From Armatimonadota bacterium (GTDB lineage: Bacteria; Armatimonadota; UBA5829; DSUL01), in contig JBDHZC010000003.1 in NCBI GenBank assembly GCA_039811685.1, positions 128,001-192,000 on the forward strand: a stretch of DNA of 64,000 nt. Direction: 5' to 3'. Positions 1 to 64,000 of the stretch are shown here, in pieces. The position numbers were made by a program, and so were the translations under genes. The notes under the pieces were generated by a model. It saw nothing but the letters and a program-made list of their open reading frames with translations, searched no databases and was not told where the DNA came from. The stretch's first letter is position 1, and the number at the start of each line of letters is the position of its first letter.

Positions 1-1503
1 CTGACCGGATGGGCCAACGGAAGCAACCCCGTATATACGGTTGACAACGCCTATCCGTCCCCCGGCACTGCCCGGAGCGGGCTGCACTGGGCGGGAGCCT
101 CTTGCGCGTATTCAAGCGGAGTCAAGACGCCAGAGTTGCGCCAGACTGTCAGTGTGACCCCGGGCGTGCGTTACTATCTGTCCGCCTGGGTCAACACACA
201 GGACAGTCCAAATTCGTGTTCGGCTTATCTACAATTCAAGGACGGCGCTCCCCCTTCGCAGGACGGTGAATGTCAGACAGTTCCAGGGCCACTCAGCTCC
301 CTTACTGCCAACTCCACCGGGTGGCAGCGCTTGAGCGGAGTCGTTCAACCCTCTACGAATCAACTCACGATCTGTCTTAAACTGTCGTGGGCGTGCGATG
401 GCGCGGGTGGCGGTGGAAACTGGGACGCCGTAGAGATTCGTTCCGGAGCCTCAGCGTCTGAGTTGTCCAATGACATCGCGACGTGGAATGCTGTTGCGAA
501 CGCAGACGGATATCTTCTTGTCGCCGTGGACACTGTCGGCAATTCCTCCAGTGCCCTGTCAGTTCCGGCGCCGTCAATTGACGACGAAGCGCCAGTGACC
601 ACGGCCTCCGCGCCCGCGACTGCGACGGGAGTGGTCAAGGTTGACTGGACGGCTTCCGATACCGGTTGCAGCGGACAAATTGCGACAGGCAGCGTCCGTT
701 TGTTTGCTCGCAAAAGCACGGGCGTCTGGGCTGATAGTGGCCTTTCCGGACAGAGTGGCAACTCCGGGAGCTTCCTTTACATTCCATCTGAGGGAAGCGG
801 GGACTACTACTTCGCAGTTGTCGCTTCCGATACAGCCGGCAATAGTTTGGCGGCGCCCTCAAGTGGAAGTGGCGCCGGTCAGACGGCGTGCACTGTTACT
901 CAGGGCACTCTCGTACAGCGCATCGGACAGCTCTGGAGTATGCCGGATGGTGTCGCGATTGCGCTTGCGGACAAGATAGTCTCCGCAAGCCTGGCGCAAG
1001 GCTTTGTGGTGCAGGAAAGCGACCGCTCCGCCGGCGTGCGTGTGTCGAGTTCTCAAGGCTCTTCCGCTGGTCAGACTGTGGCTATCGGTGGAGTGCTGGG
1101 TACCCAGGGATTGGAGCGTTACGTGGCAGCAGATACCGTGTATCTGCTCAACTCCGCATCGGCGCCGCAGCCTCTGTATCTCAGGCACAGAGATCTGGGC
1201 GGCACAACTGGTCTCGCGCCAACGCCAGGGGTCTCAGGGGCAATTTCACTGTTCAACGTCGGACTACTGGTGAAAGTCTCAGGAATTGTGACCTACGCGG
1301 AGGCGGGTTCCTTCTATCTTGACGACGGGAGCGGACTTCTGGACGGAAGTGGCCATCGCGGTGTCAGAGCCTATTCCAGCAAGCAAGTGTTGACTGGCGA
1401 TTTCGTTACGGTCACAGGTATCTGCGGTCTGGAAGCTGCGCCTGCTGGCGCCAGGGCTGTTGTCCGCGCCCGCTCTGACTCGGACGTGACAGTATTGAAC
1501 TGA
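1..1503 (+). CDS. Large exported protein, 5'-partial; carbohydrate-binding-like and Ig-like domains plus the recurring C-terminal OB-fold-like domain
   Basis: Frame is open from base 1. Ser/Gly/Thr-rich beta-strand domains. Ends NVGLLVKVSGIVT...FYLDDGSG...GVR...GDFVTVTG...R...DV, as do the ORFs at 6116 and 50313. Confidence 0.75.
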   Translation: MTGWANGSNPVYTVDNAYPSPGTARSGLHWAGASCAYSSGVKTPELRQTVSVTPGVRYYLSAWVNTQDSPNSCSAYLQFKDGAPPSQDGECQTVPGPLSSLTANSTGWQRLSGVVQPSTNQLTICLKLSWACDGAGGGGNWDAVEIRSGASASELSNDIATWNAVANADGYLLVAVDTVGNSSSALSVPAPSIDDEAPVTTASAPATATGVVKVDWTASDTGCSGQIATGSVRLFARKSTGVWADSGLSGQSGNSGSFLYIPSEGSGDYYFAVVASDTAGNSLAAPSSGSGAGQTACTVTQGTLVQRIGQLWSMPDGVAIALADKIVSASLAQGFVVQESDRSAGVRVSSSQGSSAGQTVAIGGVLGTQGLERYVAADTVYLLNSASAPQPLYLRHRDLGGTTGLAPTPGVSGAISLFNVGLLVKVSGIVTYAEAGSFYLDDGSGLLDGSGHRGVRAYSSKQVLTGDFVTVTGICGLEAAPAGARAVVRARSDSDVTVLN

Positions 1504-1577
1504 GGCATTTGTGCAGCCAGGCAGGGAGAGCTTTGTTGGTTGTCGCACATTGAGATAACTCTTGAAGCGAGGCAGCC

Positions 1578-2837
1578 ATGATTTCGAAACAGAAAACTCC
1601 TTTGGCTATTGACGGCGGTGAACCTGTGCGAAAGCGGCCATTTCCCACAATCAACGACGCTTCCGGGCGCACGCTGGGCAGTGAAGAGCTTGACAACCTG
1701 CGTCAGGTCATTGATTCTGGCAAGCTGTTTCGCTTCGCCGGGAATTTTGTCTCAGAATTTGAGCGAGATCTCGCCAGCCTGTTGAACATGAAGCACGCGG
1801 TGGCCGTTTCCTCCGGTACGGCGGCGATTCACACCGCACTGGCAACTCTCAATCTGAATCCGGGTGATGAAGTGATTGTCCCTCCCATCACCGACATGGG
1901 AACCATTGCGCCAGTGCTGGCGCTCAATCTCGTGCCCGTGTTCGCAGATGTGGACGAGCGAACGCTGACACTGGACCCGGAGTCCGTCACAGAGCGCATC
2001 ACAGAGCGCACACGCGCGATTGTCGCCGTCCATCTCGCGGGAAATATGTGTGATATGGACGTCCTCAAGAGCGTTGCTGGGGCCCACAGCATACGCCTGG
2101 TCGAAGACTGCGCCCAGGCGTACCTGAGCGCGGACAACGGCCGCCTAAGTGGAACCATCGGCGATATCGCTGCCTTCAGCCTCCAGCAGAGCAAGCATGT
2201 CACGGCGGGTGACGGAGGCGCTGTTGTGACCTCAGACGACGACCTTGCGCGTCGAGCTGCTATGTTCATGGACAAGGGCTGGGATCGTGCCAGGGGCGGG
2301 CGTCACTACATCTTGCTCGGGCTGAATTACCGGATGAATGAATTGACCGGAGCAGTGGCGGCGGCGCAGATAAAGAAAGTGGAGGGCGTGGTGCAGTCAC
2401 GCCGCGAGTCTGCCACGGCGCTCAGCGCCGCTATACGAGATCTGCCTGGCGTTGTCGTTCCGTATGTCCGGCCGGGCGTCCAGCACTCGTGGTGGTTCTA
2501 TCCGATGCTGTGGGACCAGGCTCAATCTCGGTTCAACGCGCAGGAAGCCGCCGCAGCAATGCAGGCGGAGGGCATTCCGGCTTCTTACGGCTATATTGGG
2601 AAGCCAATCTTCGACAACCCATTCATGCAGGAGCGCAAAACCTACGGGGACTCAACATATCCGTGGGGCTCAGATGGACGCGACATTATCTATCGAAATG
2701 AAGATGTGCCCCGAACATGCCGCGCTCTGGAGCGGCTGATTGTGCTGCCGATTAACGAGAACTTCACGGCGCAGGATGTCGCGGATATGGCGGAAGGCGT
2801 GCGCAAAGTCGCTCTCACCGGATCATTGGACTCCTGA
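1578..2837 (+). CDS. DegT/DnrJ/EryC1/StrS family PLP-dependent aminotransferase
   Basis: Motifs AVSSGTAAIH, GDEVIVP, VEDCAQA, FSLQQSKHVTAGDGG and NYRMNE; GAGG ribosome-binding site. Confidence 0.92.
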   Translation: MISKQKTPLAIDGGEPVRKRPFPTINDASGRTLGSEELDNLRQVIDSGKLFRFAGNFVSEFERDLASLLNMKHAVAVSSGTAAIHTALATLNLNPGDEVIVPPITDMGTIAPVLALNLVPVFADVDERTLTLDPESVTERITERTRAIVAVHLAGNMCDMDVLKSVAGAHSIRLVEDCAQAYLSADNGRLSGTIGDIAAFSLQQSKHVTAGDGGAVVTSDDDLARRAAMFMDKGWDRARGGRHYILLGLNYRMNELTGAVAAAQIKKVEGVVQSRRESATALSAAIRDLPGVVVPYVRPGVQHSWWFYPMLWDQAQSRFNAQEAAAAMQAEGIPASYGYIGKPIFDNPFMQERKTYGDSTYPWGSDGRDIIYRNEDVPRTCRALERLIVLPINENFTAQDVADMAEGVRKVALTGSLDS

Positions 2838-2947
2838 CAGTGTTGACGCCTGCCCATTGGGCGTCTCGTCAGTGTTGCCCCTGAGTTGGAAATCTGATAC
2901 AGTGCTGTCGGTTTTTCGACTCCTCCGCGAAGAAAGGAATCCTCCGC

Positions 2948-3778
2948 TTGAATCTTTTTCAGGCTGCCGTTCTGGGTGCAGTCCAGGGTGCGACCGAGTT
3001 CATACCCGTCTCAAGCACCGGGCATCTCATTCTGATTCCCTACATTCTGGGCTGGCCGAAGGCGGGGCTGACATTTGATCTGGCCGCCCACGTGGGCACG
3101 CTTGTTGCCTTGCTGTGGTACTTCTGGCAGGAATGGGTTCTGATTTACACGTCCCTCGTGCGGGTCATTATGAACGCTGGCAAGTGCGACCAGGCGACGC
3201 GGCACAGAGCATCGGTAGGCGTCTGGATTCTTCTGGCGTCCATACCTGCTGCGCTGGCCGGTGTTGCCCTTGACAAGTTTGTCGAAGAGACGCTTCACAA
3301 AAGCTACGTCTTTATCGCGCTCAGCACAGGACTCGTTGCTTTCGTCATGCTGGCGGCGGACAGGCTGGGGCGCAAGAATCGCTCGTGGGGAGAAGCGGGT
3401 CTGCGCGATTGGCTTGGAATAGGCATAGCTCAGGCTCTGGCTCTGTTGCCGGGTGTATCCCGGTCAGGCATCACAATCAGCGCAGGGCTTGCGGAAGGGC
3501 TGGACAGACCGGCTGCCGCGCGCTGCAGCTTCCTCCTTTCGGCGCCTATCATCGGCGGGGCCGCAGCAATGCACATCGTAAAAGATGTCCTCCACGGTGG
3601 CATACCCTCCAGTGAGCTCAAACTTTTTGCTGTCGCGGCGCTTACTTCGGGGCTGGTAGGGTATCTCTGTATTAGATTTTTACTGAACTATCTGCGTCAG
3701 CATACGCTCGTACCTTTTGTGTGGTATCGGGTTGTTCTGGCGCTGTTTATTCTCAGCCTGGTGTTTGTACGCAGGTAG
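2948..3778 (+). CDS. uppP: Undecaprenyl-diphosphate phosphatase (BacA/UppP)
   Basis: Signature motifs QGATEFIPVSSTGHL and ALLPGVSRSGITI; AAAGGA upstream of the TTG start. Confidence 0.95.
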   Translation: MNLFQAAVLGAVQGATEFIPVSSTGHLILIPYILGWPKAGLTFDLAAHVGTLVALLWYFWQEWVLIYTSLVRVIMNAGKCDQATRHRASVGVWILLASIPAALAGVALDKFVEETLHKSYVFIALSTGLVAFVMLAADRLGRKNRSWGEAGLRDWLGIGIAQALALLPGVSRSGITISAGLAEGLDRPAAARCSFLLSAPIIGGAAAMHIVKDVLHGGIPSSELKLFAVAALTSGLVGYLCIRFLLNYLRQHTLVPFVWYRVVLALFILSLVFVRR

Positions 3779-3790
3779 CCGCTGGATGCG

Positions 3791-4972
3791 GTGCACGGTG
3801 GTAGGACGCTGAAAGGGATGCCATCTCCAATAGCTTCTCCGCTTGAGCAGACGAAATGGGATAAATGGGCACAGGCGCTCGCAACGCGCTACGACGCGGA
3901 CACAGAGCTTGCGCTTCTCAGCGGCAGCGTCTCGGACTGGAGTGTGTGCGTAAAGGAACTTCACGAGCGCCGCCTGTCCGGCGCCGTCTGGACGACCTTC
4001 CGGGACCAGGGGCTCCAGCGTCTTCTTCCCCAGTCCGTACAGCAGAGCTTTTCGCACGAATGGTCGCGGGCTGTGCGGATGAACTCCGAGTCTCACGCTC
4101 CTGTGAGCCGCCTTGCCGCTCTCCTGGACAACGAGCGCATCCCGTGGGTTCTGCTCAAAATCCCCTCAGCGTCTGATTTCCTTTACTTCCCTGAACCAGC
4201 GGACTACGTCGCCACGTCAGTTGTGCTCACCAAACCTGAAAGCTACAACCGGACACTCAAGCTGCTTGCGAAAAATCAGTGGGAGCTCAGAGAAGACATG
4301 CCGCCAGAGTACACGGCGCTCGGAAGCGCCACTCTGACACACATCTCACACGGCGCGGCTCAGGTGAGAGTCCTGTGCCATCTCTGGAGTCCTCTGGCGA
4401 GGCCCAGCGAAGAGGTTCTGTGGGAGAGCCTGGAAAAGGCAGACCTGGACGAGCGCAGCGTGCAGCTGCTTGGGTCTGCCGATAGGGCTTTGTGGAGCGC
4501 TGTGGGCAGTGTATTTGATCGCAGGCTCCACGAGACCTGGCAGCTTCTCGACATCGCACTGGCCCTTGGACGTCTGGATCGGGAAGGTTGGCTGCTTCTC
4601 CTGGATCATGCTCAGCGGATGGATGTTCTGCCAGAGGCCAGTATGGCAATTCAGGCGTGTGCTCACCGCACGGACCTGAGGCCGCCACCGGGAGTTTCTG
4701 ACTTCATTGCGCAGGCGATGCCAAAGGGCCGGCGCGCTCAGATCCCTTCACTCATGTTCAGAGAGGACGCATCAACCACAGACTTGACTCTCGCGCGAAT
4801 CTCGCTTCTACATACGCGCTCCGAGCGCCGTCATTACTGTCACTTTGCCAAATCGCCGCCTTATGGATGGCGTGAAGAGCATCGGAAGTATGAGCCGGAT
4901 GACCTGCTGTGTGAAAAGCCGTTCAAAGGGTTCTGGGGAGCATTGCGCCATATCCTGTGCGGTTGGTGGTAA
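3791..4972 (+). CDS. Nucleotidyltransferase-like protein (NTP_transf_5-like), catalytic motif apparently degenerate; start uncertain
   Basis: IPWVLLK...LYFPEP, V..H.W and W.LLDIA segments resemble the family layout, but the usual DxD is absent. Confidence 0.5.
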   Translation: MHGGRTLKGMPSPIASPLEQTKWDKWAQALATRYDADTELALLSGSVSDWSVCVKELHERRLSGAVWTTFRDQGLQRLLPQSVQQSFSHEWSRAVRMNSESHAPVSRLAALLDNERIPWVLLKIPSASDFLYFPEPADYVATSVVLTKPESYNRTLKLLAKNQWELREDMPPEYTALGSATLTHISHGAAQVRVLCHLWSPLARPSEEVLWESLEKADLDERSVQLLGSADRALWSAVGSVFDRRLHETWQLLDIALALGRLDREGWLLLLDHAQRMDVLPEASMAIQACAHRTDLRPPPGVSDFIAQAMPKGRRAQIPSLMFREDASTTDLTLARISLLHTRSERRHYCHFAKSPPYGWREEHRKYEPDDLLCEKPFKGFWGALRHILCGWW

Positions 4973-5036
4973 CCTTCAGGAAGCGCCGCAAAAAACCGAT
5001 GGATAAAAAGCAGGATAGCTTACTAACTTGTGGAAG

Positions 5037-5045
5037 TGATATAAT
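5037..5045 (+). promoter_or_regulatory. Extended -10 promoter element (TGnTATAAT)
   Basis: TGATATAAT in an AT-rich intergenic stretch, about 425 nt upstream of the TRAM gene. Confidence 0.55.
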
Positions 5046-5470
5046 AATAGCGTAAGCATTTCATGCCAGTGTGATCAGAAGATTGGCGCTGGCTTTTGGG
5101 ACGCTGGAGGCGGCGAGACGGACTTGATACCATATCGCACAATTCCCGATTCGGAGCAAGGACCACTGGTCTTGTTTCGGGCAGCACGGCTGCTCACACT
5201 GAGTAGAGCCGTGCTCGCTGACCTCCTCTCCGCTCCTCTCCCCTCTTCTCGTTATCTTCTTCGTGTTCACCTGACTGTCCGCTCTTTTGTGACTCTTTGC
5301 ACCCGTACCACTGTTACCGCTTTTCTGCCGCTCTTCGCGTCAGAGACAGTCAGGCTTCTTGTCCAGCCAGCGCCTGCCTATTCGCACGGCGCTAATCGTG
5401 ATCTGCAGCGTCTTGTTCCGGTCACAAGGCCGGGCGGGCGCTGTTTGTTTCTTCGGAGGAATAGCAACTG

Positions 5471-5683
5471 ATGAAAAAATACCATCGCGGTGATGAGATG
5501 AGTGTTTGTGTGGAACGAACGGGTCTGGAGCCCCAGGAAGGAATCGCACATCTTCCTGACGACACCATGGTTATCGTGCTTGGTGCTGGTGACCGTGTTG
5601 GGCAGAGGTGCGACGTTGTGATCACGAGCGACATTCAGACGTCCCTGGGAGACTCGCTCATCGCCTCGTTGAAGGCCAGCTAG
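5471..5683 (+). CDS. Stand-alone TRAM-domain protein (resembles the YacL/PIN-TRAM C-terminus)
   Basis: Sequence G.EPQEGIAHLPDDTMVIVLGA...VG....VVITSDIQTSLG; GGAGG ribosome-binding site. Confidence 0.8.
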   Translation: MKKYHRGDEMSVCVERTGLEPQEGIAHLPDDTMVIVLGAGDRVGQRCDVVITSDIQTSLGDSLIASLKAS

Positions 5684-5905
5684 GCGCAGTTCACTAATGC
5701 CAATCTGAAGCCACAGCGCTCACAGGCCAGCTCTTCCGGAGTCTTTGTGATCAGAGACTGCGGTTAGTGGTCGGTAGAGCCTGAGCGCAGCAGTGGTGAT
5801 TGGAGTGACGTTCAGAGCAGGCGGCCTCTCAACAATCCGCGATTGCATCGAACGTATATGATGGAGCCGGGATGAGCCCGGCGAAAACTGGAGAACTTCA
5901 CTGAG

Positions 5906-5937
5906 AAGGCCCGGGCGGCAGTAGCCCGGGCCTTTTT
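5906..5937 (+). terminator. Intrinsic terminator, possibly bidirectional
   Basis: AAGGCCCGGGC-loop-GCCCGGGCCTT running into a T tract, between convergent genes. Confidence 0.8.
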
Positions 5938-6115
5938 CTGCCACAGTCACAATCAGTCTGAAAGCTCCCGCGTTTCAGCTCGCTTTATCCCACGTCACTC
6001 ATCCCTGCTGCGTGTGGTGTACTCTTGCGTTTATTTTGAGGCTCTCACACGTTGGCAGTAAGGCGCTCTGCCCGACAGGTAAGCAGGTGCTCGACGGTGA
6101 GACTCTGCTAAACCG

Positions 6116-7063
6116 TTACTGGACTTTTGTCTGGATATCTCCCGCCTCGCGCACCCTCAGAAGAGAGTAGAGGTTGTTGCCGACCTTCTCGCAACTGCTG
6201 ATGCCAGTTACCGTGACCAGCTCATTTATATTCGGCAGGGTCAGTCCTGGCGCCCATACACGCACCCCATTATTCCCGTCTGCCGCCGTAATGGAGGAGC
6301 CGTCCCAGACAGTGAACGTGTTAGCCGTTTCGTCAACGGATGTCACATGGCCGCATATTTGAACGAGAAGGCCAATGTTGTTAAGGCCGTAGGAGCCGAA
6401 AACTCCTCGCTGACCCTTCCCGGTCGCGAGATCATAGAACCAGTCCCCTCCACCGAGAGCATCTGTGATCAACGTCAGCGGCTCTGGGCGGGCGCCGGAT
6501 TTCAGGACAGCAACTCTGGTCGGCTGAACATACCTTTCAAGATCGGCATTGGTCTGAATTGTGCCTGCGGAGCGGATGCTGTCGCCTGGATGGACCGGTG
6601 CTGAAGAGGCAAACCTAATGCCTCCACTGCGCATCTCGTCCTGCGCATAAAAGAAGCCGTCCCAGACCGCTGTCACCACTAGCGGAAGCTCGTAGAGAAT
6701 TTCGCTGTCGGCAAGCTTCTTCGCGGCCAGTAACCCACCAGCGTACGCGGAAAACTCCCGGCTGATGGCATCTACAGGCGAAGCCGATGAATCTTGCCCG
6801 ACGTAGGCCGTGAACTCCCGGCTGATGGCATCTACAGGCGAAGCCGATGAATCTTGCCCGACGTAGGCCGAGAACTCCCGGCTGATGGCATCTACAGGCG
6901 ATGCAGAGGAGTCTTGCCCGACGTAGGCCGAAAACTCCCGGCTGATCGCATCCACCGGAACTGGTGCGTCCGCCGAGATAGCTATGCACAGACTTGCTAG
7001 AGCAACTGTAAACAGTGCATACATCGAATATTTGAGGTTCCTAGCCAACTCACACCTCATCAC
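6116..7063 (-). CDS. Exported protein with tandem 20-aa repeats and the recurring C-terminal OB-fold-like domain
   Basis: Signal peptide; four copies of PVDAISREF(S/T)AY; C-terminal NNIGLLVQICGHVT...DGS...GVRV...VTVTGIS...R...DI. Confidence 0.8.
   Translation of the reverse strand: MMRCELARNLKYSMYALFTVALASLCIAISADAPVPVDAISREFSAYVGQDSSASPVDAISREFSAYVGQDSSASPVDAISREFTAYVGQDSSASPVDAISREFSAYAGGLLAAKKLADSEILYELPLVVTAVWDGFFYAQDEMRSGGIRFASSAPVHPGDSIRSAGTIQTNADLERYVQPTRVAVLKSGARPEPLTLITDALGGGDWFYDLATGKGQRGVFGSYGLNNIGLLVQICGHVTSVDETANTFTVWDGSSITAADGNNGVRVWAPGLTLPNINELVTVTGISSCEKVGNNLYSLLRVREAGDIQTKVQ
6742..6960 (-). repeat. Intragenic 60-bp tandem repeat, about 3.6 copies
   Basis: Near-identical 60-nt lines visible at 6781, 6841 and 6901 (...tcttgcccgacgtaggccg.aactcccggctgatggcatctacaggcg). 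Confidence 0.95.
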
Positions 7064-7106
7064 CCTCTCAAGAGTCAGACGCCTGGTTACAGCGCCAGCT
7101 CAAACG

Positions 7107-8342
7107 CTATGGCTTTGCCGCACGGACCTGGATCGCGGTAATGCCTTCCGGCAGATTGACGTCACCTTCCCAAGTCGAAGACGAGACATCTCCTGAGGTC
7201 ATCGCGAGGTCCACAAACTGTGCGTTGGCTCCACGTGATATTACCCTGGCCTTGACGATCCACTCCGCGGGTACGTTGGACGCATGCACGACGATGTGCT
7301 GCGAGCCCGCTCCGGTGAAGGCCAGATCTGTTTCGCCAATCGACATACTTGCACGTGGATCGGTGCCAACGGCCTGCCCACCAAGAGATACCACATCTAT
7401 GCGGGGGCGGCTCGCGGCAGGCCAAACGTCGGCTTGTGTTAATGTAGCGGTATCTACTGAAGCCACTGGGCTGACGGTGCCGCCTGCGGCCACGGTGTTT
7501 GCGCGTAGTCGTACTCGTCCTGTTAAAAGACCATCAGCGCCGACTGCAGAAATCTTCCCGGCAATATCTATTGCGTCAGCTACTATTTTTATGGCGCCAC
7601 CGGCGGCGTAGCTGCCGTACGATATGATTGCATCTGCTGTAAGCTGACCCGCAACGGATACGAAACCTGATGCGGCGATCAACAGAGCGCCACCTCCGCT
7701 GCCGCCGCTGCCCACGGTGCCCACGGTGCCGCCGGCTTTGCCTGCTCCGCCACTGCCGCCTATGAGCTGACTCACTAGTGGGTCACCATAGGTCACTGCT
7801 ATGACACTTGCTGGGTACCGGGACCCAGCGACGGCGTAGGAGCCGTTAGCGTAGTCGTAATAGCCCGGATTATAGGAGTTTCCGCCGCCGGGGCCAAACC
7901 CGGGAGAGGAGCCGAGACCCGCTTGCGGACCAAAACCTCCTCGAAAACCACCTGGGCCCGGCTCAACCAGAGTGCCATTAGAGAGACCAGATTTTCCGTT
8001 TAGAGAAACCGTCCCTGCTATACTGACGGTCCCGTTTACCAGCCAGACAACCGGCGCGCGAGAAGGGTGGTTCTTGAACGTGACAGTGCAGCCCGCGGGT
8101 ACGTTAACGGAGGAATATTTGAAGACGACGGCCCACTTCTCCGGGTCGTAAACACCGTTACCGGCTACTGTTGGTGCGCTGTCCCACTGACCAGTGCTTG
8201 CGAGAGACAGGTCAACCACATAACTCGTGCCGGTGGGATTGAAGGCGCCGTCGGACCCGTCTGCGCCCGGAACGACGATATCTGCGGTCGAAAAAGAGGC
8301 GGCAAGCGCCAGTACAAGCGAAGCGAGTAAAGCTCTCAACAT
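7107..8342 (-). CDS. Secreted glycine-rich protein of unknown function
   Basis: Signal peptide; motifs GADGSDGAFNP, GPGGFRGG, LIGGSGG and GGSGGGALLIA; GAGGAGG ribosome-binding site. Confidence 0.8.
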   Translation of the reverse strand: MLRALLASLVLALAASFSTADIVVPGADGSDGAFNPTGTSYVVDLSLASTGQWDSAPTVAGNGVYDPEKWAVVFKYSSVNVPAGCTVTFKNHPSRAPVVWLVNGTVSIAGTVSLNGKSGLSNGTLVEPGPGGFRGGFGPQAGLGSSPGFGPGGGNSYNPGYYDYANGSYAVAGSRYPASVIAVTYGDPLVSQLIGGSGGAGKAGGTVGTVGSGGSGGGALLIAASGFVSVAGQLTADAIISYGSYAAGGAIKIVADAIDIAGKISAVGADGLLTGRVRLRANTVAAGGTVSPVASVDTATLTQADVWPAASRPRIDVVSLGGQAVGTDPRASMSIGETDLAFTGAGSQHIVVHASNVPAEWIVKARVISRGANAQFVDLAMTSGDVSSSTWEGDVNLPEGITAIQVRAAKP

Positions 8343-8491
8343 AATATACCCTCCTCACGGCGGCTGTTCCGGCGCCACTTTTACGGCATGGTCAACCCGG
8401 GCCGGCTGGCTAGCTGAATACAGGAGTCCGCTACGGGGGGTTCTCCTCCCGGAACGCTCCTCACGGCTGCCATAAGCCACCAATCTCACCA

Positions 8492-8520
8492 ACGATAAAG
8501 CACTCTGCGCGTGCTGTCAA
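8492..8520 (-). promoter_or_regulatory. Sigma70-type promoter for the 8342/7063 gene pair
   Basis: Minus strand reads TTGACA-17 nt-TATCGT. Confidence 0.55.
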
Positions 8521-8739
8521 TACTCCTTAGCAAAAAATGCAAGAAAATTTCGCAGCGCCAGCCGCTCTCCGGCCCTCGGAACCGCTCGCAAGAGCCGTGA
8601 CCTCACACCAGCTTGGACAGGTTTCGCCTACCGCGTAGTTCGCTGCAAAGAGGACAGCGCTTAATCCTGGCTGGGTCTGTCTGAGCTTTCTATCCAGTCA
8701 GCCTGCGCTAGGCTTCTGACCGTAGTACAATCCGGTGAT

Positions 8740-9681
8740 TTGAGCAGGGTTCATCACAACATCGCCTCCGGTTTTTCTGCGCTCAGCGGCAACCTTTACG
8801 TTCTGACGGGCGCGCTCCTGTGGAGCACCGGCGGTGCGGGAATCAAGCTAATCTCCGGGCTTTCGCCGCTGGCCATAGCGGGCGGACGCTCGTTAGTCTG
8901 CGCCGTGTTTTTCGCTGCTCTCCTGCGCGGACGTGTTATGCCCAAGGGGCGGTTCTCGCTGATTGCGGCCGGAGCGCTCGCCTACGCTGGAGTCGTAATC
9001 GGTTTTGTTGTCTCCACCCGTTTCACTACTGCCGCCAACACCATCATCCTGCAGTACACATCGCTGATCTGGGTCATCGTTCTCGGGTGGCTGTTTCTGA
9101 AGGAGCGCGCTCAGACTCACGAGATCATCGCAGTCGCAATCGGATTGGCAGGCGTTGTTCTTTGCGCTGGCGGAGGCTTCTCGCTGTGGCGCAGCACAGG
9201 TGTGTTGTCTCTTGCGTCACTGGGCGATGGCCTGGCGCTTTTCTCCGGGTTGTGCTTCGCGCTGACAACTCTTGCCCTGCGGCGCTTGCGCAGCGCCGCC
9301 TCCGCTTCTGAGGAGCAGCCCGGTGATTACGCAGCGCTTGTCACTCTGTTCTTCGGCAACACTCTGGCCGCAGTCGTTGGATTGCCGTCTCTATTGCGTG
9401 ACCTGCAAACGCCTGTAGCCGGCCAGAGCGTGGGCCTGTGGATTGTCGCCTGGCTTGGAATCGCGCAACTGGGTGGCGGTTACTGGTTTTTTCAACGGGG
9501 GCTGAAGACCACTCGCGCCCTGAGCGCCAACCTGATATCTCTGGTGGAGCCGCTGCTCAATCCTCTGTGGGTCGCGCTGTTTGTGGGGGAGACTCCCAGC
9601 CGGGAAACGACGGCCGGCGGGCTACTCATCCTCGGCGCGATCGTGCTGACATTTGGCCTGCGCCCGCGTCAGCTCAAATAG
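8740..9681 (+). CDS. EamA/DMT family transporter
   Basis: About 10 hydrophobic segments; TTAANTIILQYT...LKER and SLVEPLLNPLWV...GE.P motifs. Confidence 0.9.
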   Translation: MSRVHHNIASGFSALSGNLYVLTGALLWSTGGAGIKLISGLSPLAIAGGRSLVCAVFFAALLRGRVMPKGRFSLIAAGALAYAGVVIGFVVSTRFTTAANTIILQYTSLIWVIVLGWLFLKERAQTHEIIAVAIGLAGVVLCAGGGFSLWRSTGVLSLASLGDGLALFSGLCFALTTLALRRLRSAASASEEQPGDYAALVTLFFGNTLAAVVGLPSLLRDLQTPVAGQSVGLWIVAWLGIAQLGGGYWFFQRGLKTTRALSANLISLVEPLLNPLWVALFVGETPSRETTAGGLLILGAIVLTFGLRPRQLK

Positions 9682-9732
9682 CCCGCACAGCGACTGCGCT
9701 GCCCGCGACCTCCCAGCCTTTCCTCGCCAGCC

Positions 9733-10386
9733 TCAGGCGAACACTGCCGCCAGCTTTTCTTCCTGCGCTTCCTCCACAATCGCCACAAGTGTATCGTCCA
9801 CTGCCAGCACCGTATCGGCCTGCGGAATTCGCGCTTCGCCGTTTCGCAGCATTGTAATAATCAACGACCGGTCCGGCAGGTCCAGGGCGTCAATTCGCTT
9901 CCCGGCCACTTTTGACTTCGGCCCGACATGCACCTCAACAATCTCGATATCGCCCTTCTGCAGTGCGGCAAGCGGGACAACCTCATCGGTCTCGATGCTC
10001 TGCTCCAGCAGATTGTAAATCAGGCGCGTACTGTTGACAGTTTCTGCCACGCCGAGCTTTTGAAAAATCGGCTGATTTGCGGGGTCGTTGACGCGCGCCA
10101 GCACGCGAGGGACATTGAAGTGCCACTTCGCCACCTGACACACGACAAGGTTGTCTTCGTCGTCACCGGTTACCGCAACTACGACGTCAGCCCGCCGAAA
10201 CCCGGCCGCTTCCATGTACTGGATCTCCGCGCCGTCGCCGTGAAAGGCTACCTCTCCAAGCTCAGACTGCAAAAACGCCAGTCTGTTGCGGTCCTTCTCC
10301 ATCAGCAGTAGTTCGTAGTCCTGATTCATTAACTCCTTGGACAGGTAGTAGCCGACTTTCCCCCCGCCTACAATAATCACATACAT
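9733..10386 (-). CDS. trkA: TrkA/KtrA family potassium-uptake regulatory protein (RCK-N + RCK-C)
   Basis: Motifs IIVGGGKVG and AVTGDDEDNL; C-terminal RCK-C domain. Confidence 0.9.
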   Translation of the reverse strand: MYVIIVGGGKVGYYLSKELMNQDYELLLMEKDRNRLAFLQSELGEVAFHGDGAEIQYMEAAGFRRADVVVAVTGDDEDNLVVCQVAKWHFNVPRVLARVNDPANQPIFQKLGVAETVNSTRLIYNLLEQSIETDEVVPLAALQKGDIEIVEVHVGPKSKVAGKRIDALDLPDRSLIITMLRNGEARIPQADTVLAVDDTLVAIVEEAQEEKLAAVFA

Positions 10387-10388
10387 GG

Positions 10389-10847
10389 TCAGGCGCCCTC
10401 TCCTTCAGGCAACAGCGGTTCGATGTAATCCGTTATTTTTCCCCATTCCTGCTCCAGCACGTAATCCCGCAGCAGTCCCGCGGCCAGCAGCGGAGTACAC
10501 AGCGTCTGGATTCCCATCTCCCGATACGCCTGCGCGCGACTGGGATCATACATCCGCGCGACACACCTGGCGACTCCAAACTCATTTTTCGCAATCTGCG
10601 TGGACATGATATTGGTGTTGTCGCCGTTGGTCACCGCAATGAAGACGTCTGCATTCTCAATGCCAGCGCGGCGCAATACGTCCAGATCAATGCCAGAGCC
10701 GACCACTTCCGTCACCTCTGGCAGGTTTCCCAGCCGTCGAAACGCGTCCGCGTTGAAGTCGATGATGGTGACGTCGTGTCCGGCTTCGCTCAACATTCGC
10801 GCCGTAATCGAACCCGCGCGTCCACATCCCAGTATGATGATTTTCAT
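10389..10847 (-). CDS. TrkA-N (RCK-N only) protein
   Basis: Motifs IILGCGRAG and AVTNGDNTNI. Confidence 0.9.
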   Translation of the reverse strand: MKIIILGCGRAGSITARMLSEAGHDVTIIDFNADAFRRLGNLPEVTEVVGSGIDLDVLRRAGIENADVFIAVTNGDNTNIMSTQIAKNEFGVARCVARMYDPSRAQAYREMGIQTLCTPLLAAGLLRDYVLEQEWGKITDYIEPLLPEGEGA

Positions 10848-10898
10848 CTAAAATCTCCCTGTGGTGAGCCACCTGTCTCTGTCAATGGCTTGCTGGCG

Positions 10899-11345
10899 CT
10901 ACATTCGCGCAATCCACACCTCGCACGCGGCGCGGTCAAGCACTGTCTGAACAACTCGTCTGTTCTGCTCCGCGCTGATTTCCTCTTGCTCCAGCCCCGC
11001 TTCCATTATGATCAGATCAGCTTTTATATCCGACGCCGCCTGCGCTATCGCAGCCCCTGCGTCTCGCACTGCAAACACGTCTGTGTGTATCTTCAGACCC
11101 AGCGTCCGTGCCAGATTTTCGGCTTTGTCCATCAGGTCATTAGCTTCACTTAGCCCCGGCGCGGTTTCGTCCTCCATTGCAACAGACATTGGGACAGCTA
11201 CGAAACGAGCGGCTGTTACGCGAGCGTTTTGAGAACGGGCCATGCGGCAGACCATTTCCAGCAGGGTGTCGTCTCTAGGAGTACCGCGGTAGGGCATTAG
11301 AATGTGCCTGGGCACGCGTAGGGCCTCCTCTCTGGTCTTCCACAC
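10899..11345 (-). CDS. Universal stress protein (USP) domain protein
   Basis: USP pattern HILMPY...ADLIIM...VLDRAACEVWI. Confidence 0.8.
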   Translation of the reverse strand: MWKTREEALRVPRHILMPYRGTPRDDTLLEMVCRMARSQNARVTAARFVAVPMSVAMEDETAPGLSEANDLMDKAENLARTLGLKIHTDVFAVRDAGAAIAQAASDIKADLIIMEAGLEQEEISAEQNRRVVQTVLDRAACEVWIARM

Positions 11346-11346
11346 T

Positions 11347-12180
11347 TCATACGCGCACTCGCCTCTGGCTCTTCATCTTTATCTTCATTGGCGGCCCGGC
11401 GGCTATTTGTTCCGGCGTCAAGGCCGTTCGCGCCAGCAGCAGAGGGCAGTTTCCGCGTTCAAAAAGTTTTGCAATAAGCACGTGGAGTTCATCCGATCGC
11501 CGTTCGTTCTGAGTGACGCTCAACACCAGAAATGTCGCGTGGTGTTCGTCGATCTGCCGCAACAGGCCTTCTGAAAGATCTCTCACGAGCTCGATGTGCG
11601 TTTGATACGCCACTCCCGCTTTCTCAGCAGCAGCCGCGGCGCCCTGCAACAGGTCGCGGCCTCTTTGCTCCAGTTCGGGAAGCGGAGTGCCAAGCGGCAC
11701 ATCCCGTGGCACTTCGATGCAGTAGTGCAGGATGAGAGGCACCGAATACGCGCGCGCCAGACCTGCCGCGACTTCGATGTCGTCTGTGTAGTCCAGGCCG
11801 TACATCACAGGCACCAGAATGCCTCGGTCGGCCTGGGAAGATGCCAGGGCGCTTGCCTGAAGTGATGCCCGCGCAAGCTCCACCGAGTCCGCGACCGGCA
11901 CTCGAGATCGCAGACCAGGAACAGACTTGATCTCTTCGCGGACATCATCCGGAATATTCGCCATAATCATCCGCGCGCCAGACTGCCGGATATCCCTGGC
12001 AGCGTCAACAAAAGTGTGAGCGCCCTCCTCGGAGATGTCGGCCAGGTCCACGCAGTCGATGATGATGCCTTCAGGGTGTTCGCGAAGTAGAAGATTCGCG
12101 GCGGCTTTGATGGTGAGCCAGTAGTTCCTGTGAAGGTTCCCCGAGAGTGAGACCAGGTCGTCTTTGGCGTAAACGATCAT
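11347..12180 (-). CDS. STAS-domain/USP fusion protein
   Basis: N-terminal STAS-like LSGNL...IIIDCVDLADISEEG; C-terminal USP-like GILVPV...EVPRDVPL...CPLLL. Confidence 0.7.
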   Translation of the reverse strand: MIVYAKDDLVSLSGNLHRNYWLTIKAAANLLLREHPEGIIIDCVDLADISEEGAHTFVDAARDIRQSGARMIMANIPDDVREEIKSVPGLRSRVPVADSVELARASLQASALASSQADRGILVPVMYGLDYTDDIEVAAGLARAYSVPLILHYCIEVPRDVPLGTPLPELEQRGRDLLQGAAAAAEKAGVAYQTHIELVRDLSEGLLRQIDEHHATFLVLSVTQNERRSDELHVLIAKLFERGNCPLLLARTALTPEQIAAGPPMKIKMKSQRRVRV

Positions 12181-12192
12181 CAGCGCGTACCG

Positions 12193-14250
12193 CTACGTCC
12201 GAGTGTCAATCGCGTGCTCCTTCTGCTGAGCGCTCATACGCGCGAGGGTCTCCGCATCCACCTCGCGATCCAGAAAATACCGCACATTGGTGACGATAAC
12301 ACCGGGTCTGTTAAGCAGATACAGCCGCAGCAACAGCCCGTTTTTGTTGTGCAGAAGAGAGTGGTACCACTTGCTGGACACGTACTCAGGCACGATGACA
12401 GTAACTGTGTGGTTCTCTCTCTCCTTCTGAACCTCATCCAGATAGACGAGCATCGGCGCAATGAGAGACCGGTAGAGGCTAGGCAGGATCACGAGTGGGA
12501 CTTCGTCTCCTACGTACTGCTCCCACTCCTTGCGCAGACGGGCGGTATCCGCGGGATCAATCTCGATATGCAGAGCGCGGCAGTCGTTGAATAGCGAGCG
12601 CGCGTAGTCCAGCGCCGGGAAAATACCCCGGTGCAGTGAGGGTACAGGAATCAGGGCAGTGTGGCGGGTCGGCAGGTCTCGCTCCGGCTTCCAGTTGACA
12701 ATAGAAAGCTTGCGCCGCATGTATTCATAGTGCGCCCAGATCAGCTTGAACATCGTGAACAGAACCGCGCCCGCGATGATCGCCCAGTAAGCGCCGTGAA
12801 CGAACTTCTCTGCGACGATGACACACAGCACCATAAAGGTACAGATTGCGCCGAAACCGTTGATGCTCGCGCGCAAGTGCCAGCCAAAGCTTTTCAACTT
12901 GATCCAGTGCCGCGCCATCCCGCTCTGCGAGAGAGTAAACGCCGTGAAAACGCCCAGGGCGTAGAGGGGAATCAGAGCGTCAACGCTCCCGTGAAACGCC
13001 ACAATCAGCACGATGGCCAGGATGCCGAGTAACCCAATACCATTTGAGAAAACCAGCTTGTCGCCCAGGTTGGCGAGCTGGCGCGGGAGGAATCTGTCGC
13101 GGGACATAAAGTACGCAAGCCTGGGGAAGTCAGCGAAAGCGGTATTTGCCGCCACAAGCAGAATGCCTGCCGTGGATGCCTGCATCGTCCAGTAGAGTAC
13201 TGCGCGAAGCCCTCCTGCGTGGCTGCCAAAGATTGCTCCCGAAAGCTGTTCGACTACAGCATTGGCGTGCTGGTGTTCTGTGGACCAGTAGACCACATGC
13301 AGGCGTGTCGACAGCAGGCTGAAGCCGCCGATGAGAAAGGTCATTATGCTGGCCATCATCACCAACGTGAGGGCGGCGTTTCTGGGCTGCGGTTTGCGGA
13401 ACGCAGGCACTCCGTCCGCTACGGCTTCGGTCCCCGTCATAGCTGCGCACCCGGAGGCGAAAGCCTTGAGCGCCACCGCGATGAGCACCACCGGCGCCAG
13501 GGAGGCGGCCGTACCAGCGTGGCCTCCTTTGAAGGTCTGGTTTACAGTGTCCTCATAGATCGTCCAACCCAGGTGCGGCCCCACGGTTCCAAGAATTATC
13601 ATCAGCCCGGCGCAGGATATGAACAGGTACGTTGGGACAGCGAACATGGTGCCGCTTTCCTTGAGGCCACGAAGATTTGCGAGTGTAAGTATGCCAATGA
13701 AGCATACACACAACAGCACCGGGTCGAGGTTGTAGGCGCGCCCCAGAGGAGTGCTGGTGAGGTTTTGCACGCCGGAGGCGACCGACACCGCAACTGTCAA
13801 CACATAGTCAATAAGAAGTGCGGCGCCAGCTATCAGGGATGGGTTGGTGCCCAGATTTTCTCTGCTTACAATATAGGATCCGCCGCCGTGCACATACGCA
13901 AATATCGTTTGCCAGTAGCTGGTTACCACGATCCACAGCAGCGCCACGATGGCCACGGTGATTCCAATCGTCATTTTGCTGTAGAGCGCCGCCAGTCCCG
14001 GAGCGGCCAGTCCCGCTGCGCCAAGCGCCAGAAGAATTTCCTGGATGGCATACGCGGAGGAGGATATCGCGTCAGAAGAAAAAACGGGTAGCGCGACGAC
14101 CTTCGGCAAGAGAGCGTGCTGCTGGTGTTCGGTCTCAATCGGCTGACCGAAGAGCAGACGCCGAAATCCCGAAATTTCGTGGTGCAGACCGCCGCCGCGG
14201 GTGCGGCGGCCGCCTCCCGACGGTGGTTGTGGCGAAGTGTCTTGACTCAT
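12193..14250 (-). CDS. kimA: APC-superfamily KimA/YdaO-like potassium transporter
   Basis: Motifs VFSSDAISSSAYA, GGGSYIV, DYVLTVAVS, TGTEAVADG, LIPLYALGVF and S.YRSLIAP; cytoplasmic C-terminal domain. Confidence 0.88.
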   Translation of the reverse strand: MSQDTSPQPPSGGGRRTRGGGLHHEISGFRRLLFGQPIETEHQQHALLPKVVALPVFSSDAISSSAYAIQEILLALGAAGLAAPGLAALYSKMTIGITVAIVALLWIVVTSYWQTIFAYVHGGGSYIVSRENLGTNPSLIAGAALLIDYVLTVAVSVASGVQNLTSTPLGRAYNLDPVLLCVCFIGILTLANLRGLKESGTMFAVPTYLFISCAGLMIILGTVGPHLGWTIYEDTVNQTFKGGHAGTAASLAPVVLIAVALKAFASGCAAMTGTEAVADGVPAFRKPQPRNAALTLVMMASIMTFLIGGFSLLSTRLHVVYWSTEHQHANAVVEQLSGAIFGSHAGGLRAVLYWTMQASTAGILLVAANTAFADFPRLAYFMSRDRFLPRQLANLGDKLVFSNGIGLLGILAIVLIVAFHGSVDALIPLYALGVFTAFTLSQSGMARHWIKLKSFGWHLRASINGFGAICTFMVLCVIVAEKFVHGAYWAIIAGAVLFTMFKLIWAHYEYMRRKLSIVNWKPERDLPTRHTALIPVPSLHRGIFPALDYARSLFNDCRALHIEIDPADTARLRKEWEQYVGDEVPLVILPSLYRSLIAPMLVYLDEVQKERENHTVTVIVPEYVSSKWYHSLLHNKNGLLLRLYLLNRPGVIVTNVRYFLDREVDAETLARMSAQQKEHAIDTRT

Positions 14251-14272
14251 ATCTGAATCGAGCGCAACCGGC

Positions 14273-14302
14273 AGTTTAGCCCCAAGCGCAGTGATGCGTC
14301 AA
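14273..14302 (-). promoter_or_regulatory. Sigma70-type promoter of the kimA operon
   Basis: Minus strand reads TTGACG-18 nt-TAAACT, ending 22 nt before the ATG. Confidence 0.5.
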
Positions 14303-14438
14303 GGCTAGGTGACAACGGCTCGCCAGGCGCGGATCCCAAACCGGCCGCACGGAGCTTGCAGCGTAGACGCAGGGACATTTGGCACGCACGTGGAACACGG
14401 TGGCAATCTGCCTGTGTCGGCAGATCAGTGAGGTGCCA

Positions 14439-17378
14439 ATGTTGAATCTGCGCTGTCTCTTCTTCGTTTTTTCGCTTATTGCGCCGTTTTGTGTGCCGAT
14501 TTCGGCTGCCGGTCTCATCAATCCGTCCATCCCTAATGCCGGCTTTGAAAACGGCAGTGAGGGCTGGACCTGGGTTCTGAGCAGCGGCTGTCAGGCGGGC
14601 TTCCGGTTCGACACCGGGAATCCGCACTCCGGCAAGCAGTGCGTCGTCTTTTCCAGCAACACTCCGCTGATTCCGAATGTTTACGGCCGCCTGTCGGTGA
14701 ATGCGGAAGTGCTGCCCTCAACGAAGTACGAACTGAGCTGCTGGGTGCGAGCTAAAGACGCATCGGACACGGGTGGCGTTTCTCATCTCACGGACTGGTC
14801 CAGGTACACGCTTTCACTCCCCGGTGGAACCTACGGCTGGCGCAGGGTCTCGACCGAGTTCACAACCAATGCCGGCCAGACAACGCTCAACATCGGCATC
14901 AACATTGTCAACACGTGTAAGGAGCTGGCTATAGACGATATCGCGCTGCGGCCTGTTGGCGGACAGCTTCAAGGCGCGGGAATAAGCGGCGTCATCCTGA
15001 ATCTGGACAAAGTCATCGGTCACAACAGTCCGGTTCCGATATCGGTTCTGCTGGATTGCTCCAATCGCAAGGCAGCCACGCTTGAAGGCTCCATCCTGAG
15101 CAATGACCGCGTGATCAAGACCATGCGCAGCCCTCTGAGACGGGGCGAGACGAAGGTGACGTGGGAGTGGAACACTGGCAACCGGCCCTTTGGAGACTAC
15201 ACTCTGCGAGTGCGGGTGCTGGACGCTCTCGGCAGTGAACTCACCAGCGCCACAACAAAGTTTTCCTCCAGCGATTCGCCGCTCTTCGCACAGATCCAGC
15301 AGGTGGAAGAGCGCAAGAAGGGCTTTGATGCGCTCTTTCGAGAATGCCAGCGCAGAGGTGTCCGGCTGGACTATCCCGCCGCCGCGAAGGAAACGCTGGA
15401 GCAGTTCATTCCCTATGCAAAGGCCGATGTGCGTGCCGGGATGGACTACCGCGTGAAATGGGCGCTGTCTGACTTTGACGCCATCATAGACACCGCCCAG
15501 GCCGAAATGCAGGCCTATCTGAGCGATCCGGAGCTTGCTCCCGTCGCCCGTCGCTACAGGACCGGAGCGGTCGATGTCCAGGGTCTCAGCTTCATCGGCG
15601 ATCGCGTCACCTCCACTGGTGAAAATGACCGCGGGCCGGTCTTTCTGGTCGGTTACGGACATTTCACTCAGCTTCGCACGGACATGAAGCGATTTCCGCG
15701 CTATGGCACGAACATTATCCAGTTCTCAGAGTTTGGGCCAAGCGCCGTCTTCCCGGAGGAGAACAAGGTCTCCTACGACTATATCAAGATACTTCAGCGT
15801 ACGCTGGACGAAGCGGCCAAAAACAATGTACGCGTGGACTTTCTCATTTCGCCTCACTACTTTCCCGCATGGGCAATGCAGAAGTATCCACAGCTTGGCA
15901 AAGGTGGCGGTGGGTTTCTCGGTTTCTGCGTGGACGATCCCGTAGCCAAAGATATTATCGAGCGCTATCTGCGCGTCGTCATTCCTATGATCAAGGACAA
16001 GCCCGCGCTTGGCTCGTTCTGCCTGACCAACGAGCCTGTCTTCGACAACACCGTCAACTGCGAGAATACAAAGCAGATCTGGGTGGACTATCTAAAGCGT
16101 GTGCACAAGGACATAGCTACCCTGAATGCCCGCTATGGGACCAGTTACCCCAGCTTTGACGAGGTTCCCTACAGCGGAGACCCGCAGGCGTACGACTGGC
16201 TGATGTGCGCCATGGAGCGCTTTGCCGGGTGGCACAAATGGATGGGGGACATCATCCACGAAATGGCGCCCAATATTCCAGTACACGCAAAAGTCATGTC
16301 TTTTGCGTTCAATCCGAACTATAACGGTTTCGCCACCGATCAGGAGCTTTTCGGCCAACTGCTCGACCTGAACGGCAACGACTGTTACGAGTTTCCCGGA
16401 AGCCCGGACTGGCCGATGGACGCATGGATGATGAATACCTCCTACGACCTCCAGCGCTCCTTTGCCCGCAAGCCTATCTTCAACTCCGAGAACCACATCG
16501 CCCCGGACGGCTCCAACTACTACATCTCACCCGGCAACTTCCGGACCGCCCTGTGGCAGGGGGCCATACACGGCCAGAGCGCCACTACCATCTGGGTCTG
16601 GGAGCGCGCCTTTGACAACCTGTACGGCTTCATCGGCAGCGTGATGGACCGCCCCGCATGCGCCGAAGCCGTCGGAGTGACCTGCCTGGACCTGAACCGC
16701 TTTGCGGGTCGCGTGACTGCGCTCCAGAACGCCACAGCGCCTGCAGCCATCCTCTACTCGCGCTCCAGCATGGTCCGGCACGGCCAGGCGCACTCCGCGG
16801 CGATGACGCGCGTCTATCAGGCTTTGAACTTTATGGGCAACAAGGTGGATTTCATCTCTGAAAAGCAGCTTGCCGCCGGTAAAGCCTCAGACTATAAACT
16901 TATCATCATCCCGGAAGTCGAGACTTTGACCGACGCCGCGTTCGCCGCGCTACAGAAAACAGACCCGTCTTCACTGCTGTTGCTGGGTGAGTGTTTCACG
17001 CGCAACGAATACGGTCAGAAGCGTGATCCCGCAGCGGTATCCGCCCTGGTTTCTGGCGCTGCAAAGCTGAAAGACGGCGACCCGGAGAAGGACCTCTGGC
17101 CGCAGCTTCGCCAGAAGCTGACTGAGAAAAACGCCGTGCCGGGCTGTGCGGTCGTTGACGCGGAAAGCGGGCAACCGATCTGGGGCGTTGAGTGGCTGGC
17201 GACGCGCTATCAGGGCAAAGAGCTTCTCAACATTGTCAATCTGCACGGACAGCCGCATCGTATCAAAATTGTGCGCAATGGACAGCCCGTAGAAGCCAAA
17301 AACCTGCTGAGCCTGGGCGGAAAAGAGCCCGTGGGAGACCTGAAGCCGCTGACCCCCGTGCTGACTGAGCTTCCCTGA
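14439..17378 (+). CDS. Secreted beta-galactosidase-like glycoside hydrolase (GH42-like) with an N-terminal CBM4/9-like domain
   Basis: Signal peptide; NAGFENG CBM start; HYFPAWA, TNEP and FNSENH clan-A motifs; trimerisation-like C-terminus. Start set at the ATG after GAGG. Confidence 0.75.
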   Translation: MLNLRCLFFVFSLIAPFCVPISAAGLINPSIPNAGFENGSEGWTWVLSSGCQAGFRFDTGNPHSGKQCVVFSSNTPLIPNVYGRLSVNAEVLPSTKYELSCWVRAKDASDTGGVSHLTDWSRYTLSLPGGTYGWRRVSTEFTTNAGQTTLNIGINIVNTCKELAIDDIALRPVGGQLQGAGISGVILNLDKVIGHNSPVPISVLLDCSNRKAATLEGSILSNDRVIKTMRSPLRRGETKVTWEWNTGNRPFGDYTLRVRVLDALGSELTSATTKFSSSDSPLFAQIQQVEERKKGFDALFRECQRRGVRLDYPAAAKETLEQFIPYAKADVRAGMDYRVKWALSDFDAIIDTAQAEMQAYLSDPELAPVARRYRTGAVDVQGLSFIGDRVTSTGENDRGPVFLVGYGHFTQLRTDMKRFPRYGTNIIQFSEFGPSAVFPEENKVSYDYIKILQRTLDEAAKNNVRVDFLISPHYFPAWAMQKYPQLGKGGGGFLGFCVDDPVAKDIIERYLRVVIPMIKDKPALGSFCLTNEPVFDNTVNCENTKQIWVDYLKRVHKDIATLNARYGTSYPSFDEVPYSGDPQAYDWLMCAMERFAGWHKWMGDIIHEMAPNIPVHAKVMSFAFNPNYNGFATDQELFGQLLDLNGNDCYEFPGSPDWPMDAWMMNTSYDLQRSFARKPIFNSENHIAPDGSNYYISPGNFRTALWQGAIHGQSATTIWVWERAFDNLYGFIGSVMDRPACAEAVGVTCLDLNRFAGRVTALQNATAPAAILYSRSSMVRHGQAHSAAMTRVYQALNFMGNKVDFISEKQLAAGKASDYKLIIIPEVETLTDAAFAALQKTDPSSLLLLGECFTRNEYGQKRDPAAVSALVSGAAKLKDGDPEKDLWPQLRQKLTEKNAVPGCAVVDAESGQPIWGVEWLATRYQGKELLNIVNLHGQPHRIKIVRNGQPVEAKNLLSLGGKEPVGDLKPLTPVLTELP

Positions 17379-17509
17379 TTCGGGTTTGCCGCTATAGATA
17401 CTTTCGCCGCAGGTTCATCCGTCAGCCTGCGGCGGACTGCGGTCTGGAGCGTCATCGCTGCTTGCCAACCTTGCGGAAAACTCACTATTCGCCGTTTGCC
17501 GTTGCGCCC

Positions 17510-17538
17510 TTGAAGCGCGGCTCTGTCCCTGCTACAAT
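17510..17538 (+). promoter_or_regulatory. Sigma70-type promoter
   Basis: TTGAAG-17 nt-TACAAT upstream of the GlmL-like gene. Confidence 0.6.
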
Positions 17539-17563
17539 GCATCCAGGATAACCCCGACCCACT

Positions 17564-19345
17564 ATGAGTGAACCAACTCGCATACTTGCAACGGACTGCG
17601 GCAGCACCACCACCAAAGCCATCCTCATCGAAAAGCGCACGGGCGGCTGGCAGCTTGTCTGCCGGGGAGAGGCGCCCACCACCGTTGAAGCCCCCTATGA
17701 CGATGTCACCGTGGGCGTCACGAACGCCGTACGCGAAGTGGAAGAGCTGGCCGGGTTGACGCTTCTGGACCCATCGGGAGCCGGACTCATCCATCCCGCC
17801 GAAGGCGATCGCGGTGTGGACCTGTTTCTCTCCACATCCAGCGCCGGAGGCGGACTTCAGATGACAGTGGCTGGCGTGGTCAAGGCGATGAGCGCTGAAA
17901 GCGCGGAGCGCGCGGCGCTTGGAGCGGGCGCCATCATCATGGACGTCATCGCGGTGGACGATGGACGCAAGGACTGGCAGAAGATCGAGCGCATCCGGAG
18001 CCTGCGCCCGGATATGGTGCTGGTGTCGGGCGGCACGGATGGCGGGACCGTTTCTCACCTTGTGGATATCGGTGAGATGCTGGTAGCCGCCGACCCGAAG
18101 CCGCGCCTCGGCGGCGAACTCAAGCTGCCGGTGATCTTTGCGGGCAACTCCCAGGCGCGCGAAGCCGTGAGTAAGCTGCTGGACGGCCGCGTGGACCTGC
18201 GCATCACGGACAACCTGCGGCCGGAGCTGGACCGCGAAAACCTGGGTCCGGCGCGCGAAGCCATTCACGAGCTCTTCCTACAGCACGTCATGCAACAGGC
18301 CCCCGGCTACAGCAAGCTGTCTGACTGGGTGGACTCAGGCATTATGTCCACGCCGAACGCCGTCGGAAAGATGGTGGAGACCGTAGCCCGCGAAGAGGCT
18401 CAACAGGTGCTCGCAGTGGACATCGGCGGGGCCACCACCGACGTTTTCTCAGTCTTTGCAGGAGTTTTCAACCGCACTGTCAGCGCCAATCTCGGGATGA
18501 GCTACTCCATCTGCAATGTGCTGGCGGAAGCTGGAATCCGCAACATCGTCCGCTGGCTTCCCTTTGAGGTGGACGAGTGGGACGTGCGCAATCGCCTGCG
18601 CAACAAAATGATCCGCCCGACCACCATTCCCGAAACCCTCCAGGACCTGCGGGTGGAGCAGGCGCTGGCGCGGGAGGCGCTGCGGCTCGCCTTTGAGCAT
18701 CACAAAATGCTGGCGCGCGGGCTGAAAGGCGTGCAGCAACAGCGCACCGTCGGCGACATCATGAACCAGGCTGGCACAGGCGAGACTCTGGTGGACATGA
18801 TGCGCTGCGATCTCATCATAGGCAGCGGCGGCGTGCTCTCCCATGCGCCAAGGCGCGGCGAGTCCGCGTTGATGATGCTGGATGCTTATCAGCCCCAGGG
18901 GCTGACCTATCTCACCGTTGACTCCATCTTCATGATGCCTCAGCTTGGCGTGCTCTCGACTCTTCAGCCAGAGGCTGCCGCAACCGTTTTCGACAGGGAC
19001 TGCCTGATCAGGCTTGGGCCGGTCATTGCGCCGGTGGGCAACGGAAAGCCGGGCGCGCTTCTTTGCACTGTGCGCTGGGACTCGCATGAGGCGCAACTGC
19101 ATGCGGGAGACATCCAGGTGCATCCGCTGGAGCCGGGCAGAACCGTCGAACTTGAGATCGTTCCCAGCCGGGGCGTGGACGTTGGCGAGGGCAGGGGACG
19201 CTCGCGCGCAGCCACCGTGAACGGTGGCGTCGTTGGACTGATTCTGGACGGGCGCGGACGCCCGCTCGCCTTCCCGCCGGACACCGCCGCATGCGTTCAG
19301 ATGATGCGGCGCTCCTACGAAGCATTCGGGCTTCCCATCATCTAG
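17564..19345 (+). CDS. glmL: GlmL/MutL-family (glutamate mutase L-like) actin-fold ATPase
   Basis: Motifs DCGSTTTK, SSAGGGL, AALGAGA, GGTDGG, TPNAV, DIGGATTDVFS and RTVSANLGM. Confidence 0.85.
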   Translation: MSEPTRILATDCGSTTTKAILIEKRTGGWQLVCRGEAPTTVEAPYDDVTVGVTNAVREVEELAGLTLLDPSGAGLIHPAEGDRGVDLFLSTSSAGGGLQMTVAGVVKAMSAESAERAALGAGAIIMDVIAVDDGRKDWQKIERIRSLRPDMVLVSGGTDGGTVSHLVDIGEMLVAADPKPRLGGELKLPVIFAGNSQAREAVSKLLDGRVDLRITDNLRPELDRENLGPAREAIHELFLQHVMQQAPGYSKLSDWVDSGIMSTPNAVGKMVETVAREEAQQVLAVDIGGATTDVFSVFAGVFNRTVSANLGMSYSICNVLAEAGIRNIVRWLPFEVDEWDVRNRLRNKMIRPTTIPETLQDLRVEQALAREALRLAFEHHKMLARGLKGVQQQRTVGDIMNQAGTGETLVDMMRCDLIIGSGGVLSHAPRRGESALMMLDAYQPQGLTYLTVDSIFMMPQLGVLSTLQPEAAATVFDRDCLIRLGPVIAPVGNGKPGALLCTVRWDSHEAQLHAGDIQVHPLEPGRTVELEIVPSRGVDVGEGRGRSRAATVNGGVVGLILDGRGRPLAFPPDTAACVQMMRRSYEAFGLPII

Positions 19346-19357
19346 CTTTCAGAAACT

Positions 19358-20485
19358 ATGGCTCAGGCATACACACCGGGACTCACTGTTACAGGATTCA
19401 CCACTATCCGCAAGCTGCGGAGACTGCCGTTGGCGGGCGATGTGCTGGTGCAGGCAGGGCAACACGTGGAGCCAAGCGACATCCTCGCCCGTGCCGAGCT
19501 TCCCGGAATTATGCGTACGTGCCGCACAGCGGAGTTGCTGGGGCTGGATCCGAAAGACCTTCCGCCCGCGCTGCTGGTAAAGGAAGGCGACACCGTTGTG
19601 AAGGGCCAGGCGCTCGCGCGGACCTCCAGCTTCTTTGGACTTTTCAAGAACGAAAGCCGAGCCCCGGTGGGCGGGCTCGTGGAGTTGATCAACCCGCTGT
19701 CCGGCAACATCGGCATCCGCGAAGCCCCGTCACCCGTTGAGATCAAAGCCTACGTGCGGGGCGAGGTTGTGGATGTCTTGCCGCGGGAGGGGGCTGTGGT
19801 CGAAACGCGGGGGGCTTTGATACAGGGCATTTTCGGTGTTGGAGGGGAGCGCAACGGCGCGATTCACACTTTGGAGGGTGACTCGGACATTGACGGCGCC
19901 TGTGCTGGCGCGGTCGTTGTATTAAGAGGCTGCGTAACTCTACAGCAAATGAGGGCGGCTTCGGATTGTGGCGCTGTTGGGATTGTGGCGGGCGGAGTGG
20001 TGGACTCCGATCTGATTCAATATCTGGGGCACGATATTGGCGTAGCCATAACAGGGGAAGAGCAGGTGCCCTCGACGGTCATCGTCACTGAGGGATTTGG
20101 TGAGATCTCGATGGCTCAGAGGACATGGGATTTGCTGCAGTCTCTCGAAGGCCGAATGGCTTCCATCAACGGAGCGACGCAGATTCGCGCAGGCGTGATT
20201 CGCCCGGAAATTATCGTTCCGGCTGTGCTGGGTACGTCTGGTGCCGCTGGTGAGCCTAATCAGGGCAGCATGTCCCGGGATGGTGAGTCAGGATCTCTGG
20301 AGAACGGCTGCTCCATTCGTATAATTCGAGAGCCTCATTTTGGAGCGCTGGCGACTGTCACAGAACTGCCGTCTGAGCTTGAAACTGTCCCCTCGGGAGC
20401 TCATGTGCGCGTACTCGTAGCAAGGCTGCAGGATGGGCAGACCGTGCGGGTGCCCAGAGCCAACGTCGAGCTTATGCAGCAGTAA
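19358..20485 (+). CDS. Conserved hypothetical partner of the GlmL-like protein (barrel-sandwich-like N-terminus, KOW-like C-terminus)
   Basis: Starts 12 nt after glmL. Motifs VLVQAGQHV, LVKEGDTVVKGQ, QGIFGVGGE, TEGFG, GATQIRAGVIRPE and VPRANVE. Confidence 0.75.
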   Translation: MAQAYTPGLTVTGFTTIRKLRRLPLAGDVLVQAGQHVEPSDILARAELPGIMRTCRTAELLGLDPKDLPPALLVKEGDTVVKGQALARTSSFFGLFKNESRAPVGGLVELINPLSGNIGIREAPSPVEIKAYVRGEVVDVLPREGAVVETRGALIQGIFGVGGERNGAIHTLEGDSDIDGACAGAVVVLRGCVTLQQMRAASDCGAVGIVAGGVVDSDLIQYLGHDIGVAITGEEQVPSTVIVTEGFGEISMAQRTWDLLQSLEGRMASINGATQIRAGVIRPEIIVPAVLGTSGAAGEPNQGSMSRDGESGSLENGCSIRIIREPHFGALATVTELPSELETVPSGAHVRVLVARLQDGQTVRVPRANVELMQQ

Positions 20486-20639
20486 GCCATGTGCTGTCCT
20501 CATCTGTGACGCACCTCTGCTCTTTCTTGCAGCCTGCCCAGCCGCGTCTAAGGTTTTTCATAGCCGCGGAACCGGTTGACCTTTTGTATGACAGCGGAGT
20601 ATAGTCTAGCGCAAGCCCACCCGGATTGGAGCCTCTGTT

Positions 20640-22346
20640 ATGCGACCCATCAGACTCAATTTTCTCCTCATTTGTGCTTTGCTGTGGATGTCCTGTGTGT
20701 CTGCGCCCGCCTTCGCCCAGCCGCGAGAGTATGTCAAGGACATTGCCCCAGGCGTTCAACTTTTGCAGACAGTCGATCCGGATGTGCCAATAACCATCAG
20801 CGCAGTCAAGTTCGACACTCGCAAAGCTGGTGTCCGGGCCGGAGCGTTTGTTGGAAACAACCTGATCAATGCAAAGCAGCGAGAAGTCGTCAGCTCCGCA
20901 GTCGCTCGCACTCACGCGCTGGCCGGCGCCAACGCCGATTTCTTTCCGTGGACGTGCGACCCTCTCGGGTTCACAGTGGTGGACGGACGCCTGGTGAGTG
21001 AACCTGCCAGCAACAGACCCTGCATAGGATTCACAACAGGTGGAGAGCCGCTCATTGGGGATGTGAAGATGGCGCTGACTCTTGAGATGCCCAACGGACG
21101 CTATATTAAGCTGGATGGCGTGGATCGCGCGGCAGGGCAGGCCGACGTCATTCTCTACGACCGCCTCTGGGGCACTTCGACAGGCGCATCCGCAGACTCT
21201 GCGGAACTCATTCTCTCCTGTGACTGGCCGCAGATTATGCAAACGGGCCAGTTGGACGCACAGGTTCTGAGTCTTAGCGTGCCAGGTACAGATCAGCGCA
21301 TTCCCGAAGGTGCGGTGGTTCTGGTGGCCAAAGGCGCGCGTGTCGCCGAGTTGACTTCGGCGCTATCCGATCAAAAGACTGTCAAGCTCAGGCTTGTCGT
21401 CCAGGACGGGAGCAATCGCTCGTGGCTCGGAGTTCGCAATGCCGTTGGAGGGGGATCATGGCTGGTGCGGGACGGGCAGGTTTTTGAGAACTCTCAAAAG
21501 GCCGGGTTCGGAGCCAGCTTCGCTAAGTCGCGCCACCCACGCACGGCAGTTGGGGTCACGAAAACCGGTTCCGTATTGCTCCTGGTCGTTGACGGCCGGC
21601 AGACCGTCAGTCGCGGCGCATCGCTGGCGGAGCTGGCCCAGATTATGATGGATCGGGGCTGCGTCCAGGCAATCAACCTGGACGGCGGCGGCTCCAGTTC
21701 GCTCGTGGTGGAGGACCTGGTCATCAACACTCCCTCAGATGGCCAGCAGCGACAGGTGGCCAGTGGCCTGCTCGTCTTTGGAACTCCCCTGACTATGACC
21801 TCACCCACATTTTCTCTTGCCCCTGCGACTTCTCAAGTCACCGCCGGCGCCGGTGAAAGCTTTCAGCCCAACCCGGCAGACTCCGGCTCACTGACACCCG
21901 CACAGATGACGCGCGTCCTGTGGGGCACAAAGAACGGGGGTGGCTTTGTGGAGCAAAACGGAGCCTTCACAGGACTGTTCCCCGGCATAAAGACTGTTCG
22001 CGCACGTCTTGCCGGCTCCACGGACGAAAGCCTTCCGGCCGAAGCTGATGTTGCGGTTCTTGCGAAGGGGCCAGGTGCTGTGACGCTCTCCTGGAATCCG
22101 GTAACACCTCTTGGAAACGCTCAGAGAACCCTCAACATAGCCGTGAAAGATTCTGCCGGAAACGCCTCTGCATGGGCGACAGCAGCAGTCAGTGTGACAG
22201 GCGGCAGCGCTAATCCGGCGTCGGTAGTCTGTGGACGGGACGGTCTGGGACAAACCACTGTAACCTGGGACAGCAGCTTCGCTACTGAGAACCGCATAGT
22301 GACTGTAACCTGTAACGCCGTCTCAGCGAGTACCGGCGACCAATAG
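20640..22346 (+). CDS. Secreted phosphodiester glycosidase (NAGPA) family protein with Ig-like C-terminus
   Basis: Motifs NADFF, RHPRTAVG, VVDGRQ and AINLDGGGSS; TTGACC-18 nt-TATAGT promoter at 20576-20605. Confidence 0.9.
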   Translation: MRPIRLNFLLICALLWMSCVSAPAFAQPREYVKDIAPGVQLLQTVDPDVPITISAVKFDTRKAGVRAGAFVGNNLINAKQREVVSSAVARTHALAGANADFFPWTCDPLGFTVVDGRLVSEPASNRPCIGFTTGGEPLIGDVKMALTLEMPNGRYIKLDGVDRAAGQADVILYDRLWGTSTGASADSAELILSCDWPQIMQTGQLDAQVLSLSVPGTDQRIPEGAVVLVAKGARVAELTSALSDQKTVKLRLVVQDGSNRSWLGVRNAVGGGSWLVRDGQVFENSQKAGFGASFAKSRHPRTAVGVTKTGSVLLLVVDGRQTVSRGASLAELAQIMMDRGCVQAINLDGGGSSSLVVEDLVINTPSDGQQRQVASGLLVFGTPLTMTSPTFSLAPATSQVTAGAGESFQPNPADSGSLTPAQMTRVLWGTKNGGGFVEQNGAFTGLFPGIKTVRARLAGSTDESLPAEADVAVLAKGPGAVTLSWNPVTPLGNAQRTLNIAVKDSAGNASAWATAAVSVTGGSANPASVVCGRDGLGQTTVTWDSSFATENRIVTVTCNAVSASTGDQ

Positions 22347-22364
22347 AGACTGGAGAACGACACA

Positions 22365-24035
22365 ATGGATGCAAGAGCTCTTCTGGATACACTCACTCTA
22401 AAGCAAAAGATCGGGCAACTCCTCATTTTTGGCTGGGCAGGAGAGACTGAGGAAGAAAACACAACAGTTTCCGCTCATGCGCGCGTGCTGCTCGAAGAGT
22501 TTGAGGTTGGCGGTATTATCCTGCTTGGACGAAACGTATCAACTCCGGCGAGAACAGCTCAGACAATGAACGAGCTGCAGGAGCGCTCAGGCCTTCCACT
22601 TTTCATTATCGCCGATCAGGAAGGCGGGATGGTGGCGCGCTTCAAGGACCCTTACGTGGTTTTTCCGGGCAACATGGCTCTGGGAGCGTCGGGTGATCCA
22701 GCTTATGCGTACCGCGCCGCGAAAGCGACTGCGGAAGAACTGCTGGCTGTCGGAGTGAACTTTGACTTCGCGCCGTGCGTGGACGTCAACAACAATCCAC
22801 TAAACCCGATTATTGGGACTCGCTCGTACGGGGACAGCGCCGAGATAGTCAGTCGATTCGCCTCTGAAGCCATTCGGGGCTACACCGAAGGCGGCGTCCT
22901 CACGTCCGCCAAGCACTTCCCCGGTCACGGAGACACATCCGTAGATTCTCATCTGGCCTTGCCTGTTGTTGACTTTCCGCGGGAGCGCCTGGAGCGTGTC
23001 GAGTTTGCGCCGTTCAGGGCGGCTATTGATGCGGGTGTCGCCAGCATCATGACGACGCACATCGTCTTCCCCGCACTCGACCCAGAGCTTCCCTCAACTA
23101 TCTCTAAGCGGATTCTCACCGGGCTTTTGCGCGAAGAGATGGGCTGGGACGGTCTGGTGGTTACGGACTGCCTGGAGATGAAAGGGGTCGCGCTGAGGTG
23201 GGGAACGCCGGCCGCAGCGATAGAGTGCATCAAAGCGGGCGCCGATTGTCCGCTCATCTGCCATACGCTCTCCACTCAGCGTGAGGCGTATCAACGGATC
23301 TGCGAAGCTGTAGATTCGGGGGAACTCTCAGAAGAGCGTCTGAATCAATCCGTCCTGCGTGTGCTCAGGGCGAAGGAGCGCTTTGGCTTGCTGGACAAGC
23401 CTGCCCCGGCAGACCCGGATCGGGCGCTCGCTGTCGTTTCCGATGAGGACAAGAGTAGCCTTGCTTTGGAGATTGCGCGGCGGGCAGTAACAGTGGTCAG
23501 AGATGAACGGGGGACGATTCCCGCTGCGCTCAGCGCAGACCAGGAGATTCTGGTAACAGGGCTGCACCCACAGGTTCCTCAGCTTGCAGGGGAGCTGGCG
23601 CGGCTACACGCGAATGTGCGCATTGAGCCTCTCGGAGACTTGCCGAGACCCTCCAGTGAACAGGAGTTCGGTACTCTCTATCCAGGTCAGGTTTTGAAGG
23701 CTCCGCGCACAGCCGCAGAGTCGGATTTCCCGAAGTTGGCGTCAAAGACGGCTCTGGTGGTGGTTGCGACGTGCCGTTCTGAGCCGTGGACTTCTGGTAT
23801 TGACGAAGAAGCTCAGGCGCACCTGGTGCGCTACCTGGCCGCACAGGGAGCGCCACTCGTTGTCGTAGCTCTGCGAGAGCCTTACGATCTGCGCCAGTTC
23901 AGTGACGTCCCGTGTTACGTAGCTTCGTATGGCTATCGCCCGGAACAGCTTCGGGCGTGCGCTGAGGTACTGCTGGGGGTTCTGGAGGCTACAGGAGCCT
24001 TGCCAGTGGATATTCCAGGGGCGATTTCAGCCTAG
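22365..24035 (+). CDS. nagZ: GH3 beta-N-acetylhexosaminidase
   Basis: Motifs DQEGG, KHFPGHGDTSVDSH and TDCLEM. Confidence 0.93.
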   Translation: MDARALLDTLTLKQKIGQLLIFGWAGETEEENTTVSAHARVLLEEFEVGGIILLGRNVSTPARTAQTMNELQERSGLPLFIIADQEGGMVARFKDPYVVFPGNMALGASGDPAYAYRAAKATAEELLAVGVNFDFAPCVDVNNNPLNPIIGTRSYGDSAEIVSRFASEAIRGYTEGGVLTSAKHFPGHGDTSVDSHLALPVVDFPRERLERVEFAPFRAAIDAGVASIMTTHIVFPALDPELPSTISKRILTGLLREEMGWDGLVVTDCLEMKGVALRWGTPAAAIECIKAGADCPLICHTLSTQREAYQRICEAVDSGELSEERLNQSVLRVLRAKERFGLLDKPAPADPDRALAVVSDEDKSSLALEIARRAVTVVRDERGTIPAALSADQEILVTGLHPQVPQLAGELARLHANVRIEPLGDLPRPSSEQEFGTLYPGQVLKAPRTAAESDFPKLASKTALVVVATCRSEPWTSGIDEEAQAHLVRYLAAQGAPLVVVALREPYDLRQFSDVPCYVASYGYRPEQLRACAEVLLGVLEATGALPVDIPGAISA

Positions 24036-24062
24036 TCAGATGTGATCTCTGGTCTGTTTTGG

Positions 24063-24302
24063 CTATTCGTAGACGCCGTCATCCAGCCAGACGTCTAGAG
24101 CTTCGGCAACCTGCACCCACATCACAGAGTTGCCCTCAAAGGCGACAAACAACATCTGGCGCTCCAGATCAACATCCAGAAGCTTGTCCACGCGTTCCTG
24201 CATGGATACCGAGCCATCTTCGGCCCGAATCGGCACTCGGTATTTGACCTTCAGTTTTTCGTTTGCGTCCAGTCGCTGAGATACCGTTTGCAGATCCATC
24301 AC
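24063..24302 (-). CDS. Small hypothetical protein (beta-rich, Sm/SH3-like pattern)
   Basis: GGAG ribosome-binding site and plausible composition; fills the gap next to the convergent nagZ. Confidence 0.65.
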   Translation of the reverse strand: MMDLQTVSQRLDANEKLKVKYRVPIRAEDGSVSMQERVDKLLDVDLERQMLFVAFEGNSVMWVQVAEALDVWLDDGVYE

Positions 24303-24506
24303 TTATCTCCAGATAGCTGCCGGTGGACGACAGGCGGCTCAGAAGGCACTTCTCCAACAAAGAGCGCCTCTCCTTCCGCTATGCCTTTGGCAGCACCGGT
24401 TGAGTTTATCTCAAAGAACCGCACAGCCGCATGTCCCAGGCAGACACGCTCAAGGAAGTGATGCCACCGTTGGCTCGTCGCCTGACGTACGCCGCGAGCG
24501 CCCGGC

Positions 24507-26666
24507 TCAGTTCGCGGAAGATCGCGCACTCGCCGCCAACTGCGTAGCGTCAGCGTTTCCTGCAATCAGTACGAAGTGTGTGTTCAGAACGACCTCGCCC
24601 TTCTTGACCTGTGTGCTTTGAGGCCGTGCCGGCGGACAGTCCAGCACATCGAAATGAATACTGCCCCACGGACCGTTGCGAATATCTGAGCGCCGCAGGA
24701 CAAAGCTTTCGGGCTTGTCCTGCGCCTGGACTATCCCGAGCTTGCCGTCGATATTTACCCAGCTTCCCCCAACGACTATTGACGAGATTGTCTGTTCGGC
24801 CGGCGCTGGGTCGTCAAAGGCAAATCGGACTGATGTCTGACCCGTGTCTGAGCTATACTTTCGCAGCCCTTTGTTAAAGAAGTCGCTGGCTACCAGCAGC
24901 CGTAAGCCTTCCGTCTCCGTGACCGTAATGTCCGCATCAGCGATGAACCGCGACTGGATCTCCGCTGTGCCCTTCTGCATATCTACTGCAAAGCTGATTT
25001 CGTGCGTGTACGCCGGTGAGCCATCAGCTTTCGAGTAACTGATACGTCCATAAGTGCGAAAACCACTGTCCGTGAGGCGGTCGCTGTGAGTAGTCTTGGG
25101 GTTGACCTTCGGATCTACACCCTCGACAGCGATACGTCCTGTGAGATTGTTGGCAGCCCACTCACATGCGTCATCCATTCCCTCCGGCACAAACAGTCCC
25201 AGCGGAAACGCTCCGCCAAGTGTCCTCCACGCGAAGGACGCAAACAGCCTCTTGTTGTGAGCAAAGCTGAACCCGGACTCCTCACTGATATGCTGAGATG
25301 TGAGGTTCCGCGCGAAGACTTCGGGTGTCGAAGGTTTGATGGGGACTTTGGCTTTGTGCATCAGGTAGCACAGGCCGAGGTTGGCGTAACAATCCGTCTC
25401 ATATTCGGCCTGCCTGTCCATCATGATGTTCCTTGTGAAGCGCCGGCCAAAGAATGAACCGTCCCCGTTCCAAATCTGCTCGTCCTCAAACGCCTGAAAT
25501 CTGCGCGCTTCAATTTCGCGCGCGTCTCTGTCGCCGTACTGCTGCTGCATCAAAACCAGAGCTGGCATAATAAAATACATCCCGTAGGCGTAGCGCGGCC
25601 AGTCTTTGCCTTCTATATAAGCAAAGCGCTTCTCGAGGAACGTGGGCTTCAGCCTTTCCCATACGTCTCGGAAGTGATGAAGCTGCGCTTCGGGCGGAGT
25701 TGCTCCGGAGCTCTCCAGCGCCCAGCGGCCCCAGGCAACGGAGTGCAGCGGACAGGCCATGTAGCACACGTGATAAGACCCATGATTTTCAATTGTGAAA
25801 TCTGAGTGGATGTTGTCTGTATATACCTGCTCCGACAGCTTTCGTCCATCCACAACTGCATCGGAAGTGGCGTCCTGTGGCGCGGAGAGTGAGTTGAGAT
25901 AGAACTCAATGAGTTTTGCGCGCCACTCTGAAGCGTGAGGGTGGTCCGGGAACATACCGACAGCCACCGCCATCACTTCCGTGTCCCATTCGTTCTCTTC
26001 ACTCTTGGTGTCGCTCAAGGCGCCGGAAGGCGCTTTTCGGCTGAGGTGCCGGTCTGCTTCGTGAGCTACGACTCGCTCGACGGCGCTCCTCTCTTCCACC
26101 GGGATCTTGTCCCAGATGAGATGCGCACCGAGAGCCATCTTTGCGGCCCACCAGGCGGACTGCCAGTGATTGCCCCACTTCTTTCCGTCGCCGCAGGTGA
26201 ACTCCCCTGTCACGTGACTGCCCGTCATATAGCGCAGGCATGCGCGGGCCCGGTCCAGAAGCTCAGCCTGGCTGAAGCCCGTGACACGCTCGTCATAGGC
26301 CGGGTCGCTGGCCAGTAGGCTCATCACAAAAATATAGTTGCCCATCGAGCGCAGGCCCATCTCAGCGGAGTCCGGATCGCCGAAGAAGCCGACGTCGGCT
26401 CGCCCCAGATAGTTGTTTCGCCATCCGCGCTCGCCGTACAGCGGAAACCGCTCCAGCACTCGCATATAGTCACTTGTGGAGGGGTAGGCCTCTGTGCGGG
26501 CGGGGCCTTTCTTCAGGAGCTTCAGAGGCTGCGAAGGTGATGGGGTCATCCAGGCCTTCCGGTCAATCGGCGGCTGTAGTACGTCCGTAGCGTGCGCTGA
26601 GCCCGCCAGTGGCGAGAGAATCAGCACCAGAAACACAAACGGCAAGAAAGTGTGCGCGGTCTCCAT
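24507..26666 (-). CDS. Secreted protein, probably an alpha-toroid plus beta-sandwich polysaccharide-lyase-like enzyme
   Basis: Signal peptide; motifs WQSAWW, DTKSEENEW, TIENHG.YH..Y and G.DW. Confidence 0.6.
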   Translation of the reverse strand: METAHTFLPFVFLVLILSPLAGSAHATDVLQPPIDRKAWMTPSPSQPLKLLKKGPARTEAYPSTSDYMRVLERFPLYGERGWRNNYLGRADVGFFGDPDSAEMGLRSMGNYIFVMSLLASDPAYDERVTGFSQAELLDRARACLRYMTGSHVTGEFTCGDGKKWGNHWQSAWWAAKMALGAHLIWDKIPVEERSAVERVVAHEADRHLSRKAPSGALSDTKSEENEWDTEVMAVAVGMFPDHPHASEWRAKLIEFYLNSLSAPQDATSDAVVDGRKLSEQVYTDNIHSDFTIENHGSYHVCYMACPLHSVAWGRWALESSGATPPEAQLHHFRDVWERLKPTFLEKRFAYIEGKDWPRYAYGMYFIMPALVLMQQQYGDRDAREIEARRFQAFEDEQIWNGDGSFFGRRFTRNIMMDRQAEYETDCYANLGLCYLMHKAKVPIKPSTPEVFARNLTSQHISEESGFSFAHNKRLFASFAWRTLGGAFPLGLFVPEGMDDACEWAANNLTGRIAVEGVDPKVNPKTTHSDRLTDSGFRTYGRISYSKADGSPAYTHEISFAVDMQKGTAEIQSRFIADADITVTETEGLRLLVASDFFNKGLRKYSSDTGQTSVRFAFDDPAPAEQTISSIVVGGSWVNIDGKLGIVQAQDKPESFVLRRSDIRNGPWGSIHFDVLDCPPARPQSTQVKKGEVVLNTHFVLIAGNADATQLAASARSSAN

Positions 26667-26819
26667 AATGCCACCTGTTAGGCTCTGCGTCCGCTAATTC
26701 CTCCGGCTGGCGCAGAAGCTCATTCAGTCGCGCCTCGCGCGCGCTGTTGCAGGGCGCTTGAGGAGTGCCTCTCGCGTTAGCCAACCCAACACGTCGCTGG
26801 CGTTAGACTCTCGTCCGCT

Positions 26820-27806
26820 TCAGTGACCAGGGAGACGCGTGCCTGTGTTAAAGGCGGCAAAGATTATCACCACGTACATCAGCACGAAAAACCACCCGGT
26901 TGCCCGGGTCAGGCGGCGCCTGCGCAAGTTCACGCCGCCGATCACCGTGAGCGTTACCATAACGACAAATGGCAGGCTCACGACGTGTTTGACAGCTCCA
27001 TGCCCATCAGCCGCATAGACAAACGTCAGGACAGCCAGCAAGAGTGTGTTGTGATTCGCCTGAGATCCGATGAAATTCGCGATGCTGATTTCCGCCAGTT
27101 TTCCGTCGCGTATCACTGTCAGAAACGCAGTGATTTTCTCCGGCATTTCAGATGCGATTGGGCTTAGAATAATGGCGATGGCTATCGGGCTGACATGAAA
27201 CATGTGAGCGACTTCAATCATAGAGCCCACAAACGGATCCGCTGCCAGCAGAATGACAATCCCGCCCGCTACGAAGAACCCGGCTGCTTTCCACAGCTCT
27301 CTCCTTGTCACTGTGCTGGCGCCGTTGCCCGCTGTGCGATAGGCGACGCGCGCGTGCTCCACGACATAAAGCACGAAGATAATCGTAAGGATGATCCCGT
27401 CAACAACCGTCAGATCGTCTCCGATGATCGCCAGGACCAGCGCCGCGAGGGATGCAAAGATCAGAAAAAAGCCGTCAATGCGTGTGTGTGGACTAAGCTC
27501 GATTACGCTGACGGGGTTGCGGCTGAGACGGCTGGTGGCGAACAGTATTACGGAGCCGTAACCGAGCGTTATCAAAAGCGTGCACGCCCCAATGACTGAC
27601 CCGAGCCCGACTTCCGGCGCATCATGCTTTGTCACCGCAAAGATGACGAAAAGATACTCCGGCATTGTTGTGACGAGCGCCAGTAGAATGCTGCCCGCAA
27701 AGTTCACGCCGAACTTCTCAGCAGTCTTCTCGGCCCCTTCACTCAGCAGCGCTCCACCTGCCGTAATGACTAGAAGGAGCAGTGCAAACTCGATCAGAAC
27801 CATCAT
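26820..27806 (-). CDS. Sodium/calcium (CaCA) exchanger family membrane protein
   Basis: Two alpha repeats: ALVTTMPE...GSVIG and PIASEMPE...ANFIGS. Confidence 0.85.
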   Translation of the reverse strand: MMVLIEFALLLLVITAGGALLSEGAEKTAEKFGVNFAGSILLALVTTMPEYLFVIFAVTKHDAPEVGLGSVIGACTLLITLGYGSVILFATSRLSRNPVSVIELSPHTRIDGFFLIFASLAALVLAIIGDDLTVVDGIILTIIFVLYVVEHARVAYRTAGNGASTVTRRELWKAAGFFVAGGIVILLAADPFVGSMIEVAHMFHVSPIAIAIILSPIASEMPEKITAFLTVIRDGKLAEISIANFIGSQANHNTLLLAVLTFVYAADGHGAVKHVVSLPFVVMVTLTVIGGVNLRRRRLTRATGWFFVLMYVVIIFAAFNTGTRLPGH

Positions 27807-27900
27807 TTGCTCCCGCCGGATTCCACCGGGTTACAAACACACCTTTCGCCGCTACCGTCTGCCGCCGGGCTAACGCCCTTCATTGCGTGGCAGGCCAGTA

Positions 27901-29727
27901 TTACTCTACAGTGACACTCTTTGCAAGGTTGCGCGGCTGGTCCACGTCACAACCGCGCCTCGTGGCTATGTGATAAGCGAGAAGCTGCAGGGGCAGGGCA
28001 GTGAGAACAGGCGAAAGATACTCCGGCGCCTCCGGCACGTACACGACTTCATCCGCATGGCGGGCTATCTCCCGGTCGCCCTCTGTCGCAATGGCGAGAA
28101 CGGAACCCTGCCGCGCCCGGATTTCCTGTATGTTTGATAGCATCTTGTCGTAAACTTCGCTTTGGACACAGATGCAGATGGCAGGCAGGCTGTGGTCAAC
28201 CAGCGCGATGGGCCCGTGCTTCATTTCACCCGCAGCATACCCTTCCGCATGGATATATGATATCTCTTTAAGCTTCAGCGCACCCTCCAGAGCGCTCGGA
28301 TAATTATAGCCACGTCCAAGGAACAGCGCGCTCTCAGCCAGATAGTAACGATCGCGCGACTCAAAGATAGCGCCGTCCTGCTCCAGCGCCTGGCGCATTT
28401 TGGAAGGCAGGTCCCTGATCTCTGCGCTCATTTGCATAGCTTCCTCACGAGAGACAGAGCGACGCAGTTGGCCGAGATACACCGTGAACAGCGCGAACGC
28501 GACAATCTGGGAAGTATAAGCTTTCGTACTGGCGACCCCGATTTCCGGCCCCGCGTTCTGATAGATCACTCCGTCAGACTCCCGGGCTATAGAGCTTCCC
28601 ACCACGTTGCAGATCGACAGTACACGCGCTCCTCGCCGCTTCGCCTCCCGAATTCCAGCCAACGTATCCGCTGTCTCTCCGGACTGCGTGACGGCCATCA
28701 CAATCGTACCCTCGTCAATCACCGGATCACGGTAGCGAAACTCGCTGGCCAGGTCCACCTCTACCGGCACGCGCGCAATGCGCTCCAGCAGCAGCCGCCC
28801 GACCAGCCCTGCGTGATAGGCTGTCCCGCAGGCCGTAATCAGAATTTTGCGCGCGTTTCGAAGGTCGTCGTCACTGATGCCAATGTCCCGCAGCTCCACG
28901 ACGCCATCCTCGTCAAAGCGCCCCCGCAGGGTGTTGTTGATGACCTGCGGCTGTTCGTGAATCTCTTTGAGCATAAAGTGCGGGTAGCCAGACTTCTCCG
29001 CCGCGCTTGCGTCCCAGTCGATGCGAGAGATATCCCGCGTCACCGGCCGGCCTTCAAGATCCGTTATCTCGACGGATTCCGCGGAGATGCTCGCCACCTC
29101 CTTCTCGCCGAGATAGATGATTTTACGCGTGTGGTTCAAGATCGCAGGCACGTCGCTGGCGATGAAGTTCTCCCCTTCTCCCAGTCCGAGGATCAGAGGG
29201 CTTCCGGATCGCGCCGCTACCAGGCGGCCCGGCTCTTTGTCGCAGATAATCCCCAGCGCATAAGCGCCCTCAACCATCTGCAGCGCTTCTCGAACGGCGT
29301 GAGCGAGGTCCCCGCGGTAGTGCTGTCCGATCAGGTGCGCCAGCACCTCCGTATCCGTCTGAGAATGAAACTGATGTCCCTCGATCTGAAGCTGATCCTT
29401 CAACGTGTGGTAGTTTTCAATGATGCCGTTGTGAACAACGTGAATCATACCGGCGCCGTCAGAGTGCGGATGTGAGTTCTCCTCAGAAGGCCGTCCGTGA
29501 GTTGCCCACCGCGTATGGCCTACTCCGCCTGTGCCTGCGATGGGGTTCTCGCGCAGGCTCTGAGCTAGTTCCCCCAGCTTACCCACCCGCTTTCGGACGC
29601 AGACGCCCTCGCCTGAAAATATGGCCAGGCCGGCTGAGTCGTAGCCACGGTACTCAAGCCTCTGCAGCCCATCCAACAAAATCGGGACCGCATCTCTGTT
29701 CCCAACGTAACCAACAATCCCACACAT
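27901..29727 (-). CDS. glmS: Glutamine--fructose-6-phosphate transaminase (isomerizing)
   Basis: Starts MCGIVG; motifs EYRGYDSAG, HTRWATHG, QSGETADT and PRNLAKSVTVE. Confidence 0.98.
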   Translation of the reverse strand: MCGIVGYVGNRDAVPILLDGLQRLEYRGYDSAGLAIFSGEGVCVRKRVGKLGELAQSLRENPIAGTGGVGHTRWATHGRPSEENSHPHSDGAGMIHVVHNGIIENYHTLKDQLQIEGHQFHSQTDTEVLAHLIGQHYRGDLAHAVREALQMVEGAYALGIICDKEPGRLVAARSGSPLILGLGEGENFIASDVPAILNHTRKIIYLGEKEVASISAESVEITDLEGRPVTRDISRIDWDASAAEKSGYPHFMLKEIHEQPQVINNTLRGRFDEDGVVELRDIGISDDDLRNARKILITACGTAYHAGLVGRLLLERIARVPVEVDLASEFRYRDPVIDEGTIVMAVTQSGETADTLAGIREAKRRGARVLSICNVVGSSIARESDGVIYQNAGPEIGVASTKAYTSQIVAFALFTVYLGQLRRSVSREEAMQMSAEIRDLPSKMRQALEQDGAIFESRDRYYLAESALFLGRGYNYPSALEGALKLKEISYIHAEGYAAGEMKHGPIALVDHSLPAICICVQSEVYDKMLSNIQEIRARQGSVLAIATEGDREIARHADEVVYVPEAPEYLSPVLTALPLQLLAYHIATRRGCDVDQPRNLAKSVTVE

Positions 29728-29893
29728 AGACTCCGGCTGCCTCCAGCACAGCAGAAGCAGTATAACGGTCGATCTCAGGCCCGGCAATGAAACCGTATCC
29801 GCGCCAGCCGGGGCCACCTCAGAAGGAAAAATCGGAGAAAGTGCTGACAGAGTCGTAACAATTCTGGTAATATAGAAGGAACAAGTTACGAAA

Positions 29894-31870
29894 TTGAGGC
29901 CTTCGAGATTGCCTGACTCCTCCTCTCAAAACCAGACGCTCGCCCCGTTGCCTCAGTCTGCTGCTGTCCTGCGAGATGCGTTTTCTCCCTTTTCGGGCTT
30001 TCCGGTCGTAGGTTGTCACGCCCAGGTGCAGATTGCGGGGCAGTCGCCAATCGTGCTTGACCTCACCGCTGACGAGGATTCGGCAGCCGGTCCCCTATTG
30101 AGAGCTTCAAGCGCCAGTCTCTCACTGACCGCGCGCTATACCCAGTCTCCAGGTCGTCACATTCTTGACGAAGCAGTGACCGTGAAATTCTCCAGTCCTC
30201 CAGCCCGATTGCGGGGGCTGCATTTTGGCTGGGAGTTTTCGCTGGCTCAACTATCCGGATTTCGCCTGCACCCCGTTCCCTTCAGAGTGGGCCTGGACGG
30301 AGTGGACAGAAGTGTGCGGCTGGAGGAATCCAGTCAGATAGACGACTATGCCGAAGGCTGGATTCTGGAGAACGGAGAGCGTGGTTTGCTGGTAATGCGT
30401 CTGCCTTCGGGCAGTGCGCGCACCTGCTTTGTCCCGGCTTGCACGCACGACGACAGTCCGGATGCGACGCTGCAGATCGGCTCGTTCGGGCCCGACGTCC
30501 GCGCCGCCGACGACGGCCCTGAGCACAGAACCCAGTCGTACTTTCTGATTGAGGGTGCGGTGGACGGGCATCTCGAGCTTCCTCTGACTCGCTACATCGT
30601 CTATGAGGGCGGATGGGAGGAGGGGGTTCATCTATTCAGAGAGTCGCTTGTCCAGAGTCTGCCCCGGATTGGAAGCTACCGCCCGTCCCCAGTGACCTAC
30701 AACACATTTCATGACTTTGGCCCGGCTTATACTCGTCAGGACATTCTGAGTGCGCTTCCGCGCCTGCAGCAGATTGGATTCGGAATGTTGCATCTGGACC
30801 CCGGATGGGAGACTGCCTGGGGGTCGGCGCAGTGGGATGAGTCCAACATGGGAGCTCCTCGAGACCTCATAGAGGCTGCTGCCCGGCATGGGCTCAAAGT
30901 CGGACTGTGGACTTCTATGCACACCCGGGATGTGGAAACTTTCGATGGCTTGCACACCCTGGATGCGCAGGGGCGCAGCTACCTTGCGGAAGAGTTCGGC
31001 CCAGTTAAGCTGTGGGGCGTCTGTCCGATCAGCCGCTGGAAGGAGCTTTTCCTCAGCCGGATGCGGCCGCTTGTTGAAGCGGGTGTCTGCTTCGTCAACT
31101 CTGACTTTCACGACTGGCCATGGTCCGGAGAATCCTGCCATGCGCAGGATCACACTCACAAGACAGTGCCTACGCGGCTTGAGTGGGTTGAAGCTGTCAA
31201 TGACGCGTTTTGCTCATTGCGCCAGTTCAATCCAGACCTGACTGTGGAAATGCACGACCATGTGGAGTCCGGGGAGTACAGAACGCCTGTGTGGTATCTG
31301 TACGGACGCGAAGGCAGCTTCGATGAGAAGTGGGCCTATGAGTTCATGTGGACGACTCATGACGACCTGCTAAGCAGAAAACTCTTTGCGCTTTACCATC
31401 TGCGCAAGGCGGAGCCCATTCCGCTGTATCTCCATATGAACATGATGTCAGACAATGCCAATGCGCTCGCGTTCTGGTATGTTGCTTCCTGCGTGAACCA
31501 CATTGGAGTTGGCGGCGCCCTCAAAGCGCCGTCTGACGTTGTGGAAGGCTACACAAAGGCTATCGCGCTCTACAACGCGCACGCTGATGAGATGACTTCG
31601 GGTGAGTTCGTTGGGCTTGATGAGTTGACTCACGTTCACCTTCACCCTGAGCGCCATCGCGCGTTTCTGCTGGCGTTCAATCTGGAGGATCGTCCCGCAA
31701 CCAGAATGATCCGCTGGCGCTATGGTCGCTCTTGTCCCGATCTCGCGGGTAAGAAGGCTCTCGTGAATAGCCAGGAGCCGGCAGCCAATGGATCTCACGG
31801 CGATGTCGCCACATTTGCCATCGAGATTCCGCCTCGCGGAGTCGCCTTTGCCTCGATAGAGTTCGCGTGA
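29894..31870 (+). CDS. Alpha-galactosidase-like (GH36/clan D) glycoside hydrolase
   Basis: TIM-barrel motifs VTYNTF, LHLDPGW, GLKVGLW and GVCFVNSDF. Confidence 0.65.
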   Translation: MRPSRLPDSSSQNQTLAPLPQSAAVLRDAFSPFSGFPVVGCHAQVQIAGQSPIVLDLTADEDSAAGPLLRASSASLSLTARYTQSPGRHILDEAVTVKFSSPPARLRGLHFGWEFSLAQLSGFRLHPVPFRVGLDGVDRSVRLEESSQIDDYAEGWILENGERGLLVMRLPSGSARTCFVPACTHDDSPDATLQIGSFGPDVRAADDGPEHRTQSYFLIEGAVDGHLELPLTRYIVYEGGWEEGVHLFRESLVQSLPRIGSYRPSPVTYNTFHDFGPAYTRQDILSALPRLQQIGFGMLHLDPGWETAWGSAQWDESNMGAPRDLIEAAARHGLKVGLWTSMHTRDVETFDGLHTLDAQGRSYLAEEFGPVKLWGVCPISRWKELFLSRMRPLVEAGVCFVNSDFHDWPWSGESCHAQDHTHKTVPTRLEWVEAVNDAFCSLRQFNPDLTVEMHDHVESGEYRTPVWYLYGREGSFDEKWAYEFMWTTHDDLLSRKLFALYHLRKAEPIPLYLHMNMMSDNANALAFWYVASCVNHIGVGGALKAPSDVVEGYTKAIALYNAHADEMTSGEFVGLDELTHVHLHPERHRAFLLAFNLEDRPATRMIRWRYGRSCPDLAGKKALVNSQEPAANGSHGDVATFAIEIPPRGVAFASIEFA

Positions 31871-32574
31871 ACTCCGATTCTGCGCGCTCCCGGGAAGCTC
31901 TTGAGGAGCTGAATCAGAGGATTATCGCCTGTGAGAAGTGCCCGCGGCTTCGCCAGTATTGCCGCGAGGTGGCAGCTCAAAAGCGCCGGATGTACAGAGA
32001 TTGGGATTACTGGGGCAAGCCCGTTCCGAACTTTGGAGATCCGAACGCAAGAATCCTCATTATCGGACTTGCTCCAGCGGCGCACGGCGCCAATAGAACC
32101 GGGCGGATGTTCACCGGTGACGAAAGTGGCAACTGGCTTTTTCAGACGCTGTACGAAGTTGGGCTGGCGAATCAGCCGACTGCCGTGCGCGCTGACGACG
32201 GCCTGGAGTTGAAAGACATCCTGATAACCGCCTCCGTTCACTGTGCCCCGCCAGCCAACAAGCCGACGCCAGGTGAGCTGGCGAACTGCCTGCCTTTTCT
32301 GCTGGAGACTCTACAGATTGTTGAGAACTGGCGGGTGATGGTGGCGCTTGGGCGCATCGGCTTCATCCAGACTCTGCGCACGCTCAAAGAAGCGCAGATC
32401 CCGCACGCTATCCGGCAATCCAGTTTCGCTCACGGCGCTGAGCTTCAGCTTCCCGGCGGCCGCTGGATTGTCTGCAGCTACCATCCGAGCCAGCAGAATA
32501 CCTTCACTGGGAAGCTTACGCGCGAGATGATGCGCTCGATCTTCACACGCGCCAAAGCGCTCGCTGACGGCTAA
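31867..32574 (+). CDS. udgB: Uracil-DNA glycosylase family 5 (UdgB type, Fe-S)
   Basis: Motifs C..CPRL, GLAPAAHGANRTGRMFTGD, CAPPANKP and YHPSQQN. Confidence 0.92.
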   Translation: MNSDSARSREALEELNQRIIACEKCPRLRQYCREVAAQKRRMYRDWDYWGKPVPNFGDPNARILIIGLAPAAHGANRTGRMFTGDESGNWLFQTLYEVGLANQPTAVRADDGLELKDILITASVHCAPPANKPTPGELANCLPFLLETLQIVENWRVMVALGRIGFIQTLRTLKEAQIPHAIRQSSFAHGAELQLPGGRWIVCSYHPSQQNTFTGKLTREMMRSIFTRAKALADG

Positions 32575-32708
32575 GAGCCACGCGCCCGGCGTCTGATCCC
32601 TATCAGCTTTTTGCAACCGGGCAGGTGTACAATCGTATTATTCGTATAATACAATCCTGGGGGCTGTTGTTCACACAAGAGCTGCTGTCCTCCTGGAAAG
32701 AGACCGCA

Positions 32709-35700
32709 ATGGATTTTCTTAGGCGTCTGTACAGAGTGTGTGCCCGGCTCGCGTTTCCGGCGCTGCTTTGGAGCATCGGTTTGCTCTGGGTTGCGTCGGC
32801 TGCGCTGCAGGCGGCTGATCCGCAGGCTGTGAGCATTGAGCCTCTGAGTGCGGGGGTGGCGACTGGAGAGAAGACGACCTTTGTCACAACCTATTCGGAT
32901 GCCGATGGCGCCGGAAATCTTGCCGGAGTGTTCCTGCTGATAAATACCTCCGTTTCGGGTGCGCAGGGGGTCTATCTCTACTACGACATCAATCGCAATC
33001 GCCTGTTTCTCAGAGACGATACCAACAGCGCGTGGCTCGGCGGTTACGCCCGCGGGGCGCAGATGACAGTTCAGAACAGCCAGTGCACGCTCTATTGTGC
33101 TGACACCACGGCCAGGAGTATTGGAAATGACGTCATTGTCAACTGGCGTCTGGAGTTCAAACACTCTCTGTCCGGGCGGAAGTGTGGTGGGTGGCTTTTT
33201 GCCGCGGACGACGACGGACGCTCAAGCGGCTGGATGCGGCGCGGAACCTATGTCTTCGGCCGCGCTCCACTTAACGCCAGCCTTACACCCCCCACGGGGC
33301 CGGTGACGCCAGAAGCGTATTCTGTCTTCACTGCGAGCTATGTAGATGGTGATGGCGCAGACGACATGAGCGGCTGCTATCTGCTGATCAACACCGAGCT
33401 CAGCGGCGCCAACGCCATCTATTTGCTCTATACGCCCGCCGATAACCGCCTCTATCTGCGCAATGACGCAAACACAGCCTGGTTGGGAGGCGTCGCTCCG
33501 GGGCAGTCTGTCTTTCTGGACAACTCACAGGCGCGAGTGGACGTCGCTGGAACCAGTGTAACAAAGAGCGCCGGAACCGTCTCTATCAAATGGCGCGTCC
33601 TTCCGAAAGCTACCATGACGGGCTCTTCGGTGGGCGCGTGGCTCTATGTTTCGGACAAGACCGCCTTGATCGACGGCTGGGACCGCTTTGCCAGCTACTC
33701 CATCAGCCGTGCGCCAACGAATCAGTTCTTCGCGCCGAGCAGTGGTGTTCTGGATGTCAACACGCCGCTGACTCTCACCAGCCGCTACGCTGACGCTGAC
33801 GGTGCGGACAACATCTGGACGTGTTATGTCCTCCTGAGCGCCAGCGGAACGGGGCAGAGTTCGATCTATCTGTACTACGATGCGAACGCGGACAGGCTCT
33901 ATCTGCGCAATAGCGCCAATACGGCGTGGCTTGGTGGAGTCAGTCCAGGCAGCGCCAACCCTGTTGAGAACGACCAGTGCACGCTGTACCCCGCTGAGAC
34001 CACTGTCGCCAGGTCCGGCTCGATACTCACGGTCAACTGGAGAGTTCTGATCAAACCGGCTCTCAGCGGGCAGAATCTCTCCCCAATGCTGTATGTCACG
34101 GACGATACACGCCTGGCTGCGGGATGGGACAGCTTTGGATCTTTGAGTGTGGGACAGCCGGTATCTGTCAGCCGCATCACCATGGCGCCGGAGAATCTTG
34201 TTCTGAACGTCGGTGACAGCTACGTTCTGCGAGCCGGTTTACTGGATGTCTATGGTCAGGTAGTCAGTTCAAGAAGCTCACCCGTATGGGCAACCTCCAG
34301 CGCGTCACGGGTCTCGGTTTCTCCTCAGTCTCTGGATGACACGCGTGAGTTCCAGACTGCGCGCCTGCAGGGCGTCGCAACCGGCCAGGCGAATGTGTCC
34401 GCCACCAGTGGTAGCGTCAGCGGTGCGACTGCTGTGAAGGTGATGGACCTGTCGGCTCTTGGAAAGCTGGTGGAGAACGCGGACTGGTTCCCGGACCAGA
34501 CTCTGAGCAACGGCTACTACGTTGACTACTATTTCTATACGACGCCCGGCACTATCTACCGCGCCTACCTTCAGACGTCTCAGGGAAGCGTCGATGCGTT
34601 GCTTTCCAATGATCCAGCTTTTGCCTCATCTTCCGGGACTGTGCGAGTGAACAGTGGACAGACAAAGACGTGGGGTTTCACAGCAGGCTCTGGCTATGGA
34701 ACTTACTTTATCCGCGTGACAGGCCGCTCTTCTTCCAGCGCGTTCGATCTCTGGTTGGACAGTGGGCAAAACGATTACAGATATCCTGTACCAGGGCACT
34801 ACCTCTCACTCGAGCCAAACGGCCAGACTATCTTTCGCAGGGTGGGGGACGGTGAGAGTTCGCTGTACCGCTTTGAGGGCGTCGGGGGACAGCTTTACGA
34901 TCTCCGTATTGACGCCGATGCCGACGTGACTGTAACAGGATCGCAGAATCAGACCGTAGCGCACCGCACGGTCAGCGCTGGCTCTGACAATCACGTGAGC
35001 TTCACCAGCAGCGCCAGCCAGTCGTACTTTGTCGCCGTCTCCCATACGGGAGACAGTCAAGTTGGAGAAGCGGTGCGCCTGATGCAGCCCAGCCGCCCGG
35101 ATATTCGAGGCGGTCAGATGGCTCTGCTGCCGTCGCGATCGGCCCTGTTGCCGGGAGAGTCAGAGACGTTGCGGCTTGCTATGGTGGACTCGTCGTGGCT
35201 GCCTGCGCCCGAGCCAGCCTTCGTCACCTGGACTGCGGGCGGTGACCGCCTCAGCTTTGCCAGCGGCGGCTCCGTGGGCGGATATGTGACTGCTTCTGCG
35301 CAGGCTGATTCCCCCGGACCCGCGCGGTCTTACGGCCAGATTGCCACGCGGCATACGAGTTCCGCTGCGCAGAGTTTCGCTCTGGTAGATTTGCTGGGGC
35401 AGGGAGAAGCCGAGCGTCTGAATCTGAACGCTCCTGCCACCGTCACTCTGGCAAATGGTGGAGAAAAGGGCTACACACTGGCTGTCACAGCCGGCACGAA
35501 GTACACAATCACTGCCTCGGCAATTGCAGGAGAGGCCGATGTGGAGCTCTCGTCAGATCCGAACTTCTGGAACAGCCTCGGATTTTCACACATCACCTCG
35601 TCTTCGAGCTATGACTTCAGCTTCATCGCTCCAGGACGCATAGGAGTCGTTTACATTCGCGTTTCGGGGACTCAAGTATCCAACCGTGTGAGCGTTTCGG

Positions 35701-36077
35701 CGTCTGCGCAGAGTGATACCTATCTCTATCCCGTGCAGTCAACTATGAGCCGAATCTCTCTGAATGGGTCTGCTCTCAGCGCGAAGCTGGGTCGGTGGGA
35801 CCTTGGACGTGGGCTGGATGAGGAGGCGGCGTGGTTCTATTTTGATATCCCGAACACTGGCATAAACTACTCACTTCAGTTGCACAGCGACAGCGGAGCT
35901 ATTGATTGGGAGGTGGCGGATAACTACGGTTTTCAGTCACGACTCTTCTCAGATCACACTGTGGAGGGCACAACTGGCGCCTACAACTTTGTGCCGCCTC
36001 GTGCCCCCGCACGCTACTATGTGCGAGTGCGAGGTCGCTCTCTGATCAACCGCTTTACGCTTACCTTCCGGACGTAG
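32709..36077 (+). CDS. Large secreted repeat protein: three ~150-aa beta repeats, an Ig-like (Big_2-like) domain and several PPC-like domains
   Basis: Signal peptide; three copies of Y.D.DGA.(N/D)...YL.Y....RL.LR...N.AWLGG...N.Q...W...GW. Confidence 0.8.
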   Translation: MDFLRRLYRVCARLAFPALLWSIGLLWVASAALQAADPQAVSIEPLSAGVATGEKTTFVTTYSDADGAGNLAGVFLLINTSVSGAQGVYLYYDINRNRLFLRDDTNSAWLGGYARGAQMTVQNSQCTLYCADTTARSIGNDVIVNWRLEFKHSLSGRKCGGWLFAADDDGRSSGWMRRGTYVFGRAPLNASLTPPTGPVTPEAYSVFTASYVDGDGADDMSGCYLLINTELSGANAIYLLYTPADNRLYLRNDANTAWLGGVAPGQSVFLDNSQARVDVAGTSVTKSAGTVSIKWRVLPKATMTGSSVGAWLYVSDKTALIDGWDRFASYSISRAPTNQFFAPSSGVLDVNTPLTLTSRYADADGADNIWTCYVLLSASGTGQSSIYLYYDANADRLYLRNSANTAWLGGVSPGSANPVENDQCTLYPAETTVARSGSILTVNWRVLIKPALSGQNLSPMLYVTDDTRLAAGWDSFGSLSVGQPVSVSRITMAPENLVLNVGDSYVLRAGLLDVYGQVVSSRSSPVWATSSASRVSVSPQSLDDTREFQTARLQGVATGQANVSATSGSVSGATAVKVMDLSALGKLVENADWFPDQTLSNGYYVDYYFYTTPGTIYRAYLQTSQGSVDALLSNDPAFASSSGTVRVNSGQTKTWGFTAGSGYGTYFIRVTGRSSSSAFDLWLDSGQNDYRYPVPGHYLSLEPNGQTIFRRVGDGESSLYRFEGVGGQLYDLRIDADADVTVTGSQNQTVAHRTVSAGSDNHVSFTSSASQSYFVAVSHTGDSQVGEAVRLMQPSRPDIRGGQMALLPSRSALLPGESETLRLAMVDSSWLPAPEPAFVTWTAGGDRLSFASGGSVGGYVTASAQADSPGPARSYGQIATRHTSSAAQSFALVDLLGQGEAERLNLNAPATVTLANGGEKGYTLAVTAGTKYTITASAIAGEADVELSSDPNFWNSLGFSHITSSSSYDFSFIAPGRIGVVYIRVSGTQVSNRVSVSASAQSDTYLYPVQSTMSRISLNGSALSAKLGRWDLGRGLDEEAAWFYFDIPNTGINYSLQLHSDSGAIDWEVADNYGFQSRLFSDHTVEGTTGAYNFVPPRAPARYYVRVRGRSLINRFTLTFRT

Positions 36078-36110
36078 CTCGGATTTGTTATCATCCCGTT
36101 CGTTGGCGCG

Positions 36111-36959
36111 GTGCGCCTCAATTCGCAGAAATCCCTCCTACGGCGTCTCCAGGGTTTGCGCAATCAGCCCGGCAGGCAGGCTGTCTTTGTGAGACGGCGG
36201 CTTCTCTGCATAGCAGGCAATGTCGTTCGTGTCAGCCTTGTATGGACATCAGTGGGACTGGTGTTGTGGGTTTTCTTCCGGACGCAGTTGACCGTCTCGC
36301 CGGAAAAGGCCCTGGCGAATGGGCGACACCTGCTGCGCGGCCGCACCGTTCTGGCAGTAGCAGCGCATCCTGACGATCTGGAATGGTACGTCGGCGGCAC
36401 GCTTCGCCGATTGTCAGATGAGGGCGCGCGAGTACATGTCATCGTTGCGTCATTTGGTGAAAAAGGCCCAAACCTTACCCATGCCGGAAACCTGGCCGAA
36501 ACTCGCGAGCTTGAGCAGCTTCGCGCTGCCCGAATCAATGGGTATGCACAGGTGCATTTCTTCGGACTTCCAGACAAAGGAGTTGTCGATGGCCCGGCAA
36601 TGCGCCAGAAACTGACTCAGGTGTGGCAGTCCCTGAATCCGGATATTGTCCTCACCTTCGATCCGGTCTTGTGGTCACTGCCTTACCTCCATCCGGACCA
36701 CCAGGGATCCGGAAGAACTGTCTACGAGTACTGGCGCTCTATGAGGCGTGAGAGCCGTCCGAGCCTGTTCTTCTGGCAGTCACGGCGGCCGAATGCCGTA
36801 GTGGACATATCAGACACACTCACTACAAAGGAGCGAGCGCTTAATCAGCACTTCACGCAAAACCTCGGCCGCGCAGGCGCCCGCAACGCCGCCATCAGCT
36901 CGCAAGTTGGACACCAGGTTGGCATAGGGTACGGTGAGAGCTTCCGGCGCTTGCAGTAG
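36111..36959 (+). CDS. PIG-L family deacetylase, membrane-anchored
   Basis: Motifs AHPDDLE, HPDH and HFTQ. Confidence 0.9.
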   Translation: MRLNSQKSLLRRLQGLRNQPGRQAVFVRRRLLCIAGNVVRVSLVWTSVGLVLWVFFRTQLTVSPEKALANGRHLLRGRTVLAVAAHPDDLEWYVGGTLRRLSDEGARVHVIVASFGEKGPNLTHAGNLAETRELEQLRAARINGYAQVHFFGLPDKGVVDGPAMRQKLTQVWQSLNPDIVLTFDPVLWSLPYLHPDHQGSGRTVYEYWRSMRRESRPSLFFWQSRRPNAVVDISDTLTTKERALNQHFTQNLGRAGARNAAISSQVGHQVGIGYGESFRRLQ

Positions 36960-36961
36960 CC

Positions 36962-38317
36962 TCAGTCGCGGGAGACTTTGTGCTTGATGATGGAGCGATC
37001 GCTGCGGATTTTTTCTGCGCCGCGCTCAAGCTGATCGACAAACTGCTGTGCGCTCAGCTCCCCGCCAAGAAGTCGCCGCATTGCGTCGTCGGTTGAGTCT
37101 TTCAGCCCTGGATACCACTGCTGATACTGCGTTGACCAGACGCTCTTCGCCCTGTTGAAATAGCGAGCGGCAGTAGCCAACTCAGGCGGAATATCCGTAT
37201 TCTCAGCTCCCTTGATCGGGGAAAGTGTCTTCTTGTCGCGCACCCATTCTCTCTGGCTCTCAAGGCTCATCAAGAACTTGAAGTACTCAACGGCCATGTC
37301 CGGATGAGCGGAGCGCGTTGGAAGTACCCAGTCTTCAGTCCCGGAACCGAGTGTTGTGGGGTCTCCCTTTCCTCCCGGGATAATCGGAGGTGGTAGAAAC
37401 TGCAGTTTGAACTGAGGGTGGGCGGCAAAGTCTTGCTTGTTTTCATTTGACAGCCACGTGCCACAGGGGATCAGAGCCGCCTTGCCGTTTGCAAAGTCCG
37501 TTTGCGCCTGCAAATGTGTTTTGCCAAGCGCGCCGTCCGCAAAATATCCCTTTTCTCGAAGCTCTACAATCAACTCCGCAGCCTGTAGAAAGGCCGGAGA
37601 TTTCCACGCGCCGGGAACAAGGTCCTGCGCATCGTTGTACGTATCAATCCCTCCTATTGAAATAGCCCAGGGGAACAGAAATCCGCTCATAACATAGTAG
37701 GGATATTTCCCCTGATAGGTGATTGGAGCAATACCCGATTTCTTGATCTTCGCGCAGACATCCAGCAGTTCCGGATAGCTCTTCGGGGGAGCCCAGCCAT
37801 TCTTGTTGAACAGGTTTTCGTCATACCACCACCCGTACACGTTGTTGTTGATGGGGATGAGATAGTGGTGACCATTGTACCGCCCACGGTTCAGGAGCTT
37901 GCTGTCAAAGGTGTCCTTCCAGGTCGTGTCCTGCCCGTACGCTTTCTCCTCCAGCCACTTGTCGAAAGGCTGCACCTGCTCTTCAGACACCAGCTTCCAG
38001 TAGTCCATGCCCCAGCCGGGCCAGGTGATGTCCGGGACGTTGCCTTTCACAAAGCGCGGACGCAGCTCTTCCCAGACTCTTGGCGTTCCCCAAACGCGAA
38101 TACTCAGCGGCCGGGTTGCGCCTGGAGGGGTCAGTTTTTCAGGAAACTTCTGTTCAAACTCGCGGGCTTTCTCTTTGAAGAAGTCTATGCCAAAGCCGCC
38201 GTTAAAGACCGCCACTTCAATTTCGTTTGTTGCCGTCTTCTTTGCGCAGCCTTCCAGCGCGCCCGCCAGCGGAAGCGCTGCCAGTCCTGCGCACAATTGT
38301 CTTCGAGTCAGCTTCAT
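36962..38317 (-). CDS. Sugar ABC transporter solute-binding lipoprotein (NgcE-like), twin-arginine signal
   Basis: TRRQL plus lipobox LEGC; motifs F.GGFG, YQGKYPYY, GKAALIPCGTWL.NE. Confidence 0.85.
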   Translation of the reverse strand: MKLTRRQLCAGLAALPLAGALEGCAKKTATNEIEVAVFNGGFGIDFFKEKAREFEQKFPEKLTPPGATRPLSIRVWGTPRVWEELRPRFVKGNVPDITWPGWGMDYWKLVSEEQVQPFDKWLEEKAYGQDTTWKDTFDSKLLNRGRYNGHHYLIPINNNVYGWWYDENLFNKNGWAPPKSYPELLDVCAKIKKSGIAPITYQGKYPYYVMSGFLFPWAISIGGIDTYNDAQDLVPGAWKSPAFLQAAELIVELREKGYFADGALGKTHLQAQTDFANGKAALIPCGTWLSNENKQDFAAHPQFKLQFLPPPIIPGGKGDPTTLGSGTEDWVLPTRSAHPDMAVEYFKFLMSLESQREWVRDKKTLSPIKGAENTDIPPELATAARYFNRAKSVWSTQYQQWYPGLKDSTDDAMRRLLGGELSAQQFVDQLERGAEKIRSDRSIIKHKVSRD

Positions 38318-38370
38318 CTTATAGCTCCTTCCGGTTCTTCACTGTCCATCGTAGCCAGACGCTTCTCCGC

Positions 38371-39150
38371 CTACGGATAGAGCTTCCTGGCTTCTTCAAC
38401 AGAGGTAGAATACACGCGTCCCCCGCCGAGTATCTGCCGTCGCATGCCACCTGTGTTTTCCCACAGGCTCTGCGGCGGGCGGAAGCCTTCCCACGGTTCA
38501 ACCCAGCTAGGGCCATAGTTGAAATACATGTTTGTCCGCGTTCTGTCAGACTTATTCACATTGCCAGCGTGCAGCACAGCCTCACTGAATATCAGACATG
38601 CGCCCGCGTCGACTTCCAGTTCGATTTGCCCTGGCAGATCATCGCTGCCTGATGTCTCATCGGGCAGGTGAATCTGTGACTTGTGCGAGCCAGGGATCAA
38701 ACGCGTGGGACATGCCCCCTTGCGGACATCGCTCAAATAGAAGATGCACTTGACCATAAGGCAGAACGGTCGGCCCTCCGAAATGCTGTAGCCGTACGTC
38801 TGCACTCCGCGGTGCCAGCCGAGCCCCACGGACTTCCCCGGAGTAAGTTGTGCGGTGTTGTCAATCAGTCGGGGAGCGCCTCCGGTGAGCTCTACCAGAA
38901 TATCCAGAGTCGACGGGTGATCTACGACGTTCAGAAAAGCATGGCTTTTTTCGATAGGACGGTGGACATTCACTACTTCGCGAGGCTCTCGGCGGTCGTC
39001 CCAGAAGCCTGCCTCCGGGTGTTCTTCGCGCGCCATGCGATAAATCTCATCCCTGAAGCGCGCGGTCTCAGCCGCGTCCAAGGCGTTTGGAATTACGATG
39101 AACCCCTGAAGGTCGAACAGAAACCTCTGCTCATCCGTCATTTGCGCCAT
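38371..39150 (-). CDS. Phytanoyl-CoA dioxygenase (PhyH) family protein
   Basis: Motifs FDLQGFIV, WHRG, IPGSHK and LHAG..N.S...R; AAAGGAG ribosome-binding site before MAQM. Confidence 0.88.
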   Translation of the reverse strand: MAQMTDEQRFLFDLQGFIVIPNALDAAETARFRDEIYRMAREEHPEAGFWDDRREPREVVNVHRPIEKSHAFLNVVDHPSTLDILVELTGGAPRLIDNTAQLTPGKSVGLGWHRGVQTYGYSISEGRPFCLMVKCIFYLSDVRKGACPTRLIPGSHKSQIHLPDETSGSDDLPGQIELEVDAGACLIFSEAVLHAGNVNKSDRTRTNMYFNYGPSWVEPWEGFRPPQSLWENTGGMRRQILGGGRVYSTSVEEARKLYP

Positions 39151-39225
39151 TGCTAACGTCTCCTTTATATCACTGGTCAATGTGATCAGTTCGAGTTCAC
39201 AGTGTAGCACCGCCGCGGCACTGTT

Positions 39226-40695
39226 TCAGCGCGGCGTCGCACGGTGGTGCAGGAGTATATCCTGCGTCTGAAGCGTCTCGAACAGGCTTCGGGCGTCCTT
39301 GTACTGCGGGTTCAGCTTAAGAGCCTCTTGCGCCTGTATCAGTGCATTGTCCAGGTCCCTGTCCTCCGCCAGCACGCGCGCCAGGCGGTAGTGCCCCAGG
39401 CTCGCATTTGGGGAGCGGTTGTACTTGACAGCGTCCGTCCACAGAGTCTGTGAATTGTGCCACGTGCCACACCTCAGAGTAGTTTTGAGCGCAAACAGCG
39501 ACAGCACGATAAGCATAGCTGCGAACAGAACTGCTTTGTGCTGGGTGGAGAACAGGCGCTTGTAGATATCCCGCACAATAAGCCCGCAGCATACGAAAAG
39601 CCCTACGTCCGCCAGATACATGTAGTGATTTGCGAACGGCGCGACGCTTACAACGTATCCGAAAGGAAGGAAGCCCAGAATCGGAGTGGCCAGCAGAACA
39701 AACCAGGCCAGTCCAAATCCATAGTCCCGCGACAACATCAGCATCCAGCATGTCACAGAGACGAAAGCGATTGACAGGCCGATAGTCCCAACATACCAGC
39801 CAGGAGTGTGTGTGGACGCGTAAAGGACGGACAGCTTGAGTGGGATCAGGAGCTTGTACACGTAAAAACCGATGGCTGCCCAGGCGTTGGTGCGCGAATA
39901 ATACGAGACGCTCTCTGTCATCAACTCAAGAGCGTGGCCCCCACGCGTCTGCCACGTGACAAGTCCTAGCAGGACTGCGGCCACAAAGAAGAATGTTTTC
40001 TCGGGGAGTTCTTCGCTGCCGTCCTTGCGCCTTTGCTGGTAGTCAACAATCAGCAGAAGATAGGGCAGCAGTGCCGCGATCGGCTTGGACAGCAACGCCA
40101 GCACGTACATTATCAGCGATACGGTTAGAGTCGATCTTTTTCGGCTTTTCAGATAGCGCACGTAGGCCAGCATGCTCAAGAGCGCGAAGGTGCCACTGAG
40201 CACATCCTTCAATCCGCTCACCCATGCGACGGCATCCACGTGAATTGGGTGCAGGGCGAAAAGCAGGGCGGCTGTCAGCGCCGGAATTCTCTGTCTCAGC
40301 AACCCCGTAACAATGAGATAGACAAGAAGCGCATTTGTAGCATGCAGGAGCACGCTTACGGCATGAAAGGCTAACGGATGCGCGCCAAACACCGCATAGA
40401 TGGCCGCATAAACGCTGTAGACGGGTGGCGCGTAGGGACGTGCGGACATATCCGCCCAGATAGTCCACAGACTGTGAAGGGTGGGATGCGTAACCAGACT
40501 GTTCTGCAGGACGTTGAGCGGATCTTCAAAGTCCACAAAACCGTTAACCAGGCAGCGAGCGTAGACGGCGACGGTCACCGCAAACAGAATCCACAGATCC
40601 AGAAAAACCGGCCTGCCGTTCACTGAAGCCGTGTGCAGATCGGTCTCTTGCGGGGTCATTCTAAGGTCTGATTGTGCGTGCTCTTCCAGAAGCAT
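39226..40695 (-). CDS. TMTC-like GT-C membrane glycosyltransferase with C-terminal TPR
   Basis: Motifs NGFVDFED, FHAVSVLLH..N, LFALHPIHVDAVAWVSG.KD and LSKP; terminal TPR. Confidence 0.8.
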   Translation of the reverse strand: MLLEEHAQSDLRMTPQETDLHTASVNGRPVFLDLWILFAVTVAVYARCLVNGFVDFEDPLNVLQNSLVTHPTLHSLWTIWADMSARPYAPPVYSVYAAIYAVFGAHPLAFHAVSVLLHATNALLVYLIVTGLLRQRIPALTAALLFALHPIHVDAVAWVSGLKDVLSGTFALLSMLAYVRYLKSRKRSTLTVSLIMYVLALLSKPIAALLPYLLLIVDYQQRRKDGSEELPEKTFFFVAAVLLGLVTWQTRGGHALELMTESVSYYSRTNAWAAIGFYVYKLLIPLKLSVLYASTHTPGWYVGTIGLSIAFVSVTCWMLMLSRDYGFGLAWFVLLATPILGFLPFGYVVSVAPFANHYMYLADVGLFVCCGLIVRDIYKRLFSTQHKAVLFAAMLIVLSLFALKTTLRCGTWHNSQTLWTDAVKYNRSPNASLGHYRLARVLAEDRDLDNALIQAQEALKLNPQYKDARSLFETLQTQDILLHHRATPR

Positions 40696-40864
40696 GTTCC
40701 AAGCTGCCTGTCTTCAACGATTACCAGGCAGAAACAGAATCACCCTCTAAGCAGCGCGTGAGTCTTGATACGAGCGCTTGCGGGTGTTGTAAGTCTTGCG
40801 GTCGCCGGAGAGCGCCAGGCTCCACAGGGGGGTCAGGTCTATCAGCAGCAGGGCCATCTGGCAC

Positions 40865-40893
40865 TTGACCGTTTCGCGCCATTTTGGCATAAT
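40865..40893 (+). promoter_or_regulatory. Sigma70-type promoter of the tRNA gene
   Basis: TTGACC-17 nt-CATAAT. Confidence 0.7.
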
Positions 40894-40947
40894 ACCGTTC
40901 GGTACACGCAGCGTCATGTCCTTTTGCGTTGCCCACAAGAGTTTCGT

Positions 40948-41023
40948 TGCCGGATAGTTTAGTTGGCAGAACGCCTGACTCTGGATCAGGAGGTCCTAGG
41001 TTCGAGTCCTAGTCCGGCAGCCA
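40948..41023 (+). tRNA. tRNA-Gln (anticodon CTG)
   Basis: Acceptor stem TGCCGGA/TCCGGCA, anticodon arm CCTGA-CTCTGGA-TCAGG, T-loop GGTTCGAGTCC, encoded CCA. Confidence 0.97.
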
Positions 41024-41320
41024 ATTTCATCTGGTCGGTTTTCCCGGCTTCAGCTACATCCCCAAAGCAACAGTACACCGGCTGGCGGGGCGCTTGTCGC
41101 TTCCAGTGCTGGCCGTTCTCTGAAAACACCTGCAGCTTTCTGCCGAGGGCTCTTCGCAACTCCAGCAGCCTTCGTTGAAGCAAACTCTCACGGGTAGGCT
41201 TCAGCCCCTGCGTTTGACGGTTCGGTTCTTGCGGGAAACATCTATTGCGTCTGCCGTGGATTCCGCGCGACGCTCCAGTATTGTGCTCCGGCGTTTCTTC
41301 GCAGAAAGCTATGTTTAGTT

Positions 41321-41548
41321 ATGAAAGACAGGCTCATCTCGCTACCCGCCAGCATTCGTAATCGCCTTCCGTCCCAGGCTCGTGAGATTTACCAGGCTGT
41401 GTTTACCAGTCTGTTGAGTGATCCCTCATTTGCGGACAGTATGGCTGATCCTGCATTGAGAATTGAAAAAGCGCACCAGGTGGCTGTCCAGATTGTCCGT
41501 GGTGAGTACAGTCCGGAAGAAACGCCGTCTGCCTCAGAAGATACCTGA
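41321..41548 (+). CDS. chaB: ChaB family protein
   Basis: Pattern LPASIRNRLPSQAREIY...F...AHQVA...V...Y. Confidence 0.75.
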   Translation: MKDRLISLPASIRNRLPSQAREIYQAVFTSLLSDPSFADSMADPALRIEKAHQVAVQIVRGEYSPEETPSASEDT

Positions 41549-41774
41549 GACGTTTCACTGGCAGGATATGTTCGAAACTTCAGTCCGAAAGAGCGCATTG
41601 CATCGAGCCTCGCTTCAAAGCTCTCAACTACCTTACCATTCTCCTGCTATATCCCACGCAAGCGCATTCGATAGGAACAGTCAGCCCTCTTTGAAGCGAT
41701 GCGCGACGTGTCTCCTGTTGGTCACGTCCTTCTAGAAAGCAGGAGCGGCGCCTCGTCGCATACAAGAGAGCGGC

Positions 41775-42170
41775 ATGAGCAAGACGCTGCTTTCACTTCT
41801 TCCTTTGCTGCCGTGCGTGTTTCTTGGCGCACTGGGCCAGTTGCTGATCAAACAGGGTGTGCAGAGCATAAAATCGGCTGCGGGACACGACCTCACGATA
41901 GGGATGATGTTGAGTCACCCAACGCTCGTCGTCTTCAACTGGGCGATTGTTGGCGGATTTGTCGCCTATGGTCTGAGCTCTGCGTTCTGGCTGACGCTGG
42001 CCTCCAAGTTTCCACTTACCTACATCTACCCGATGGTCGCTCTGACCTATGTTCTCGTCGTGCTCGCCTCTGTTGTGTTCAACCGGGAGCCGGCGAACCT
42101 GTTCACCTGGCTCTCTCTGGGACTGATCGTCGCAGGCGTGTCGCTTCTTGCCGGTGCAGGCGGCAAATAG
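41775..42170 (+). CDS. Small EamA/ArnE-ArnF-like 4-TM transporter or flippase subunit
   Basis: Motifs GQLLIKQG and W...PLTYIYPMVALTYV. Confidence 0.8.
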   Translation: MSKTLLSLLPLLPCVFLGALGQLLIKQGVQSIKSAAGHDLTIGMMLSHPTLVVFNWAIVGGFVAYGLSSAFWLTLASKFPLTYIYPMVALTYVLVVLASVVFNREPANLFTWLSLGLIVAGVSLLAGAGGK

Positions 42171-42188
42171 TCTCTCGCAGATGACTTT

Positions 42189-42752
42189 TCAGCGCCCCAT
42201 CAGATCGCAAGTGGCCAGAGTCTGGACTGGATCCAGGGTCAAGAGTGAAACTGATTCAACCGTGCCGGAGATATGCGGGCACAGATCGAGGACAATCTCC
42301 AGCGCCCGCCCGGCGGCATAGGGCGTCAGGTCCTCAGCAAGCGTGCAGTGTGGCGCCCAGATATCCGGTAGATAATAGGCCCAGGGGCGGTAGGCGATAT
42401 CCCGGAAGCGTTCGTGGAACTCCCGGTGGAGCCGGTAAAGATCGTCCGTCATCGCAGGCGCCAGAAAAACAGTTGCAGGCTTCTTCAGGAAGGCCCCGAC
42501 TTGCGACAGTTGGATGACCTGTGCGGGCTTCTCCTCTGCCCACTGGGTCAATCGAGCGATGAATTGCTCGCGCCGGATATCCTCGTAGACCGCTACCGTG
42601 ATGTAAGGCCGTGTGGCTTCAAGGACGCTGTCGTCAACCAGACCAGCCAGAGCGATCTCACCCGAAAGATGGCGCAGGGCCAGTTCTGCGGCGACGTTCA
42701 TATGCAGCTTGACGGCGTATGGCAAGAGGCTTCTCCAGACTGCCTCGAGCAT
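42189..42752 (-). CDS. 2H phosphoesterase (2'-5' RNA ligase-like) family protein
   Basis: Motifs RPYITV (His replaced by Tyr) and W.PHCTL. Confidence 0.75.
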   Translation of the reverse strand: MLEAVWRSLLPYAVKLHMNVAAELALRHLSGEIALAGLVDDSVLEATRPYITVAVYEDIRREQFIARLTQWAEEKPAQVIQLSQVGAFLKKPATVFLAPAMTDDLYRLHREFHERFRDIAYRPWAYYLPDIWAPHCTLAEDLTPYAAGRALEIVLDLCPHISGTVESVSLLTLDPVQTLATCDLMGR

Positions 42753-42798
42753 GCGTCAATATTGCCTGAATCGCCACCCACGTTCGCGTGCTCTCGCG

Positions 42799-42990
42799 TC
42801 AGGTACCGACTTCATAACCTGTACCATTGCACTGCGAGCACTCGCCAGTCCCGTCGCACGAAGGACATCTGTCGTCTATGAAGTCCTCAGGCTCACTTGA
42901 TTCAGCCGGAGTTGGATCCTTGTAGACGAGTTTTCCTGTGCCACCGCACGAAACACAGACGCCTGTTCCTGAACACACGCTGCAGACCAT
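42799..42990 (-). CDS. Small stand-alone DnaJ-type zinc-finger protein
   Basis: Four CxxCxGTG motifs in 63 aa; AAAGAGG ribosome-binding site. Confidence 0.8.
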   Translation of the reverse strand: MVCSVCSGTGVCVSCGGTGKLVYKDPTPAESSEPEDFIDDRCPSCDGTGECSQCNGTGYEVGT

Positions 42991-43227
42991 TTCAGATGAG
43001 ACCTCTTTCCTGAGCAGCTTTCCTTTTGTGTCATTGTTCCCACAGATGGATGCCGGACACTCGCACAGAGCGCACAATAAGTCTGGACCCTCAAAGCTGA
43101 GGATAACGCAAACTGAGAAAAAACATGTGACTCGAGCACTCTGGTATGCTAAAATGGGCCGAAAGCTAGGGATGGCTGGGACGGACACCGGAGGTGTCTG
43201 CCGTGTCCCGCAGGATTGCACATCTTA

Positions 43228-44010
43228 ATGGTGATTGATCTCAGACAAGAGGCCGCGCCCAACTCAGGTTTCATGGTCACTCTTCAAAAGTTCGAGGGTC
43301 CGCTCGATCTTCTGCTGCAGATGATTCGCAGCCAGGAGATTGACATCTACGACATCCCCATCGCAAGCGTCACAGACCAGTATCTGTTCCACTTGCGCGC
43401 GATGGAGGAGATGGATCTGGATGTCGCCAGCGAGTACCTCGTCATGGCTGCGACGCTCATCGAGATCAAGAGCCGCTTTCTGCTCCCGAAGCCTCCCGCG
43501 CCGGAGCAGGAAGAAGGACCGGATCCACGAGATGAGCTGGTTCGCCGCCTTCTGGAGTATGAGAAGTACCGTCAGGTAGCCGATCTCCTGCACGGGCACG
43601 AAGATGCGCAGAGGCTGCTGCATGCCCGCACCGTTGAGCTGGACCCCGATGATTTGCCCGCAGTGCCGTCATCTTCCGTGACCACGCTCGATCTTCTAAG
43701 CGCGCTAAAGCGGGTGCTTCAGAACGTGGGAGACGTTGTTACTGCGCCAGTTACGACGATCCCCAGACAGAAGATTACGCTGCGCATGAAGATGGCGGAA
43801 ATGATGCGGCGCGTGCATGAGTCTGGATCACGCATACCGTTTTCGCAGCTCTTCGCGGCGGAGCGCACCCGGCCCGATATAGTGATGGCATTTCTTGCGC
43901 TGCTCGAGTTGATGCGCCAGTTCAAGATAGTCGCGGAGCAGGATCAGCAGTTTGGAGAGATTTTTATTTCGCCAGCCGTGCAGGTTGAACAGAAGGCGCT
44001 TGCTCAGTGA
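43228..44010 (+). CDS. scpA: Segregation and condensation protein A
   Basis: Motifs FEGPLDLLL, AATLIEIKS.FLLP and FLALLEL. Confidence 0.95.
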   Translation: MVIDLRQEAAPNSGFMVTLQKFEGPLDLLLQMIRSQEIDIYDIPIASVTDQYLFHLRAMEEMDLDVASEYLVMAATLIEIKSRFLLPKPPAPEQEEGPDPRDELVRRLLEYEKYRQVADLLHGHEDAQRLLHARTVELDPDDLPAVPSSSVTTLDLLSALKRVLQNVGDVVTAPVTTIPRQKITLRMKMAEMMRRVHESGSRIPFSQLFAAERTRPDIVMAFLALLELMRQFKIVAEQDQQFGEIFISPAVQVEQKALAQ

Positions 44011-44684
44011 CTGATTCCAGCGAGATTCGGCGGGCAGTGGAGTGTTTGCTGTTTGTGAGTGGCGCTCCGCTGGGGACCAGAGACCTGGCGCTGGCTCTGG
44101 AGTGCGAGGAGGCCTCAGTCGTAAGCGCGGCGGAGGAGCTTGCCGCCCGGGACCCGGAAGTATCAGGCCTGCGTGTGCAGCAGGTCGCGGGCGGATGGCA
44201 GATGGTGACTCGCCCCGAATACGCCCTGGCTGTGGCGCGCTTTGTGGGTAAACGAGCGCAGAAGCTATCCAAGGCGGCGCTCGAAGCACTGGCCATTCTA
44301 GCCTACAATCAACCCTCAACACAGCCGGAGATTGAAGCGATTCGGGGTGTGGATTCCTCCGGCGTTCTCAAGAGCCTGATTGAGCGCAATCTCGTCAAAG
44401 AAGCCGGTCGCAGAGATGGTCCCGGACGCCCAATACTCTACGAGACGACCGACGGTTTTCTTGTGTATTTCGGTCTGAACTCGTTGGATGACCTGCCAGA
44501 TCAGAGCGTGCTGGAGAGCATGCTCGCAGAAACTCAGTCCCGCGTGGAAGAGCGCGCTGACGAGCAGTTTCCGGCTTCCACTGATGGAAACGATAGTGTC
44601 AGTGGTGGGCAGGAACAGGCGCAGGGAGTTGAGGAGACTCTGCATATTTCGGAAGGCTTCGAGCCGGAAGTCGTGGAAAGGTAG
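44007..44684 (+). CDS. scpB: Segregation and condensation protein B
   Basis: Motifs LSKAALEALAILAYNQP, IRGVDS and GRPILYETT. Confidence 0.95.
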   Translation: MTDSSEIRRAVECLLFVSGAPLGTRDLALALECEEASVVSAAEELAARDPEVSGLRVQQVAGGWQMVTRPEYALAVARFVGKRAQKLSKAALEALAILAYNQPSTQPEIEAIRGVDSSGVLKSLIERNLVKEAGRRDGPGRPILYETTDGFLVYFGLNSLDDLPDQSVLESMLAETQSRVEERADEQFPASTDGNDSVSGGQEQAQGVEETLHISEGFEPEVVER

Positions 44685-44705
44685 CTGCAATCCAGGCCAC
44701 TTTAG

Positions 44706-46046
44706 ATGCAGCAGATCATCAGTAAATCCAGTCTTACAGTAGGGCTATTTCTGTGCGCCTTTCAGGTTTTTTGTATGCGCTTGAGCGCCGGAGCCGCTAA
44801 TGCCACAGTGTCTCCACCATCCTCACCAGCATCAGTTTTTCAATCGCCTGCGCAGTCTCCGCATAATCCGAAAGCCGCAGAGGCTGTACCGGGTCTTCCT
44901 GCGCCTCCAGCAGTCAAAGCCGCTTCTGCCATTCTGGTAGATGCTGTGACCGGACAGGTCATCTTCGCGAAGAACGAGCACACGCGTCGTCCGAATGCCA
45001 GCACCACCAAAGTAATGACTGTGCTTCTCGCCCTGGAGCACGGGAAACTTGACGATCAAGTTGCCGCTCCCGGGGTCGTGAAGGACATTCCGGAAAGCTC
45101 ATTCCATCTGCTTCCGGGGGAAAAGCTTTCGCTTCTTGACCTGCTCTACGCCGCGTGTGTCCGTTCTGCCAACGACGCGGCCTGGGCGATAGCCGAGCAC
45201 GTCGGCGGGACCGTCCCGAAGTTTGTGGAGATGATGAACGCGCGCGCCCGTGAAATTGGCATGAAGGATACGCAGTTCAAGAACCCCAACGGTCTCAACG
45301 CTCCCGGACACTACTCCAGCGCCTACGATCTTGCGCTGCTGACGCGCGAAGCCATAAAGACGCCGCTGTTCAACGAGCTTGTGAACACGCGCAGCATCAC
45401 CATTGATCGCTCATCGAGTCAGGACAAACTCCTTAGAGCGCGCTCCAAGTTTTTGCTTCACTATCCCGGTGCGGACGGCATCAAGTCCGGGTACACCCGG
45501 CAGGCTGGCCACTGCTACATCGGCGCGGCTACGGAAAACGGATGGCGGCTGATCTCAGTTGTCTTGAAGAGCTCAAGTGCCGGCGAGGACACCAAAGCTC
45601 TGATGAGCTATGGTTTCAAGCACTTTGAGCGTCTGCAGCTGGCCAAAGCTGGCGCGCGCTACACTGAGGTGGAAGTGCCCAATGCCCACCCTGAGAAACT
45701 CCCGCTGATTCTCCAGGACGATCTGAGCGTGGTTGCTCCAAAGGGCCGCTCCAAATCTGTGAAAACGCGTTTGGATATCGCGTACGTTCGCCCTCCCATT
45801 AACAAGGGCGATGTCGTGGGCTATGCCGTAGCATCCGGTGGGTCCAGTGAGGTGCGGGTCCCACTTCTCGCTGCCGAAGACGCCCGGGAAGCCAGAAACA
45901 ACCTCCTCGGATTTCTTGCCGTCGGCGCCTGTCTTCCTCTCGGTTATGCCGGAATCAGGCGGGCTGCCTCAGATCGCCGCGCTCGTGGAGGGCGAAGGGC
46001 GTCAGAGTTGGACCTCAACACTCTGCTGAAAAACGATCGCGCCTAG
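44706..46046 (+). CDS. D-alanyl-D-alanine carboxypeptidase (peptidase S11)
   Basis: Motifs ASTTK, SAND and KSG; PBP5-like C-terminal domain and TM anchor. Confidence 0.92.
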   Translation: MQQIISKSSLTVGLFLCAFQVFCMRLSAGAANATVSPPSSPASVFQSPAQSPHNPKAAEAVPGLPAPPAVKAASAILVDAVTGQVIFAKNEHTRRPNASTTKVMTVLLALEHGKLDDQVAAPGVVKDIPESSFHLLPGEKLSLLDLLYAACVRSANDAAWAIAEHVGGTVPKFVEMMNARAREIGMKDTQFKNPNGLNAPGHYSSAYDLALLTREAIKTPLFNELVNTRSITIDRSSSQDKLLRARSKFLLHYPGADGIKSGYTRQAGHCYIGAATENGWRLISVVLKSSSAGEDTKALMSYGFKHFERLQLAKAGARYTEVEVPNAHPEKLPLILQDDLSVVAPKGRSKSVKTRLDIAYVRPPINKGDVVGYAVASGGSSEVRVPLLAAEDAREARNNLLGFLAVGACLPLGYAGIRRAASDRRARGGRRASELDLNTLLKNDRA

Positions 46047-46087
46047 GACACAAGCCCACTGCGCCCGGATAGCGCATAATTGTCTAC

Positions 46088-46867
46088 ATGCAGGAGCGAT
46101 TGCAGAAGATACTGGCGAGTGCAGGTCTGGGCAGCCGACGGGAATGTGAGAAGCTCATTCAGGACGGTCACGTGCGCGTGAATGGCGAGATCGTGCGCGA
46201 ACTTGGCGTGCGCGCAGATCCGGATGAGGATGTTATCGCTGTTGGTCGCAGAGCCATACACGCCAGAAAGCTCTCCTACATCGCGATGTACAAACCGCGC
46301 GGCTATGTCTCTACGCGCAGAGACCCTCATGCGACGCGGACTTTGATGGATCTGCTTCCGGAGAAGCTGCGCCATCTTAATCCTGTTGGACGGCTGGACG
46401 CCGCCAGTGAGGGACTCATTCTTTTCACCAACGATGGGGAGCTGGCCAACCGCCTGACGCATCCGCGCTTCGAAGTCACCAAGACATACCGGGCTACTAT
46501 TCGGGGTGTTGTCTCGGATGAGGATATTAAGCGTCTTGCTGAAGGTGTTGAACTGGACGACGGGCTCACGCTGCCTGCGCGCGTTGAGCTAACTGTACGC
46601 GATAAGGAGAAAGAGCGCACGCGCGTGGCGTTGACTATTCGTGAAGGACGCAACCGTCAGATCAGGCGGATGTTCGAGGCGCTTGGGTACGAAGTTGCGC
46701 GTCTCGTTCGCGTTCAGCTTGGGCCTGTCAGTCTGGCGGATCTGCGGCCGGGTCAGATCAGAGACTTGACGGACGAAGAGATGTCCTTGTTGAACAAACT
46801 GAAGGCGCAACCGGCGCAGTCGAGCAAACTCAACCCTGCGGACGCAGCTCGGGAGTCAGGCGCTTGA
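46088..46867 (+). CDS. rluB: 23S rRNA pseudouridine synthase (RluB/RsuA family)
   Basis: S4 domain ERLQKILA; motifs VGRLD and EGRNRQIRRM; synteny with scpAB. Confidence 0.9.
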   Translation: MQERLQKILASAGLGSRRECEKLIQDGHVRVNGEIVRELGVRADPDEDVIAVGRRAIHARKLSYIAMYKPRGYVSTRRDPHATRTLMDLLPEKLRHLNPVGRLDAASEGLILFTNDGELANRLTHPRFEVTKTYRATIRGVVSDEDIKRLAEGVELDDGLTLPARVELTVRDKEKERTRVALTIREGRNRQIRRMFEALGYEVARLVRVQLGPVSLADLRPGQIRDLTDEEMSLLNKLKAQPAQSSKLNPADAARESGA

Positions 46868-47790
46868 CTCTACCCTGGACCAGGCTCAGCGCTCTTGACG
46901 CCGGCCGTCGCGTAGTTCAGACGCTGGCAGCCGTCCTCGTTGTCGCTGTAGTACAAGGTTGCGTATCCCGGTCTAGTTCCCCCGGTGTCAGGACGTCGTC
47001 CGAGACTAACGCAGCGCCTAAGCGCATCGTTTCTCTGTCACCCAGTACCACAGAAGTTCTGTATGCCCTGGGTCTTGGCAGCCGTGTCGTTGGTGTCACT
47101 AAGCAGTGCAACTTTCCACCTGAGGCAAGGTCCAGACCAAAAGTCGGCGACGTCAACATCAGTGTGGAGGCTGTTCTTGCCCTCAAACCTGATCTTGTTG
47201 TGGGCCATGCTCTTCTGAACCGGCAACCACTTGAAGCGCTCAGAAAAGCCGGAATCCGCACGGCCGAGATGAATCCTGTAAGCTGGCGAGAAGTTGGGGA
47301 TGAAATTGAGAGTCTTGGTAAAGTCTGTGGAGCGCCGGACCGGGGAGCTGTCATCCGAGCTCAGATGGACACCGCTTACACTGAGGTTCAGCGCAGGTAT
47401 GCTGGCAAGAAGGCGCGGCCTCTGGTGCTTTTCGCCGTCCAGGGCAATCCGGTCTGGGCGGCAGGACCGAAGACCTTTGTTGATGACATGATCACTGTCG
47501 CCGGCGGCGTGAACGTTGCGCACGATGCGAGCCCCGGCTTCAACCACCTGTCCCAGGAACTCACCGCGAAATATCAGCCAGACTTCATTTTTGTCACTGA
47601 TACAGCAGCCAGAAAAGACATTTTGAACTCGCCTTTGTGGAAAAGAGCTCCTGCAGTTCGACGTGGGAAAGTGTTCCAGGTAGATCCGGATCTCTATCTC
47701 CGCCCCGCGCCGAGACTTGTGGATGGCCTGCGCCAGATGGCTCGGGAGATTGGCCCAGCGCACTCTGCAGGGAGCAGCCTGCAGCCGTGA
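46864..47790 (+). CDS. btuF: Cobalamin/iron-chelate ABC transporter binding lipoprotein
   Basis: Lipobox VQGC; motifs RIVSLSPSTTE and RPAPRLVDG. Confidence 0.8.
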   Translation: MTLPWTRLSALDAGRRVVQTLAAVLVVAVVQGCVSRSSSPGVRTSSETNAAPKRIVSLSPSTTEVLYALGLGSRVVGVTKQCNFPPEARSRPKVGDVNISVEAVLALKPDLVVGHALLNRQPLEALRKAGIRTAEMNPVSWREVGDEIESLGKVCGAPDRGAVIRAQMDTAYTEVQRRYAGKKARPLVLFAVQGNPVWAAGPKTFVDDMITVAGGVNVAHDASPGFNHLSQELTAKYQPDFIFVTDTAARKDILNSPLWKRAPAVRRGKVFQVDPDLYLRPAPRLVDGLRQMAREIGPAHSAGSSLQP

Positions 47791-48839
47791 CTAACTCGAG
47801 CAGACTTGGGCACAGGATGCTGGTAGCCGGTGTTGTCCTGCTCGTGGCACTTTTCGTATGCATTGCCATAGCCCTGCGAGTTGGCGCTGTCGGGATTGGC
47901 TACGGTGAGATTCTGCGCGAGATCGGGCAAAGTCTCTGGAATGTCCTCACGCGTCACCACGACGACTCCACAAGCATAATCTTTGACCTCCGTCTGCCTC
48001 GCATTTTGCTGGCCGCATTCACGGGTGCGGTGCTGGCGGCCGGAGGGGCCGCTCTACAGGGACTTCTTGGTAACCCCCTTGCTGAGCCTTACACCGTTGG
48101 AGTGTCTTCGGGCTGTGTCCTCGGCGCCAGTATGGCGGTTGTGCTGGGGTGGGACAGCTCTGGCGCAGGGTGGATAATACCGCTGTGCGCATTCGGGACG
48201 GGAGTAGTTGCGGTCGCCCTGGTGTTTGCCTTTGCCCGTCGCGCGGGCCGTGTGGACGTGAACACGTTTTTGTTGTCCGGAATTATCGTGGGGGCGCTTT
48301 TCTGGGCGATTACGACTTTTCTGCTGACCGCCCGCACCGATGATCTGGGACGCGTCTTCATCTGGTTTGCAGGGAGCTTTGAGACGCCGTCTCCGTGGGG
48401 CTATCTTGCTATGGTTGACCGGGCGGCCGTGGTCACGCTGGGCGGCCTTTACTGGTTCTCCCGCGATTTGAACGCCTATGCGCTGGGAGAGGAAACGGCG
48501 CGGCAGCTCGGAGTAGAGCCGGAACGTCTGAAAGCTTGGGTGATTGGGCTGGTCACTTTTGGCACAGCGGTGACTGTCGCTTCAGCCGGCGTAATCGGCT
48601 TTGTCGGGCTTCTTGTGCCGCACGCCATGCGCCGGGTGCTGGGAGCAGATCACCGGATGCTGTTGGTGACCAGCGCGCTTGGCGGAGCGTGCCTGCTGGT
48701 GCTTGCTGACGCGCTGGCTCGTGGATTGGCGCCGCCTAGAGAGATTCCCGTAGGTGTCATCACAGCGGCAGTGGGGGCGCCAGTGTTCCTCTACATTCTG
48801 ACCAGAGGAAGCCGCAAGGCCGCGCAGGACAGGCCGTGA
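47787..48839 (+). CDS. btuC: FecCD/BtuC family permease
   Basis: Motifs LRLPRIL, GNPLAEP, IGFVGL.VPH and EIPVGVIT; GTG start overlaps the btuF stop. Confidence 0.85.
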   Translation: MTNSSRLGHRMLVAGVVLLVALFVCIAIALRVGAVGIGYGEILREIGQSLWNVLTRHHDDSTSIIFDLRLPRILLAAFTGAVLAAGGAALQGLLGNPLAEPYTVGVSSGCVLGASMAVVLGWDSSGAGWIIPLCAFGTGVVAVALVFAFARRAGRVDVNTFLLSGIIVGALFWAITTFLLTARTDDLGRVFIWFAGSFETPSPWGYLAMVDRAAVVTLGGLYWFSRDLNAYALGEETARQLGVEPERLKAWVIGLVTFGTAVTVASAGVIGFVGLLVPHAMRRVLGADHRMLLVTSALGGACLLVLADALARGLAPPREIPVGVITAAVGAPVFLYILTRGSRKAAQDRP

Positions 48840-50125
48840 GCGCTCAATTGGAAATCCGCAAAGTCGCCGCGGGATACAACCGCGCGCATCCTGTTCTGAA
48901 GGATGTCTCACTGCAGCTTGAGCGCGGGCGCTTCATTGGGCTGGTCGGGCCAAACGGGAGTGGAAAGAGCACGCTTGTGCGCACCGCCAGCCGCGGTGTG
49001 AAGCCGCTGCGTGGACGGGTGCTGTTGGCGGGAAAGGACATCTGGAGCTACTCAGCCAGGGATTTCGCCAGACGCGTTGCGGTTGTCCCTCAGGAGATCA
49101 GTGTCCCTTTTGATCTGAGTTGTCTCGAAATCGTACTTCTTGGAAGACACCCTCACGTTGGTCGCCTGCATCTGGAGACTGTAGAAGATGAGTCTGTGGC
49201 TCTGAGCGCTCTGGACGTAGTTGGAGTCTTGCCACTGGCGTCACGCTCAATTCGTGAAGTTTCCGGGGGCGAGCGCCAGCGAGTCACGATCGCCAAAGCT
49301 CTGGCGCAGGTGCCGGAAGTGCTGCTTCTGGATGAACCAACCGCGCATCTGGATGTCGCCCAGCAGACGGCAATTCTCTCCCTGGTCGCTGATTTATCTC
49401 GTGAGCGGGGAATTGCGGTGCTGGCCGTTCTGCACGATTTGAACCTTGCTGCTACGTGGTGCGAGCAGATTGCCGTCATGGACAGCGGTCGGATTGTGGA
49501 GCAGGGCGCCCCGCAGGACGTGGTGACTGAATCTTTGCTGGCAAAGGTCTGGCAGGCTCGGATGTGGGTGCGCCGCAATCCCATGACCGGGCGGCCTTAT
49601 ATGCTTCCGATGCCGCCTCTGTTCGAGCCGGATAGATCTGACGAAGGCGCGCCCACGGTGCATGTTGTCTGTGGAGGTGGAAGCGGCGGGCCGGTCCTGA
49701 CAATGTTGATGAGCGAAGGATACCGCGTTACGTGTGGCGTTGTAAATATCGGGGACAGCGACGAAGAATTGTGTCGCGCGATGAACATCCCCCATGTTGC
49801 CGAAGCGCCGTTCTCGCCTATCTCTCCGCCTCGCGCCGCTGCCAACCTCAAGATGGCGCTGGATGCAGATGCCATTGTGCTGACGGACTTCTGCCTTGGG
49901 CCGGGCAATGTTGACAACCTGCGTGTCGTTATGGAGGCGCTGAAGGACTACAAACGGGTCATCAGCCTCAAATCCAGTGACAGCGATAGTGGAGCGGAAA
50001 CAGCGCAGGACTACACGGACGGTCAGGGAAGCCAGTGGCTGGCGGCCATCCGGGAACAGGCTCAGGTCGTCTCAAATCCTCCGGCTGTACTCGATGCTCT
50101 GCGTGCGCAGCTTGGCCGCAATTAG
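48836..50125 (+). CDS. btuD: BtuD/FepC-type ABC ATPase with C-terminal extension
   Basis: Motifs GPNGSGKS, SGGERQR and DEPT; extra VHVVCGGGSG domain. Confidence 0.85.
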   Translation: MSAQLEIRKVAAGYNRAHPVLKDVSLQLERGRFIGLVGPNGSGKSTLVRTASRGVKPLRGRVLLAGKDIWSYSARDFARRVAVVPQEISVPFDLSCLEIVLLGRHPHVGRLHLETVEDESVALSALDVVGVLPLASRSIREVSGGERQRVTIAKALAQVPEVLLLDEPTAHLDVAQQTAILSLVADLSRERGIAVLAVLHDLNLAATWCEQIAVMDSGRIVEQGAPQDVVTESLLAKVWQARMWVRRNPMTGRPYMLPMPPLFEPDRSDEGAPTVHVVCGGGSGGPVLTMLMSEGYRVTCGVVNIGDSDEELCRAMNIPHVAEAPFSPISPPRAAANLKMALDADAIVLTDFCLGPGNVDNLRVVMEALKDYKRVISLKSSDSDSGAETAQDYTDGQGSQWLAAIREQAQVVSNPPAVLDALRAQLGRN

Positions 50126-50312
50126 CGTGCTTTCCAGCCCATGTCCGCCTAAAAGCGTACTACATCCTCACACGCAATTTGGGATCTCTCCGAGCGTTCC
50201 TTTGCAGTGTAATAATCGCGGGCTGATTGCGCGCATGCCCGTGGGCTGATATACTGAATACAGCTTTTCCACGGCCCATCGGCCGTCATCGCGGAGGAGC
50301 AAAGGAGAATCC

Positions 50313-52082
50313 ATGTCTGGCTTTCGCGCGTATGTGTGCGTGCTCGTGCTCGCAGCGGCTTCCAGCGGCTCATCGCAAACGGTGCGCCTGGCCCTTCCGG
50401 GCGCCTCAGGACAGACCGCTATCTTCGATGCGCAAAACCAGCTCAGTGTTGTGACCCACAGCGTCCCTGCTGGCTACATGGACCTCTACCCAGCCTATCG
50501 CGCCGAGTCCGGCCCTCCGGTGATCATCGTTGAAGGCTTTGATCCGACAAACAAGACAGTACCTGACGCCGTTTATCAACAGGTCAACGTGCTCGGTGGG
50601 ATAGACACAGTCCGGGCAGCCGGGCGCGACGTCTGGATTGTGAACTTTGGAGATGGCGGGGGAGCTATTGCGGCGAACGCGAAGCTTGTAAGCTCCGCCG
50701 TCGCGCAGGCCGCCAACTACGGTGGTCTGGCAAGTGGGCAGGTGGACATTATTGGCCTCAGCATGGGAGGGGTCATCACGCGATGGGCGCTGGCGGCGGA
50801 TGAAGCTGGCCACGGTCCCTCAGACGGTCTGGTGCGCCTGTTCGTCTCCGGCGATTCCCCTCAGCAGGGCGCTAACGCCAACCCCAACCTCCAGGAGCTC
50901 ATCATCTTTCAGAACAGCCCTGATACACTGCCGCTAATGCGCTCGGACGCCGCAGTGTCCATGCTCTACCAGAGCGTGCTCAGCTTTGCCACCAATGGCT
51001 GTGCTCTCGGCGCGCTACCCTCAGCCACCAGTTTTGTGAGCTCACCCGCTGCGCACGACTGGTTCTACAACGCTCTGAATGCGCTGAACGGCGACGGCTA
51101 TCCTCACAAAAGCCGCAACGTCGCCATCTCAAACGGCTCCTGGAGCGCGCTGCCTTATGCCACCGGAGACTGGCTGGCCGCCTGCCGCACCTATGCCAAC
51201 TTCATTGTGCGCATCCAGGTGTGCTCTCAGACTTACAGCGCAACGGCCACGGATGTCGGTCCGGGTTCCCTTGCGGGAGACTTCGCGGCCGGAAACATCC
51301 GCACGCCGGAGTTTGAGATGGATCAACATTTCGTACCTGCGTTCATTCCAGCTGGCTCAGCTCTGGACATGCGCTCTGGTCAATCCATGTTCGACCGAAC
51401 TCTTGTCCAGATGACCGCTCAGAATCACTCCACTATTACGCCCGCCACAAATGCGTTTATGCTGGACGAAGTGCTGGGAGCCGGCGCAAAGGTGAATCCC
51501 TGCTTTATGCCGGACGGCGCAACGGCTAATATCGCTGGTCTTGTTGTTACCGGCGTCTATGCGGGGCGGTTCTATGCGGAGCAACCGGATCGCGCGTGGG
51601 GAGTGGCTGTAGAAAGTCCTGCGGCAGTCGCTCCCGGAGACACTGTGACGATCTTCGGCCCAATGGCGACACGTGGGGGTGAGCGCGCAGTAGCGGCGTC
51701 CTCAGTCACAATCACCGGTCACGCCTCGCCTCCCGCGCCGCTCACAATGAAAACGGGCGCGCTCGGTGGTGGGCTCGTGGGGCAGTTCTCCGCAGGTGTG
51801 ACAGGTGGAGTTGGCGCCAGCAATACCGGTCTGCTGGTGCGTACAGGCGGCCTTGTGACTGGCGTCGCCGACGATCAATCCTTCTTTACTATCAATGACG
51901 GTTCGGGCGATGTGCGCGTGCTTGTAACGGGCCTCTCTGCGGGACAGACGATAGCCGCGCCACCGGTCGGTGAGTTTGTCACCGTCACTGGCGCAAGCTC
52001 CACCTCAGACACCGGTTCAGCAGTTTTGGCGGCTATCCGTCCGCGTGATCAAGGCGATATCGAAATCCTCACCCAGCCCTGA
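50313..52082 (+). CDS. Secreted alpha/beta hydrolase (lipase-like) with the recurring C-terminal OB-fold-like domain
   Basis: Motifs VEGFDP, nucleophile GLSMGG and DSPQQGAN; C-terminal NTGLLVRTGG...DGSG...VTVTG...RPR...DI. Confidence 0.8.
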   Translation: MSGFRAYVCVLVLAAASSGSSQTVRLALPGASGQTAIFDAQNQLSVVTHSVPAGYMDLYPAYRAESGPPVIIVEGFDPTNKTVPDAVYQQVNVLGGIDTVRAAGRDVWIVNFGDGGGAIAANAKLVSSAVAQAANYGGLASGQVDIIGLSMGGVITRWALAADEAGHGPSDGLVRLFVSGDSPQQGANANPNLQELIIFQNSPDTLPLMRSDAAVSMLYQSVLSFATNGCALGALPSATSFVSSPAAHDWFYNALNALNGDGYPHKSRNVAISNGSWSALPYATGDWLAACRTYANFIVRIQVCSQTYSATATDVGPGSLAGDFAAGNIRTPEFEMDQHFVPAFIPAGSALDMRSGQSMFDRTLVQMTAQNHSTITPATNAFMLDEVLGAGAKVNPCFMPDGATANIAGLVVTGVYAGRFYAEQPDRAWGVAVESPAAVAPGDTVTIFGPMATRGGERAVAASSVTITGHASPPAPLTMKTGALGGGLVGQFSAGVTGGVGASNTGLLVRTGGLVTGVADDQSFFTINDGSGDVRVLVTGLSAGQTIAAPPVGEFVTVTGASSTSDTGSAVLAAIRPRDQGDIEILTQP

Positions 52083-52274
52083 AGCCCGAAGCCTGGTTTT
52101 TCCCGCTGCCGCTAACAGTTCTAGAATGAGCTCTCTCCTGCCAGCCCGTGACTCGTCACACAAGGGGAGCCATGCTTCCCAGCCTGGCTGGTGTACAGCA
52201 GCCGGGAAAACTGCAAGGCAGGAGGCCGCTTGAGTATTGAGGAAAGGAAACGCAGCGATGGTTGAGGGCTGAAC

Positions 52275-54887
52275 ATGACCGACTACGAAGTTCTGGATAT
52301 CTCTGGTTTTTGCAGTGCGGGGGCAGACGTGCGTACGCAGGTGGACTATGAGCCTGCCGCCTGGCCGACGGACTACCGCGGAATTCCTTTTCGCTTCGTT
52401 CCAGATATGAAGTCGTGCTTTGTGTGCCTCGGGCGCCGGCCGGATAGCTCAGCGGTGGGCGCCAGCAAGATATCAATCCCCATCGGCAAGACAGCCAGAA
52501 ACGTCATCTTCGCCCACGCGATGCTGGAGAGTTTTCTGGAGCGCGGAGACAGTCTTGGCCGTACTGTGGGAATCTACACGTTCGTGTACGCGGATGGAAG
52601 CAGCGTCGAGGCGCCAATTCGGGAGCGCTTCGAGATTGCCGCTATTCCAATTCCCTGGGGCTTCCTGCCGTTCGCTTCGCTCCCGGACGGGCGCGACGGC
52701 CTGCACACGCGGGGGCCTGTTCCGCCGGGTGAGGCCGGAAATCGCCAGCAGGAGGTAGGGTTGGGATGGCCCGGAGACTACTATCTGTGGGTCTGGGAGA
52801 ACCCGCGGCCGGAAGTTCCTCTGGATCGTGTTGAGCTGAGAGCCGCCGAGCCTTCGGAGCGTTCACCGGGCCGGGCGGATGCGCTTGGACCGCACAGCCA
52901 GACGCTGGACGAATACGGTAACTTTCCCTTGCCAGGCTTCGTCGTCGGGGCCATCACTCTCGGGCATCTCGACGAGAAGCCGTTTCATCAGAGCGCGGCT
53001 GTTCCTGTGAAGCTGACTCTGCTCAGCCCGGAGCTCGCTCAGAAAAACTTCAACCTCGACGTTACTGTTGATCGAGGTGTCGCAACCTACGTCTACGCCT
53101 TGCCACTGGAGACTCCGGTCGCCTTTCTGGCGAGCGGCCACGCCGGATTCGGCGAGGAACAGAATCTGACAAGTTCGCCTGCGTACGTGGAGATCGCAGC
53201 GACGCCGTCAGCGACTCTCACCGTCAAGCAGGGCGAAGATGAAATTGCACAGGCGAATTGGGGTGAGATCGAGTCCAGGGGCAGCGTCGAGACGGAGCGC
53301 GTCAGAATCGAAGTCATTGAAAGCGGCCGAAACTGGGTGCATACCACCGTTCTGGATGCCGATACCGGAAAACCCGTTCCCTGCCGCATCCACTTTCGCT
53401 CACCACACGGCGTTCCGTACCAGCCGCACGGCCACCACGGGCACGTCAACTCAAATCTCGGAACCTGGCACATAGACATCGGCGGCGACGTGCGCCTGTC
53501 TCAGATTACCTACGCCTACATTGACGGAAAGTGTCAGGGCTGGCTACCCCGTGGTGAGGTCATCGTGGATGCCGCGCGGGGGTACGAATACGAACCACTG
53601 CGCCAGACTGTGACCATCCAGCCTGGACAAAGAGAGCTGACTCTTCGCCTGAAACGCAAGCACAACCTCAACGCCGAGCGCTACTTCAGCGGGGATACGC
53701 ACGTCCACTTTCTGTCTTCGCAGGGCGCGCTGCTGGAAGCGTCCGGCGAAGACCTGGACGTCGTCAACCTCCTTCAGTCCCAGTGGGGACATCTGTTCAC
53801 CAACACCGAAGAGTTCACCGGGAAGCCCCACGTTTCGGGTGACAAAGAGACGATCGTCTATGCAACGCAGGAAAACCGCCAGCACATTCTCGGGCACCTT
53901 ACGCTGCTCGGTCTGAAGGAGCCTGTCATGCCCTGGTGTTCTGATGGTCCGGGCGAGGCCGAAATGGGAGGGAATCTGGAAACGACCCTGTCCCGCTGGG
54001 CGGACGTATGCCACGCTCAGGGTGGCACCGTCGTTATCCCTCACATGCCCAATCCGAACGCAGAGCCCGCTGTGCTCATAGCGACAGGCCGCGCAGACGC
54101 TGTCGAGATGATTGCGCAGAACATGTTCTTGCACGTGGACTATTACCGCTATCTGAACGCCGGATACCGCTTGCCCATCACAGGCGGGACCGACAAGATG
54201 GACGCGGGTGTTCCGGTGGGTCTGTACCGCACGTACGCCTGGATCCCGCCGGACGAGGAGTTCACTTATGACAACTGGTTGAAGGCCCTTCGCAGCGGAA
54301 ACACCTTCATCTCCGGAGGACCGCTGCTGCGCTTCAAAGTGAACGGACAGACGATGGGTTCAACCATTCATCTTGGCAGGGATGGGGGCACTCTCGACGT
54401 GGAGTGTAGCGCGTCGAGCATCATTCCTGTCCATACGCTGCAGATTGTGCAGGGCGGGGAGGTAGTCGCGCATACGCAGGAATCTGCGGGTGCGAAAGAA
54501 TTGACGCTGCGCGCGCAACTGAAGATAGACGGATCCACCTGGCTGTGCGCGCGCTGTGGGGGACCGGATTATCACATCGAATCCGCACCAGCAGGAAAGG
54601 CAGTGCGGCACTTTGACTCGTGGCGGCGCGCGGTGTGCGCGCATACGTCTCCCGTTTACATCCAGGTAGGCGAAACCTACGACGTCTGTAGCCCCGCTTC
54701 ACTCCAATACATGCTGACGCTTGTGGATGGCAGCCTGCAGCACATTCGTCGCGCGCCTCAGTGGAAGCCCGGGCACGTCACGCATCACCACCACTCCCAC
54801 GACCATCTAGAATATCTGGAGGGTCCACTGCGCGAGGCGGCTCAGGCCATCCACAAGAAGATGCACGAGCACGGAATCCCGCACTAG
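52275..54887 (+). CDS. CehA/McbA-type PHP-like metallohydrolase
   Basis: Motifs SGDTHVH, ENRQHILGH, GGTDKM and AHTSPVY; His-rich C-terminus. Confidence 0.75.
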   Translation: MTDYEVLDISGFCSAGADVRTQVDYEPAAWPTDYRGIPFRFVPDMKSCFVCLGRRPDSSAVGASKISIPIGKTARNVIFAHAMLESFLERGDSLGRTVGIYTFVYADGSSVEAPIRERFEIAAIPIPWGFLPFASLPDGRDGLHTRGPVPPGEAGNRQQEVGLGWPGDYYLWVWENPRPEVPLDRVELRAAEPSERSPGRADALGPHSQTLDEYGNFPLPGFVVGAITLGHLDEKPFHQSAAVPVKLTLLSPELAQKNFNLDVTVDRGVATYVYALPLETPVAFLASGHAGFGEEQNLTSSPAYVEIAATPSATLTVKQGEDEIAQANWGEIESRGSVETERVRIEVIESGRNWVHTTVLDADTGKPVPCRIHFRSPHGVPYQPHGHHGHVNSNLGTWHIDIGGDVRLSQITYAYIDGKCQGWLPRGEVIVDAARGYEYEPLRQTVTIQPGQRELTLRLKRKHNLNAERYFSGDTHVHFLSSQGALLEASGEDLDVVNLLQSQWGHLFTNTEEFTGKPHVSGDKETIVYATQENRQHILGHLTLLGLKEPVMPWCSDGPGEAEMGGNLETTLSRWADVCHAQGGTVVIPHMPNPNAEPAVLIATGRADAVEMIAQNMFLHVDYYRYLNAGYRLPITGGTDKMDAGVPVGLYRTYAWIPPDEEFTYDNWLKALRSGNTFISGGPLLRFKVNGQTMGSTIHLGRDGGTLDVECSASSIIPVHTLQIVQGGEVVAHTQESAGAKELTLRAQLKIDGSTWLCARCGGPDYHIESAPAGKAVRHFDSWRRAVCAHTSPVYIQVGETYDVCSPASLQYMLTLVDGSLQHIRRAPQWKPGHVTHHHHSHDHLEYLEGPLREAAQAIHKKMHEHGIPH

Positions 54888-55061
54888 ACTTCTGCGGAGA
54901 GTGCGCCGCTTACCATCCCTCCAGGTTTCCCAACCTGGAGGTCCGCCGGGCAGGAGGTGAGGACGGGTGGCTGATCGAAGGAAGCTCTAGGTATTTCATC
55001 CCTCCAGGTTTCCCAACCTGGAGGGATGACCCTGCCTTGTCCGGGTTCTGGAAGTCTCAAT

Positions 55062-55698
55062 GTCCAACCCTCACATTCCGAAATACCTACGGTGCAGGCA
55101 GTTGTAGTGGCTGGGATCGGTCCTATACGTGGTAGTCAGCGCGATGCGTGAAAACAGCGAGGCACTCGTCGCGGGGCTGGCGTTGGCGGCTGTGCTGCAG
55201 TCCTCCATCTTCTACTTCCAGCTTTGGCGGCCACGCCTGGAGCGCATGCGGCTGCTGCAGGGCCGTAGTGTTCTTAGCCAATGGGAACTGGCGGAGCTTT
55301 TTGCCATCGCCGGCGCATCAGGGCTGTCAGTAGCGGCGAACTTAGCCGTGATCGGCAGATACCTTCACGTGCACTCTGGTTGCCTCAGGCCGACAGATAG
55401 ACTGGCCGACTTATACTGCGTGTCCCCTTTTGCCATCAAGTACATAGGCTTAATAGACTCCGACATCTTTCGCTGCAAAGAAGCGATACGGGACCGGGTC
55501 GAGCGCCAGCACCGCTTTCGTACCTGTCTGGTGGGGGATGTAGTGGAGCAACTGCCGCTTTCCGTACTGCTAAGCGGCCTTGAGCAGCAGAGCGTTCGCC
55601 TGTGAACTGAGGCTGTAGGTATTTCGGGATTTGAAGGTTGGACGTGAGAACCATCACATCTCTGGGGAGTTACGGCTCCAACCTGGAAATCCCGAAAT
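55062..55698. repeat. REP-like family C, three arms: GTAGGTATTTCGGGATTT..AGGTTGGAC
   Basis: 55062-55090 and 55615-55643 are inverted (26/29 identical). 55677-55698 pairs with 55621-55642 as a hairpin. Confidence 0.85.
55129..55605 (+). CDS. Hypothetical membrane-anchored protein, candidate immunity cargo (start may be 55144)
   Basis: N-terminal TM segment; fills almost the whole interval between the family C inverted repeats. Confidence 0.6.
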   Translation: MVVSAMRENSEALVAGLALAAVLQSSIFYFQLWRPRLERMRLLQGRSVLSQWELAELFAIAGASGLSVAANLAVIGRYLHVHSGCLRPTDRLADLYCVSPFAIKYIGLIDSDIFRCKEAIRDRVERQHRFRTCLVGDVVEQLPLSVLLSGLEQQSVRL

Positions 55699-55710
55699 GA
55701 GGGGGACGCC

Positions 55711-55750
55711 GTGAAATGGAAGAGCATTGACACTGGCGCAGGCTGCTACT
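55711..55750 (+). pseudogene. 5' stub of a second Y1/RAYT-like transposase (copy 1)
   Basis: GAGGGG site and GTG start give MKWKSIDTGAGCY; the same DNA recurs at about 57307 and 58518. Confidence 0.5.
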
Positions 55751-55793
55751 GCGTCTTACTGCCTCCAGGTTCGGAACCCTGGATGGATGAAAA

Positions 55794-55963
55794 GACTCGA
55801 TCTTTTCGACTGCAGAGCAGGGGGACCAACCGGATGGTTCAACCCTTACATGGGGGAGAACATGGAGTACAATGCTCTGGGCACGCTGTGTGGATACAAC
55901 GTGTTCCAATCCTGTGACAATTGTTGTAAGAGCCTGTGCGGCTGTGTCTTTGGACACTGGTGA
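55794..55963 (+). pseudogene. Headless Cys-rich C-terminal fragment, probable Rhs toxin tail
   Basis: Reads ...YNALGTLCGYNVFQSCDNCCKSLCGCVFGHW-stop; begins at a repeat boundary and its stop is 1 nt from the next ATG. Confidence 0.45.
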
Positions 55964-55964
55964 C

Positions 55965-56324
55965 ATGAGAATCTTACGCGTTTTTCTTGTCTTGCTCACC
56001 GCCGGCATAGCCGTTTGTGGTTGCGCTCAACGGTCTCGCCCGCCGTCCGGCGATATTCCATACTACGTGACGCTTGTCGGCCACCCACGTTCAGACGTGG
56101 ACCGAATCATGAGGCTGGGCGGTGGCCAGTACGTGCGTAGCTACAAATCAGAGAAGGAGTTTGCCGCGTTCAAGCGTACGATCTCTCCGCTGACGGACAA
56201 GACGCTGGACGGGGAGGTTATGCAGTACCACCTTGGAGGCGACCTTGGCAATGGGGTCTTACTGGTCTTCTTGGACCACCGGGGCACGGTTACGGCCATT
56301 CATTGGGCCGTCGACCGATTCTAA
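55965..56324 (+). CDS. Small lipoprotein, candidate immunity protein
   Basis: Lipoprotein signal MRILRVFLVLLTAGIAVCGC; TGAcATG coupling to the upstream tail. Confidence 0.7.
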   Translation: MRILRVFLVLLTAGIAVCGCAQRSRPPSGDIPYYVTLVGHPRSDVDRIMRLGGGQYVRSYKSEKEFAAFKRTISPLTDKTLDGEVMQYHLGGDLGNGVLLVFLDHRGTVTAIHWAVDRF

Positions 56325-56415
56325 GGAGCCAAATGGAGAGTTGGTAGCCAGAGCCTACCCCAGCGGAGGAGGGCAGTACTACTTCTTCGACTGGCTGGGC
56401 TCGACCATCGCGCAT
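56324..56415 (+). pseudogene. Rhs core fragment
   Basis: EPNGELVAR...GQYYFFDWLGST matches the Rhs YYxxDxLGS motif; no start codon; truncated near a family A repeat. Confidence 0.7.
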
Positions 56416-56558
56416 GCGCCATTAACGGAAGGGACACGCACGGATCGTCTGTATTTCCATCCCTCCAGGTGTCCTCACCTGGAGGAGGCGACGGGACGGA
56501 CTTAGGTACGTACGCCTGGTAACCCGCTGGGAGCCAGCGGGACCGGAGGAGGCTTTCA

Positions 56559-57300
56559 GATGCTGCGGGAATGGCAAACCTCACCAGCGTGTCGACTGAC
56601 TGAAACTGAAATTCCCGCAGCCACTCCGGACTCACCGTGCAGCCGGCGGCTGTGGTATCATAGCCTCGTGAGCAACCAGCGCTACCGGAACAGCTACATC
56701 GACGGGTGCTCCCACTTCGTAACAGCGAGCGTCGCCGGCTTCGCGCCGCTTCTGGCGTCCGATACCGGGCGGCAGACGGTTCTGCGATCGTGGAGCCACT
56801 GCCGGGGCAGGTATGGTGTCCTGATCGAGGGCTTCGTGATCATGCCGGAGCACATTCATGTCCTTGTGCGAGGGAAGGCGAAGCCTGTCGAACAATTCAT
56901 CCAGTACAGCCTGCAGCGTTCGGCACGTCATCTGCGGGAAGTATATGTCGCCGCGGCACGGGGTGGTGACCCGGCTGCGGCAGCGCTGGTGGAGCACATA
57001 CACAGTCTGGGTCGGGTCTGGAAGGAGCGGGCGCGCTGCGTGGCGCTGTCGCGGGCCGAAGATGTGCTGGGGAAGCTCGAGTACATGCACAACAACCCGG
57101 TGAAGCGCGGGCTGGTGGTGGCGCCGGGCCAGTGGGCGTGGTCGAGTTGGGCAAACTACTACGGCGGTGAGCCGGTGCTGGAGATCACGCCTGCTCTGGG
57201 CTTCGACGAACCGGTGACCCTCGCGGCGTCGCAGGTGGCTGCGGGAATTGAGGCCAGTGGAGGACGAGGGGCATGAGAAGTCTGTCATTCCCGCAGCATC
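56559..57300 (+). mobile_element. RAYT element bounded by inverted family B hairpins
   Basis: Ends read GATGCTGCGGGAATGGCAAAC and GTCTGTCATTCCCGCAGCATC. Each end is itself a hairpin (56559-56621 and 57236-57300). Confidence 0.75.
56668..57276 (+). CDS. REP-associated tyrosine transposase (RAYT; HUH/Y1, IS200/IS605 superfamily)
   Basis: Motifs HFVT, VIMPEHIH (HUH) and KLEYMHNNPVKRGLV...WAWSS; TGGTATCAT 6 nt before the GTG suggests a leaderless mRNA. Confidence 0.92.
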   Translation: MSNQRYRNSYIDGCSHFVTASVAGFAPLLASDTGRQTVLRSWSHCRGRYGVLIEGFVIMPEHIHVLVRGKAKPVEQFIQYSLQRSARHLREVYVAAARGGDPAAAALVEHIHSLGRVWKERARCVALSRAEDVLGKLEYMHNNPVKRGLVVAPGQWAWSSWANYYGGEPVLEITPALGFDEPVTLAASQVAAGIEASGGRGA

Positions 57301-57306
57301 AAAAAG

Positions 57307-57410
57307 TGGAAGAGCATTGACACTGGCGCAGGCTGCTACTATTTCACCAGCGCCTGCTCGGAGTGGCTCCCAACCTTGGACCTCCCGGACGGATGCGACA
57401 CAGTGTGCGT
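57307..57410 (+). pseudogene. 5' stub of a second Y1/RAYT-like transposase (copy 2, longest)
   Basis: WKSIDTGAGCYYFTSACSEWLPTL resembles the Y1 N-terminal YFxT...WLP motif. Confidence 0.5.
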
Positions 57411-57456
57411 TTTCAAAGTATTGACTGCCGGCGCTTTAATACGAGGGAGGCCGAAG

Positions 57457-57579
57457 GTGAAGAGAAGAAATGAACGGCTATGGGACCAGATTCTGCTGTG
57501 GCTTATGCTGCTTGCCATGCTGGCAATTGCGGCGTCAATCATGGTACCTGCCTACCGCCTTACGCTTGAAAGTCGGTAG
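57457..57579 (+). CDS. Short single-TM peptide or truncated cargo gene
   Basis: GGGAGG ribosome-binding site, GTG start, basic N-terminus followed by a hydrophobic helix. Confidence 0.4.
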   Translation: MKRRNERLWDQILLWLMLLAMLAIAASIMVPAYRLTLESR

Positions 57580-57799
57580 TGCACCCCAGGTAGAGCCGTC
57601 AGGCTCAGGAGCCGGCGTCCGGCTCTGCGGCGACGGACATTGATTGGGAGTGGTCAAGCGCCAGAGCGTATGCCAGGCAGCAGACGGTGGAGACCGACGA
57701 TAGCCTTGACGCACTTAGCGGGGGATGAGACTATGACTACGACCTTTGGCCTCCAGGTTGGGAAACCTGGAGGGATGAGGTAGCAATCATTATGGACGA

Positions 57800-58207
57800 G
57801 TGGGGGCTGTGACGACGGCGACAATTGACCAGGACGAGGCCGCCAAGCTGGACGCTCTGCAACGCGAGTTGAGTTGTTCTCGGCGACTCCGTTTGCGCTC
57901 CGTACTTGTTGCTATCTTCTTCTTTCCGATTGTCCTGCTGGTATTCTTCATTGAACGCCGACCCGCGGTTTCGCTGCTGATGTTTCTGATCTTTGTCGTC
58001 TACGGGACCAATGCGCTACAGCCGGTGGCCTCTCACTCAGCGCTTCGGATTCTGAAAACGCTACGACCTTCTCGTGATAGCCGCACAGTGAGTGTTCTGT
58101 TCGATGCTATGCAGTATTACTCTCTCGCACCAGCAGCCAAGGAACAGCTTATGCGACTGCTTTTGGAGGGCGACGGTTATGATGCTCACGATCAGCAGCC
58201 ACCTTGA
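57800..58207 (+). CDS. Hypothetical 2-TM protein, candidate immunity cargo
   Basis: Starts about 20 nt inside repeat A5; two hydrophobic helices; followed directly by Rhs debris. Confidence 0.6.
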   Translation: MGAVTTATIDQDEAAKLDALQRELSCSRRLRLRSVLVAIFFFPIVLLVFFIERRPAVSLLMFLIFVVYGTNALQPVASHSALRILKTLRPSRDSRTVSVLFDAMQYYSLAPAAKEQLMRLLLEGDGYDAHDQQPP

Positions 58208-58217
58208 CGTTGCCAAG

Positions 58218-58440
58218 TGGTATGACCCGGCGGGCAATCGGCGGCCAGCCAGCGACCACAGGTACAATACGTATAACGCGGCAGACATGTTGCTGGCGAA
58301 CGGCCTGAACGGCGATACGCTCTCCGGAAGTGGGCGATCCAACGTCTGGGATTCGCAGAAACGGCTTGCGTAGAACCGCCACCTTGGGTGGCGTCATGAC
58401 GCAGTGCATCCTCGACGGGCAGAGCGTAGTGCAGGAGATA
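58218..58440 (+). pseudogene. Degenerate Rhs/YD-repeat fragment
   Basis: WYDPAGNR...TYNAADML...WDSQKRL, then in a shifted frame TLGGVMTQCILDGQSVVQEI. Confidence 0.7.
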
Positions 58441-58444
58441 TTTA

Positions 58445-58616
58445 GACGCTGCGGGAATGGCAAATCTCGCCAGCGTGTCGGGCGACTGGAAACCGAAATT
58501 CCCGCAGCATCAAAAAGGAGGGGGACGCCGTGGAGTGGAAGAGCATTCAGATGCTGCGGGAATGGTGAATCTCACCGTTGTGACGAACGACTGGAAACCG
58601 AAATTCCCGCAGCATC
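58445..58616. repeat. Two tandem family B hairpin (REPIN-like) units
   Basis: 58445-58511 and 58550-58616 read GA(C/T)GCTGCGGGAAT...ATTCCCGCAGCATC, with spacers related to 56559-56621. Confidence 0.9.
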
Positions 58617-58652
58617 AAGAGCGCCGGATGAAAGGCTGCGCTTGCAGACCGG

Positions 58653-59318
58653 TCACGGCGAGGACGGCCGCAGGCGCCATTCTCGTTTGATATGCTTTGA
58701 GAGGATGACACGGTACGCGGGATGGTAGGCTCTCGCGTAAACCTCGGTGTGGCTGACTGCAGGATACCCGGCCTTCTTCATTCGCGTGTCCAGCTCTTGC
58801 CAGTCCTCGAACGTTATCTGCATTATCCGGCGCTTTTTCAGTCGCTCTCCGAGAAGCTGCCACTGCTTGATAAAGCCGGTTTTATCTGCGCGGAACTCGT
58901 TTGCTGATGCGAGGAACGCCGCCAGCACGGCTTCCTCCGAAATCCCCTGTGCTTTGGCCACTGCCAGGTTCAAGCGAACGAGTCGGCCGTCGGGCCTGAG
59001 CGCGACGATGAGCTTCTCGCCGGGATCGGGCTTGCGGAGGCCGTTCCACTCTCTGTCCAGCCAGGCGCGCGCGCCCTCAGGGTCGGATACAGCGTGTTCG
59101 CCGCCCATATTCGCCTGAAACAGCCACTTGTAGGCATCCTGCACCTGCATCGAGGGCGTGCTCTTCCATGCCTTCACATACCAGTCCAGGCCCGGTGCGC
59201 AGGCGACAGCACCGGGCAGAATCAGGCAGAAGAGTATTGCTGTCAAGAGAGGTTTCGTGTTGACCACGTTTTTGCTTTTCGCTTTGGAGCTCGCTGGAAC
59301 GAACGGGTCGAGGGACAT
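58653..59318 (-). CDS. Conserved hypothetical exported protein
   Basis: GGGAGG ribosome-binding site; motifs MQVQDAYKWLFQ...GGEH and VSHTEVYARAYHPAYRV. Confidence 0.75.
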   Translation of the reverse strand: MSLDPFVPASSKAKSKNVVNTKPLLTAILFCLILPGAVACAPGLDWYVKAWKSTPSMQVQDAYKWLFQANMGGEHAVSDPEGARAWLDREWNGLRKPDPGEKLIVALRPDGRLVRLNLAVAKAQGISEEAVLAAFLASANEFRADKTGFIKQWQLLGERLKKRRIMQITFEDWQELDTRMKKAGYPAVSHTEVYARAYHPAYRVILSKHIKREWRLRPSSP

Positions 59319-59469
59319 GCGCCCTCCCACCTGTCTACTTTCTTGACCTTCGCCATCTGGAATGTGTTTTCATCCCTCCATGTTTCCCAACCCGGAGGCC
59401 CATCGCGCGGGCAGGAGGTGAGGTCGAGTGGCTGGAGAAAGTATCTCTCGACCGCGCAGCACTGCCCGT

Positions 59470-62400
59470 TCAGCCAGCCGAAATCGCGGCCGTGTTGTTC
59501 TCTTCGTCGCGCTCAAATACCGCGTCATCCGGATCGAGCCGCACGCGGAGATGACTTCTGCTCGCACCTTCGGGCAAGGGAAGGCTGACGACAACCGTGC
59601 TCAGGGTCAGGTTGCGCGGGCTTGCCAGCGCCTTCACGGGATGCGACGAAAGCTGTTTCCATGCCCCGCCGCTTTGCTGCTCCAGCGCGACTCTGAAGGC
59701 AGAGGACGGTGCGTTCCCAATGTTGTGCACAGTAATGTATAGCTTTTGTCCTCTAACTTGAATATCACGAGTCGCGATAGCCAGATCCGGCGCCTTCACT
59801 GGAATTGTGGCGGCCTCATCGAGGCGAAGGTCAATCTCGTACTCCTTGCCTGGGGGAAGCTCAACGTAAACTGGCTGCGCCCGGTGCAGAATTTTCATCT
59901 TCTGGCGCGGACCCCAAGCGTACCGGTGTTGTCCTGCGTGCTCTCCGCCCAGGACGCGGCCTGTCATCAGGATGTATGTCCCGGGCTTCAGCAGCCACGG
60001 ACGCAGAGCGATCTTCTTCGTCTCCTTCCAGAACGAGTACATCCGTATGCGCAGGCGCTGGGGTGTGCTTTCGGTCACCAGAGCGGCAAAACCGGTGTCG
60101 GGTGTGACGTAGGTCACGGCAAAAGTTGGAGTGGACGCGTCGCGCAGCCCCTCTACTGCTCCGGTGTAGGCGCCAAAGACCGTGAGCGCATTATTCAGCG
60201 CTGCGCGGTCAGTGGACAAAACCTCGGTTGTCTGCAACTCCAGGTTGGTTCTGTTCGCCTCGGCAGTTCGTTGAAAGCTGCGCATATAGCGGTCCAGATT
60301 GTAGTCGGTCCGGTAAATCTGAGCGGGATCACCAAAGCGTCGCGTGTACTCGTCATAGACCCGCTCTCCCGTGAGATAGCGATACAGCGCTGTCTTGTTG
60401 GGATCGGCCATGCTCGCCATCGCCAGATTACAGTACTCAACCGTTCCTGGCGCGGGATTTCCTGAAGGCAGCGGCCCGAGCGTCGCCCCATCCATCAGAA
60501 GCTGAAAAGGCTTCAAAAACGTCCTGTCTCCACTTAGCGCATAGGCGCACAGGATTGCGTCGTGGATCATTGTTCCCATCTGCCCGTAGTAGTTGCGTTT
60601 TTGGTCCCACCACGGATATCCGCCGGGAGGAGAGATGGATCCGGACGGATACCAGAGGCTTTCAGGAGGCAGGCCGGGCAGCTTCGTATCGCTTTTCGAG
60701 CTGGTCGCTGCGGCCCAACCCTTGCACCATCGGAGGAACCAGTCTCTGGCCACCGGATCACCCTGCCATGCCTGCCAGATGAGGTGCTTCATCGTGCGCG
60801 CGTTGTAGCCGGTATCACCTCCGGCCTGCGGCTGGGTGTGTACCCCGTTCCATCCATACTCGCTGGACTTGAACCGCGGATAGCCTTTCGCGTCAATACC
60901 CAGAAAGCGCTCAATAATCGTCTTGCACGATCTCATGTTGCGCTCCACCCAGAGCGGGTCCCCATAGCGCAGAAAAAGCATCGTGGGCAGCGTATCCGCA
61001 GACGGCTCAGCCGAGTGCTCCACATCCCCCACCTTGTCAAAACCATCCTTCAATACAGACTTCCAGACGCCATCAGCAAGCTTCTCAATGCCGGCCTGGG
61101 CTTGTGTGGCTCCAGTCGAGATTGCGGCGATTTGCATCCAGGTGCGCATCAGCTCGACATCGTCTCCCCAGCCACCACCAAGCTGTCCATCCGGCGCCTG
61201 GCGCTTCTCGAACCAGACATCCATAAGCCGCACCTGCCGCGCGTAGGCTTCGTGAAGATAAGCCGCCCATGCAGGATGACGCTGCGTATCTGCGTTCAAC
61301 TCCTCTCCCCACGGAATCGTCTCGCCCGTGTACTCCCGAAGGATCACATTTTCTGGCCACAGCTTCTTCAGATCACGCATCCAGCCCACAGCTTCACCAA
61401 CCACCTCGTTGTTACCGCCCTCCTTTCCGTCCCAGTAGCGGTAGCGGGCCTTGTACAGCAGGGCCTTGTAGTAGAAGGGATTGTTCTCACGACCCAGAGC
61501 CACAAGTCGCGACGCCGATATTTTGCCGCTGCGCGCCATTTTCAGGTCCGCAAACCATCCTGATGCTGTGGCCAATGCGGATATCGCAGGGTTTTCCGGA
61601 CTCTTGCTCAGCAGCCGCTGCCAGGCCCGCGCCACTTCGGCTAACTCACCTGTCCGGTCGCTCTCCTGAAAACGCAGGTCGCCTGCCACATAGGACCACC
61701 CGGCCATTCCGATCAGCGTGTCCGCATGGGCCTGGAAATCGTGCAACGCGTCGGCTATCTGACCCCTGTTGAACTTATCAATCGCCGCCGAAGCCCAGGC
61801 AGGGCCATCTCCGGGGCTGTCCAGCGCCAGCTCTCTTCCTTCCCGGCTAATAGGGAGACGTGGAAGGCTTTCGAGGTATTCAGGCGTTCCCGCTGCAGGT
61901 GTTACCCGTTCATAGACGCGCACGTTGTCTGCGTACAATCCAGCCCAGGTCACAATACCGGCGCGGTCAAAGCCGGGTCCACCCAGTGGGTCCCGCACCG
62001 TTGCGTGAACGAGAACTTTCCCGTTGACCCTCAGGGTGAGCTCCCGGCCCTCCTTGGTGGCGGAAATGTGGTAGGTTTCCCCCTGCCGGATCAGCACCTT
62101 CGGATGCTGGTCAACCACGCTGAACCCGGGCCCCACAATCTGATTCACGCGGTTATTCTGGCCGCCGAACGCCAGCAGATACCTGTATCCGTACTCTGAA
62201 CTGGCCGCCAGTCCCGCCGACAGATCAACCGGCGGATAGCGAGGGTCAGCCTCCGCGTCAAACTCAAGTCGTACGTCGGGCTTGAATCCGCGGTCAATTA
62301 TCGCAAAGACGCCGCTGCCGGTGAGATGCAGGCGTCCGTTTTCAATGCTGATCTCTCCGTTCACAGCCTTCCATTCCAGACCAACTTCGTCCCTTTGAAA

Positions 62401-62517
62401 ATCGTCACTCCAAACCAGTTTCCATTGCGCATTATCGTGCCTGATCTCCGTCTGAGAGAGCGCTGCGAACGGATGGAGCCACATTACTAACATCAGAAGA
62501 TAAAGAGCACTCTTCAT
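59470..62517 (-). CDS. Large secreted protein: LamG/ConA-like N-terminus, helical core and CARDB-like C-terminus; probably glycan-active
   Basis: Signal peptide; motifs LVWSDDF and GGWGDDVE; C-terminal PDLAI...VHNIG...LDPDDAVFERDEENN. Confidence 0.7.
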   Translation of the reverse strand: MKSALYLLMLVMWLHPFAALSQTEIRHDNAQWKLVWSDDFQRDEVGLEWKAVNGEISIENGRLHLTGSGVFAIIDRGFKPDVRLEFDAEADPRYPPVDLSAGLAASSEYGYRYLLAFGGQNNRVNQIVGPGFSVVDQHPKVLIRQGETYHISATKEGRELTLRVNGKVLVHATVRDPLGGPGFDRAGIVTWAGLYADNVRVYERVTPAAGTPEYLESLPRLPISREGRELALDSPGDGPAWASAAIDKFNRGQIADALHDFQAHADTLIGMAGWSYVAGDLRFQESDRTGELAEVARAWQRLLSKSPENPAISALATASGWFADLKMARSGKISASRLVALGRENNPFYYKALLYKARYRYWDGKEGGNNEVVGEAVGWMRDLKKLWPENVILREYTGETIPWGEELNADTQRHPAWAAYLHEAYARQVRLMDVWFEKRQAPDGQLGGGWGDDVELMRTWMQIAAISTGATQAQAGIEKLADGVWKSVLKDGFDKVGDVEHSAEPSADTLPTMLFLRYGDPLWVERNMRSCKTIIERFLGIDAKGYPRFKSSEYGWNGVHTQPQAGGDTGYNARTMKHLIWQAWQGDPVARDWFLRWCKGWAAATSSKSDTKLPGLPPESLWYPSGSISPPGGYPWWDQKRNYYGQMGTMIHDAILCAYALSGDRTFLKPFQLLMDGATLGPLPSGNPAPGTVEYCNLAMASMADPNKTALYRYLTGERVYDEYTRRFGDPAQIYRTDYNLDRYMRSFQRTAEANRTNLELQTTEVLSTDRAALNNALTVFGAYTGAVEGLRDASTPTFAVTYVTPDTGFAALVTESTPQRLRIRMYSFWKETKKIALRPWLLKPGTYILMTGRVLGGEHAGQHRYAWGPRQKMKILHRAQPVYVELPPGKEYEIDLRLDEAATIPVKAPDLAIATRDIQVRGQKLYITVHNIGNAPSSAFRVALEQQSGGAWKQLSSHPVKALASPRNLTLSTVVVSLPLPEGASRSHLRVRLDPDDAVFERDEENNTAAISAG

Positions 62518-62599
62518 AGCGCCTAAGGATACCACATGGGAGACGCACAGTTCTCTATCTCGGGGAATGTGGTTTCAAGCGGTATCACAAGTCGTCAGC

Positions 62600-62628
62600 T
62601 TGACACAAGCCGCGCTTTGCTGTACCTT
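62600..62628 (+). promoter_or_regulatory. Sigma70-type promoter
   Basis: TTGACA-17 nt-TACCTT upstream of the prepilin gene. Confidence 0.6.
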
Positions 62629-62660
62629 AGAGGAAGAAGGTAGTCTTTTCGGAGTCGATT

Positions 62661-63461
62661 GTGGCTTTTTCAAGAAATCTGCGGCTCTATGCCTGGTCCG
62701 CGCCCTTCAGACGGTCGTCTAAGGGTTTCACGCTGATAGAGTTGTTAGTGGTGATTGCGATCATCGCTATTCTGGCTGCCATTCTGTTCCCTGTGTTCTC
62801 ACGCGTGCGCATGCGCGCCAACGTCGCGAAGTGCACCAGCAACATGGCGCAGCTTGCCAAGGCCATGGTCATGTATGCCAATGACAACAAGGGCTATCTT
62901 CCAACTCCGGGGTGGAGTGGAGACTGGCCGAACTGGGCAGGATGCAAACCTCCGCAGGCGACTGCGCAGATGCCGAAGGCCAACTGGGTCTATCCAGAGG
63001 CCGGACAGATCTGGCCGTACGTGAAAGCTGCCAGGGTCTATCTTTGTCCGCAGGATGTGAAGAGGGCCGCTAACCCGGACTACTGGGATCCGCCGGCTGG
63101 TAAGTCCATCAAGGACATGCCGTTGTCCTACTCTATGAACGGCCGCTTTTCAACGGGAAATCCGGACGGTAGCGGGGCTACACCGATGGACAGCGTGCGT
63201 GGAAATATTGACCCTGCGCAGATAATGCTGCTCATTCAGGAGGCTCGAAACCGGGAAGATACCTCCCCGGTAGTCTGGTCTGCTGGAATGAATGATTCGG
63301 TGTTTGATGCGCACCCGGGCAACTTACAGGACAATCCGAACCACGTGCACTACGACGGTACATGTGTAGCCTACCTGGACGGTCACGCGAAATGGAAGCC
63401 GTACAAGCAGCTCGATACAGAGCACAGAAATGGGCAATGGATGCCCTATTCGCGGTATTGA
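62661..63461 (+). CDS. Prepilin-type N-terminal cleavage/methylation protein (DUF1559/H-X9-DG type)
   Basis: [30 protein letters not shown] and terminal HYDGTCVAYLDGH. Confidence 0.92.
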   Translation: MAFSRNLRLYAWSAPFRRSSKGFTLIELLVVIAIIAILAAILFPVFSRVRMRANVAKCTSNMAQLAKAMVMYANDNKGYLPTPGWSGDWPNWAGCKPPQATAQMPKANWVYPEAGQIWPYVKAARVYLCPQDVKRAANPDYWDPPAGKSIKDMPLSYSMNGRFSTGNPDGSGATPMDSVRGNIDPAQIMLLIQEARNREDTSPVVWSAGMNDSVFDAHPGNLQDNPNHVHYDGTCVAYLDGHAKWKPYKQLDTEHRNGQWMPYSRY

Positions 63462-63620
63462 TATAATTCTATTCGCAGGAGTTGTGTTTCAGTGATGAGG
63501 CATTTTTCAGTTACAAGGCATTGGAATCGCGGTTTTAGACAAGCACGGACAATCTGCACAACTGATTGGGCGATGCGTGCTTCCGGTCAAAGCTCTATTG
63601 GCCTGATCTCTCCTGGCCGG

Positions 63621-64000
<380 letters not shown>

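Follow-up and report, generated by a model that had tools for sequence, protein, structure and literature searches.

A repeat-bounded locus in an Armatimonadota genome is best explained, with a probability of roughly 55%, as the remains of classical rhs orphan toxin-immunity modules, in a lineage now lacking any whole rhs gene, with REP-type repeats marking the breaks. Of this toxin-and-antidote locus, probably only the antidote genes are still whole, and the repeats most likely eroded the locus rather than built it. The original prediction described an array of captured Rhs immunity cassettes built by a REP-associated transposase (RAYT); the rhs orphan-module architecture that it recognized was upheld, while excision and stockpiling by RAYT and REP repeats were not.

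Anatomy of the locus

Features are listed below with coordinates in the window, meaning the whole 64,000-nucleotide stretch of DNA that was analyzed.

52275..54887, + strand: left flank gene, CehA/McbA-family metallohydrolase (NCBIfam NF038032, 151.9 bits), outside the element
54914..54973, + strand: left bracket repeat, REP A plus 27-nt flank, left copy of a 60-64-nt direct repeat bracketing the whole locus
54994..55031, no strand: REP A, full palindrome with 15-bp stem (-17.2 kcal/mol, z -8.0)
55058..55094, - strand: REP C, lone arm, does not fold by itself
55129..55605, + strand: o55129, candidate immunity gene, a 158-aa orphan ORF carrying two hydrophobic segments, no Rhs scrap adjoining
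55615..55698, + strand: REP C doublet, REPIN-like hairpin starting GTAG (22-nt arms 91% complementary; -21 kcal/mol, z -5.4)
55695..55750, + strand: module D, copied first codons of a RAYT2-type gene, traveling with REP C (92% identity to RAYT2 5′ end)
55762..55790, - strand: REP A (repeat match)
55784..55963, + strand: headless Cys-rich ORF tail of 59 codons, putative toxin C-terminus remnant, stopping 1 nt before o55965
55965..56324, + strand: o55965, 119-aa ORF with N-terminal signal/lipobox-like segment, candidate orphan immunity gene (position)
56323..56463, + strand: Rhs core stub 1, ~45 aa, cut by REP A (58-62% identity to six places in genome G004)
56458..56485, + strand: REP A variant, loop GTGTCCTCAC; variant with identical flank also on contig C10
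56553..56627, + strand: REP B hairpin 5′ of RAYT1 (arms and folding)
56668..57276, + strand: RAYT1, intact REP-associated tyrosine (HUH/Y1) transposase gene (NCBIfam REP_Tyr_transpos)
57238..57306, + strand: REP B hairpin across the RAYT1 stop codon (paired arms at 57239 and 57288; fold z -2.7)
57304..57389, + strand: N-terminal piece of a RAYT2-type gene, pseudogene (84% over 86 nt to C5:24518-24603)
57457..57579, + strand: o57457, weakest of the gene candidates, a 40-aa ORF carrying one hydrophobic segment (ORF call)
57702..57795, + strand: 94-nt module, 48-nt flank plus REP A (~90% identity to DNA 5′ of C11:46092-46568)
57800..58207, + strand: o57800, candidate orphan immunity gene, a 135-aa orphan ORF with two TM segments (position)
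58203..58440, + strand: Rhs core stub 2, ~78 aa, frameshift near 58360-58370, cut by REP B (G004 matches)
58440..58618, + strand: REP B hairpin pair with D fragment between (repeat arms, folding, D match)
58653..59330, - strand: conserved 225-aa gene, function unnamed, inside the repeat bracket (orthologs in G004 and G002, 71-72%)
59371..59434, + strand: right bracket repeat, REP A plus 27-nt flank, right copy of the direct repeat

The host is an uncultured sludge bacterium, in which the locus sits between two ordinary genes. G004, a genome of the same family, carries an ortholog of the metallohydrolase (65% identity) with nonconserved neighbors, and the genes flanking the 58653 orthologs in G004 and G002 are not syntenic. 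There is no close relative in which the ancestral state of the locus might be seen, which counts against its being a relic. The two bracket copies (54914-54973 and 59371-59434) are 86% identical, and their 27-nt flank occurs at just these two sites genome-wide.

Rhs remnants and native rhs arrays

Using the two Rhs proteins of G004 as queries against the genome, exactly three remnants were recovered, 45-93 codons long, and all three end at a repeat. No full rhs gene is present in the window, as had been noted, or in the genome as a whole (97% complete; TIGR03696, 0 hits; PF05593, one weak hit), nor is any Rhs-associated core or toxin domain left there. Stub 1 matches residues ~1592-1637 of the 1797-aa RHS protein of G004, together with five orphan copies in L031. 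For stub 2, three places in the G004 rhs locus were matched at 58-78% protein identity; residues ~895-994 of the 1247-aa RHS protein align with it (E 3.5e-18, 74% identity), as do two downstream orphan ORFs, with homology beginning at the same point. The Rhs profiles of Pfam and NCBIfam miss both stubs, whose Rhs identity comes from homology to G004; judged by these alignments, both are Rhs-derived and begin at native orphan-module starts. The ORF o57800 is followed directly by a core fragment starting where the G004 orphans start, and o55965 has a coupled 59-codon ORF tail on its 5′ side and a core fragment on its 3′ side. The core types from which stubs 1 and 2 derive differ and would not normally be found mixed within one array, and this too counts against the preferred reading.

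The established rhs gene order was seen in G004 and 13 other Armatimonadota genomes, where an Rhs core is followed by a toxin, a small (often membrane) immunity gene, and the next orphan core fragment. Several of the 17 rhs loci surveyed (222 kb, 14 other genomes) contain 3-6 core fragments, and the G004 genes between toxin and next core encode 117-240 aa, three of the five listed being hydrophobic-rich by eye. RAYT debris is present in one of these loci; the orphan arrays of the other 16 have no RAYT, contrary to the proposal that RAYT and REP repeats are the array builders. No REP B arm was found across the 31 kb of rhs arrays in G004. In G038, which belongs to a different family, an rhs immunity gene is followed immediately by a REP B hairpin and a 22-codon RAYT1 stub.

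Elsewhere in the genome, the remnant on C10 lies between tRNA-Tyr and tRNA-Thr, which are 3,098 nt apart here and separated by 153-199 nt in three same-family genomes. Decay purely in place does not fit this remnant, which counts against the preferred reading; at least one module must have arrived by insertion, either accompanied by repeats or carried in an island whose decay came later. A fourth repeat-bounded ORF, C11:46092-46568, is intact and has 34-46% identity to an immunity-position gene in the G004 array; its homologues lie directly after an Rhs C-terminus at three of five sites outside G000. The three Rhs remnants and this ORF have repeats on both sides and are spread over three repeat clusters.

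Candidate immunity genes

The four small same-strand genes with TM- or lipobox-type segments that had been noted (o55129, o55965, o57457, and o57800) are all present on the + strand, each with hydrophobic 19-residue windows. No homologues were found for any of them. The self match alone was returned for o55129 among 5.8 billion proteins, with no Pfam or NCBIfam family; o55965, called as 71 aa in the source annotation, likewise gave nothing but its self match in the protein search; and o57800 matched only itself, with no credible match in 300 other genomes of the phylum (two weak, E 0.003 and 0.005). Because no homologue was found, the immunity role of the cargo ORFs is assigned from their position, and there were no cargo homologues to show the originally expected placement beside rhs toxins. 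In the Atlas, o55965 falls in unnamed clusters, the nearest named one being BamE-like at 0.88, a lead only. Position is also the basis on which the tail at 55784..55963 is a putative toxin remnant; it has no significant homologue in 21 stretches, made up of the 17 rhs loci and 4 more where homologues of the C11 ORF lie (best E 0.6).

Codon scores were 0.04 for o55129 and 0.06 for o55965, and the range of the three larger ORFs (0.04-0.06) corresponds to the 5th percentile of real genes; o57457 (-0.07) and the toxin tail have scores typical of non-coding DNA. In o55129, o55965, and o57800, the frame of the ORF outscores the other five and has the coding pattern GC1 > GC2 < GC3.

REP repeats and RAYT genes

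All of the repeats originally reported were found, namely six REP A (34-nt palindromes at 54914, 54997, 55762, 56458, 57750, and 59371), four REP B (~75-nt hairpins with 11-14-bp stems at 56553-56627, 57238-57306, 58440-58517, and 58545-58618), and three REP C arms (55062-55090, 55615-55643, and 55677-55698). Folded as single strands, A, B, and the C doublet give structures far more stable than those of shuffled sequences (z -2.7 to -8.0; 0-1 of 200 shuffles equal), while the lone REP C arm does not (z -1.0). The arms of the REP B hairpin at 56553..56627 also flank RAYT1 orthologs in G004, G030, G034, and G035; the REP C doublet unit also flanks a second RAYT (RAYT2) on contig C5, and further copies of module D occur on C10, C11, and C5. 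The 94-nt module precedes two unrelated candidate immunity genes, o57800 and C11:46092-46568.

Genome-wide, 23 copies of REP A are listed, along with ~10 full REP B hairpins and roughly 20 REP C arms, and the A, B, C, and D copies inside the locus belong to these families of the genome itself. The repeats bunch at ~10 genomic places beside panC, a kinase-like gene, a methyltransferase, GH116/Usp, NIF3, mutS, csgG, fic, and IS110, one IS110 copy being cut exactly at a REP C; the repeats are not restricted to Rhs debris.

RAYT1 covers the full REP_Tyr_transpos profile (1-146/146, E 1.9e-21) at 76.5 bits, slightly below the curated cut-off of 80 bits, and its HUH and Tyr motifs align with those of E. 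coli TnpA-REP (PDB 4ER8), in agreement with the intact HUH/Y1 transposase first assigned to 56668-57276. Its orthologs across the class share 47-57% identity, and the RAYT1/REP B pairing persists both in the G038 remnant and at four ortholog loci from different parts of the class (G004, G030, G034, and G035); at those four, no Rhs was found near RAYT1 within the span compared. A RAYT1 copy with an internal deletion is located at C1:222784-223088, more pieces lie on C11, and the RAYT2 5′ end has at least 8 copies: RAYT elements in this genome behave like decaying selfish DNA. REP B is the partner of RAYT1 and REP C that of RAYT2, yet the most frequent boundary repeat, REP A, lacks a RAYT partner. 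The boundary repeats of the locus are mixed in family and orientation, and no recombinase besides RAYT was detected among the ORFs scanned there (12 with Pfam, 11 with NCBIfam), both of which speak against cargo having been cut out by RAYT and REP repeats. The variable cassette content and excised joints that had been foreseen did not appear either: the cargo pieces are identical in contigs from four studies, with no credible skipping joint.

Probable erosion of the modules and alternative explanations

In the proposed scenario, the surviving immunity-position genes would be o55965, o57800, and perhaps o55129, which would keep scraps of their neighbors, with a toxin tail on the 5′ side and, on the 3′ side, the opening 45-78 codons of the orphan core that follows. 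The gaps are filled by three REP-type hairpin families, RAYT1 together with its REP B hairpins, and remains of the second RAYT type, and the repeats would mark sites where rhs DNA was deleted or rearranged. Since every Rhs fragment stops exactly at a repeat, the repeats, or recombination there, may have eroded and perhaps reshuffled the modules. The repeats may themselves have made the breaks, either because the RAYT nuclease cut there or because copies of a repeat underwent ordinary recombination with one another.

It is doubtful that the locus is simply dead, its ORFs being decaying leftovers or chance frames among repeats that pile up under weak selection, with no immunity function. The absence of homologues for the four window ORFs, the low codon scores of three and negative score of o57457, the acceptance of just 71 of 119 codons of o55965 by the source gene caller, and the frameshift in stub 2 would all fit such decay, but o55129, o55965, and o57800 have coding-type composition in the best of six frames, and the C11 ORF, which is related to an rhs immunity family, is intact. 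Moreover, all three window ORFs (119-158 codons) remain uninterrupted next to Rhs neighbors that have been cut to stubs, as expected if only the ORFs were kept.

Two further explanations invoke acquisition. In one, REPs insert on both sides of immunity genes, and RAYT excises single-strand units and pastes them beside other repeats, creating an integron-like store. This is unlikely, even though the three Rhs remnants and the immunity-family ORF are repeat-bounded in three separate clusters, one of them a lineage-specific 3.1-kb insert in a tRNA spacer, and even though the shared 94-nt module, the G038 arrangement, and the direct repeat around the whole locus are in its favor. No cassette is present twice, no donor rhs locus exists in the genome, and the A/B/C boundaries form no uniform pair of left and right ends, their commonest member having no RAYT; the same repeats bound housekeeping and accessory genes as well as the conserved 58653 gene. 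RAYT debris is missing from 16 of 17 rhs loci, four RAYT1 ortholog loci are free of Rhs in the span compared, the cargo is constant across studies, and the portions of the literature available contained no link between RAYT and Rhs or immunity capture. In the other, a 4.46-kb circle or foreign fragment recombined at a pre-existing REP A between two convergent genes. The 86% identical direct repeat, with its 27-nt part confined to the bracket sites, and the atypical codon usage of the cargo point that way, but the block includes the 58653-59330 gene, whose 71-72% identity to orthologs in same-family genomes speaks against a foreign origin; the internal REP A, B, C, and D copies are of the genome's own families, and an ancestral empty site is visible in no relative. 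Such an import is very unlikely, and equally so its companion claim that the incoming piece already held the decayed rhs modules and RAYT.

Relation to known systems

IS200/IS605 elements peel and paste single strands through an HUH/Y1 enzyme acting on hairpin ends, and integron cassettes are gene units bounded by structured sites. By analogy, these would supply the mechanism of the proposed cassette capture, but uniform ends, a duplicated cassette, an integrase, or a promoter-array layout were not seen here. Orphan immunity islands, as in Bacteroidales acquired interbacterial defence and Vibrio cholerae arrays, are accompanied by tyrosine recombinases or formed by effector displacement at a T6SS locus. 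In contrast, no such recombinase was detected among the ORFs scanned here, and the cargo is invariant across the four studies' contigs. The likeness lies in immunity genes kept without toxins, as described in the accessible part of bioRxiv 2025.05.03.651265.

REP/REPIN-RAYT systems (E. coli TnpA-REP, BIMEs; Pseudomonas REPINs) resemble the locus in their short extragenic palindromes and hairpin doublets and in having a RAYT that bears HUH and Tyr motifs and lies between hairpins of its own; in the available excerpts of PMC3390384 and PMC5581495, RAYTs are REP-flanked and mostly single-copy. Here, however, repeat copies are very few compared with the hundreds reported for Pseudomonas in the source text at hand, they are bunched with three families interleaved and abutting truncated genes, and the decayed extra RAYT copies are closer to an insertion sequence than to a domesticated gene. 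The rhs orphan modules of Salmonella, E. coli, Serratia, and G004 share with the locus the junction at which an immunity gene gives way to the beginning of another orphan core; according to the parts of PMC3967940, PMC3150448, and PMC10539506 that were accessible, both orphan modules and orphan immunity are established. They differ in that the locus has no main rhs gene, its core fragments end at repeats, and two core types stand side by side.

For this bacterium, the likely benefit of the locus is the retention of immunity genes without their toxins: the small ORFs would be immunity genes kept by selection against the Rhs toxins of neighbors.

Structure of the locus

The window covers C3:128001-192000 in a source genome of 3.42 Mb (15 contigs, 97% complete). 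DNA nearly identical to its 4.6-kb locus occurs in metagenomes from 12 studies of activated sludge, bioreactors, and biofilms. Its inventory agrees with the original prediction: six copies of the 34-nt palindrome REP A, four of the ~75-nt hairpin REP B, three REP C arms, an intact RAYT gene (RAYT1), and, on the plus strand, four small ORFs containing hydrophobic segments (o55129, o55965, o57457, and o57800). The entire 4.46 kb, conserved 58653 gene included, is bracketed by a direct repeat of 60-64 nt, composed of REP A and a 27-nt flank unique to these two sites, which may be an integration scar or a duplication. A promoter and terminator scan gave nothing above shuffled sequence in a telling place.

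Features in and around the locus (window positions)
52275-54887, plus: CehA/McbA metallohydrolase gene
54914-54973: first copy of the bracketing direct repeat
55784-55963: headless, Cys-rich ORF upstream of o55965, a putative toxin tail
56323-56463: Rhs core remnant, stub 1
56553-56627: REP B hairpin
56668-57276: RAYT1
57238-57306: REP B hairpin spanning the RAYT1 stop codon
57304-57389: N-terminal fragment of a RAYT2-type gene, longer than module D
58203-58440: Rhs core remnant, stub 2
58653-59330, minus: gene 71-72% identical to its orthologs in relatives
59371-59434: second copy of the direct repeat
59470-62535, minus: gene flanking the locus

The reading favored here, at slightly better than even odds (roughly 55%), is that the locus is what remains of rhs orphan modules whose immunity-position genes survive, with REP/RAYT elements marking the points of deletion or rearrangement.

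Rhs remnants and candidate immunity genes

The Rhs identity of the two stubs rests on homology to the Rhs genes of a relative, because the family profiles missed them: Pfam and NCBIfam searches at E values up to 10 returned no match, and Pfam RHS_repeat gave no score. In a six-frame search of 300 other phylum genomes, the 54-residue stub 2 was found in 23, the best match (E 3.5e-18, 74%) being in G004, a same-family genome with canonical rhs loci. Both stubs are homologous to the YD-repeat shell of Rhs, in its C-terminal portion, and end well before the PxxxxDPxGL region; the Rhs-associated core model TIGR03696 has no match anywhere in the source genome, and a core followed by a toxin was not found there.

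Two adjoining rhs types in G004 provide the template for interpretation. Type 1 is a 1247-aa RHS-repeat protein, after which come a 140-aa ORF containing long hydrophobic stretches and a pair of orphan ORFs repeating the last part of the core; type 2 is a 1797-aa RHS protein with at least five orphan modules in a converging array, each built from a core fragment, a differing C-terminal end, and a small gene. Stub 2 is of type 1 and, although frameshifted, starts at the same residue as the G004 orphan fragments; stub 1 matches type 2 at 58-62% identity. At both stubs, the small ORF ends no more than 0-2 nt away, as do the immunity genes of the G004 arrays, and the Cys-rich ORF tail stops one base ahead of the o55965 start codon. 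The original picture of immunity genes carrying scraps of their former neighbors was therefore right. In one G004 orphan array, the gene at the immunity position is interrupted by an element (C1:2203911-2205066, fetched locus L031:3912-5067) with two transposase ORFs that was classed as IS3-type by eye.

We infer that the small ORFs are immunity genes; the position of o55965 and o57800 fits such candidates, and the cognate toxins are gone from the genome. The own frame of o55129, o55965, and o57800 is the best of six, with a coding GC pattern, but their codon scores (0.04-0.06) reach only the 5th percentile for real genes, and the score of o57457 is that of noncoding DNA. The original prediction expected cargo homologs beside rhs toxins; no credible homolog of the window ORFs was found. 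A word-based search of 5.8 billion proteins returned o55129, o55965, and o57800 only as themselves, tblastn against 17 rhs loci found no relative of these, and o57800 had just two weak matches (E 0.003 and 0.005) in 300 other genomes of the phylum. No Pfam or NCBIfam family matched these three ORFs, and the Atlas offered unnamed look-alike clusters only, with a BamE-like match at 0.88 as a lead. Likewise, the putative toxin tail had no significant match in the 17 rhs loci or in four loci around homologs of a related ORF on contig C11.

This C11 ORF (46092-46568, minus; L020:6092-6568) encodes a 159-aa membrane protein, lies between REP B and REP A, and has no adjoining Rhs scrap. It is 34-46% identical to the immunity-position gene of the G004 array that is split there by the IS3-type element, and members of its family sit at the immunity position in orphan arrays of both G004 and another genome, G094; at three of five sites outside the source genome, the homolog directly follows an Rhs C terminus. 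This ORF lends indirect support to the immunity reading of the window ORFs.

RAYT genes and their partner repeats

RAYT1 aligns over the full NCBIfam model NF047646 (profile 1-146 of 146, E 1.9e-21), scoring 76.5 bits against a curated cutoff of 80, and reaches 20.2 bits against Pfam Y1_Tnp (cutoff 23). Its HUH motif and catalytic Tyr motif (Y..NPV) align with those of Escherichia coli TnpA-REP (PDB 4ER8, E 0.001). RAYT1 is paired with REP B: hairpins of this family flank the gene, and REP B arms adjoin its orthologs (47-57% identical) in four other genomes, on one side in G030 and G034 and on both in G004 and G035. REP C is the partner of RAYT2, a distant second RAYT on contig C5. The source genome has one intact RAYT1 and one RAYT2, and its relatives have as many as 14 matches per genome. 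One of the decayed RAYT1 pieces, on C1, is an internally deleted element that extends from hairpin to hairpin.

RAYT and repeat features outside the window (L numbers denote fetched loci)
C5:24067-24576 (locus C5:23900-24800, L015): RAYT2, 30% identical to RAYT1, with REP C doublets on its flanks
C1:222784-223088: decayed RAYT1 piece
C11:44540-44698: decayed RAYT1 piece
C11:796-880: decayed RAYT1 piece
C1:221600-224100 (L012): three full REP B hairpins and the internally deleted RAYT1 relic between tRNA-Asn, kinase-like (APH), and methyltransferase genes, directly after panB-panC
C10:462-3559 (L018): 3,098-nt insert between tRNA-Tyr and tRNA-Thr(tgt)
C11:48123-49590 (L020:8123-9590): full IS110-family element between a REP B half and REP A, with the same transposase as a fragment on C5
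G038 C1:620714-620940 (L042:8745-8940), in another family of the class: REP B-type hairpin and 22-codon RAYT1 N-terminal stub immediately following the immunity gene that accompanies an intact 1281-aa Rhs protein

As single-stranded DNA, the hairpins fold far better than shuffled sequences (z -2.7 to -8.0), and an Rfam search at E values up to 0.1 gave no matches. The repeats are palindromes or inverted doublets that form hairpins, as is typical of REPs and REPINs, and have copies at about ten sites, in numbers that are low for this class. REP A, with 23 copies among the matches listed, has no RAYT of its own and was absent from the four same-family genomes searched. Full REP B hairpins are few (about ten in the source genome, one locus in G004, and nine in the 8.2-Mb G038 genome). 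REP C is a doublet with 22-nt arms that starts with GTAG, and a GTAG or CGTC tag at one end is a mark of REPs and REPINs. It is accompanied by the 56-nt module D, which is the first codons of the RAYT2 gene and has at least eight copies, two of them in the window locus; the first ~15 RAYT2 codons sit in a 140-nt unit with at least eight genomic copies. A role for REP A as supplier of a Shine-Dalgarno sequence and ATG to downstream genes was considered and dropped because the spacing is 1-2 nt.

Compared with the single-copy, domesticated (housekeeping-like) RAYTs described in PMC5581495, the elements of this genome are low-copy and clustered, and they leave transposase-gene debris, which places them closer to insertion sequences.

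Did RAYT and its repeats assemble the array?

The original prediction held that a RAYT and REP hairpins excise and stockpile rhs immunity genes in the manner of an integron. The evidence is mostly against RAYT and repeats as builders of the array, and such capture is improbable. Orphan arrays are common in the phylum, and RAYT debris occurs in just one of the 17 rhs loci examined (222 kb from 14 other genomes); the 31 kb of rhs arrays in G004 contain no REP B arm, and no Rhs lies within the span fetched around any of the RAYT1 orthologs of G004, G030, G034, and G035. The source genome has neither a donor rhs gene nor a duplicated cassette. Besides RAYT, no dedicated site-specific recombinase was found among 12 ORFs searched against Pfam and 11 against NCBIfam, and the cassette boundaries are mixed in family and orientation (A-/A+, A-/B, and C/C.D.A) rather than of one kind. 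One repeat bracket holds the conserved 58653 gene, which also speaks against capture. The literature search found no published link of RAYT with Rhs or immunity, and the one paper with many hits discusses REPs and rhs genes separately.

Variable cassette content between strains, as expected of an integron-like array, was not seen: in contigs from four runs of four studies, the cargo pieces do not differ at a single position and keep their local order. The contigs break at repeats, so that constant content is demonstrated, not constant long-range order, and uncovered parts of this survey carry no meaning. The contig joints listed at repeats have sides of 22-35 nt (one of 62) that match other repeat loci of the source genome, and are therefore not evidence of excised cassettes. 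The G004 orthologs of the metallohydrolase and 58653 genes have different neighbors, and the 80 metagenomic loci kept (279 stretches encoded a relative), at most 65% identical, included none with flanks or cargo.

Across the genome, the repeats are not restricted to Rhs debris: they occur at about ten sites next to unrelated genes (panC, kinase-like, methyltransferase, GH116/Usp, NIF3, mutS, csgG, fic, and IS110). With the two G004 Rhs proteins as queries, exactly three remnants were found in the genome (the two window stubs and C10:2398-2676); each of them stops at a repeat and has, just upstream, a small ORF containing hydrophobic segments.

Repeat borders, truncated genes, and the tRNA-spacer insert

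Precise junctions are not confined to Rhs. A 52-codon N-terminal IS110 transposase fragment (C5:23545-23841) is cut exactly at REP C; REPs are known targets of the IS110 family. A 94-nt module, made of a 48-nt flank and REP A, stands upstream of both o57800 and the C11 immunity-family ORF. In G038, the hairpin after the immunity gene is one of the nine in that genome. At the panC locus, synteny with four relatives stops just after panC. An N-terminal fragment of an SDR gene near REP A on C5 was not counted as a precise junction, since its homology stops ~115 nt before the repeat.

The C10 insert contains ~17 REP A/C/D units, a 395-nt tandem duplication (1002-1266/1397-1661), a hydrophobic ORF (1706-2413), the third Rhs core remnant (93 codons), and a 71-codon ORF (L001:2130-2345) containing hydrophobic stretches. 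The corresponding tRNA spacer in three same-family genomes (G001, G003, and G004) measures 153-199 nt and does not align to the insert. Given this length difference, the module came by insertion, either alongside the repeats or as part of an island that decayed later. Neither an integrase nor an att-like duplicate of the tRNA end was seen in the insert.

Such junctions could be read as the work of REP hairpins and RAYT nucleases on orphan arrays, cutting at hairpins that had landed in toxin or core, discarding the toxin parts, and able to carry repeat-flanked immunity genes elsewhere, with a repeat site inside the tRNA operon spacer as one destination. We consider this unlikely. Under the favored reading of a decayed rhs relic, REP/RAYT elements would gather in dispensable DNA and mark points of deletion and rearrangement, where cuts may have been made by RAYT or by ordinary recombination between repeat copies.

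Implications

REPIN-RAYT systems, rhs orphan arrays, and orphan immunity are known kinds, and their meeting here is a new instance, not a new kind. The locus, in a little-studied phylum from activated sludge, shows that a REP B/RAYT pairing has been kept across one class of Armatimonadota. Should the ordinary reading hold, it is a clear meeting of rhs-weapon loss with retention of orphan immunity and a REP/RAYT pile-up in dispensable DNA. The point worth following is that truncations of three Rhs fragments and one IS110 copy coincide exactly with repeat borders, together with the repeat-laden tRNA-spacer insert. Were RAYT activity to cause these breaks or move the pieces, REPIN-RAYT systems, the function of which is still debated, would gain a concrete genome-remodeling role; mobilization, if true, would be the first cargo-moving role of such a system, in a genome that keeps scattered, repeat-bounded antidote genes while having no rhs weapon.
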